Source of the DNA: Aliivibrio fischeri ES114
Lineage (GTDB): Bacteria > Pseudomonadota > Gammaproteobacteria > Enterobacterales > Vibrionaceae
DNA length: 32,000 nucleotides
Strand: one strand, 5' to 3'
NCBI RefSeq assembly: GCF_000011805.1
Contig: NC_006840.2
The translations under genes and the position numbers were made by a program. The notes under the pieces are model-generated. The model saw only the letters and a list, made by a program, of their open reading frames with translations. It was not told the DNA's origin and searched no databases. Shown here one piece after another: positions 1 to 32,000 of the stretch; the first letter of the stretch is position 1; each line of letters begins with the position of its first letter.

Positions 1-2
1 CT

Positions 3-1124
3 GGTGCAACAGTACTAACTGGGTTAGATCATTTACCAAAAGCGATTTTATTCTATCGCCAACTGCTCCAATGGTTTGGTGGTATGGGGATCATTGTATT
101 AGCTGTGGCTATCTTACCGGTTCTAGGAATTGGTGGTATGCAGCTGTATCGTGCTGAAATCCCTGGTCCAGTTAAAGATTCCAAAATGACGCCACGCATA
201 GCGGAAACAGCAAAGGTGCTTTGGTATATCTACCTAACCTTAACTATTGCCTGCGCATTGGCATTCTGGGTTGCCGGAATGGGGTGGTTTGATGCTATTT
301 CTCATAGTTTTTCAACCATAGCGATTGGTGGGTTTTCTACTTATGATGCCAGTATGGGGCACTTTAATAGCCCTGTGATTAACGCTATTACGGTCGTATT
401 TTTATTGATATCGGCTTGTAACTTTTCACTTCACTTTGCTGCGTTTGCATCGGGTGGTGTTCATCCAAAATATTATTGGCGTGATCCTGAATTTAGAGCA
501 TTTATTTTCATTCAAATTCTCTTATTCTTAATTACTTTTTTATTGTTGCTAAAGCACAATACATATAACTCGGTCGGAACCGCAATTGATCAGGCGTTAT
601 TCCAAACCGTGTCAATTTCAACGACAGCAGGATTTACGACGACTAGCTTTGCTGAATGGCCACTGTTTTTACCTGTTTTATTACTGTTTTCTTCTTTTAT
701 TGGTGGTTGTGCAGGCTCAACCGGTGGCGGTATGAAAGTGATTCGTATTTTATTACTGTCATTGCAAGGCATGCGTGAAATTAAGCGATTGATTCACCCA
801 AGAGCGATTTATACGATTAAGATTGGAACTAAAGCACTACCTCAGCGTGTGGTTGATGCGGTATGGGGTTTCTTCTCTGCTTATGCCTTGGTGTTTGTTA
901 TTTGTATGCTGGCATTAATTGCTACAGGGATTGATGAATTGACTGCTTTCTCTGCAGTTGCAGCAACATTGAATAATTTAGGACCAGGTTTGGGTGAAGT
1001 TGCGGTTCACTTTGGTGAAGTAAATGATGCCGCAAAATGGATACTGATTATCGCTATGCTGTTTGGACGTTTAGAGGTATTTACGCTTCTTATTTTGTTC
1101 ACACCGACGTTTTGGCGTAGCTAG
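3..1124 (+). CDS. trkH: TrkH-family K+ uptake membrane subunit (C-terminal ~373 aa; 5' end lies outside the window)
   Basis: The frame is open from the window edge (GATVLTGLDHLPKAILFYRQLLQWFGGMGIIVLAVAILP...). Polytopic hydrophobic protein with the repeated glycine pore-loop motifs typical of TrkH/KtrB (IAIGGFST, STTAGFTT, GGCAGSTGGGMKV, NLGPGLG). The trkH-hemG adjacency matches E. coli. Confidence 0.85.
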   Translation, partial: GATVLTGLDHLPKAILFYRQLLQWFGGMGIIVLAVAILPVLGIGGMQLYRAEIPGPVKDSKMTPRIAETAKVLWYIYLTLTIACALAFWVAGMGWFDAISHSFSTIAIGGFSTYDASMGHFNSPVINAITVVFLLISACNFSLHFAAFASGGVHPKYYWRDPEFRAFIFIQILLFLITFLLLLKHNTYNSVGTAIDQALFQTVSISTTAGFTTTSFAEWPLFLPVLLLFSSFIGGCAGSTGGGMKVIRILLLSLQGMREIKRLIHPRAIYTIKIGTKALPQRVVDAVWGFFSAYALVFVICMLALIATGIDELTAFSAVAATLNNLGPGLGEVAVHFGEVNDAAKWILIIAMLFGRLEVFTLLILFTPTFWRS

Positions 1125-1156
1125 TTTTTATAATTAAACAGATTAAAGGGTTTACT

Positions 1157-1681
1157 GTGGAAAGAGTATTACTTCTTCACTCAAGTCGTGAAGGTCAAAC
1201 GATTAAAATATTGAACTACATTGCGACAAAGTTAGGAAGTGATGTTCAGTGTGAATTAGTTGATTTACACCAACCGCTATCGGTTTCATTTTCTGATTAT
1301 GATCGTGTTGTTATTGGTGCTTCAATTCGTTATGGCCACTTAAATAAAAAGCTATATCAATTTATCACTAAGTACCAAACGGAATTAGAACAGGCTAAGG
1401 CTGGGTTCTTTATTGTTAACTTAACCGCTCGTAAAGAGGGGAAAGATACGCCTGAAACGAGTGTGTACTTTAAGAAGTTCTTACTTAAATCGCCTTGGGT
1501 TCCTGCGTTACAAGATACGTTTGCTGGTGCATTGTTTTATCCTCGCTATAACTGGTTTGATCGTGTCATGATTCAATTCATAATGAAAATGACAGGTGGT
1601 GAAACGGATCCAACTAAGGAAGTTGAATACACTAACTGGCAACGAGTTGATCAATTCGTAGAGAAGATTAAACGCGGTTAA
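1157..1681 (+). CDS. hemG: Menaquinone-dependent protoporphyrinogen IX dehydrogenase (flavodoxin-like HemG)
   Basis: 174-aa ORF collinear with E. coli HemG as I recall it (LLHSSREGQT, YDRVVIGASIRYGH, YPRYNWFDRVMIQFIMKMTGGETD). GTG start is preceded by AAAGGG. Sits directly downstream of trkH. Confidence 0.85.
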   Translation: MERVLLLHSSREGQTIKILNYIATKLGSDVQCELVDLHQPLSVSFSDYDRVVIGASIRYGHLNKKLYQFITKYQTELEQAKAGFFIVNLTARKEGKDTPETSVYFKKFLLKSPWVPALQDTFAGALFYPRYNWFDRVMIQFIMKMTGGETDPTKEVEYTNWQRVDQFVEKIKRG

Positions 1682-1799
1682 GTTTTACCCATTTTGGATA
1701 AAATAGTGCGATATAAGTAGAATTTTTGTTTTAGATTCAAATTTTTAGCTTCAAAAGTATGGATTTTATTATTGAAGTGATTACAATAGCACGCACAAC

Positions 1800-1876
<77 letters not shown>

Positions 1877-1886
1877 TATTTAGAGA

Positions 1887-1917
1887 AGGCTCATATCGAA
1901 AGGTATGAGCCTTTTTG
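1887..1917 (+). terminator. Rho-independent terminator after tRNA-Trp (repeated at 2013-2043 and 2139-2170)
   Basis: Perfect 9-bp stem AGGCTCATA / TATGAGCCT with an 8-nt loop, followed by a TTTTT run. Confidence 0.8.
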
Positions 1918-1936
1918 CTGTCTGGGATTTGAGAAA

Positions 1937-2002
1937 AGAGCCACGGATTCCTCCGCCATAAGAACGCGCGTGTTGGGAGTTCGAATCTCTCCACCCCTGC
2001 CA
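1937..2002 (+). pseudogene. 5'-truncated tRNA-Trp remnant, copy 1
   Basis: AGAGCCACGGATTCC matches AGAGCAGCGGATTCC of the intact gene. The anticodon loop is then replaced by TCCGCCATAAGAACGCG. An intact T-arm, 3' acceptor strand and CCA follow. The 5' acceptor strand and D-arm are absent, so no cloverleaf can form. Confidence 0.75.
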
Positions 2003-2062
2003 TATTTAGAGAAGGCTCATATCGAAAGGTATGAGCCTTTTTGCTGTCTGGGATTTGAGAAA

Positions 2063-2128
2063 AGAGCCACGGATTCCTCCGCCATAAGAACGCGCGTGTT
2101 GGGAGTTCGAATCTCTCCACCCCTGCCA
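2063..2128 (+). pseudogene. 5'-truncated tRNA-Trp remnant, copy 2
   Basis: Same structure as 1937-2002, shifted by 126 bp. Confidence 0.75.
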
Positions 2129-2309
2129 TATTTAGAAAAGGCTCATATCGAAAGGTATGAGCCTTTTTTCTGTCTGGGATTTGAGAAAATAAACGAGACT
2201 AATAGCTTATTGATAATAATAACTATTTCCTTTTATATCTTGCAATTATGCTTAATTTATATTCAGATACGTAACTTATAAAATATAAATATAATTACCG
2301 GGATGTATT

Positions 2310-5063
2310 ATGAAAGGTTATTGGTTGGCGTTTATTGCTTGCTTGTTTATTTCAGGATGTGCAACCACATCAGTTACAGAACTTAAATCTGATCCTCGTT
2401 GGGTCAGTGGTCAGCTTGATAATGGATTCCGTTATCATATTTATCCTGATCGAGAAAAAGAAGTATCTATTCGTTTTATTGTACATGCTGGCTCATTTCA
2501 AGAGACACAAAATCAAAAAGGTTACGCTCATTTCGTAGAGCATATGGCTTTTAATGGTAGCGAACACTTTTCGCAAAATGATGTTATCTCTCTATTTGAA
2601 GATGCAGGATTAAGTTTTGGAGCGGATATTAACGCTTACACTTCTTATTCTGAAACCGTGTATAAACTTGATTTACCTGATAACTCTCAGCTTAACAATG
2701 CGCTTGTTTGGATGAGAGATATTGGTGATGGTATTGAACTGTCATCTAAAGAAGTGGAAAAAGAGAAAGAGGTTATTCTTGGTGAGTTTCGTTACTCAAG
2801 GTTAGAAGATAAGCCTATTTCGGCTCAGTTTTATGAGCATATGACCGCAGGAACTGTTTATGAAAATAGCGATCCTATTGGGAATAAGGAGTCGGTTTTA
2901 TCTGCGTCCTCAACACAACTTACAGAGTTTTATCAGCAGTGGTATCAACCTCAATTAACCGAAATTGTTATTAGTGGCGATGTTACTCTTGAAGGTGCGA
3001 TTACACTGATAACTAAACATTTTGAAAGTTGGAAGAAAGGTTCTTCAGCTGTAAGTACGATGCCATTAGAGCCTCTAAATCAAAATGACTTTATTGTTAA
3101 AGTGGCAAGTGGTGAGCCACCAAGTATTGCTCTGGTTATTGATCGTGGTGATTTTAGAGTAAATACAAGAGAACAGCAGCATCAACTATGGTTAGATGAA
3201 ATTGCTCATTCAATTATTCAGCAAAGGTTAGGTGGTGTATTCCTTGACGCTGCAATGCCTGTTCAATGGATTTACTCGACGGATTACTATGTATCTGATC
3301 AGCGTTATTTTATTTCTTCAGTCTCATTTCCTGCTAGTTATAGAACCCAAAGCCAAACACTATTTTTAGATACGTTAGCTTCATTACGAGATCATGGTGT
3401 GTCACATGGTGAGTTGGATAACTTACTTCAACCTTATCATTATCAACTTGATAATCTTGATGCAAATCTTGAAAACTTAACGCCTTATGATCATGTTGAA
3501 AACAGAGTTAATGGTGTTGTGAGTCAGCAGATAAGTCAATCCAGTTTAGATTACAAGGCAAGTTTGACGTCATTTTTAGCAGCGACAGATTTGAAGGTTG
3601 TTAATGATCATATTGATGAGTTGCTTTCGTCTTCATACCAATTTGCTATTGGTGTTGATGCCGTTGAATCTCTCTCTCAAATAGAATTAAGTATTCCTGA
3701 GTTAAAGTCTGTGTATGCAAAATCGGGAAGTGAACCACTAATTAATAATGTTAGTGCTGCTTTTCCTGTTCCAATGAGCAGTGGAATTATTTTGTCTGAA
3801 ACTAAATTATTTGAGGAGGTTGATTTAACTCGCTGGACACTAGATAACGGATTAAATGTTCTTTATTTGAGAAAAACCGATGCCGGTGATGACGTGGTGT
3901 TTTCGTTAGCAAGCCAAGGCGGAATAGCTGCATTGCCTTCAGAGTTGATACCAGCCGCGAATATTGCCATACCAGCAGTGACTCGTAGCGGTCTTGGTAA
4001 ATTCACGGGCTCTCAGTTAGATGCTCATTTGAGAAATGAAGGTATTGAGCTTTATCCTTTTATTAATTTTACTCATCACGGTCTTGAAGGAATTACGGAT
4101 AAAGAAGGGCTTGCTGAGACGTTTGCTGTAATTACTGCAATTATGTCTGAAATTAATGTTGATGAAGAGCAGTTAAAAGCGGTAAAGCAGGAGTTTGAAC
4201 AAAACAGAGATGCTTATATCTCTACATCTCTTGGTCAGTTTACTAAAGCTATTAATAGGAACACTTATTCTTCTACTAATCGACATCAACTACTTGATGG
4301 GGAGGATGTAAATCTCGTTACTAGTGAACAGATTAAACGAGTACATCAGTTATTATTTCAACAGAATCGTAATTATCAGTTAGTGATTGTAGCTGATTTA
4401 AAACCGTCAGAGTTAAAACCATTACTTCGTCAGTACTTAGCAAATATACGTTTAGGTGCTGCAGAGAAAACGAATTACGCTGTTACTTATAAGTCAGATT
4501 CTGTACCGAGTATTAGCATGGCGGTAAATACCGAACAGAGTAGTCATTATATTTCTCAGTTTATAGCGGTTCAGGGCTTGGAAGATCACTCTGCAAAATC
4601 CATTTTTATTCAGGATATGCTGCAAAGAATAGTATCTAAGAGATTGATGCACTATGTTCGAGAAGAACTCAGTTTAGATTATGCTCCATATGCGCTTATG
4701 GTGAATGCTGACAGTGAGTTTAAGCCTCATTGGGTTATGGGGGCACAAGTTGACCCTAAGAATGCAGAACTTATTGAATCTGCCATTGATAAGGTAATAA
4801 AAGATTTATTACGTGGGGTAACAGAAAATGAAGTTAATGCTGCAGCTAAACAGCTAGTGGTTGATTTAGAACCATTAAAAAATAACAGCACTCAGCAAGC
4901 ATGGCTGCTAAATCGTTACACCATACATAACTACGGAATTGAAGCTCTATTTGGTATTTCAGAAACAGCAAACTCAGTTAATGCAGAAGATATAAATAGA
5001 TTGATCAAATATTCATTTGGTAAAAACAGTCATCAATTTAAGTATCTATCGACTCCAATTTAA
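2310..5063 (+). CDS. M16-family zinc metallopeptidase (PqqL-like, double M16 unit), predicted lipoprotein
   Basis: 917-aa ORF. N-terminal signal with lipobox (LFISGC at residues 12-17). Inverted zinc motif HFVEHMAFNG (HxxEH) in the first ~80 residues. Size and two-lobed organisation are typical of PqqL/YddC-like periplasmic peptidases. Confidence 0.8.
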   Translation: MKGYWLAFIACLFISGCATTSVTELKSDPRWVSGQLDNGFRYHIYPDREKEVSIRFIVHAGSFQETQNQKGYAHFVEHMAFNGSEHFSQNDVISLFEDAGLSFGADINAYTSYSETVYKLDLPDNSQLNNALVWMRDIGDGIELSSKEVEKEKEVILGEFRYSRLEDKPISAQFYEHMTAGTVYENSDPIGNKESVLSASSTQLTEFYQQWYQPQLTEIVISGDVTLEGAITLITKHFESWKKGSSAVSTMPLEPLNQNDFIVKVASGEPPSIALVIDRGDFRVNTREQQHQLWLDEIAHSIIQQRLGGVFLDAAMPVQWIYSTDYYVSDQRYFISSVSFPASYRTQSQTLFLDTLASLRDHGVSHGELDNLLQPYHYQLDNLDANLENLTPYDHVENRVNGVVSQQISQSSLDYKASLTSFLAATDLKVVNDHIDELLSSSYQFAIGVDAVESLSQIELSIPELKSVYAKSGSEPLINNVSAAFPVPMSSGIILSETKLFEEVDLTRWTLDNGLNVLYLRKTDAGDDVVFSLASQGGIAALPSELIPAANIAIPAVTRSGLGKFTGSQLDAHLRNEGIELYPFINFTHHGLEGITDKEGLAETFAVITAIMSEINVDEEQLKAVKQEFEQNRDAYISTSLGQFTKAINRNTYSSTNRHQLLDGEDVNLVTSEQIKRVHQLLFQQNRNYQLVIVADLKPSELKPLLRQYLANIRLGAAEKTNYAVTYKSDSVPSISMAVNTEQSSHYISQFIAVQGLEDHSAKSIFIQDMLQRIVSKRLMHYVREELSLDYAPYALMVNADSEFKPHWVMGAQVDPKNAELIESAIDKVIKDLLRGVTENEVNAAAKQLVVDLEPLKNNSTQQAWLLNRYTIHNYGIEALFGISETANSVNAEDINRLIKYSFGKNSHQFKYLSTPI

Positions 5064-5081
5064 TTTTTTGTGATCTATGTC

Positions 5082-5109
5082 TTGTTTTTTAGGGCGTAGA
5101 TAGTAAAAT
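5082..5109 (+). promoter_or_regulatory. Possible sigma70 promoter for the small ORF
   Basis: TTGTTT (5082-5087), 16-nt spacer, TAAAAT (5104-5109). Pattern match only. Confidence 0.3.
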
Positions 5110-5143
5110 CGCTGCTTAATTAATCATCTAGGGTTTTGTTTAA

Positions 5144-5338
5144 ATGGGTTACGATTTAGGTACTGTTTATCTTGGTCAAATGGCTGCAAAAAAAATGCTT
5201 AATGAAGAAATGTATGGCAAACAGCAACCAAGAACAAAGAAAACAGCAGTAACAAAAAAACTTTGGAAAGGATTCGAAAAAGTTAATACTAAAATGGCAA
5301 ACATGGTGAGTGGATACATTCCTGTATTAACTTGGTAA
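5144..5338 (+). CDS. Hypothetical small basic protein (64 aa)
   Basis: Stand-alone ORF with a candidate promoter upstream and a clean terminator 20 nt downstream. Lysine-rich with no recognisable motif. The RBS is weak (AGGG about 10 nt upstream). Confidence 0.4.
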   Translation: MGYDLGTVYLGQMAAKKMLNEEMYGKQQPRTKKTAVTKKLWKGFEKVNTKMANMVSGYIPVLTW

Positions 5339-5359
5339 ATGATTTACTGAATAGTTTGA

Positions 5360-5390
5360 AAGGGCATACCTAAGGTGTGCCTTTTTTATT
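5360..5390 (+). terminator. Rho-independent terminator
   Basis: GGCATACC-TAA-GGTGTGCC hairpin with one G.U pair, followed by TTTTTT. Confidence 0.75.
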
Positions 5391-5449
5391 TGCCATTTGA
5401 AAATGATAGGAGTAGCATTCCGCTTGTTGTTTGGTTCTTATGCCAAATA

Positions 5450-5514
5450 CGGGTGATGGATTTCCACCTTTAACCGCTCTATTTTTAGAGATAATGATTC
5501 CTACTATAGCGTTA
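5450..5514 (+). promoter_or_regulatory. Fluoride riboswitch (crcB RNA motif)
   Basis: GGGTGATGGATTTCCACCTTTAACCGCTCTATTTTTAGAGATAATGATTCCTAC carries the conserved blocks of the crcB motif: GGNGATGG...CC, AACCGC, a short P2 hairpin CTCT/AGAG, and TAATGATNCCTAC. It lies ~120 nt upstream of a CLC-F type gene. Confidence 0.8.
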
Positions 5515-5636
5515 CCTTGATCAGTGAGTCTGATCGTATTGGGGTAGATCCGTCTATGGTAGAGCAGTTTGTTATTTCTCTTCTCTTCTAAGATCGTCTA
5601 TCCTTTTGTTTAACCATTATTTAAAGATAGAGATCC

Positions 5637-7016
5637 ATGGCACATCCTCTTAATCGAAATTTTCAAAACTTATTTCAAGTAGCTCGTTGGTCATTACTAA
5701 TTCTACCTGTTGCTTTATTGGTAGGGTCATTTAATGCATTCTTCTTATGGTTACTAAGTGAAGCAACGCAAGCTCGTATTGCGAATCCATGGTTGATTTA
5801 TTTATTACCAGTTGCTGGTTTAGCTATTGTTTATAGCTACCGAAATTGGGGTAAAAATTCGGCGGGCGGTAATAACTTAATTATGGATGAAATCCACCAA
5901 GCTGGGGAAGGTGTTCCAGTAAGAATGGGGCCATTAGTGTTATTTACTACGGTGATAACGCATTTATTTGGTGGTTCTGCTGGTCGTGAAGGTACGGCTG
6001 TTCAAATAGGTGGTGCAACAACAGATTGGTTATCTAAAGTCTTTAAGCTATCTGAAGATGACCGAAAAATGATGCTAACCGCAGGTGTTGCTGCTGGTTT
6101 TGCTTCTATTTTTGGAACGCCTTTTACTGGGGCTATTTTTGCTCTTGAAGTATTGTTTATTGGGCGTATTAAGTTCAATGCCATCATTCCTGCGCTATTG
6201 GCTGCTATCTTAGCTAATGTGGTCGCTTCGGCTTGGGGTGCTCATCATACGCATTATTTAATTAACTTTGATCAGGTTAGCACCTTGTTTGGTCATGCTG
6301 TTGATATCGATCTTTTATTAATGGCTAAAGTGATTATTGCTGCAATTGGTTTTGGTATTGCTGGTTATTTGTTTGGTGAGTTAACTCATGGCTTTAAAGA
6401 CCTGTTTAACGCAACATTAAAGAACCCATATTTGATTGTAGTTGTGGGTGGTTTGATGGTCATCATCATTACGCAATTACTTGGCAATTATGATTACATT
6501 GGTATTGGTGTTTATCCAAGTCGTGATGGTGGTGTGAGCATTACTTCTGCATTTACAGAAGGTGGAGCTGAGTGGTATAGCTGGATTTTAAAATTGGTAT
6601 TAACTGCGATTACTCTTGCTGCTGGTTATAAAGGTGGTGAAGTAACACCGTTGTTTTTTGTTGGTGCTACGTTAGGTAACTTCTTAGGTTGGGTTATGGG
6701 GGCTCCGGTTGATTTATTTGCTGCTCTGGGTTTCCTTGCTGTATTTGCAGCTGCAACCAATACACCATTAGCTTGTACGATTATGGGTGTGGAACTGTTT
6801 GGTGCTGAGTATTTACCTTATTTCGCATTAGCGTGTTATACGGCTTATTACTTTAGTGGTCATACCGGTATTTACTCTTCGCAACGTGTTGCTGTTTCTA
6901 AAACATTAGAGCATGGTCGTGATCATGACGGCTTAAATAAAATAGGGTCATATCGTGAACATAATTCATCGTCATTAAAACACCTAGCGAATAAGCTAAC
7001 TAAAAAAGACAAATAG
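5637..7016 (+). CDS. CLC-F family fluoride/proton antiporter (EriC-F)
   Basis: 459-aa polytopic ClC-fold protein. It carries the CLC-F variants of the selectivity motifs: GGNNLIM in place of [13 protein letters not shown] in place of GKEGP, and GGEVTPLFF. Preceded by a fluoride riboswitch. Confidence 0.85.
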
Positions 7017-7029
7017 TTTCACGTGAAAC
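7016..7029. repeat. Palindrome family copy 1 (GTTTCACGTGAAAC)
   Basis: Perfect 14-bp palindrome that starts on the last base of the CLC-F TAG stop codon. Confidence 0.75.
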
Positions 7030-7319
7030 ATGATGGTTTATCTAGATTAGAACTTGGTAGAGAGAATTAGAACCTAATGTGCTTCTCCACAAAAAATAAC
7101 ACTGTATTTGTTGGTGTAAGAGCTACGGATGACAAAGGTGGTTTTTTGCTGAGAAGCACACAAGGTTTAATATGGATTGTCGATATGTAAAACTCTATAT
7201 GCGCTCACTCACAAACTCAGCCAACCACTTGATAACTTTTTTCTCTTCCATTTCATTTCTTGCATACTTTCTTTATACTCCGAAGACGTTCAGATTTTGA
7301 TTCAACGATCTGAAAGAAA

Positions 7320-7415
7320 CTTGTCGGAGTGCTTAGTGCTTTTTAAAGTACGAGCTGAGACCGCAGTGCGGGATCCGTAGAACCTGATCAGGCTAATACC
7401 TGCGAAGGGAACAAG
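7320..7415 (+). promoter_or_regulatory. TPP (THI-box) riboswitch
   Basis: P1 CTTGT...ACAAG encloses GGAGTGC...GAGCTGAGA...AACCTGATCAGGCTAATACCTGCGAAGGGA, which contains the hallmark CTGAGA and ACCTGATC.GG.TAATACC.GCG blocks. Located upstream of thiC. Confidence 0.88.
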
Positions 7416-7553
7416 AGACAATTTACATCTCAGTTTATGAAACCATATCTACAGATTGAAAGGTACAGACGTAGCTGAATTTTAGCTGCTATTTATTCTT
7501 TTTAACTTGTGGGTATAACAGTACAGACAGATATTCTCTGCAGCATAAACTAA

Positions 7554-9551
<1,998 letters not shown>

Positions 9552-9565
9552 CGATGATAATAAGG

Positions 9566-9585
9566 GATGTTTCACGTGGAACATC
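9566..9585. repeat. Palindrome family copy 2 (GATGTTTCACGTGGAACATC)
   Basis: 20-bp palindrome with one mismatch, in the 70-bp thiC-thiE spacer. Confidence 0.75.
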
Positions 9586-9621
9586 TCTTAGTTTTGTATA
9601 CGGAATTGAGGTGAGACAGCA

Positions 9622-10281
9622 ATGTTTGCATTCCCTAATATTGATAAAAGTAAGTTTGGTTTATATCCCGTAGTTGATGATGTGTCGTGGATAGAAAAAT
9701 TATTAAAGCTCGATGTAAAGACAATCCAATTGAGAATTAAGAATCCAGAACAAGCAGACTTAGAGCAACAGATTATAAAAGCGATTAGGCTGGGCCGCGA
9801 ATACGATGCTCAGGTGTTCATCAATGACTATTGGCAGTTAGCTATTAAGCACAACGCATTTGGTATTCATCTTGGACAAGAAGACATAGAGGTTGCCGAT
9901 TTACAGGCGATTGCTGAGGCGAATATTTGTCTTGGTTTGTCGACACACGATGATAGTGAACTATTAAAAGTAAAAGCCCTAAACCCAAGCTATTTAGCGC
10001 TTGGTCATATTTTTCCTACACCAACGAAAGAGATGCCATCACAACCACAAGGTTTGACCAATCTTGCAAAGAATCAACAATTAGCTGGAGATACTCCGAC
10101 CGTTGCGATTGGCGGTATTGATCTATCCGTTGCTAATGATGTGTGGCAAACCGGTGTTGATAGTATTGCGGTAGTTCGAGCGATTACTGAGGCTGAGGAT
10201 ACAGAGCAGGCCGTCGCGAAATTTAACGCCATCATTTCTGAACCAAGAAGAGGAAATCTACAGGAGGTTGCTTATGAGTAA
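9622..10281 (+). CDS. thiE: Thiamine-phosphate synthase
   Basis: 219-aa ORF with a TIM-barrel ThiE-like sequence (LYPVVD, IQLRIK, GIHLGQED, VAIGGI). Position in the thiCEFSGH order. Confidence 0.85.
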   Translation: MFAFPNIDKSKFGLYPVVDDVSWIEKLLKLDVKTIQLRIKNPEQADLEQQIIKAIRLGREYDAQVFINDYWQLAIKHNAFGIHLGQEDIEVADLQAIAEANICLGLSTHDDSELLKVKALNPSYLALGHIFPTPTKEMPSQPQGLTNLAKNQQLAGDTPTVAIGGIDLSVANDVWQTGVDSIAVVRAITEAEDTEQAVAKFNAIISEPRRGNLQEVAYE

Positions 10282-11107
10282 CCAGTTAATGGAAGGGTTA
10301 AGTGACCAAGATTTTCTGCGTTATAGCCGTCAAATTATGTTGCCTGATATTGGTGATAAAGGGCAAATAACATTAAGAAATAGTACGGTTCTAATAATCG
10401 GTTGTGGCGGATTGGGTTCTTCGGTTGGAATGTATTTATCCGCTTCTGGTATCGGTACATTAATCATTGCTGATGGAGACAAAGTTGAATTAAGTAACTT
10501 ACAGCGACAAGTGGTGTATCGCGATAACAACTTAAATCAAAATAAAGCGATGGCAATGGCGCACCAACTTAAAGGGTTGAATGGTACAACTCATATTGAA
10601 GTGATCAGCCATAAGTTAACAGAGCCAGAGTTATCCCGTTTTATTAATCAAGTCGACGTGGTTTTGGATTGCTCTGATAATTTGCCAACGCGTCATGAAA
10701 CTAATGCGGCATGTGTAAAGCATAACGTTCCACTTATTTCTGGTGCAGCAATTGGATGGCAAGGGCAGTTAATGTTGTTTTCAAATCAGGTTACGGAAAA
10801 TAACACGTCGTGCTATCACTGTTTATTTCCTTTTACTGAAAGCCAGCAAACACAAAACTGTCAGTCGTTCGGAATTGTGGGACCGGTGGTAGGCATGATA
10901 GGAAACTTACAGGCATTAGAAACCATTAAATACCTTACTCAACCTAGTTACATGAAATGGGACACCATTCATCAGTTTGATGGCCGCTCTTTGGCTTGGT
11001 CATCGATAAAAATTCCAAAAGACAGCCAATGTTCAATCTGTGCTTCAACAGTAACTAATGATGTTTCACGTGAAACACACTCAAAGGGAGAGACTTGTCA
11101 TGAGTGA
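10274..11107 (+). CDS. thiF: Sulfur-carrier protein ThiS adenylyltransferase
   Basis: E1-like fold: RYSRQIMLP, nucleotide loop GCGGLGS, and two CxxC pairs (CYHC, CSIC). I prefer ATG 10274, which lies 6 nt after AGGAGG, over the ORF-track TTG at 10268. Overlaps the thiE stop by 8 nt. Confidence 0.85.
   Translation: MSNQLMEGLSDQDFLRYSRQIMLPDIGDKGQITLRNSTVLIIGCGGLGSSVGMYLSASGIGTLIIADGDKVELSNLQRQVVYRDNNLNQNKAMAMAHQLKGLNGTTHIEVISHKLTEPELSRFINQVDVVLDCSDNLPTRHETNAACVKHNVPLISGAAIGWQGQLMLFSNQVTENNTSCYHCLFPFTESQQTQNCQSFGIVGPVVGMIGNLQALETIKYLTQPSYMKWDTIHQFDGRSLAWSSIKIPKDSQCSICASTVTNDVSRETHSKGETCHE
11061..11078. repeat. Palindrome family copy 3 (ATGTTTCACGTGAAACAC; perfect 16-bp core 11062-11077)
   Basis: Lies inside the last ~15 codons of thiF, where it encodes ..DVSRET.., and just upstream of thiS. 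Confidence 0.75.
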
Positions 11108-11111
11108 TTTA

Positions 11112-11312
11112 ATGTCAATAGAACTTAATGGTGTGTCTTATCGAGTTGAGGTCACGCATACATTATCTTCATTTTTAGAATACCATGGTATTGATACACA
11201 AGGATGTGCTGTTGCAATCAGTAATCAGATAATACCGAGATCAGAGTGGCAAAAGCGTGGGTTATCACAGGGTGAATCCATTTCTTTATTTCAAGCAATC
11301 GCTGGAGGCTAA
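11112..11312 (+). CDS. thiS: Sulfur carrier protein ThiS
   Basis: 66-aa product ending in the diagnostic C-terminal GG (..FQAIAGG). ATG 11100 is an alternative start. The ORF-track start at 11058 (MMFHVKH) is generated by the palindrome and is not credible. Confidence 0.85.
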
Positions 11313-11313
11313 C

Positions 11314-12084
11314 ATGAATGACTTATTAACCATTGGAGATAAGACGTTTAGATCACGTTTATTCACCGGAACAGGAAAGTTTCCAAATGCCAGCGTTATG
11401 CAAAAGGCACTTATAGAGTCTGGTTCTGAATTATCAACAATGGCGTTAAAACGTGTTGAAGTGAATAACCCTGAAGACAATATATTAAAGCCGATTGTGG
11501 ATGCTGGAATTAACTTATTACCCAATACGTCTGGTGCTAAAAATGCTCGTGAGGCAATTTTCGCTGCACAACTGGCTCGTGAAGCATTAGGGACAAATTG
11601 GCTTAAATTGGAAATTCATCCTGATCCCAAATACTTAATGCCTGACCCAATTGAAACATTAACCGCAGCAGAAGAGTTAGTGAAACAAGGGTTTATTGTC
11701 TTGCCATATTGTCATGCAGATCCCGTTTTATGTAAGCGACTAGAAGAGGTTGGCTGTGCTGCTGTCATGCCATTAGGTGCGCCTATTGGTTCAAATAAAG
11801 GCATTGTCAGTCGTGACTTTTTAGAGATTATTATTGACCAAGCTCGAGTACCTGTAGTGGTTGATGCAGGTATTGGTGCGCCATCTCATGCCGCTTTGGC
11901 AATGGAACTGGGGGCTGATGCTGTGCTTGTGAACACTGCGATTGCAGCTGCAAGAAATCCAATCGCAATGGCAACTGCATTTAAATTAGCGGTGCAATCT
12001 GGCCGATTAGCTTATGAAAATGGGTTGGCGTCAGTCAACACTCAAGCCGTTGCTTCTAGTCCATTAACGGCATTTCTTGATTAA
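11314..12084 (+). CDS. thiG: Thiazole synthase
   Basis: 256 aa starting from ATG 11314, which lies 5 nt after GGAGG and 1 nt after the thiS stop. ThiG-like sequence ([30 protein letters not shown]). Confidence 0.9.
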
Positions 12085-12094
12085 GGTGAATGAA

Positions 12095-13210
12095 ATGACA
12101 TTTACTGATGAATGGGAAAAGTTACATTGGGATGAGGTTAAACTCTCTATCTATAGTAAAACTCATCATGATGTTGAAAAAGCGCTAAGTAAATCCAAAC
12201 GAGATCTTGAAGATTTTAAAGCCTTAATTTCTCCTGCTGCAGAAAGCTATCTTGAACAAATGGCTCAAGAGTCTGCACGATTAACTCGCCAACGTTTTGG
12301 TCATACGATTGGTTTTTATATTCCTTTGTATCTTTCTAATCTTTGCGCGAATGCATGTACTTATTGTGGTTTCTCAATGGAGAATCGCATTAAGAGAAAG
12401 ACGCTCAACCAAGATGAGGTTGGACAGGAAGTGATGGCGATTAAAGCGATGAATTTTGATAGTGTTCTTTTGGTAACGGGAGAACATGAAACCAAAGTTG
12501 GGATGAATTACTTTCGTCAAACATTACCGCAGATAAAGCGGTCGTTTAATTATCTCGCAATGGAAGTTCAACCTTTAGAACAAGAAGAGTATGCAGAATT
12601 AAAAACCTTAGGTTTGGATGCGGTGATGGTGTATCAAGAAACGTATCATCCATCTACTTATGCGGAGCATCACCTTCGTGGTAATAAAACCGATTTTAAA
12701 TTTAGATTAGAAACGCCTGACCGATTGGCAAAAGCGGGCATTGATAAGATTGGAATTGGGGCGCTTATTGGGCTAGAAGAGTGGCGAACAGATTGCTTTT
12801 TTGTGGCAGCGCATTTGGATTATTTAGAGCGTCGATATTGGCAGACTCGTTACTCAATTTCTTTTCCAAGATTGCGACCATGTGAAGGTGCGCTGCAACC
12901 AAAATCAATAATGAGTGACAAACAACTGGTGCAATTAATTTGTGCTTATCGGTTGTTAAACCCTGAGGTTGAACTGTCATTATCCACTCGAGAGTCTGAA
13001 CATTTTAGAGATAATGTATTGCCATTAGGTATCACATCAATATCAGCGGCATCGAAAACACAACCGGGTGGTTATGCAAATGATGACCAAGAGCTTGAAC
13101 AGTTTTCTATTAGTGATGAACGCTCTGCTGAATCTGTTTCTTTAGCGGTACAAGCGAGGGGGTTTGAACCGGTTTGGAAGGACTGGGAGCGAGGGTTTAG
13201 CTCTATTTAG
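12095..13210 (+). CDS. thiH: 2-iminoacetate synthase (tyrosine lyase, radical SAM)
   Basis: CxxxCxxC radical SAM motif CANACTYCGF. The ATG 12095 start lies 6 nt after AAGGTG and gives an N-terminus (MTFTDEWEKLHWDEV) that resembles the E. coli ThiH N-terminus. The ORF-track TTG at 12077 is less likely. Confidence 0.88.
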   Translation: MTFTDEWEKLHWDEVKLSIYSKTHHDVEKALSKSKRDLEDFKALISPAAESYLEQMAQESARLTRQRFGHTIGFYIPLYLSNLCANACTYCGFSMENRIKRKTLNQDEVGQEVMAIKAMNFDSVLLVTGEHETKVGMNYFRQTLPQIKRSFNYLAMEVQPLEQEEYAELKTLGLDAVMVYQETYHPSTYAEHHLRGNKTDFKFRLETPDRLAKAGIDKIGIGALIGLEEWRTDCFFVAAHLDYLERRYWQTRYSISFPRLRPCEGALQPKSIMSDKQLVQLICAYRLLNPEVELSLSTRESEHFRDNVLPLGITSISAASKTQPGGYANDDQELEQFSISDERSAESVSLAVQARGFEPVWKDWERGFSSI

Positions 13211-13272
13211 CATATTGTAAGCAAGCGACATCTATTAAATTGGATATAAAAATAACCTGAGAGCAGTAAATT

Positions 13273-13310
13273 AAAGTACTACTTAACTTAAGTAGTACTT
13301 TATTTAGTTT
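13273..13310. terminator. Bidirectional terminator between convergent thiH and the hexosaminidase gene
   Basis: Perfect 13-bp stem AAAGTACTACTTA / TAAGTAGTACTTT with a 3-nt loop, with A/T-rich runs on both sides. Confidence 0.8.
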
Positions 13311-13327
13311 GTTGATTTTTAGCTCAG

Positions 13328-15775
13328 TTACTTACGTAACTGACGAACTAACTCTTCTGTTGGGCGAACAATAGCAACAATCATTTCATCGTACATTCCT
13401 GATGCATTTGTAGTAATAGATAATAGTTTATCTAGTTGTGTCGATGTTGGCTGTTGGCCTTTTTCAAGCTCATTAATAACTGCTAACGTTGCTTTTGCTA
13501 CCTCAACATGTTTTTGGGCTAGCAGTACAGTATCTAAAGAAGATACATTATTTTTAAACATGACTTCTGATTTTTGCGCACTCTCTAAGACAGTTTGGTA
13601 ATGTTTTTGTAGTGCTTTTAAATCACTCTGATCATTGATCGCCGTCTTTGCAAGTTTTATCATTTCTAATACTGCAAAACTCTCCACTGGAACTGCGTCT
13701 GCAAAGCGATTTAATCTTTCGTATTGATTGTATAGTTCTCCTTTTGGATCGGTAGAATTATACTTCGCCCAGTTACGAGCATAGTATTGGGCAGGTTCTG
13801 CATAGTTTGCAAAACTCATCAGTGCAGACACATCACCGCCGTTAGCAATACGTAAATACTGCTTATAGCTATTGGTTTGATGTTGTAAGCCAACAGAAAT
13901 CGTTGCCCAGCTGTCCATTGCCTGTAGGCGTTGGTACATGCTGTCTTCATCGGTAAGCTCTTCAGCTGACCATAAACGTTCAGCAACGGCATAAGTTCTA
14001 GGCCAAATTCGACCTTCAACAGTTAGGTCGTCGTAGTTTTCTGCCCAGATAGCAGCTTCACCACCAAGAATAAGTTTTTCTTCATCTTTATTTAAAGCAA
14101 CAGGATAGCCACCATTAGGAGCTGGAATCACTGAGTTCTTGATTGATGAACTTGCGGTCATTTCACCTGTGGTTGGCCAGCGAACATTTCCGACTAGCTG
14201 GTAGCTTTCTTTTTTAATGTTGCCGTTATTGAAGATTAGATTAAATTCGGTGTAAGACATGAAGTTATCAAAATGACCACGGAATGACTCACCTTTGGTG
14301 TATTCCATGATATCGACTTTAGCTCGTGATTTTCCGTTGTAATCAGTAAAGGCACGAGCATCACCATTCTTATCGGTAATGATAGTTAGGGTACCTTTAC
14401 GTGGACCACCTTTGCCTCTTGGCTTCTGCCAAGTGTAGGTTTCGAATGTTTCTCCACTATGCAGTTGGTCATCGACTTGTGGTCCCTTTGGCATAGGGTC
14501 ATTACGATAATGGTAGCTGGTTGGTTGCGGTTGATCTAAATAGAACCCCGTTGAAAGTAATCCGGTATAACCTTCTTTTGCTGCTCGACCAATACTGTCA
14601 TGTCCACGCCAGCTTTGAATGACAATCGATGTTGGCAGATCTTTATGCCAAATCTCATCCCAGCCCATGATCTTCTTACCTTTCTTGTTTAGCATTTTTT
14701 CAATGCGTGCATTTAGGTATGACTGTAAACCACGGTTACCATCAATATTATTTTCTGCGATGAATGCTTGGATTTCTTTATTATCTGTCCATTGTTGGTA
14801 ATTTGGCTCATCACCACCAATGTGAATGTATTCATCTGGGAACAGCTCAGTTACCTCACTGAATACTTTGTCGAAGAAGACATAGAGTTCAGGGTTAATA
14901 GGATTCATTAGAGGAACAAAAACACCCCAAGCGCGTTGTTGATCGTAAGATTGTTCACCTTCTCCAGACATTAATTCAGGGTAAGCATGAGCAACAGCTG
15001 AAGCGTGACCAGGTAATGAGATCTCAGGAATTACTCGAATACCGCGTAGGCGGGCGTATTCAACAACGTCTTTGATTTCTTCTTTTGTATAGAAATCACC
15101 ATCGGCAGTTTTCTCCCACAGCTTAGGGTAACTTTCGATTTGAATTCGGATTGCTTGGTCATCCCATAGGTGCCAATGAAAAACATTCATTTTTGCGGAA
15201 GCAAAACCATCAATCTGACGTTTTATTGTATCAACGGTGACAAAGTGACGAGAGGAGTCAAATGAAGCTCCACGCCATGGGAAACGAGGTTCATCTTCAA
15301 TATTTACTTGAGGAACAAAGTAACCCGCTTTGGATGTGTTGATTAATTGAAGAAAAGTCTCTGCACCACGGAGTGCTCCGTATGGACGATCAGATTCTAA
15401 AATGATTTGTTTTTTATTGATGGTTAATTCGTAAGACTCGTCAATGTCGTTATCTTGAATTTTATTTTTGGCCGCCTTACTCACATCGATAATTAGTGTT
15501 GCTTCCTTTTTAGATGAAGCAAAAGGAGTAAGTAGTGGTAATCCAGTTTGAGCTTCTACACGTTGAATAATACGTAAGGCAAGTTGCTGAATGCGCTCTG
15601 ATTTATAACCATCGATATAAATACTGAAATCACTAGTAATTTCTAATTGGCCTGAATTTAACTCTACTGATTGAGGGTATGGCATCAAGTTTAACTTTGT
15701 ATTGGGAGCTGAAGCGAGGGATGATGCACTAAAAAGAAAGCTTGAAATCGAAAGAGTTAAAAGTGTTTTTTTCAT
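13328..15775 (-). CDS. Secreted GH20 beta-N-acetylhexosaminidase (chitobiase-like)
   Basis: 815-aa ORF with an N-terminal signal peptide (..SASSLASA). GH20 catalytic signature HIGGDE (YIHIGGDEPNY) and upstream HWHL motif (VFHWHLWDDQ). Confidence 0.85.
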   Translation of the reverse strand: MKKTLLTLSISSFLFSASSLASAPNTKLNLMPYPQSVELNSGQLEITSDFSIYIDGYKSERIQQLALRIIQRVEAQTGLPLLTPFASSKKEATLIIDVSKAAKNKIQDNDIDESYELTINKKQIILESDRPYGALRGAETFLQLINTSKAGYFVPQVNIEDEPRFPWRGASFDSSRHFVTVDTIKRQIDGFASAKMNVFHWHLWDDQAIRIQIESYPKLWEKTADGDFYTKEEIKDVVEYARLRGIRVIPEISLPGHASAVAHAYPELMSGEGEQSYDQQRAWGVFVPLMNPINPELYVFFDKVFSEVTELFPDEYIHIGGDEPNYQQWTDNKEIQAFIAENNIDGNRGLQSYLNARIEKMLNKKGKKIMGWDEIWHKDLPTSIVIQSWRGHDSIGRAAKEGYTGLLSTGFYLDQPQPTSYHYRNDPMPKGPQVDDQLHSGETFETYTWQKPRGKGGPRKGTLTIITDKNGDARAFTDYNGKSRAKVDIMEYTKGESFRGHFDNFMSYTEFNLIFNNGNIKKESYQLVGNVRWPTTGEMTASSSIKNSVIPAPNGGYPVALNKDEEKLILGGEAAIWAENYDDLTVEGRIWPRTYAVAERLWSAEELTDEDSMYQRLQAMDSWATISVGLQHQTNSYKQYLRIANGGDVSALMSFANYAEPAQYYARNWAKYNSTDPKGELYNQYERLNRFADAVPVESFAVLEMIKLAKTAINDQSDLKALQKHYQTVLESAQKSEVMFKNNVSSLDTVLLAQKHVEVAKATLAVINELEKGQQPTSTQLDKLLSITTNASGMYDEMIVAIVRPTEELVRQLRK

Positions 15776-15954
15776 TATGTGTAGTCCTATATTCCTTTAA
15801 ATTCCAAGGAAGGATTACGTATAAAGAGAACTTTGTATGTGACCAAATTATGGTTTGTATTAATAACATTGAGTGATTTATTGTTAGTTAGATATTGTGG
15901 CGCAAAATGTTTGTATCTGTGAAATAAATTACATAATAAATTTGAACTGTAACC

Positions 15955-15972
15955 ATGTTTCACGTGGAACAT
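15955..15972. repeat. Palindrome family copy 4 (ATGTTTCACGTGGAACAT)
   Basis: 18-bp palindrome with one mismatch in the hexosaminidase / aminopeptidase intergenic region. Same TTTCACGTGGAA variant as copy 2. Confidence 0.75.
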
Positions 15973-15983
15973 ATATTTTTTAC

Positions 15984-16018
15984 TAAAAAAATGCCACGTA
16001 AATACGTGGCATTTTATT
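15984..16018. terminator. Terminator downstream of the aminopeptidase P gene (symmetrical, usable on both strands)
   Basis: ATGCCACGT-AAAT-ACGTGGCAT hairpin flanked by an A-run on the left and a T-run on the right. Confidence 0.75.
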
Positions 16019-16034
16019 GTTGTATTTTAATGAA

Positions 16035-17828
16035 TTAGCTTTCGTAGCTTAATTCAGCGGTCGCTTGTTTAAGCCATTCTTTTACTTCGCCATCAACAAG
16101 AGGGCTAACTTCATTCCAGACTTTCTGATGATAGTTATTCAACCACGCTAACTCTGGGCGATTTAGCATATCAACATTGATCAGACGTTTGTCGATAGGA
16201 CAACGTGTTAAAGACTCAAATCCAAGAACCGAGAAGTCACCTTGAGTTTCAATTTCAACGACTAGCTCTAAGTTCTCAATACGGATACCAAACTCGTCTG
16301 CACGATAATAACCAGGCTCATTAGAAAGCACCATTCCAGGAAGAAGAGCTGTATTATTTACTACTTTAGCAATACGTTGAGGACCTTCATGGACACTTAA
16401 GAAGTGACCAACACCGTGGCCAGTACCATGATCATAATCATAACCTTGCGCCCATAAATGTTGGCGAGCAAGAATGTCTAATTGATGCCCACATGTACCT
16501 TTAGGGAAGCGAGCATTTGCTAACCCGATATGGCCTTTAAGAACCAAAGTAAATTGCTGTTTAATGTCATCACTTGGTGTACCAACCGCTAATGTTCGAG
16601 TGATGTCTGTTGTACCATCTGGATACTGACCGCCTGAATCAACTAGGTATAAACTGTTCATTTGTAGCTTACCTGGTTCAGGTTGGTTTTGATGATTGTA
16701 GTGACACATTGCCGCATTACCAGCAGCTGCAGAAATAGTATCGAAACTTAAATCAGCCAGAGAGGCATCTTCTTCACGGAACGCTTGAAGTTTGTCAGCT
16801 AACACAGCTTCGTCATGTAGGTTGCCAGCTTCAATTTCTGCGTCAAACCAAGTTAGGAATTTAGCCATAGCTGCGCCATCACGAACATGACAAGCACGCA
16901 TGCCTGCTTTTTCCGTTTCGTTTTTAGCGGCTTTTGGTAGTAAACATGGATCAGATGCTTCAATGATTTGTGCGTTCGCATTACTTAAGACTAATGACAT
17001 CCATGCGTTTGATGTTGCTGAATCAACCAGAACTTTTTTACCTGCAAGTGATTCTAATGTTTCTTGCAGGGCATCTGGTTGGTGAACTCGAACACCCTGG
17101 CCAACATGAGCATTAAACTCTGCAGGAAGACGTGAAGGTTCTAGGAAAAAATCAACACTTTCATCTGCATGAATAATGGCATGAGAAAGAAGCACTGGTA
17201 GGCGAGAGACATCCAAACCACGGATATTCAATAACCAACAGATGGAGTCTAGTTGTGTTAATAGCGCTGCGTCAGCTTTTTTCTTTGAGACTTCTTTTGC
17301 AATTTCTTTACGCTTGTCTTCAGAACTTTTTCCGACAAATTCTAATGACATTAAACGCACATCAGACACTTTAACTTCTGGACGGTCTAACCATAATTCA
17401 TCAATAGGGTTAGTGGCGATAGCTTCAAGAGTTACAACGCCTTCAACATTTTTTGATGCTGTTTTTAGCCATTGAGCTGTGTGCATGCGTGGGTCTATTG
17501 CCACTTTTGAACCCGAAGTCAGACTGTCTTTAATCCATTCAAGCAGTGGTTCTTCATGTAGGTGACGATATTCAAATACATCTGCAGGCACTTGTTTACG
17601 AACTTGAACGGTATAACGACCATCAACAAAAATAGCCGCTTTTTCTTTAGTAATAACAGCGGCGCCGGCAGAACCAGTAAAACCAGTAACCCAATGCAAA
17701 CGTTCGTTATGCTCTGGAATATATTCACCTAGAAATTCATCTTCATGAGGAATAATTAAGGCATCGAAATCTTGTTGAGCAAGCCATGTTCGTAGTTGTT
17801 CAACACGCTGAGAAGTTTGTGGGTGCAT
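16035..17828 (-). CDS. M24B-family Xaa-Pro aminopeptidase (long aminopeptidase P form)
   Basis: 597-aa ORF with creatinase-like N-terminal domains and a C-terminal pita-bread fold. Metal ligand motifs are present (DSGGQY, DITRT, HGTGHGVG, NEPGYY, IRIEN). Confidence 0.85.
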   Translation of the reverse strand: MHPQTSQRVEQLRTWLAQQDFDALIIPHEDEFLGEYIPEHNERLHWVTGFTGSAGAAVITKEKAAIFVDGRYTVQVRKQVPADVFEYRHLHEEPLLEWIKDSLTSGSKVAIDPRMHTAQWLKTASKNVEGVVTLEAIATNPIDELWLDRPEVKVSDVRLMSLEFVGKSSEDKRKEIAKEVSKKKADAALLTQLDSICWLLNIRGLDVSRLPVLLSHAIIHADESVDFFLEPSRLPAEFNAHVGQGVRVHQPDALQETLESLAGKKVLVDSATSNAWMSLVLSNANAQIIEASDPCLLPKAAKNETEKAGMRACHVRDGAAMAKFLTWFDAEIEAGNLHDEAVLADKLQAFREEDASLADLSFDTISAAAGNAAMCHYNHQNQPEPGKLQMNSLYLVDSGGQYPDGTTDITRTLAVGTPSDDIKQQFTLVLKGHIGLANARFPKGTCGHQLDILARQHLWAQGYDYDHGTGHGVGHFLSVHEGPQRIAKVVNNTALLPGMVLSNEPGYYRADEFGIRIENLELVVEIETQGDFSVLGFESLTRCPIDKRLINVDMLNRPELAWLNNYHQKVWNEVSPLVDGEVKEWLKQATAELSYES

Positions 17829-17932
17829 CTGAGTGTCCTTTTATACCTGTGATTAATTGGTATGACTCTGTCCGTGTGTACGAGGCAGAAAGAAATTAGT
17901 TATGTTTTTTGTAGAGTTATAACCTAGCGCTT

Positions 17933-18898
17933 TTAGTGTTCATCTGCAATTGTTGATATTGATAAATCTTTACAGTGATTAATTATGGTATTTCGAAGCC
18001 AACAATTTGCCGCATCATTCTCTTTTTGTTGATGCCAAAATAGGGTGTATGCCATTTGAGGTAAGTCTGTAGGCAAGGGTAATACAACTAAGTTAAGTTG
18101 TTCGGCTATTAATTTTATAAAGTGGCTTGGTGCTGTGAAAACTAAATCGGTATGAGTACATAAGCTCGCAGCACTATTAAAATCAGGTACAATAATACCG
18201 ATACTACGTTCGAGTCCTCTGTCTGCTAATTTGTAATCAAGCAACCATTGGTCTTTACCATCACAGCGAACTTGTACATGACGTTGTTGAAGGTAAGTGT
18301 CTAACGTCCATTCTTGTTTTAATACAGGATGATTACGGCGAACCAAACACATTTGACTATCTCGATAAATTTCTTTGCTGCAAATATCTTCAGGCGTATG
18401 CATAGTGATATTGGCGTATTTTGGGTCGAGGTCTTTACCTGTAATACCTATATCCATTTCACCGGATTGAAGTTTCTTTAATGTGTTGGTATCCCATGCA
18501 TGAGTATCTAACATGACATTGGGGGCTTTATTTAAAATATATGACATGAAGTGTGGAAGCAGTAATGGATAAGTACTTTCAACCAAACCTAAGCGAAATC
18601 GATAATGACTGCTTTTAGGATCAAAATTTGATGCTTCAGTGATGCTTTCTAAGTGGCTTAATAACGTATGTAGTTGTTCTTGAAGGTTTCGTGCTTTCGC
18701 CGTGGGCTGCAAACCATAAGATGTGCGAGAGAAAAGCGGATCGTTAAATTGTTCGCGTAATTTCGCTAAGTTTTTACTTACGGCAGATTGGCTTAAGCAC
18801 AAACGTTGAGCAGCACGGGTGACACTTTTTTCTTCTAATAATAAATGAAGCGTAAGAAGAAGATTAAGATCAATCTTTGCCAGTTTTTCGAAAAACAT
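17933..18898 (-). CDS. LysR-type transcriptional regulator
   Basis: N-terminal winged HTH (LLEEKSVTRAAQRLCLSQSAVSKNLAKLRE) plus a substrate-binding domain of typical length. Divergent from an MFS transporter gene. Confidence 0.85.
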   Translation of the reverse strand: MFFEKLAKIDLNLLLTLHLLLEEKSVTRAAQRLCLSQSAVSKNLAKLREQFNDPLFSRTSYGLQPTAKARNLQEQLHTLLSHLESITEASNFDPKSSHYRFRLGLVESTYPLLLPHFMSYILNKAPNVMLDTHAWDTNTLKKLQSGEMDIGITGKDLDPKYANITMHTPEDICSKEIYRDSQMCLVRRNHPVLKQEWTLDTYLQQRHVQVRCDGKDQWLLDYKLADRGLERSIGIIVPDFNSAASLCTHTDLVFTAPSHFIKLIAEQLNLVVLPLPTDLPQMAYTLFWHQQKENDAANCWLRNTIINHCKDLSISTIADEH

Positions 18899-18904
18899 AG
18901 AGAT

Positions 18905-18919
18905 ATTCCAAATAAGAAT
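18905..18919. promoter_or_regulatory. Candidate LTTR box (T-N11-A) in the LysR/MFS divergent promoter region
   Basis: ATTC-CAAATAA-GAAT dyad lies 7 bp upstream of the LysR start codon. Pattern only. Confidence 0.3.
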
Positions 18920-18995
18920 GTTAGATCTGAATATAAACCATTTCTGTTCATATCTCTAATTGAGTACACTCCTCGAATCATTTTAGGAGTTATCA

Positions 18996-20225
18996 ATGCA
19001 CACGCCAGTTACACCTCAATCAGCAACATCAATGTCATCAGTATCGGACAAAAAAATCATCACATTAATGGTGGTATTAGTATTGTTCAGTCCATTAGCT
19101 ATTGATATTTATCTTCCTGCTTTGCCAGCGATGGCGGCAGAGTTTCATGTACCATCAACAATGGCTCAAGATACGATTACTTGGTTTATGTTTAGTATGG
19201 GGCTAGGTCAGTTATTTGCGGGGCCATTGGCTGATCGCTATGGCCGTAGACCAATCGCACTAACGGGTATTGTTATTTATGGTTTAAGTGCAGTATTAGC
19301 TTATTTTGCACAAGCGATGGAAATGCTATTACTGGCTCGGTTATTACAAGGTTTTGGTGCTTGTGCTACCTCGGTTGCGGCTTTTGCTTCTGTGCGAGAT
19401 TCATTTGGTGCAGAGAAAGGAGGACGCATGATCAGCTATTTAAATGGAGCGATCTGTTTTATTCCCGCTTTAGCTCCGATTTTAGGTAGCTACTTAACTC
19501 ATCATTTCGGCTGGCGTTCAAATTTTAGTTTTATGGCTGGTTTTGCTTTAGTTGGTTTTGCTTTAATTCTTACTAACTACAAAGAAACAAAACCGGAAAA
19601 TACAGTTCAAACAGGGAAACTTATTAGTCCATCTCGCTATTGGTCTGTATTAAAGAATCCAACCTTTTTGTTCCATGCTTCTTTATGCATGTTATCAATG
19701 GGGGTTATTTTAGCTTATGTTACTTCAGCACCTGTTTTCTTGATGGATCAATTAGGGCTGACTATGAATGAGTTTACCTATTGGTTTGCGATTAATGCAG
19801 CGATCAATATTGCAGTTTGCTTTATTGCTCCTAAGTTCATGATCAAGTTTGGAACAAAACGAGTTTTATTATCTGGCTTAACGATACTAGCGATATCTGG
19901 TGGTTTAATGTTAGGTATGCAACATATTCAGCAAGCTTGGGCGTTTATGGTCCCAATATTTTTGGCTTCTGTAGGCTATGCATCAGTGCTTGGCTCTGCA
20001 GCAGGTAAAGCACTGGCACCATTTGGTGATAGAGCGGGAACAGCTGCCGCATTGTTAGGGTTATTTCAAATGAGTGGTGCAGGTATCATTGTTGGCACAA
20101 TGCAAAGATTAGCACTCCCATCTGCACAACTCTTAACCCTAATGATGTGGTTTCTTATCCCAGGTTTGCTGATTTTATTAACTAAAACAGGCCAACGTTG
20201 GCATTCTGAAACCGTTACGCAGTAA
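18996..20225 (+). CDS. MFS transporter, DHA1 Bcr/CflA-like drug efflux family
   Basis: 409 aa with 12 predicted hydrophobic spans. Family motifs LAIDIYLPALP and GPLADRYGRRP (motif A). Confidence 0.8.
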   Translation: MHTPVTPQSATSMSSVSDKKIITLMVVLVLFSPLAIDIYLPALPAMAAEFHVPSTMAQDTITWFMFSMGLGQLFAGPLADRYGRRPIALTGIVIYGLSAVLAYFAQAMEMLLLARLLQGFGACATSVAAFASVRDSFGAEKGGRMISYLNGAICFIPALAPILGSYLTHHFGWRSNFSFMAGFALVGFALILTNYKETKPENTVQTGKLISPSRYWSVLKNPTFLFHASLCMLSMGVILAYVTSAPVFLMDQLGLTMNEFTYWFAINAAINIAVCFIAPKFMIKFGTKRVLLSGLTILAISGGLMLGMQHIQQAWAFMVPIFLASVGYASVLGSAAGKALAPFGDRAGTAAALLGLFQMSGAGIIVGTMQRLALPSAQLLTLMMWFLIPGLLILLTKTGQRWHSETVTQ

Positions 20226-20346
20226 TTCGCATAATTTGAACAGAAAAAGAGCAATTTTACTTTTTAATATATTCAGTTAATTATGGTTTCAGTGTATATT
20301 CAGCACTTAATTACTGTTGATTGAAAATTAAAAGGCAAAACACGCA

Positions 20347-20637
20347 ATGTCGATGTCCGTTATTGAAATGGCTCGTGTCCTAGAGCAAATGGAAGAGTCA
20401 CCAGAAAAACTCATGTTTGGTAAACTACTTTCTGAACTAGGTAATCAAAGCCAAGAGCGCGTAAGAAGCGCTGCGCGACAAGTGTCTGTTCCAACATTGC
20501 GTGATCTGATTTACCAATTCCAAGTGGTAATTGAAGAGCGTAAAGGTGAAACGACAAAAAAACTGGCTGAAGAAATGGCAAAAGAAGGGGTTTCGTTAGA
20601 AGACTTCCAAGCTTATTTAGCGAGTAAGAATAAATAA
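20347..20637 (+). CDS. tsrA: Small H-NS-like protein with only the N-terminal oligomerisation region (TsrA-like)
   Basis: 96 aa. The segment ARQVSVPTLRDLIYQFQVVIEERKGETTKKLAEEMAKEGVSLEDFQAYL aligns by eye with the H-NS/VicH N-terminal region (AREL-TIEQLEE..L..VV.ERK......IAEQIAKDGIDVE.L). There is no linker and no C-terminal DNA-binding domain. Its position after thi-pepP-LysR-MFS matches my recollection of tsrA (VC0070) in V. cholerae. The gene has its own terminator. Confidence 0.55.
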   Translation: MSMSVIEMARVLEQMEESPEKLMFGKLLSELGNQSQERVRSAARQVSVPTLRDLIYQFQVVIEERKGETTKKLAEEMAKEGVSLEDFQAYLASKNK

Positions 20638-20675
20638 TAACCTTAATTCAAATTTTGGTTAGGTAATTAAAATAG

Positions 20676-20710
20676 AAAAGCAGCGTATATACGCTGCTTT
20701 TTGTTTTTAG
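20676..20710. terminator. Bidirectional terminator (tsrA-like gene / EamA gene)
   Basis: AGCAGCGTA-TA-TACGCTGCT hairpin, preceded by AAAA and followed by TTTTTGTTTTT. Confidence 0.8.
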
Positions 20711-20758
20711 GTCAGTCTAGATAATTCAGTAAATCTCTATTTATTACTCACATTGCAA

Positions 20759-21688
20759 TTATTGCTCTGTTTGAAGTTCTTCCTTTTTACCAAAGAACTG
20801 TTGGATCAGTAGACCACACACAATCATAATTAATCCGATTAATGTTGATGGGTGTATTTCTTCTCCGATGATATTGGCTAATAACAGTAAAGAGATAAAT
20901 GGAGAGGCAAAAATTAGGTTACTGATTCGTGCAGTATTTTGTGTTAATCGTAATGCTGACAACCATAAAACAAAGGTAACGCCCATCTCAAATAACCCTA
21001 CGTAAGAAACCGCAGCCCAACCACTCATTGGTATTTGAGCCCATGGTGCTCCTTCATAAATACTTAAACCTATCGCAACAGGTAGAGCAACTAAGAAACC
21101 AAGTAAAAGCCCAAGAATAGGATCTGCTTTATTTTTCGTATTAAGAATCCAGTAACCCGCCCACAATAATGTTGAGAATAAGGCTAAGCCTACACCTAGA
21201 GGGCTATCAAATTCTAATGCAAGCACATCACCTTTAGTCGCAATAACGATTACACCTAGATAGCCTAAAACACACGCAATCCAATCTTGTTTTCGTATTT
21301 TTTGTCCAAGAAAAACCGCAGCCATTAAGGTTAAGGTAATTGCCCAACTGTAATTAAGAGGCTGAGCTTGAGATGCCGGTAATAGATCATAAGATTTGAA
21401 TAGAACCAAGTAGTAAGCTAGTGGATTAATTGCACCTAATAAAATGTAATACAAAGGGTTAGCTAAAAAGGTATCAATCAGTTGCGATAGTGTTTTTTGA
21501 TAAGCAGCAACACCAGCTAGAGCCAGAATAGAAACAGCGCTTGCAATGGTTAGCATTTGGGTTGGCGTAAAATGCTCAAGAGTGATTTTAAAAGCAGTGG
21601 CAACGGTTGACCACAACAGAACCGCAGCGACACCAAATCCTAAAGCACGACGTTCGTTCATTGTTATTGTTCTCAGTAAAAAATCCAT
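20759..21688 (-). CDS. EamA/DMT-superfamily permease
   Basis: About 10 hydrophobic spans in two EamA-like halves. The internal ATG at 21661 (MNERRALG..) is an equally plausible start. Confidence 0.75.
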   Translation of the reverse strand: MDFLLRTITMNERRALGFGVAAVLLWSTVATAFKITLEHFTPTQMLTIASAVSILALAGVAAYQKTLSQLIDTFLANPLYYILLGAINPLAYYLVLFKSYDLLPASQAQPLNYSWAITLTLMAAVFLGQKIRKQDWIACVLGYLGVIVIATKGDVLALEFDSPLGVGLALFSTLLWAGYWILNTKNKADPILGLLLGFLVALPVAIGLSIYEGAPWAQIPMSGWAAVSYVGLFEMGVTFVLWLSALRLTQNTARISNLIFASPFISLLLLANIIGEEIHPSTLIGLIMIVCGLLIQQFFGKKEELQTEQ

Positions 21689-21726
21689 TTGGATCTGGAG
21701 TGTACCTGTGCTTGAAAAATAGTGTT

Positions 21727-21746
21727 AACTGGACATTTATCCAGTA
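21727..21746. promoter_or_regulatory. Candidate LexA (SOS) box upstream of rmuC
   Basis: AACTGGACATTTATCCAGTA fits the gammaproteobacterial consensus TACTG-N10-CAGTA. CTG-N10-CAG is intact and the spacer is A/T-rich. It lies 43 bp upstream of the rmuC ATG. Confidence 0.45.
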
Positions 21747-21788
21747 TCAAAATATCCTATGGTAATTCGTGTTTACATTGAGTGAGTT

Positions 21789-23309
21789 ATGGAATTTTTG
21801 AATCAGTTTGGTGGGCATTTATTGTTTGGTTTTGCAGGCGCTAGTATTGCGTATGCCGTTGCTCATGTATTAACAAAAAGTCGAAACCAGCAAGAGTTAG
21901 CTTTGTTAGAACAGGAGCTAGAATCAGAAAAAAAATTGGCAGGCACTCAACTGCACCAATTAACCCAACAAGTTGAAAAGCAGCAGCAAGAACTCGATGA
22001 ACTTGATCTTGAGCGTGACAAATTAGCGCAAGAGCAAAAGCAATCTCATGGGCGTTTAATGGCGGCAATGGAAAAGCTGCGTTATTTTGATGCTATTCAA
22101 AAAGAGAAAGAATATTTAACTCAGCAGCTCGAGTTTTCTCGCCAAGCAAATTCAAATGTCGAAGCCGAATTGAGAGAGCAAGAAGCACGTAATGAAGAAG
22201 AACGTAAAGCAAGCCAAGAGAAGATTGAATTACTCGAGCGAGCAGAAGAAAGGTTAAAACAGCAGTTTGAAAATCTAGCCAACCAATTGTTTGAACATAA
22301 AACCAAAACGGTTGATGAACAAAACAAGGTGAGTTTAGAAGGTTTGTTATCTCCATTAAAAGAGCAGCTTGAAGGATTTAAAAAACAAGTAAACGACAGT
22401 TTTGGTTTTGAAGCTAAAGAGCGCCACACTCTGGTACATGAAATTCGTAGCCTACAACAGCTTAATGAGCGAATGACACAGGAGGCGGTAAACCTGACCA
22501 ATGCTCTTAAAGGCGACAACAAACAACAAGGTAATTGGGGTGAAGTTGTTCTTTCGCGAGTGTTGAAAGAATCCGGCCTTAGAGAGGGACACGAATACGA
22601 TACTCAGGTCAGTATGGATGACGAAGATGGTAAGCGTTTTTATCCTGATGTGATTGTTCACTTACCTGATGAGAAAGATGTCGTGGTTGATTCAAAAATG
22701 ACCTTAGTGGCATATGAGCGTTTTTTTAACAGTGAAGATTTTAATCAAAAAGAACACGCGCTTGATGAACACTTAATGGCTATTCGAGCTCATTTGCGTG
22801 GATTAAGTAAAAAGGATTACCACAAGTTAAATGGCTTACGCAGTTTAGATTATGTCTTAATGTTTATTCCTGTAGAGCCAGCATTCCAAGTTGCGATAGA
22901 GGCCGATCCATCATTAATCTCTGATGCAATGGAGCAGAATATTATTATCGTTAGTCCTACAACGTTATTGGTTGCGCTTAGAACCATCAGTAATTTATGG
23001 CGTAACGAGAGACAAAACCAAAACGCCAAAATCATCGCAGAGCGAGCAAGTAAACTGTATGACAAAATGCGTCTTTTTGTTGATGATATGGAGGCCGTTG
23101 GTGGTGCACTTGATAAGGCTAATCAAAGTTATCAAGGGGCAATGAATAAATTGGTAAGTGGGCGTGGGAACTTAATTCGTCAAGCTGAAAGCTTTAAGGA
23201 ACTCGGTGTTGAAGTGAAGAGAGACATAAATCGCCGTCTTATTGACCAATCTTTTGAAGCCGATACGACGCAAACACTTGGTGATAATGGGTTGGATAAA
23301 GTAGACTAG
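21789..23309 (+). CDS. rmuC: DNA recombination protein RmuC
   Basis: 506 aa: N-terminal TM anchor, long Q/E/K-rich coiled coil, then a C-terminal RmuC nuclease-like domain (PDVIVHLP, VVDSK, MFIPVE). Synteny with ubiE matches E. coli. Confidence 0.85.
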   Translation: MEFLNQFGGHLLFGFAGASIAYAVAHVLTKSRNQQELALLEQELESEKKLAGTQLHQLTQQVEKQQQELDELDLERDKLAQEQKQSHGRLMAAMEKLRYFDAIQKEKEYLTQQLEFSRQANSNVEAELREQEARNEEERKASQEKIELLERAEERLKQQFENLANQLFEHKTKTVDEQNKVSLEGLLSPLKEQLEGFKKQVNDSFGFEAKERHTLVHEIRSLQQLNERMTQEAVNLTNALKGDNKQQGNWGEVVLSRVLKESGLREGHEYDTQVSMDDEDGKRFYPDVIVHLPDEKDVVVDSKMTLVAYERFFNSEDFNQKEHALDEHLMAIRAHLRGLSKKDYHKLNGLRSLDYVLMFIPVEPAFQVAIEADPSLISDAMEQNIIIVSPTTLLVALRTISNLWRNERQNQNAKIIAERASKLYDKMRLFVDDMEAVGGALDKANQSYQGAMNKLVSGRGNLIRQAESFKELGVEVKRDINRRLIDQSFEADTTQTLGDNGLDKVD

Positions 23310-23366
23310 AGGGCTGTTGAATTCAGAGAGACCGGATTCAGCGAACCTATCTCTAGAGGACGAAAA

Positions 23367-24131
23367 ATGACGGACAAGATGAACATGGCTGAAGAAACAA
23401 CACACTTCGGCTTCACTACAGTCGCTAAAGAAGAAAAAGTAGCGAAAGTTGCAGAGGTATTTCACTCTGTAGCAGCAAAATACGACATCATGAATGACCT
23501 TATGTCTGGTGGTGTTCACCGTGTTTGGAAACGATTCACGATTGATTGTAGTGGCGTACGTCCAGGTCATAAAGTACTTGATTTAGCTGGTGGTACTGGC
23601 GATTTAACGGCTAAGTTTTCACGTATTGTTGGTGAGAAAGGTCAAGTTATTCTTGCTGATATTAATAACTCAATGCTAAACGTTGGTCGTGACAAACTAC
23701 GTGATATGGGCATCGTAGGTAATGTAAATTACGTACAAGCCAATGCGGAAGAATTGCCTTTCCCTGACGACCATTTTGATTGTATTACCATCAGCTTTGG
23801 TCTTCGTAACGTAACGGATAAAGATAAAGCATTGCGTTCGATGTTCCGTGTTCTTAAACCGGGCGGTCGTTTATTAGTGCTAGAGTTTTCAAAACCAATC
23901 CTTGAGCCGTTATCAAAAATTTATGATGCGTACTCTTTCCACCTATTACCAAAAATGGGTGAAATCATCGCAAATGATGCAGACAGTTATCGCTACCTTG
24001 CTGAATCTATCCGTATGCACCCAGATCAAGAAACACTGAAAGGCATGATGGAAGATGCAGGGTTTGAGCAAGCAAATTACTACAACTTAACGGGTGGTAT
24101 CGTTGCTCTACACCGTGGTTACAAGTTTTAA
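23367..24131 (+). CDS. ubiE: Ubiquinone/menaquinone C-methyltransferase
   Basis: Almost collinear with E. coli UbiE ([51 protein letters not shown]). Confidence 0.95.
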
Positions 24132-24142
24132 GGGATAGAATA

Positions 24143-24766
24143 ATGCCATTAGAACCATTCGTAACAGGCGTGATGGAGACAGGGTTAAATACTCTGTTAA
24201 AAGAATCACCAGAGAGCAAAGCGGCACTGCATCGTTTAAAAGAAAAGATTATTCATGTTCATTTAAATGAAGTGAACAAAGATCTTTTCTTTGTATTTAG
24301 TCACCTACAAGTTGATATTCTTTCTCGATTCGAAGGTTCTGTTGATTGCTACTTAGCTTTAAATCTTTCTGTTTTGCCACAACTGCGTGATCAAAATAAT
24401 ATCACTCAACTTATCAAACAAGATAAGTTGGTATTGGAAGGCGATTTAAAACTTGCTCAACAATTTTCTGCATTACTTGAAGAGTTAAAACCAGATGTTG
24501 AAGAGAAATTATCTCAATATACTGGTGATATTGTTGCTCATACTTTAGCTAGTGGAGTAAAAGGTGGAGCGTGCTGGGTGAAAAAACAGATCACACGTCA
24601 AACTCGCCATGCAGCAGAAGTGCTTACTGAAGAGTGGAAAATGGCACCTGCACCATTAGAAATTGCCTACTTTTGCGATCAAGTAACCGATGTTGAAGCT
24701 CAATTAACAGAGCTAGATGCTCGTTTATCTCGTCTAATACAAAAAACAGGATTAGAACAAGCATGA
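24143..24766 (+). CDS. ubiJ: Ubiquinone biosynthesis accessory factor UbiJ (SCP2 domain, YigP)
   Basis: 207-aa ORF between ubiE and ubiB, the same position as in E. coli. Its ATGA stop/start overlap with ubiB suggests translational coupling. Confidence 0.75.
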
Positions 24767-26397
24767 CGCCATCTGAGTTAAAGCGCTTATATCACATCAC
24801 TAAGGTTCAACTTGAGTATGGGTTAGATGAGCTGTTACCTGAACATGCGTTAACTCAATTGCCAAAGCGATTACGTAAAGGTTTATTCTGGATTAAAAAT
24901 AAATACCCTGAAAAAACACTTGGTGAACGCTTACGTCTAGCATTACAAGAGCTCGGTCCTGTTTGGATTAAGTTCGGTCAAATGATGTCGACTCGTCGAG
25001 ATCTTTTTCCTCCTCATTTAGCTGACCAATTAGCGTTACTTCAAGACCAAGTTGCGCCATTTGACGGACAATTAGCGAAAGATCAAATGGAGATGGAATT
25101 AGGTGGGCCACTTGATAATTGGTTTACCGATTTTGATATTAAGCCGTTGGCTTCTGCTTCCATTGCTCAAGTACATACCGCAAAGTTAAAAGACTCGGGT
25201 AGAGAAATTGTTCTTAAAGTAATTCGTCCTGATATTCGTCCTGTCATCGAATCTGATATTCGCTTAATGTATCGCATGGCGAGATTAGTTGAACAACATA
25301 TTCCTGAAGCTCGTCGTTTAAAACCAGTTAAAGTCATTGAAGAGTACGAAAAAACCTTACTTGATGAGCTAGACTTAAGAAGAGAAGCCAGTAATGCAAT
25401 GCAGCTGCGCAGAAACTTTGAAGGCAGTGAAGAACTTTATGTACCTGAAGTCATTTTAGATTTAAGCTCTGAGCATCTTATGGTGTCAGAGCGCATTTAC
25501 GGTATTCAAGTATCAGACATTGAGCAGCTTGAAAGAAACGGCACTAATATGAAGTTATTGGCTGAACGTGGTGTTTCAGTTTTCTTTACTCAGGTGTTTC
25601 GAGATAGCTTCTTTCATGCTGATATGCACCCAGGAAACGTATTTGTAAATCCAGATAATCCAGAAAATCCACAATGGATCGGATTAGACTGTGGTATTGT
25701 GGGAACACTCAATAAGGAAGATAAACGCTATTTAGCAGAAAACTTATTGGGTTTCTTTAATAGTGACTATCATAAAGTTGCGCAATTACATGTTGATTCT
25801 GGTTGGGTTCCTGCAGACACTAATGTTGAAGAGTTCGAATTTGCTATTCGAATGGTATGTGAACCCATTTTTGCAAAACCATTAGGAGAAATTTCTTTTG
25901 GTCATGTGCTGTTGAACTTATTTAATACAGCGCGTCGTTTCAATATGGAAGTGCAACCACAATTAGTCTTGTTACAAAAAACATTGTTGTACGTAGAAGG
26001 ACTAGGCAGACAGCTTTATCCGCAATTAGATCTATGGGCAACCGCCAAACCGTTTTTAGAAACGTGGATGGCAAAACAGGTAGGACCGGCAGCCTTTGTG
26101 ACTGCTTTGAGTGAGAAAGCGCCATTCTGGGCTGAAAAATTACCCGAACTGCCAGATTTAGTTTATGACAGTTTGCGCCAGGGCAAAGTTCTTAATCAAC
26201 GAATGGATAAACTTTACGCAGGTTACCGTCAAAGTAAGCGTCAACAAGCAAAAGGGCAATTCCTATTTAATGTTGGAGCCACACTTCTGATTTGTTCTGC
26301 GGTGTTATTAACCAGTAACATTACTGTGTTAGCATCAATTAGTGCTGCTACAGGAGCTGCGTTTTGGCTATTTAGCTGGCGAGCATATCGTCGTTAA
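24763..26397 (+). CDS. ubiB: Ubiquinone biosynthesis regulatory protein kinase UbiB (ABC1/ADCK family)
   Basis: 544 aa with ABC1 atypical kinase motifs ([37 protein letters not shown]) and two C-terminal TM helices. Confidence 0.93.
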
Positions 26398-26448
26398 ACG
26401 TCGCTTTATTTAGCAATTTTTTAACCCTAACACGCTGAGGAAATAAGC

Positions 26449-26697
26449 ATGGGTGGTATTAGTATTTGGCAACTTCTTATTATTGCAGTAATTATCGTTC
26501 TGTTATTTGGTACGAAAAAATTACGTGGTGTAGGTAGTGATTTGGGTTCTGCAGTTAAAGGCTTTAAAAAAGCGATAAGTGAAGATGAGCCAGCAAAAGA
26601 AGCGAAAAAAGACGCTGATTTTGTACCTCAAAACTTAGAGAAAAAAGAAGCTGAAACAGTAGAAAAACAAAAGCAAAACGACAAAGAGCAGGCATAA
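26449..26697 (+). CDS. tatA: Twin-arginine translocase subunit TatA
   Basis: [26 protein letters not shown], the canonical TatA TM helix followed by an amphipathic helix. Confidence 0.93.
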
Positions 26698-26700
26698 TAA

Positions 26701-27081
26701 GTGTTTGATATCGGTTTTTGGGAACTGATACTGATCTCTGTTGTTGGACTAGTTGTATTAGGACCGGAACGTTTACCAAAAGCGATCCGCTCTGTTGCGC
26801 AGTTCATTGGAGCAGCAAAAAGCATGGCGAATAACGTCAAAGATGAGCTGTCACAAGAATTGAAGATACAAGAACTTCAAGAGAATTTGCGCAAAGCAGA
26901 ACAGATGAATATGGATGACTTATCGCCTGATCTTAAAAAATCAGTAGAAGAGTTAAAACAAGCGGCAGCAGATGTCACTCGTCCATATGCAAAACCAGAA
27001 GAAGAAAAAGCAGAAACGCCAAGTGCGGACAGCTCTTCTTCTGCAGCATCTGACTCAACTTCTAAAACGAAAGCAGAGTAA
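26701..27081 (+). CDS. tatB: Twin-arginine translocase subunit TatB
   Basis: GTG start. [26 protein letters not shown] is the canonical TatB N-terminus. Confidence 0.92.
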
Positions 27082-27083
27082 TT

Positions 27084-27839
27084 ATGTCATCAGTTGAATC
27101 CTCTCAGCCGTTGTTAGCGCACTTACTAGAGTTAAGAAATCGTCTATTAAAAGCAATCATTGCAGTTATTGTCGTGTTCTTAGGTTTAGTTTGGTTTGCT
27201 AATGACATTTATGAGTTTTTATCAGCGCCTTTGGTAGAAAGACTGCCAGAGGGAGCAACTATGATAGCAACTGATGTCGCGTCACCATTTTTCACGCCCA
27301 TAAAGCTGACTTTGGTGGCATCGATATTTGTCGCTGTTCCAGTAATTCTTTATCAGGTATGGGCATTTGTAGCTCCTGGACTGTATAAGCATGAGAAAAG
27401 ACTCATCATGCCGTTACTATTCTCTAGCTCTTTGCTGTTTTATGCCGGTGTATCATTTGCCTATTTCGTTGTATTTCCTTTGGTATTTGGTTTCTTTACA
27501 ACCATTGCACCTGAAGGGGTTCAAGTAGCAACTGATATCGCCAGTTATCTTGATTTTGTTTTAGCATTGTTCTTGGCTTTTGGTATTGCATTTGAAGTAC
27601 CTGTTGCCATCATCTTGCTATGCTGGACTGGTGCTACAGACCCAGATACGTTAAGACAAAAGCGTCCATATATTATTGTTGGTGCCTTTGTTGTAGGTAT
27701 GATGTTGACACCACCAGACATTATTTCTCAGACGTTGCTGGCAGTACCTATGTGTATTTTGTTTGAGATTGGTTTGTTCTTCTCACGCTTTTATGTGAGA
27801 GAGGATAATGAAGATGATTTGGAACAAGATGAAGCATAA
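27084..27839 (+). CDS. tatC: Twin-arginine translocase subunit TatC
   Basis: 251 aa with 6 TM spans. N-terminal motif [12 protein letters not shown]. Position after tatAB. Confidence 0.93.
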
Positions 27840-27866
27840 TGCTTGATAGAAAATCTGAATATTGAA

Positions 27867-27897
27867 AAAGCGTTGATGATTATCAGCGCTTTTTTTA
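27867..27897 (+). terminator. Rho-independent terminator of the tat operon
   Basis: AAAGCGTTGAT-GATT-ATCAGCGCTTT hairpin with one G.U pair, followed by TTTTTTT. Confidence 0.8.
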
Positions 27898-27992
27898 TGC
27901 CTGCTTTAAACCATACAAAGTGAGTTAAGTGATCATGATCACGCTCTATTTTTGAGGCTTTATAGAGATAAATAGACAAACAGGAAACCGCT

Positions 27993-28010
27993 TGTGCGAG
28001 ATCTCTTACA
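27993..28010. promoter_or_regulatory. UvrY/GacA/VarA response-regulator box (upstream activating sequence of the Csr sRNA)
   Basis: TGTGCGAGATCTCTTACA matches the TGTRAG-N6-CTTACA consensus. It differs at one base from the E. coli csrB site as I recall it (TGTGAGAGATCTCTTACA). It lies ~175 bp upstream of the predicted sRNA start. Confidence 0.8.
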
Positions 28011-28142
28011 AGCGAGTGAGATTTAGCGCTTTTTTTTGCGCTGTTTTCTCTCTGGGTTTTGTTAAGTTGTTGATATTTAATGTTTTGTGTTTGTTGGGGG
28101 ATGGGGTTATATTTTTTTTTGCAATTATTTGAAATTAGTCTA

Positions 28143-28170
28143 TTGCTGAAAAAAGTGAAAAGCGTAATCT
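28143..28170 (+). promoter_or_regulatory. Candidate sigma70 promoter of the Csr sRNA
   Basis: TTGCTG (28143-28148), 16-nt spacer, TAATCT (28165-28170). The transcription start is therefore predicted near 28177. Unverified. Confidence 0.4.
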
Positions 28171-28176
28171 TATTGG

Positions 28177-28600
28177 TGTCGGAAGGATGCTGACACGGAA
28201 CAGGAACTAGCCAAGGATTTGGTACGCTTCAGGACGAGGCACTCGGTTACTTAGGATTAGTAATCGGCATGGATAGCGAAATGGACATTGAATGGACGCA
28301 ATAGTAACTAGGATGGTTGCTACTAAGGAAAGACAATGGACACCTCTAGGATTGAGGTAAATGGACTGCACATCAGGATGATGTAAAGGACACCGCTCAA
28401 GGAACAAGCGAAGAGAGTTAACTAAGGATTGTTAACGGATCAGGATAGATCATGGACACCGCTAGGATGGCGACGAAAGGAATAAGCTGACGGATTCAGC
28501 ATACTATCAAGGATTTGATGCATGGAGCACCATTAGTAGCCGGACTGCTGCGAGTAAAGTTATAGCCCCGCTAGATGAAAATCTAGTGGGGCTTTTCTTG
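28177..28600 (+). ncRNA. csrB: CsrB-family sRNA (CsrA-sequestering sponge)
   Basis: I count about 28 GGA triplets by eye in ~420 nt. Most occur as AAGGAU / CAGGAU / UAGGAU / AUGGAC, and many sit in loops of short hairpins (e.g. GTGTC-GGAAGGATGCT-GACAC at 28176-28196). The region ends in a strong terminator AGCCCCGCTAGAT-GAAA-ATCTAGTGGGGCT followed by a T tract (28564-28600). A UvrY/GacA box lies upstream. The 5' end is a prediction. Confidence 0.88.
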
Positions 28601-28618
28601 TTTAGAGCAAAGTAAAAA

Positions 28619-28680
28619 GCAGGGACGAGAGGCGAGGACGCTTCGCTCGAGGAGCAAGGAAAAGCAAAAGCCGATTCAGA
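28619..28680 (+). repeat. Degenerate copy of the composite GGGAC / GCTTCGC / AAGCAAAAGCC / TTCAG module
   Basis: GCAGGGACGAGAGGCGAGGACGCTTCGCTCGAGGAGCAAGGAAAAGCAAAAGCCGATTCAGAATTG shares ordered blocks with the reverse complement of 31397-31463. Its first 12 nt are identical to 31162-31173. Confidence 0.65.
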
Positions 28681-28700
28681 ATTGTAATGAAATATGGTAT

Positions 28701-28881
28701 CAACAACCCCCTCTAACTCCCCCTTGTATTGATATTATCGATCCCAGTTATTCATAGATAAAGGGGGAAGAACCTTCTTTGGTGTGGATATTTCAGCGAT
28801 CACAATAGTGTTCCTCCCCTTGAGTAAATATCTCATGTGATCACCAATGTCGATATAAGGGGAGGTTAGGAGGGGTTGTGA
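28701..28881. repeat. Self-complementary ~180-bp element, copy 1 (complete, with both G/C-rich inverted termini); MITE-like or structured RNA
   Basis: The left end CAACAACCCCCTCTAACTCCCCCTT (28701-28725) is an imperfect reverse complement of the right end AAGGGGAGGTTAGGAGGGGTTGTG (28857-28880). Inner arms also pair: AAGGGGGAAGAAC (28761-28773) with GTTCCTCCCCTT (28810-28821), and TATTGATATTATCGATC with GATCACCAATGTCGATATA. Confidence 0.7.
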
Positions 28882-28908
28882 GTAGAGACTTTAGTGATTC
28901 AATGTCTT

Positions 28909-29061
28909 TATTGATATTATCGATCCCAGTAATTCATAGATAAAGGTGGAGAACCTTCTTTGGTGCGGATATTTCAGCGCTCACAATACAGTTCCTCCTC
29001 TTGAGTAATATCTCATGTGATCACCAATGTTGATATAAGGGGAGGTTAGGAGGGGTTGTGA
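28909..29061. repeat. Self-complementary element, copy 2 (lacks the left terminus)
   Basis: Aligns with 28727-28881 along its whole length, with a handful of substitutions and two 1-nt deletions. Offset is 180-182 bp. Confidence 0.8.
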
Positions 29062-29127
29062 ATGCAGGTTTTCACCTCTACAACTAACTTGTTGTGTCTT
29101 AAGTGAAGTTATTTATCTTTTGATCTT

Positions 29128-29213
29128 ATAGTCTCTAGTTAACGAAGCGTATAAGCTCTTCCTGAAACCTGAAACCTGAAACCTGAAACCTGAAACCTGA
29201 AACCTGAAACCTT
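29128..29213. repeat. Composite repeat: 16-mer ATAGTCTCTAGTTAAC + GAAGCGTATAAGCTCTT + (CCTGAAA)x7
   Basis: Seven perfect CCTGAAA units at 29161-29209 plus a partial unit, ending 17 nt from the tatD stop codon. The 16-mer (29128-29143) is the exact reverse complement of 31234-31249. Confidence 0.85.
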
Positions 29214-29229
29214 CAAGCAAAGCGATCTC

Positions 29230-29991
29230 TTAAACCCCAAACAATTTCATCGCATTCGCCGTCGTAATTGCATCCACATCAGCCAAACTAATTTCACGTA
29301 AATCTGCCACTCTTTGAGCAACTAACTGCGTATACGCAGGCTCATTTCGCTTACCACGATGTGGCACCGGTGCTAAATAAGGACAATCGGTTTCTAGGAT
29401 TAAATAATCCATATCAAGATGAGGAATAATCTTATCCATCCCGCCATTTTTAAAGGTAGACACACCACCAAGGCCTAAATGAAACCCTAAATCATTAATG
29501 GCTTTTGCTTCATCAACTGAGCCACCAAAGCAGTGGAAAACACCAGATAATGAACCATCTTGTTCTTGTTTTAATAGACTTAATGTTTCTTCAATAGAGT
29601 CACGAGTGTGAATCACAACAGGTAGTTTCATCTCTTTTGCCCAATTTAATTGGGTAATGAATGCCATCTCTTGTTCTGCTTTAAAGGTTTTGTCCCAGTA
29701 TAGGTCAATACCTATTTCACCTACCGCAATGAAATTATGCTTTTCAAACCATGAGTGAATGATTGCCAAGGTTTCTTTCACGTCAGCGTTCACATAACAA
29801 GGGTGTAATCCCATCATTGAATGGCAAACCTCAGGATATGCGGCTTCCGTTTTGAGCATTGGTTCGATAGATTCTAAATCGATGTTAGGTAGTAGAATTT
29901 TGCTAATACCTTGTTCTAGTGCGCGCTGAACAACCGCATCTCTATCTTCATCAAATTCTTTTGCATAAATATGAGCGTGAGTATCTATCAT
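29230..29991 (-). CDS. tatD: TatD-family metal-dependent deoxyribonuclease/hydrolase
   Basis: 253 aa. N-terminal MIDTHAHI (HxH metal site) and further TatD/YcfH-family blocks (GEIGIDLYW, PVVIHTRD, VFHCFGG, LLETDCPYL). Confidence 0.85.
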   Translation of the reverse strand: MIDTHAHIYAKEFDEDRDAVVQRALEQGISKILLPNIDLESIEPMLKTEAAYPEVCHSMMGLHPCYVNADVKETLAIIHSWFEKHNFIAVGEIGIDLYWDKTFKAEQEMAFITQLNWAKEMKLPVVIHTRDSIEETLSLLKQEQDGSLSGVFHCFGGSVDEAKAINDLGFHLGLGGVSTFKNGGMDKIIPHLDMDYLILETDCPYLAPVPHRGKRNEPAYTQLVAQRVADLREISLADVDAITTANAMKLFGV

Positions 29992-30100
29992 GGTGAAACC
30001 CTAAAACAAAAAATAATGGCTTCTATCATACCAAGTTCAAAGTAAAAATCAGATCTATACGAAAAAGTCACTTGAAAGACTACGATTAGCCACTCGATAG

Positions 30101-31159
<1,059 letters not shown>

Positions 31160-31161
31160 GA

Positions 31162-31249
31162 GCAGGGACGAGAAAAAGTAGGGTTCAGGTCGCTTTGCTT
31201 AAAGGTTTCAGGGGAAATGTGGTGAGCTTTGGTGTTAACTAGAGACTAT
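31162..31249. repeat. Composite repeat, mirror image of 29128-29213: GCAGGGACGAGA.. GGGTTCAGG.. GGTTTCAGG.. GTTAACTAGAGACTAT
   Basis: Starts 3 nt after the hemB stop. Contains TTCAGG-type units in the opposite orientation to 29161-29213 and the 16-mer GTTAACTAGAGACTAT (31234-31249). Confidence 0.75.
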
Positions 31250-31311
31250 GCGCTGCGCTGACTAGAAACTATAAGAGCGAGAGTCTTGAATGTTGTAAGT
31301 TCTTTAATCCC

Positions 31312-31360
31312 AAAAAACAAAAAAGCATGATGATTAACTAAAATCATCATGCTTTTATTT
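31312..31360. terminator. Bidirectional terminator between convergent hemB and gppA/ppx
   Basis: GCATGATGATT-AACTAA-AATCATCATGC perfect 11-bp stem, flanked by an A-run on the left and a T-run on the right. Confidence 0.85.
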
Positions 31361-31361
31361 T

Positions 31362-31463
31362 TCCTGAATCCTGAATCCTGAATCCTGAACCCTGAAATTA
31401 GTACCGGTAAGGCTCTTGCTTTTGCTCTTATAGAAGCGAAGCGTTCTAGTCCCTAGTCCCTAG
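31362..31463. repeat. Composite repeat: (CCTGAAT)x3 + CCTGAAC + CCTGAAA, spacer, GGCTCTTGCTTTTGCTCTTATAGAAGCGAAGCGTTC, (TAGTCCC)x2
   Basis: Heptamer tract at 31362-31396. The TAGTCCC units (31448-31461) run into the stop codon and last three codons of the minus-strand gppA/ppx gene. Confidence 0.85.
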
Positions 31464-32000
31464 CATCTATAACCAACTCCCAACCAATATTCGTCTGTTT
31501 ATCCGCCTCGATCTCTAACTCAGATCTCGTTAGAGGATTTGCCGCCAACCAAGCTCCATCAATCGACAATGACAAAACATCATTTTTTTCTGATAGCGTT
31601 ACAGTAGGTGCTAAATTCACATCACGACGATGAGTGAGAATAATCGCTAAACGTAAAATACGTAGCATGCGTTGAGCCGAGATATCAGAAACGGCATGTT
31701 GAGTTGGCATGGCTGAGAAATATTCGCGGTAACGGCGTAATAACTCACCAAGTAAGTGTTTTTGAGCACGAGTGAAACCTGGTAAATCCAGTGCGTTAAT
31801 TAAATAGGCTGAGTGCTCTCCACCTTTTTTATAATCAATACACATACCAATTTCATGAAGCTGAGTTGCCGCAGTAAGCAATGGCAATGCTTGTGGCTCA
31901 ATAAGCCAGTCGTTACCACATTGCTGCACAAGTTGAATTGAGAGGTCAGTGACCTGTTGAGCGTAGTCAACGTCTAATTGATAACGTTGTTGGGTGCTCT
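31453..32000 (-). CDS. Exopolyphosphatase / guanosine pentaphosphate phosphohydrolase family protein (C-terminal part; 5' end outside the window)
   Basis: The minus-strand frame stays open to the window edge (..STQQRYQLDVDYAQQVTDLSIQLVQQCGNDW..). The C-terminal HD-like region LHEIGMCIDYKKGGEHSAYLINALDLPGFTRAQKHLLGELL resembles the E. coli GppA/Ppx C-terminus. The sequence alone cannot decide between GppA and Ppx. Confidence 0.8.
   Translation of the reverse strand, partial: STQQRYQLDVDYAQQVTDLSIQLVQQCGNDWLIEPQALPLLTAATQLHEIGMCIDYKKGGEHSAYLINALDLPGFTRAQKHLLGELLRRYREYFSAMPTQHAVSDISAQRMLRILRLAIILTHRRDVNLAPTVTLSEKNDVLSLSIDGAWLAANPLTRSELEIEADKQTNIGWELVIDARD

Follow-up and report, generated by a model that had tools for sequence, protein, structure and literature searches.

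The described repeats that come closest to the element reported here are the REP sequences. They fall into two superfamilies with the tags GTAG or CGTC, in which no Vibrio, Aliivibrio or Marinomonas family is listed, and repeats of this type affect mRNA stability (PMC3733652). MITEs such as Correia elements, ERIC/IRU and RUP resemble the element in size, terminal inverted repeats, fold-back structure, intergenic position and insertion/deletion polymorphism. The attC/VCR sites, whose core consensus is RYYYAAC/GTTRRRY, are like it in being Vibrionaceae imperfect palindromes of 60-180 bp that form arrays and carry GTTAG/CTAAC-like cores; they function as folded single strands, which we also count among the likenesses. 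In E. coli, the Box C repeat, reportedly named by Bergler et al. in 1992 from the envM/fabI region, with Bachellier et al. (1996) said to be a further source, has no function that we know of. DUF559 (COG2852, YcjD) is a very large protein family with a solved structure and, to our knowledge, no known function.

Here, we analysed the window (the whole 32,000-nt stretch of Aliivibrio fischeri ES114 DNA), in which two palindromic copies lie in tandem between csrB and tatD. The feature is probably an array of two tandem units whose repeat is a DNA-level palindrome, extragenic and of the REP/BIME (REPIN) kind, with DUF559 and not a RAYT as its partner.

The tandem pair between csrB and tatD

Tandem Repeats Finder reported the pair at 28727-29061 (period 180, 1.9 copies, 93% matches, 1% indels) and a repeat search of the window returned the same three blocks at offsets of 180-182, in agreement with the preliminary description of two ~180-bp copies. 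These two adjacent copies were the only ones in the 32-kb window. The pair stands, while its limits had to be corrected: instead of a core at 28727-28881, the conserved palindrome spans 28703 to 28879, and the repeat unit also includes a weakly conserved tail or spacer of 30-45 nt after GGGGTTGT. The window contains three matches to the terminal motif AAGGGGRRGTTAGRRGGGGTTGT, against none expected by chance: copy 1 has one at each end and copy 2 has one at its right end only, in line with the earlier remark that copy 2 has the right terminus and not the left one. The CsrB-like sRNA described 5' of the pair proved to be CsrB itself, and its terminator ends 100 nt before the tandem pair. The features are as follows.

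28286..28603, + strand: CsrB sRNA gene (Rfam RF00018, 99.2 bits, full-length model); upstream context, outside the repeat
28564..28603, + strand: csrB intrinsic terminator (terminator scan), a 13-bp stem with 7 G-C pairs, then TTTCTTGTTT
28703..28725, + strand: copy 1 left-arm terminus, tag ACAACCCCCTCTAAC plus TCCCCCTT (5' stem half, type A); exact minus-strand motif match
28726..28760, + strand: copy 1 left-arm loop, 35 nt, varying between subfamilies (alignments of 18 and 10 full copies)
28761..28769, + strand: copy 1 left-arm inner stem half AAGGGGGAA, pairing with 28717-28725 (sequence and stem/tag type match)
28770..28812, + strand: central linker between the arms, holding a small conserved hairpin GGTGTGGATATTTCAGCGATCAC (fold and consensus fold)
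28813..28821, + strand: copy 1 right-arm inner stem half CCTCCCCTT, type B (sequence)
28822..28856, + strand: copy 1 right-arm loop, 35 nt (alignments)
28857..28879, + strand: copy 1 right-arm terminus, AAGGGGAGG (3' stem half) plus tag TTAGGAGGGGTTGT; exact motif match
28880..28908, + strand: inter-unit spacer, truncated (alignment; 39-column gap in the window with TATTGAT on both sides)
28909..29059, + strand: copy 2, left tag and stem half deleted (nhmmer match to model positions 25-183)
29060..29100, + strand: array terminal tail (GAATGCAGGTTTTCACC...), homologous to the internal spacer and carrying a 14-codon ORF
29161..29212, + strand: (CCTGAAA) x 7.4 heptamer array, a neighbouring repeat (Tandem Repeats Finder)

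Copy 1 (28695-28885, + strand) folded at -75.1 kcal/mol compared with -49.3 +/- 4.3 kcal/mol for shuffles (z = -6.0), and its minus strand gave z = -3.8. Copy 2 alone folded no better than shuffles (z = 0.09). Each copy had been described as a long hairpin, which holds for copy 1 and not for copy 2 by itself. Copy 2 retains the loop remainder, a degenerate inner stem AAAGGTGGAG, the centre and a complete right arm with its terminus at 29037-29059. Alignment with A. logei revealed a 39-bp deletion between two TATTGAT microhomologies at the left end of copy 2, which explains the loss of the left terminus; the corresponding copy of A. logei is complete, its 43-nt spacer leading into the full left terminus. 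The missing terminus had been read as speaking against a simple double insertion; instead, the unit and its spacer were duplicated in tandem and 39 bp were then deleted. The tails after the array in A. logei, A. finisterrensis and A. sifiae (a MAG was also compared) differ by frame-shifting indels, and the 14-codon ORF seen after copy 2 is therefore not conserved and was rejected as a gene. The internal spacers have no ATG, and the elements are non-coding.

The site is bordered by tatC, csrB, tatD and hemB, and csrB homologues were recognised in A. logei, A. finisterrensis, A. sifiae and A. fischeri. The element is kept 3' of csrB in four Aliivibrio species. Two CsrB genes were found in each of three loci (L029, L002 and L035), and in A. 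logei, A. finisterrensis and A. sifiae the array was probably co-duplicated with csrB. Within A. fischeri, the element at this site is a presence/absence polymorphism: another genome (L107) has csrB, ~190 nt of other repeats, (CCTGAAA)10 and tatD, with near-identical flanks and no element. An assembly whose strain lacks the array is GCA_007989845.1. A check for empty sites thus yielded one genome without the element, in which another repeat had taken its place, and not a clean filled/empty pair. Furthermore, each listed same-species contig with the window's TatD stops 26-47 nt past tatD, before the repeats, indicating that short-read assemblies break between csrB and tatD because of the polymorphic repeat there. 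Heptamer arrays often adjoin arms in Aliivibrio; for example, the (CCTGAAA) array reaches 10 units in L107, and (CTGAAAT)n adjoins a left arm in A. logei (L088).

Dispersal and arm architecture of the family

Searches with blastn and nhmmer found at least 92 non-overlapping family copies at non-homologous sites in the Vibrionaceae loci searched, which were 8-kb tiles each containing an exact 23-mer and not complete genomes, and the element is thus not unique to the csrB locus. The copies occurred as halves, as inverted doublets of both polarities and as tandem arrays, whose period is 219-221 nt in A. logei; in V. jasicida and Photobacterium it is ~300 nt. At least ~20 of them were present in five 8-kb tiles of the A. 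logei chromosome. The family is extragenic: none of the 92 copies overlapped an ORF of at least 150 aa, though such ORFs cover 67% of that DNA.

The 23-mer terminus itself was found at 94 loci of the genome collection, compared with an estimated ~4 chance matches, a figure that we calculated from 19 specified bases. An arm, the basic module, consists of a 9-bp C/G-rich stem and the unpaired 14-nt tag; the arm loop is 35 nt long here and only 3-6 nt in other phyla. Four stem variants were distinguished, each co-occurring with its own complement. Type A tags had the type A complement upstream in 32 of 52 cases (the type B complement alone in 1, both in 3), and type B tags had the type B complement in 28 of 54 (the type A complement in 2). 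Gene-less units consisting of right arm, spacer and left arm (R-spacer-L) were found at other loci. The 23-mer had no match in 2.9 million viral contigs, and a phage vector is therefore unlikely. We looked for target-site duplications, proposed as a mark of mobility, and saw no direct repeats flanking any of 10 solitary or terminal copies. By exact sequence strings or keywords, we found no description of the family or of a DUF559 link in the literature.

DUF559 genes beside the arms

ORF clustering over the 94 loci, chosen by the 23-mer alone, gave DUF559 (PF04480) as the only recurrent neighbour of the motif. A small DUF559 ORF (Pfam E ~1e-31) was present in 14 of the 94, the closest ones 0-119 nt from the motif, and these loci span Aliivibrio, Vibrio, Marinomonas, Patescibacteria, Nitrospirota and Deferribacteres. 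In the same 94 loci, part of whose ORFs were scanned against Pfam, clustering gave no transposase family next to the motif, and neither a RAYT as the flanked gene nor an autonomous parent IS with the same ends was found. A 276-aa ORF between two compact elements in a Nomurabacteria locus was considered and set aside, as clustering gave no transposase-like recurrent family.

Loci chosen by the protein gave the same association. Related hairpin-plus-tag repeats were present in all five of the genome loci. In 80 metagenome loci, the G-strand tag reached 3.3 per kb in the 150 nt upstream of the DUF559 gene and the C-strand tag 2.0 per kb in the 150 nt downstream, versus 0.00-0.02 per kb at a distance of at least 1 kb. 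Close to the gene, within 150 nt, the tag is thus more than 100-fold enriched, in an orientation-specific way. The tag was found on at least one side in 34 of the 69 metagenome loci with both flanks available, and, at the stringency applied, about half of the protein-chosen loci had no tag. Upstream of the gene is the right arm, its tag towards the gene, and the left arm begins at or inside the stop codon; the gene-bearing unit is a nuclease gene between 23-mers that face inward. These DUF559-flanking repeats are a grouping proposed here and not a described family. For the Aliivibrio element, membership is seen within the genus: the arms flanking DUF559 genes at five Aliivibrio loci (L020, L021, L026, L062 and L088) match the window's family model with 70-94 bits, and the C/G stem, YTRG linker and G-run tag are present both directly upstream (on the G strand) and downstream (on the C strand). 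The gene takes the exact place of the 43-nt spacer between GGGGTTGT and ACAACCCC, and the DUF559 5' leader, over its first ~45 nt, aligns with the spacer. The Shine-Dalgarno-like tracts reading outward from the termini had been rightly noticed; in gene-bearing units, the same terminus sits 3 nt to ~105 nt upstream of the DUF559 ORF. In the Aliivibrio loci searched, one DUF559 gene was seen per locus or locus type, always between tpiA and groEL, and the window has none by tblastn. The type-2 DUF559 gene of Aliivibrio and ycjD of E. coli have repeats only downstream; the compact doublet downstream of the former has a centre similar to that of copy 1. Residues D53, E64, D66 and H70 were invariant across 23 DUF559 sequences and the closest solved structure was 3HRL, an "endonuclease-like protein"; judged from these sequences, the nuclease looks functional. 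The Aliivibrio protein is 116 aa long.

The ycjD gene of E. coli K-12 likewise has a hairpin of this kind at its end, and the module CCCCTCTGGGGAGAGGGTTAGGGTGAGGGG lies downstream. The median number of places that this module occupies in a genome is 17 (5426 E. coli genomes). It lies between ycjD and fabI, where positions 1351189-1351264 of K-12 (3690-3765 of L189) are the candidate for the Box C intergenic repeat; identity with the published consensus is putative. Like the Aliivibrio arms, the Box C-like module is dispersed and has a C/G stem followed by TTAG and a G-run; it differs in being a compact hairpin with a tiny loop and in the tag variant (GGTGAGGGG versus GGAGGGGTTGT in Aliivibrio). 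No paper linking Box C to YcjD was found in the literature searched. A 45-nt duplicate of the ycjD 3' end lies just downstream of ycjD, and in some lineages ycjD replaces eefRABCD (PMC12817139).

In the explanation that we consider probable, two homologous inverted arms make the ~177-bp palindrome, the palindrome plus a ~43-nt spacer is the unit duplicated in tandem, and the array at csrB-tatD is a polymorphic passenger, inherited with csrB in the genus and trimmed in this genome by the 39-bp microhomology deletion. A DUF559 nuclease may act in trans on the arms, nicking or cutting the hairpin or snap-back DNA as RAYT does on REP/REPIN, after which slippage or unequal recombination could lengthen or shorten the arrays; R-spacer-L units that lack the gene would have arisen from the gene-bearing unit by deletion. 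The analysis shows that the element belongs to the family, how the arms are built, that it is extragenic and polymorphic, and that the arms are associated with DUF559, whereas this mechanism was inferred. Counter to it, no transposition-type signature was seen, neither a target-site duplication nor a clean filled/empty pair, and the association could also mean that the gene inserted into the repeats rather than spread them. More tentatively, and with less than even confidence, DUF559/YcjD proteins might be dedicated trans-acting enzymes of pan-bacterial hairpin-plus-tag repeats including the Aliivibrio element and probably Box C. The nuclease would then recognise folded arms, and repair or recombination would spread and homogenise the repeats; a speculative substrate is the two invariant T.G mismatches flanking CTAAC/GTTAG when the left arm snaps back on the right arm.

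The opposite causality, in which DUF559 is a free-standing homing-type nuclease gene targeting pre-existing REP-like arms spread by other means, seems unlikely to us. The nuclease would cut the gene-less R-spacer-L junction and the gene would be copied in by repair, which would account for its constant position between a right and a left arm. The exact placement of the gene at the 43-nt spacer, the gene-less units at other loci, the replacement of eefRABCD by ycjD (PMC12817139) and the 45-nt duplicate of the ycjD 3' end agree with such homing. So do the Vsr-like folds known in homing endonucleases; in a PD-(D/E)XK survey, Vsr and DUF559 fall into one group with 3r3p, the structure of an intron homing endonuclease (PMC3424549). 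However, several repeat sites would be expected to carry the gene in Aliivibrio, where it was seen only between tpiA and groEL, and the dispersal of the repeats and the conservation of the 23-mer across phyla are left unexplained. Still less likely is a classical MITE moved in trans by a DDE or other IS transposase sharing its ends, with DUF559 as an unrelated neighbour or cargo. Terminal inverted repeats of at least 23 nt, a length of ~180 bp, strong fold-back, dispersal, presence/absence polymorphism and the break of short-read assemblies at the site would fit; yet no solitary copy has a target-site duplication, the 94 loci gave DUF559 and no transposase family beside the motif, single arms and alternating arrays are atypical, and the motif is absent from the 2.9 million viral contigs. 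The MITE-like reading was nevertheless the closest of the three offered by the preliminary description: the element is palindromic, as that reading said, and it is dispersed, extragenic and polymorphic, whereas its basic unit is a single arm and neither a target-site duplication nor a transposase parent was found. A locally duplicated spacer outside any system, with termini alike by chance or composition, would suit the two adjacent copies of the window; it is hardly credible and was refuted by the 92 copies at non-homologous sites of other Vibrionaceae loci, by the 94 motif loci versus ~4 chance matches and by the orientation-specific enrichment beside DUF559.

Improbable to about the same degree as the MITE is a function as RNA, either as a structured 3' extension of CsrB made by read-through or as an independent sRNA; an extension could serve as a stabiliser, a processing site or a source of extra CsrA-binding GGA sites. 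The element lies on the csrB strand directly downstream, is kept in four Aliivibrio species and probably co-duplicated with csrB, folding is 13 kcal/mol more favourable for its + strand than for its minus strand, its termini contain GGA and AGGA motifs, and REP-type repeats act on mRNA stability (PMC3733652). However, the strong csrB terminator with its 13-bp stem stands upstream, the CsrB family model ends there at 28603 with the element outside it, and no sigma-70-like promoter was found within the element. Rfam gave no match to the element at gathering score (window) or at E <= 10 (28550-29260), nor on six related loci, and a described ncRNA or ERIC-like family, raised earlier as a possible identity, was not found at these thresholds. 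The suggested covariation analysis of aligned copies showed a conserved hairpin with a covariation term of -0.42 and compensatory change in only 3 of the 50 long-hairpin pairs, and related copies had 155 G.U versus 113 A.C pairs in the + strand long hairpin, a weak strand asymmetry. The GGA motifs are base-paired in the long hairpin and not in loops, the same family occurs at many unrelated loci, and an A. fischeri genome with a near-identical csrB does without the element. With nothing in Rfam, slight covariation and no evident strand bias, the RNA or CsrA function proposed earlier gains no support. The hyper-structured DNA 3' of csrB does not belong to the sRNA; it is a polymorphic repeat, and the repeat array is a plausible substrate for the csrB tandem duplication in three Aliivibrio species.

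Comparison with known repeat systems

Identity with attC/VCR or ERIC was rejected on architecture and sequence, as the preliminary description had anticipated. Neither by sequence nor by Rfam does the element resemble ERIC or another described family. In contrast to attC/VCR, its spacers measure 29-45 nt and contain no ORFs, it has neither gene cassettes nor a nearby integrase, and its site lies between csrB and tatD, with no superintegron. By inspection, the attC core consensus is also unmatched: CTCTAAC has a pyrimidine for a purine at its start, and GTTAGGA and GTTAGAG have a purine for a pyrimidine at their end. Compared with MITEs, the element shares the inverted termini (23 nt here) and differs in its modular half-element organisation, without target-site duplication or transposase-bearing parent.

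The likeness to REP/BIME/REPIN goes further. Both are extragenic, short imperfect hairpins with an unpaired tag at one end, both occur as singlets, as inverted doublets folding into a long hairpin and as alternating arrays with fixed linkers, and both are polymorphic between strains. Two arm types alternate here, like the Y and Z types of BIMEs, and a small partner gene is flanked by the repeats in inverted orientation, as in REPIN-RAYT. The differences lie in sequence, size and partner. The REP tags are GTAG or CGTC (PMC3733652), whereas the tag here is TTAG-GAGGGGTTGT or CTAA-type, and the Aliivibrio stem is a C-run/G-run. REP doublets are ~70-110 bp long and the Aliivibrio doublet is ~177 bp because its arms carry a 35-nt loop. 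REP sequences are lineage-specific with hundreds of copies per genome, whereas the 23-mer is nearly identical across phyla, with tens of copies per genome so far, counted from 8-kb tiles only. RAYT is an HUH Y1 transposase, while the gene flanked here encodes a DUF559 Vsr-like PD-(D/E)XK nuclease, and we know of no transposase that consists of a PD-(D/E)XK nuclease alone. The hairpin-plus-tag module enriched at both ends of DUF559 genes across phyla offers a concrete candidate substrate for this family, suggesting that REP-like repeat populations may be tied to a nuclease class other than RAYT, and it may offer a first way into long-known orphan repeats, E. coli Box C among them. If DUF559/YcjD proteins are indeed dedicated enzymes of these repeats, the REP/REPIN-RAYT lifestyle would have been reached a second time, with a non-HUH enzyme.

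The tandem elements behind csrB

On re-reading the sequence, the tandem pair agreed with the preliminary description. The gene order was ubiB-tatA-tatB-tatC, csrB, the elements, a (CCTGAAA)7 array, tatD on the other strand and hemB, with the following features around the pair:

28286-28603, CsrB (Rfam)
28564-28603, csrB terminator with a 13-bp stem, closing CsrB
28703-28879, element copy 1
28909-29059, element copy 2

Tandem Repeats Finder reported 28727-29061 with a period of 180, 1.9 copies, 93% matches and 1% indels, and three ungapped blocks, offset by 180, 181 and 182, bore out the two 1-nt indels. Copy 1 with its termini (28695-28885) did fold, as had been described, into a single long imperfect hairpin (-75.1 kcal/mol; shuffles -49.3 +/- 4.3; z = -6.0). 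Its opposite strand gave -62.1 (z = -3.8), and copy 2, without the left terminus, folded no better than its shuffles (z = 0.09). The terminal 23-mer AAGGGGRRGTTAGRRGGGGTTGT occurred three times in the window, where none was expected.

The array predates this genome. At the counterpart csrB-tatD locus in A. logei (L029), every array member consisted of a complete palindrome, a 43-nt spacer (GAGTAGAGACTTTAGTGATTCAATGTCTTTATTGATGTTTTTTAG) and the next left terminus. Exactly 39 columns of this alignment were absent from the window, between ...GTCTT/TATTGAT and ...CTTA/TATTGAT, so copy 2 lacks its left terminus because of a deletion between 7-nt direct repeats. The duplicated unit is thus the palindrome plus its spacer, which accounts for the asymmetric duplication: the left terminus is absent as first described, and what had been read as something other than a simple double insertion is explained by unit-plus-spacer duplication followed by the 39-column deletion. 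Arrays change through unit-plus-spacer duplication and microhomology deletion.

Two tandem CsrB genes, 1.0-1.5 kb apart, were found at this locus in each of A. logei, A. finisterrensis and A. sifiae (L029, L002 and L035), and one in A. fischeri. Those of A. logei lie at:

L029 2820-3136, first CsrB gene
L029 4318-4634, second CsrB gene

Palindromic elements stood 3' of five of the six copies (A. logei 2/2, A. sifiae 2/2, A. finisterrensis 1/2), and csrB and the repeat were therefore co-duplicated. In a Vibrio outgroup (L108), the tatC-tatD gap was just 70 nt and held no csrB. NCBI gives the name A. fischeri to the protein cluster whose representative shares 99% identity with the window's TatD. 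On the contig of that representative (L107), csrB and tatD were near-identical to those of the window and the palindromic element was absent. Where the window has it, L107 carries ~190 nt of short repeats from another family, together with ten CCTGAAA units, so the element is polymorphic in A. fischeri. An element-free allele does exist, but it is filled by other repeats and is a replacement, not a clean excision. No target-site duplication, as a MITE-like insertion might have left, was visible at ten solitary or terminal copies. All listed contigs with the window's exact TatD ended 26-47 nt past tatD, just before the repeats, as expected of a multi-copy repeat.

Other repeats were observed in the neighbourhood. 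The perfect heptamer array between the elements and tatD, (CCTGAAA) x 7.4 at 29161-29212, is likely a variable-number repeat, and another, (CCTGAAT)-type x 5, lies 3' of hemB (31363-31400). Heptamer arrays also stood directly beside arms, as (CTGAAAT)9 in A. logei and (AGTTAGC)n in Photobacterium (L088, L039). A second intergenic family of ~125 nt, GAGCAGGG..TTCAGRTCGC..AAAGGTTTCAGGGG..GCGCTGCGCTRACTAGA..CTATAAGAG, was located downstream of hemB (31172-31284) and, at 73.6% identity, at the 'empty' site of L107. A 26-nt inverted repeat (29203-29228 and 31187-31212, 92% complementary) flanks the tatD-hemB pair and belongs to the mosaic of heptamer arrays and the ~125-nt family. Short modules such as CTCTAGTTAGCGAAGCGTATAG recurred next to arms at many Aliivibrio loci. 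The palindrome ATGTTTCACGTGRAACA occurred in three places of the window (9562-9589, 11056-11077 and 15950-15977) and is a candidate for a shared operator or for one more small repeat. Three tandem 126-nt units at 1841-2218 (100%, 100% and 83% identity) probably represent tRNA genes arrayed in tandem, with terminator-like hairpins, and start within this call:

1800-1873, tRNA gene call (Rfam tRNA)

A dispersed extragenic family of tagged hairpins

A scan for the motif AAGGGGNNGTTAGNNGGGGTTGT in one genome per species returned 94 loci, against ~4 chance matches expected (own arithmetic: 19 fixed bases, ~1.2e12 strand-bases). Many were from Aliivibrio (fischeri, logei, finisterrensis, sifiae and further species), others from the Vibrio harveyi group, Photobacterium, Enterovibrio and Marinomonas, and some from the unexpected Patescibacteria, Planctomycetota, Poribacteria, Nitrospirota, Gallionella and one cyanobacterium. 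Of the readings first offered, the MITE-like palindromic element came closest: blastn and an iterated nhmmer profile found 92 non-overlapping copies within the Vibrionaceae loci. These comprised full palindromes, many ~100-nt half elements, solitary or paired with their 23-mers facing one another over a 40-100 nt gap, and tandem arrays (A. logei, period 219-221 nt; V. jasicida and Photobacterium, ~300 nt). Although ORFs of at least 150 aa make up 67% of that DNA, not one of the 92 copies overlapped such an ORF. The family is extragenic and polymorphic. On the A. logei chromosome NZ_OZ183475.1 (3.11 Mb), the five 8-kb tiles with the exact 23-mer (L029, L063, L072, L075 and L088) all lay at 2.648-2.848 Mb, which suggests regional clustering as far as exact matches sample the repeats.

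Alignments showed that the termini and two inner segments were conserved between copies, while two intervening 35-nt stretches differed by subfamily. Each arm can form a 9-bp stem of its own, with an unpaired tag, TTAGGAGGGGTTGT or ACAACCCCCTCTAA, before or after it. The stems are:

Left arm, type A, 9-bp stem CTCCCCCTT...AAGGGGGAG
Right arm, type B, 9-bp stem CCTCCCCTT...AAGGGGAGG

Stem halves show compensated variation throughout the motif-selected loci. Of 52 type A tags, 32 had the type A complement no more than 70 nt upstream and one had that of type B alone; of 54 type B tags, 28 had their own complement and two that of type A; the rare variants AAGGGGAAG and AAGGGGGGG each came with their own complement. 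In other phyla the arm loop is only 3-6 nt, and the doublet then forms an 80-150 nt hairpin mosaic, as in L047, a Nomurabacteria MAG; an Aliivibrio copy (L074) has a large loop in its left arm and a small one in its right. In L047 (3003-4088), two compact mosaic elements, their 23-mer termini outermost, enclose a 276-aa ORF that is distinct from DUF559 and was not among the recurrent families when ORFs of the motif-selected loci were clustered. The long hairpin of left and right arm showed two-sided change in just 3 of 50 consensus pairs (covariation term -0.42 kcal/mol), so that the covariation proposed as a check for RNA structure was weak. Its arms pair at ~65% Watson-Crick, and G.U on the + strand (155) was in modest excess over A.C (113) among related copies. 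It is best seen as a by-product of two homologous inverted arms.

DUF559 genes between the arms

All ORFs of at least 90 aa from the 94 motif-selected loci were clustered, and a single family recurred beside the motif in distant taxa. Its members measure 100-135 aa and come from 14 loci; for the eight closest, the distance to the motif is 0-119 nt. The family is DUF559 (PF04480, E ~1e-31), and the related nuclease models MTES_1575 and DUF2726 matched more weakly. The geometry was constant: the right arm lies upstream with its tag toward the gene, the gap from the end of the tag to the start codon being ~105 nt in Aliivibrio, 9 nt in a Minisyncoccia MAG and 3 nt in a Deferribacteres MAG with a GTG start, and the left arm lies at the 3' end, starting 2-5 nt past the stop codon in Aliivibrio and V. 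jasicida and enclosing it in Marinomonas and Doudnabacteria. The Aliivibrio gene is situated between tpiA and groEL, in A. logei directly behind a 3.5-unit array, and its flanking arms scored 70-94 bits against a model made from csrB-type elements. The 43-nt array spacer aligned with the first ~45 nt of the DUF559 leader; this modest similarity fits R-spacer-L units (right arm, spacer, next left arm) being gene-deleted derivatives of the DUF559 unit. In two other Aliivibrio assemblies (L100 and L101), the tpiA-groEL locus held a DUF559 gene of type 2, whose 122-aa product shares 59% identity with type 1, and one or two compact doublets stood behind it; the extra doublet was accompanied by a repeated 13-nt flank and ~43-nt spacer, indicating tandem duplication.

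Because this sample had been chosen by motif, a protein-first test was added. Five DUF559 homologues on long contigs (Aliivibrio type 2, Moritella, Cellvibrio, Brenneria) all adjoined related hairpin-plus-tag repeats, some of them arrays. Metagenome contigs scanned with a DUF559 alignment gave 80 loci, which were searched with four tag consensus variants at up to 3 errors. Within 150 nt upstream of the gene the G-strand tag reached 3.3 per kb, and within 150 nt downstream the C-strand tag reached 2.0 per kb, compared with 0.00-0.02 per kb at 1 kb or more; no match fell within the gene at these 80 loci. Opposite-strand tags peaked one step farther out, as expected if doublets flank DUF559. Both flanks were available at 69 loci; a tag flanked the gene at 34 of these, and at 11 it did so from either side. 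The arms are thus modules that bracket DUF559 genes in Aliivibrio and widely elsewhere.

E. coli K-12 ycjD, a DUF559 gene, fits this pattern. At this locus (L189; NC_000913.3 1351040-1351830), its stop codon lies within a CCCTCTCCC...GAGGGGG hairpin, a 45-nt duplicate of its 3' end follows ~60 nt downstream, and a hairpin-TTAG-G-run module, CCCCTCTGGGGAGAGGGTTAGGGTGAGGGG, lies farther on. A 76-nt stretch with CCCCTCTGGGGAGAGGGTTAGGGTGAGGGG was found at a median of 17 places per genome in 5426 E. coli genomes, and we take this dispersed module to be probably the 'Box C' repeat, first noted beside envM (fabI). At the sapF-fabI site, ycjD is present only in lineages without eefRABCD (PMC12817139).

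RNA or DNA repeat, and relation to known systems

One of the readings first offered was a structured RNA made by read-through from CsrB or from a promoter of its own, and it had been added that the GGA-rich ends could matter beside a CsrA sponge. Nothing supports an RNA or CsrA role: the strong csrB terminator lies upstream, neither a sigma-70-like promoter nor an Rfam match was found in the element, covariation and strand asymmetry are weak, and the GGA motifs are base-paired in the predicted fold. Furthermore, the family is present at unrelated loci, and one A. fischeri genome (L107) does without the element. The window elements are DNA repeats of a REP/BIME-like family.

As to their partner, invariant D53, E64, D66, H70 and several arginines were found in the DUF559 proteins, and 3HRL, an uncharacterised 'endonuclease-like protein', is the one relative with a solved structure. 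Earlier surveys grouped DUF559/YcjD with Vsr in the PD-(D/E)XK superfamily (PMC3424549; PMC1189080). When the left arm is paired with the right arm, a CTAAC/GTTAG core lies between two T.G pairs, invariant in 10/10 aligned copies (columns 11-171 and 17-165). Vsr cleaves T.G mismatches, and speculatively these pairs could be a substrate of the nuclease. We infer that DUF559 is the enzyme recognising the arms, probably in the form of single-stranded folds or cruciforms. Alternatively, it may be a homing-type gene with the R-spacer-L junction, where the gene occupies the position equivalent to the spacer, as its target. Should the DUF559 nuclease mobilise or maintain the repeats, repeat and enzyme would together make up a system of a new class, and DUF559 would gain a function.

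The family is absent from Rfam, and no description of it, of the cross-phylum 23-mer or of the DUF559 partner was found among 8 million full-text articles with exact sequence strings and keywords. Tagged palindromic extragenic repeats as a kind are well known. The family described here resembles REP/BIME and REPIN elements in its tagged hairpins, its two types alternating in orientation, its fixed inner and outer linkers and its occurrence as singlets, doublets and arrays, and recognition of the arms by DUF559 would sustain the repeat population much as RAYT does for REP/REPIN.
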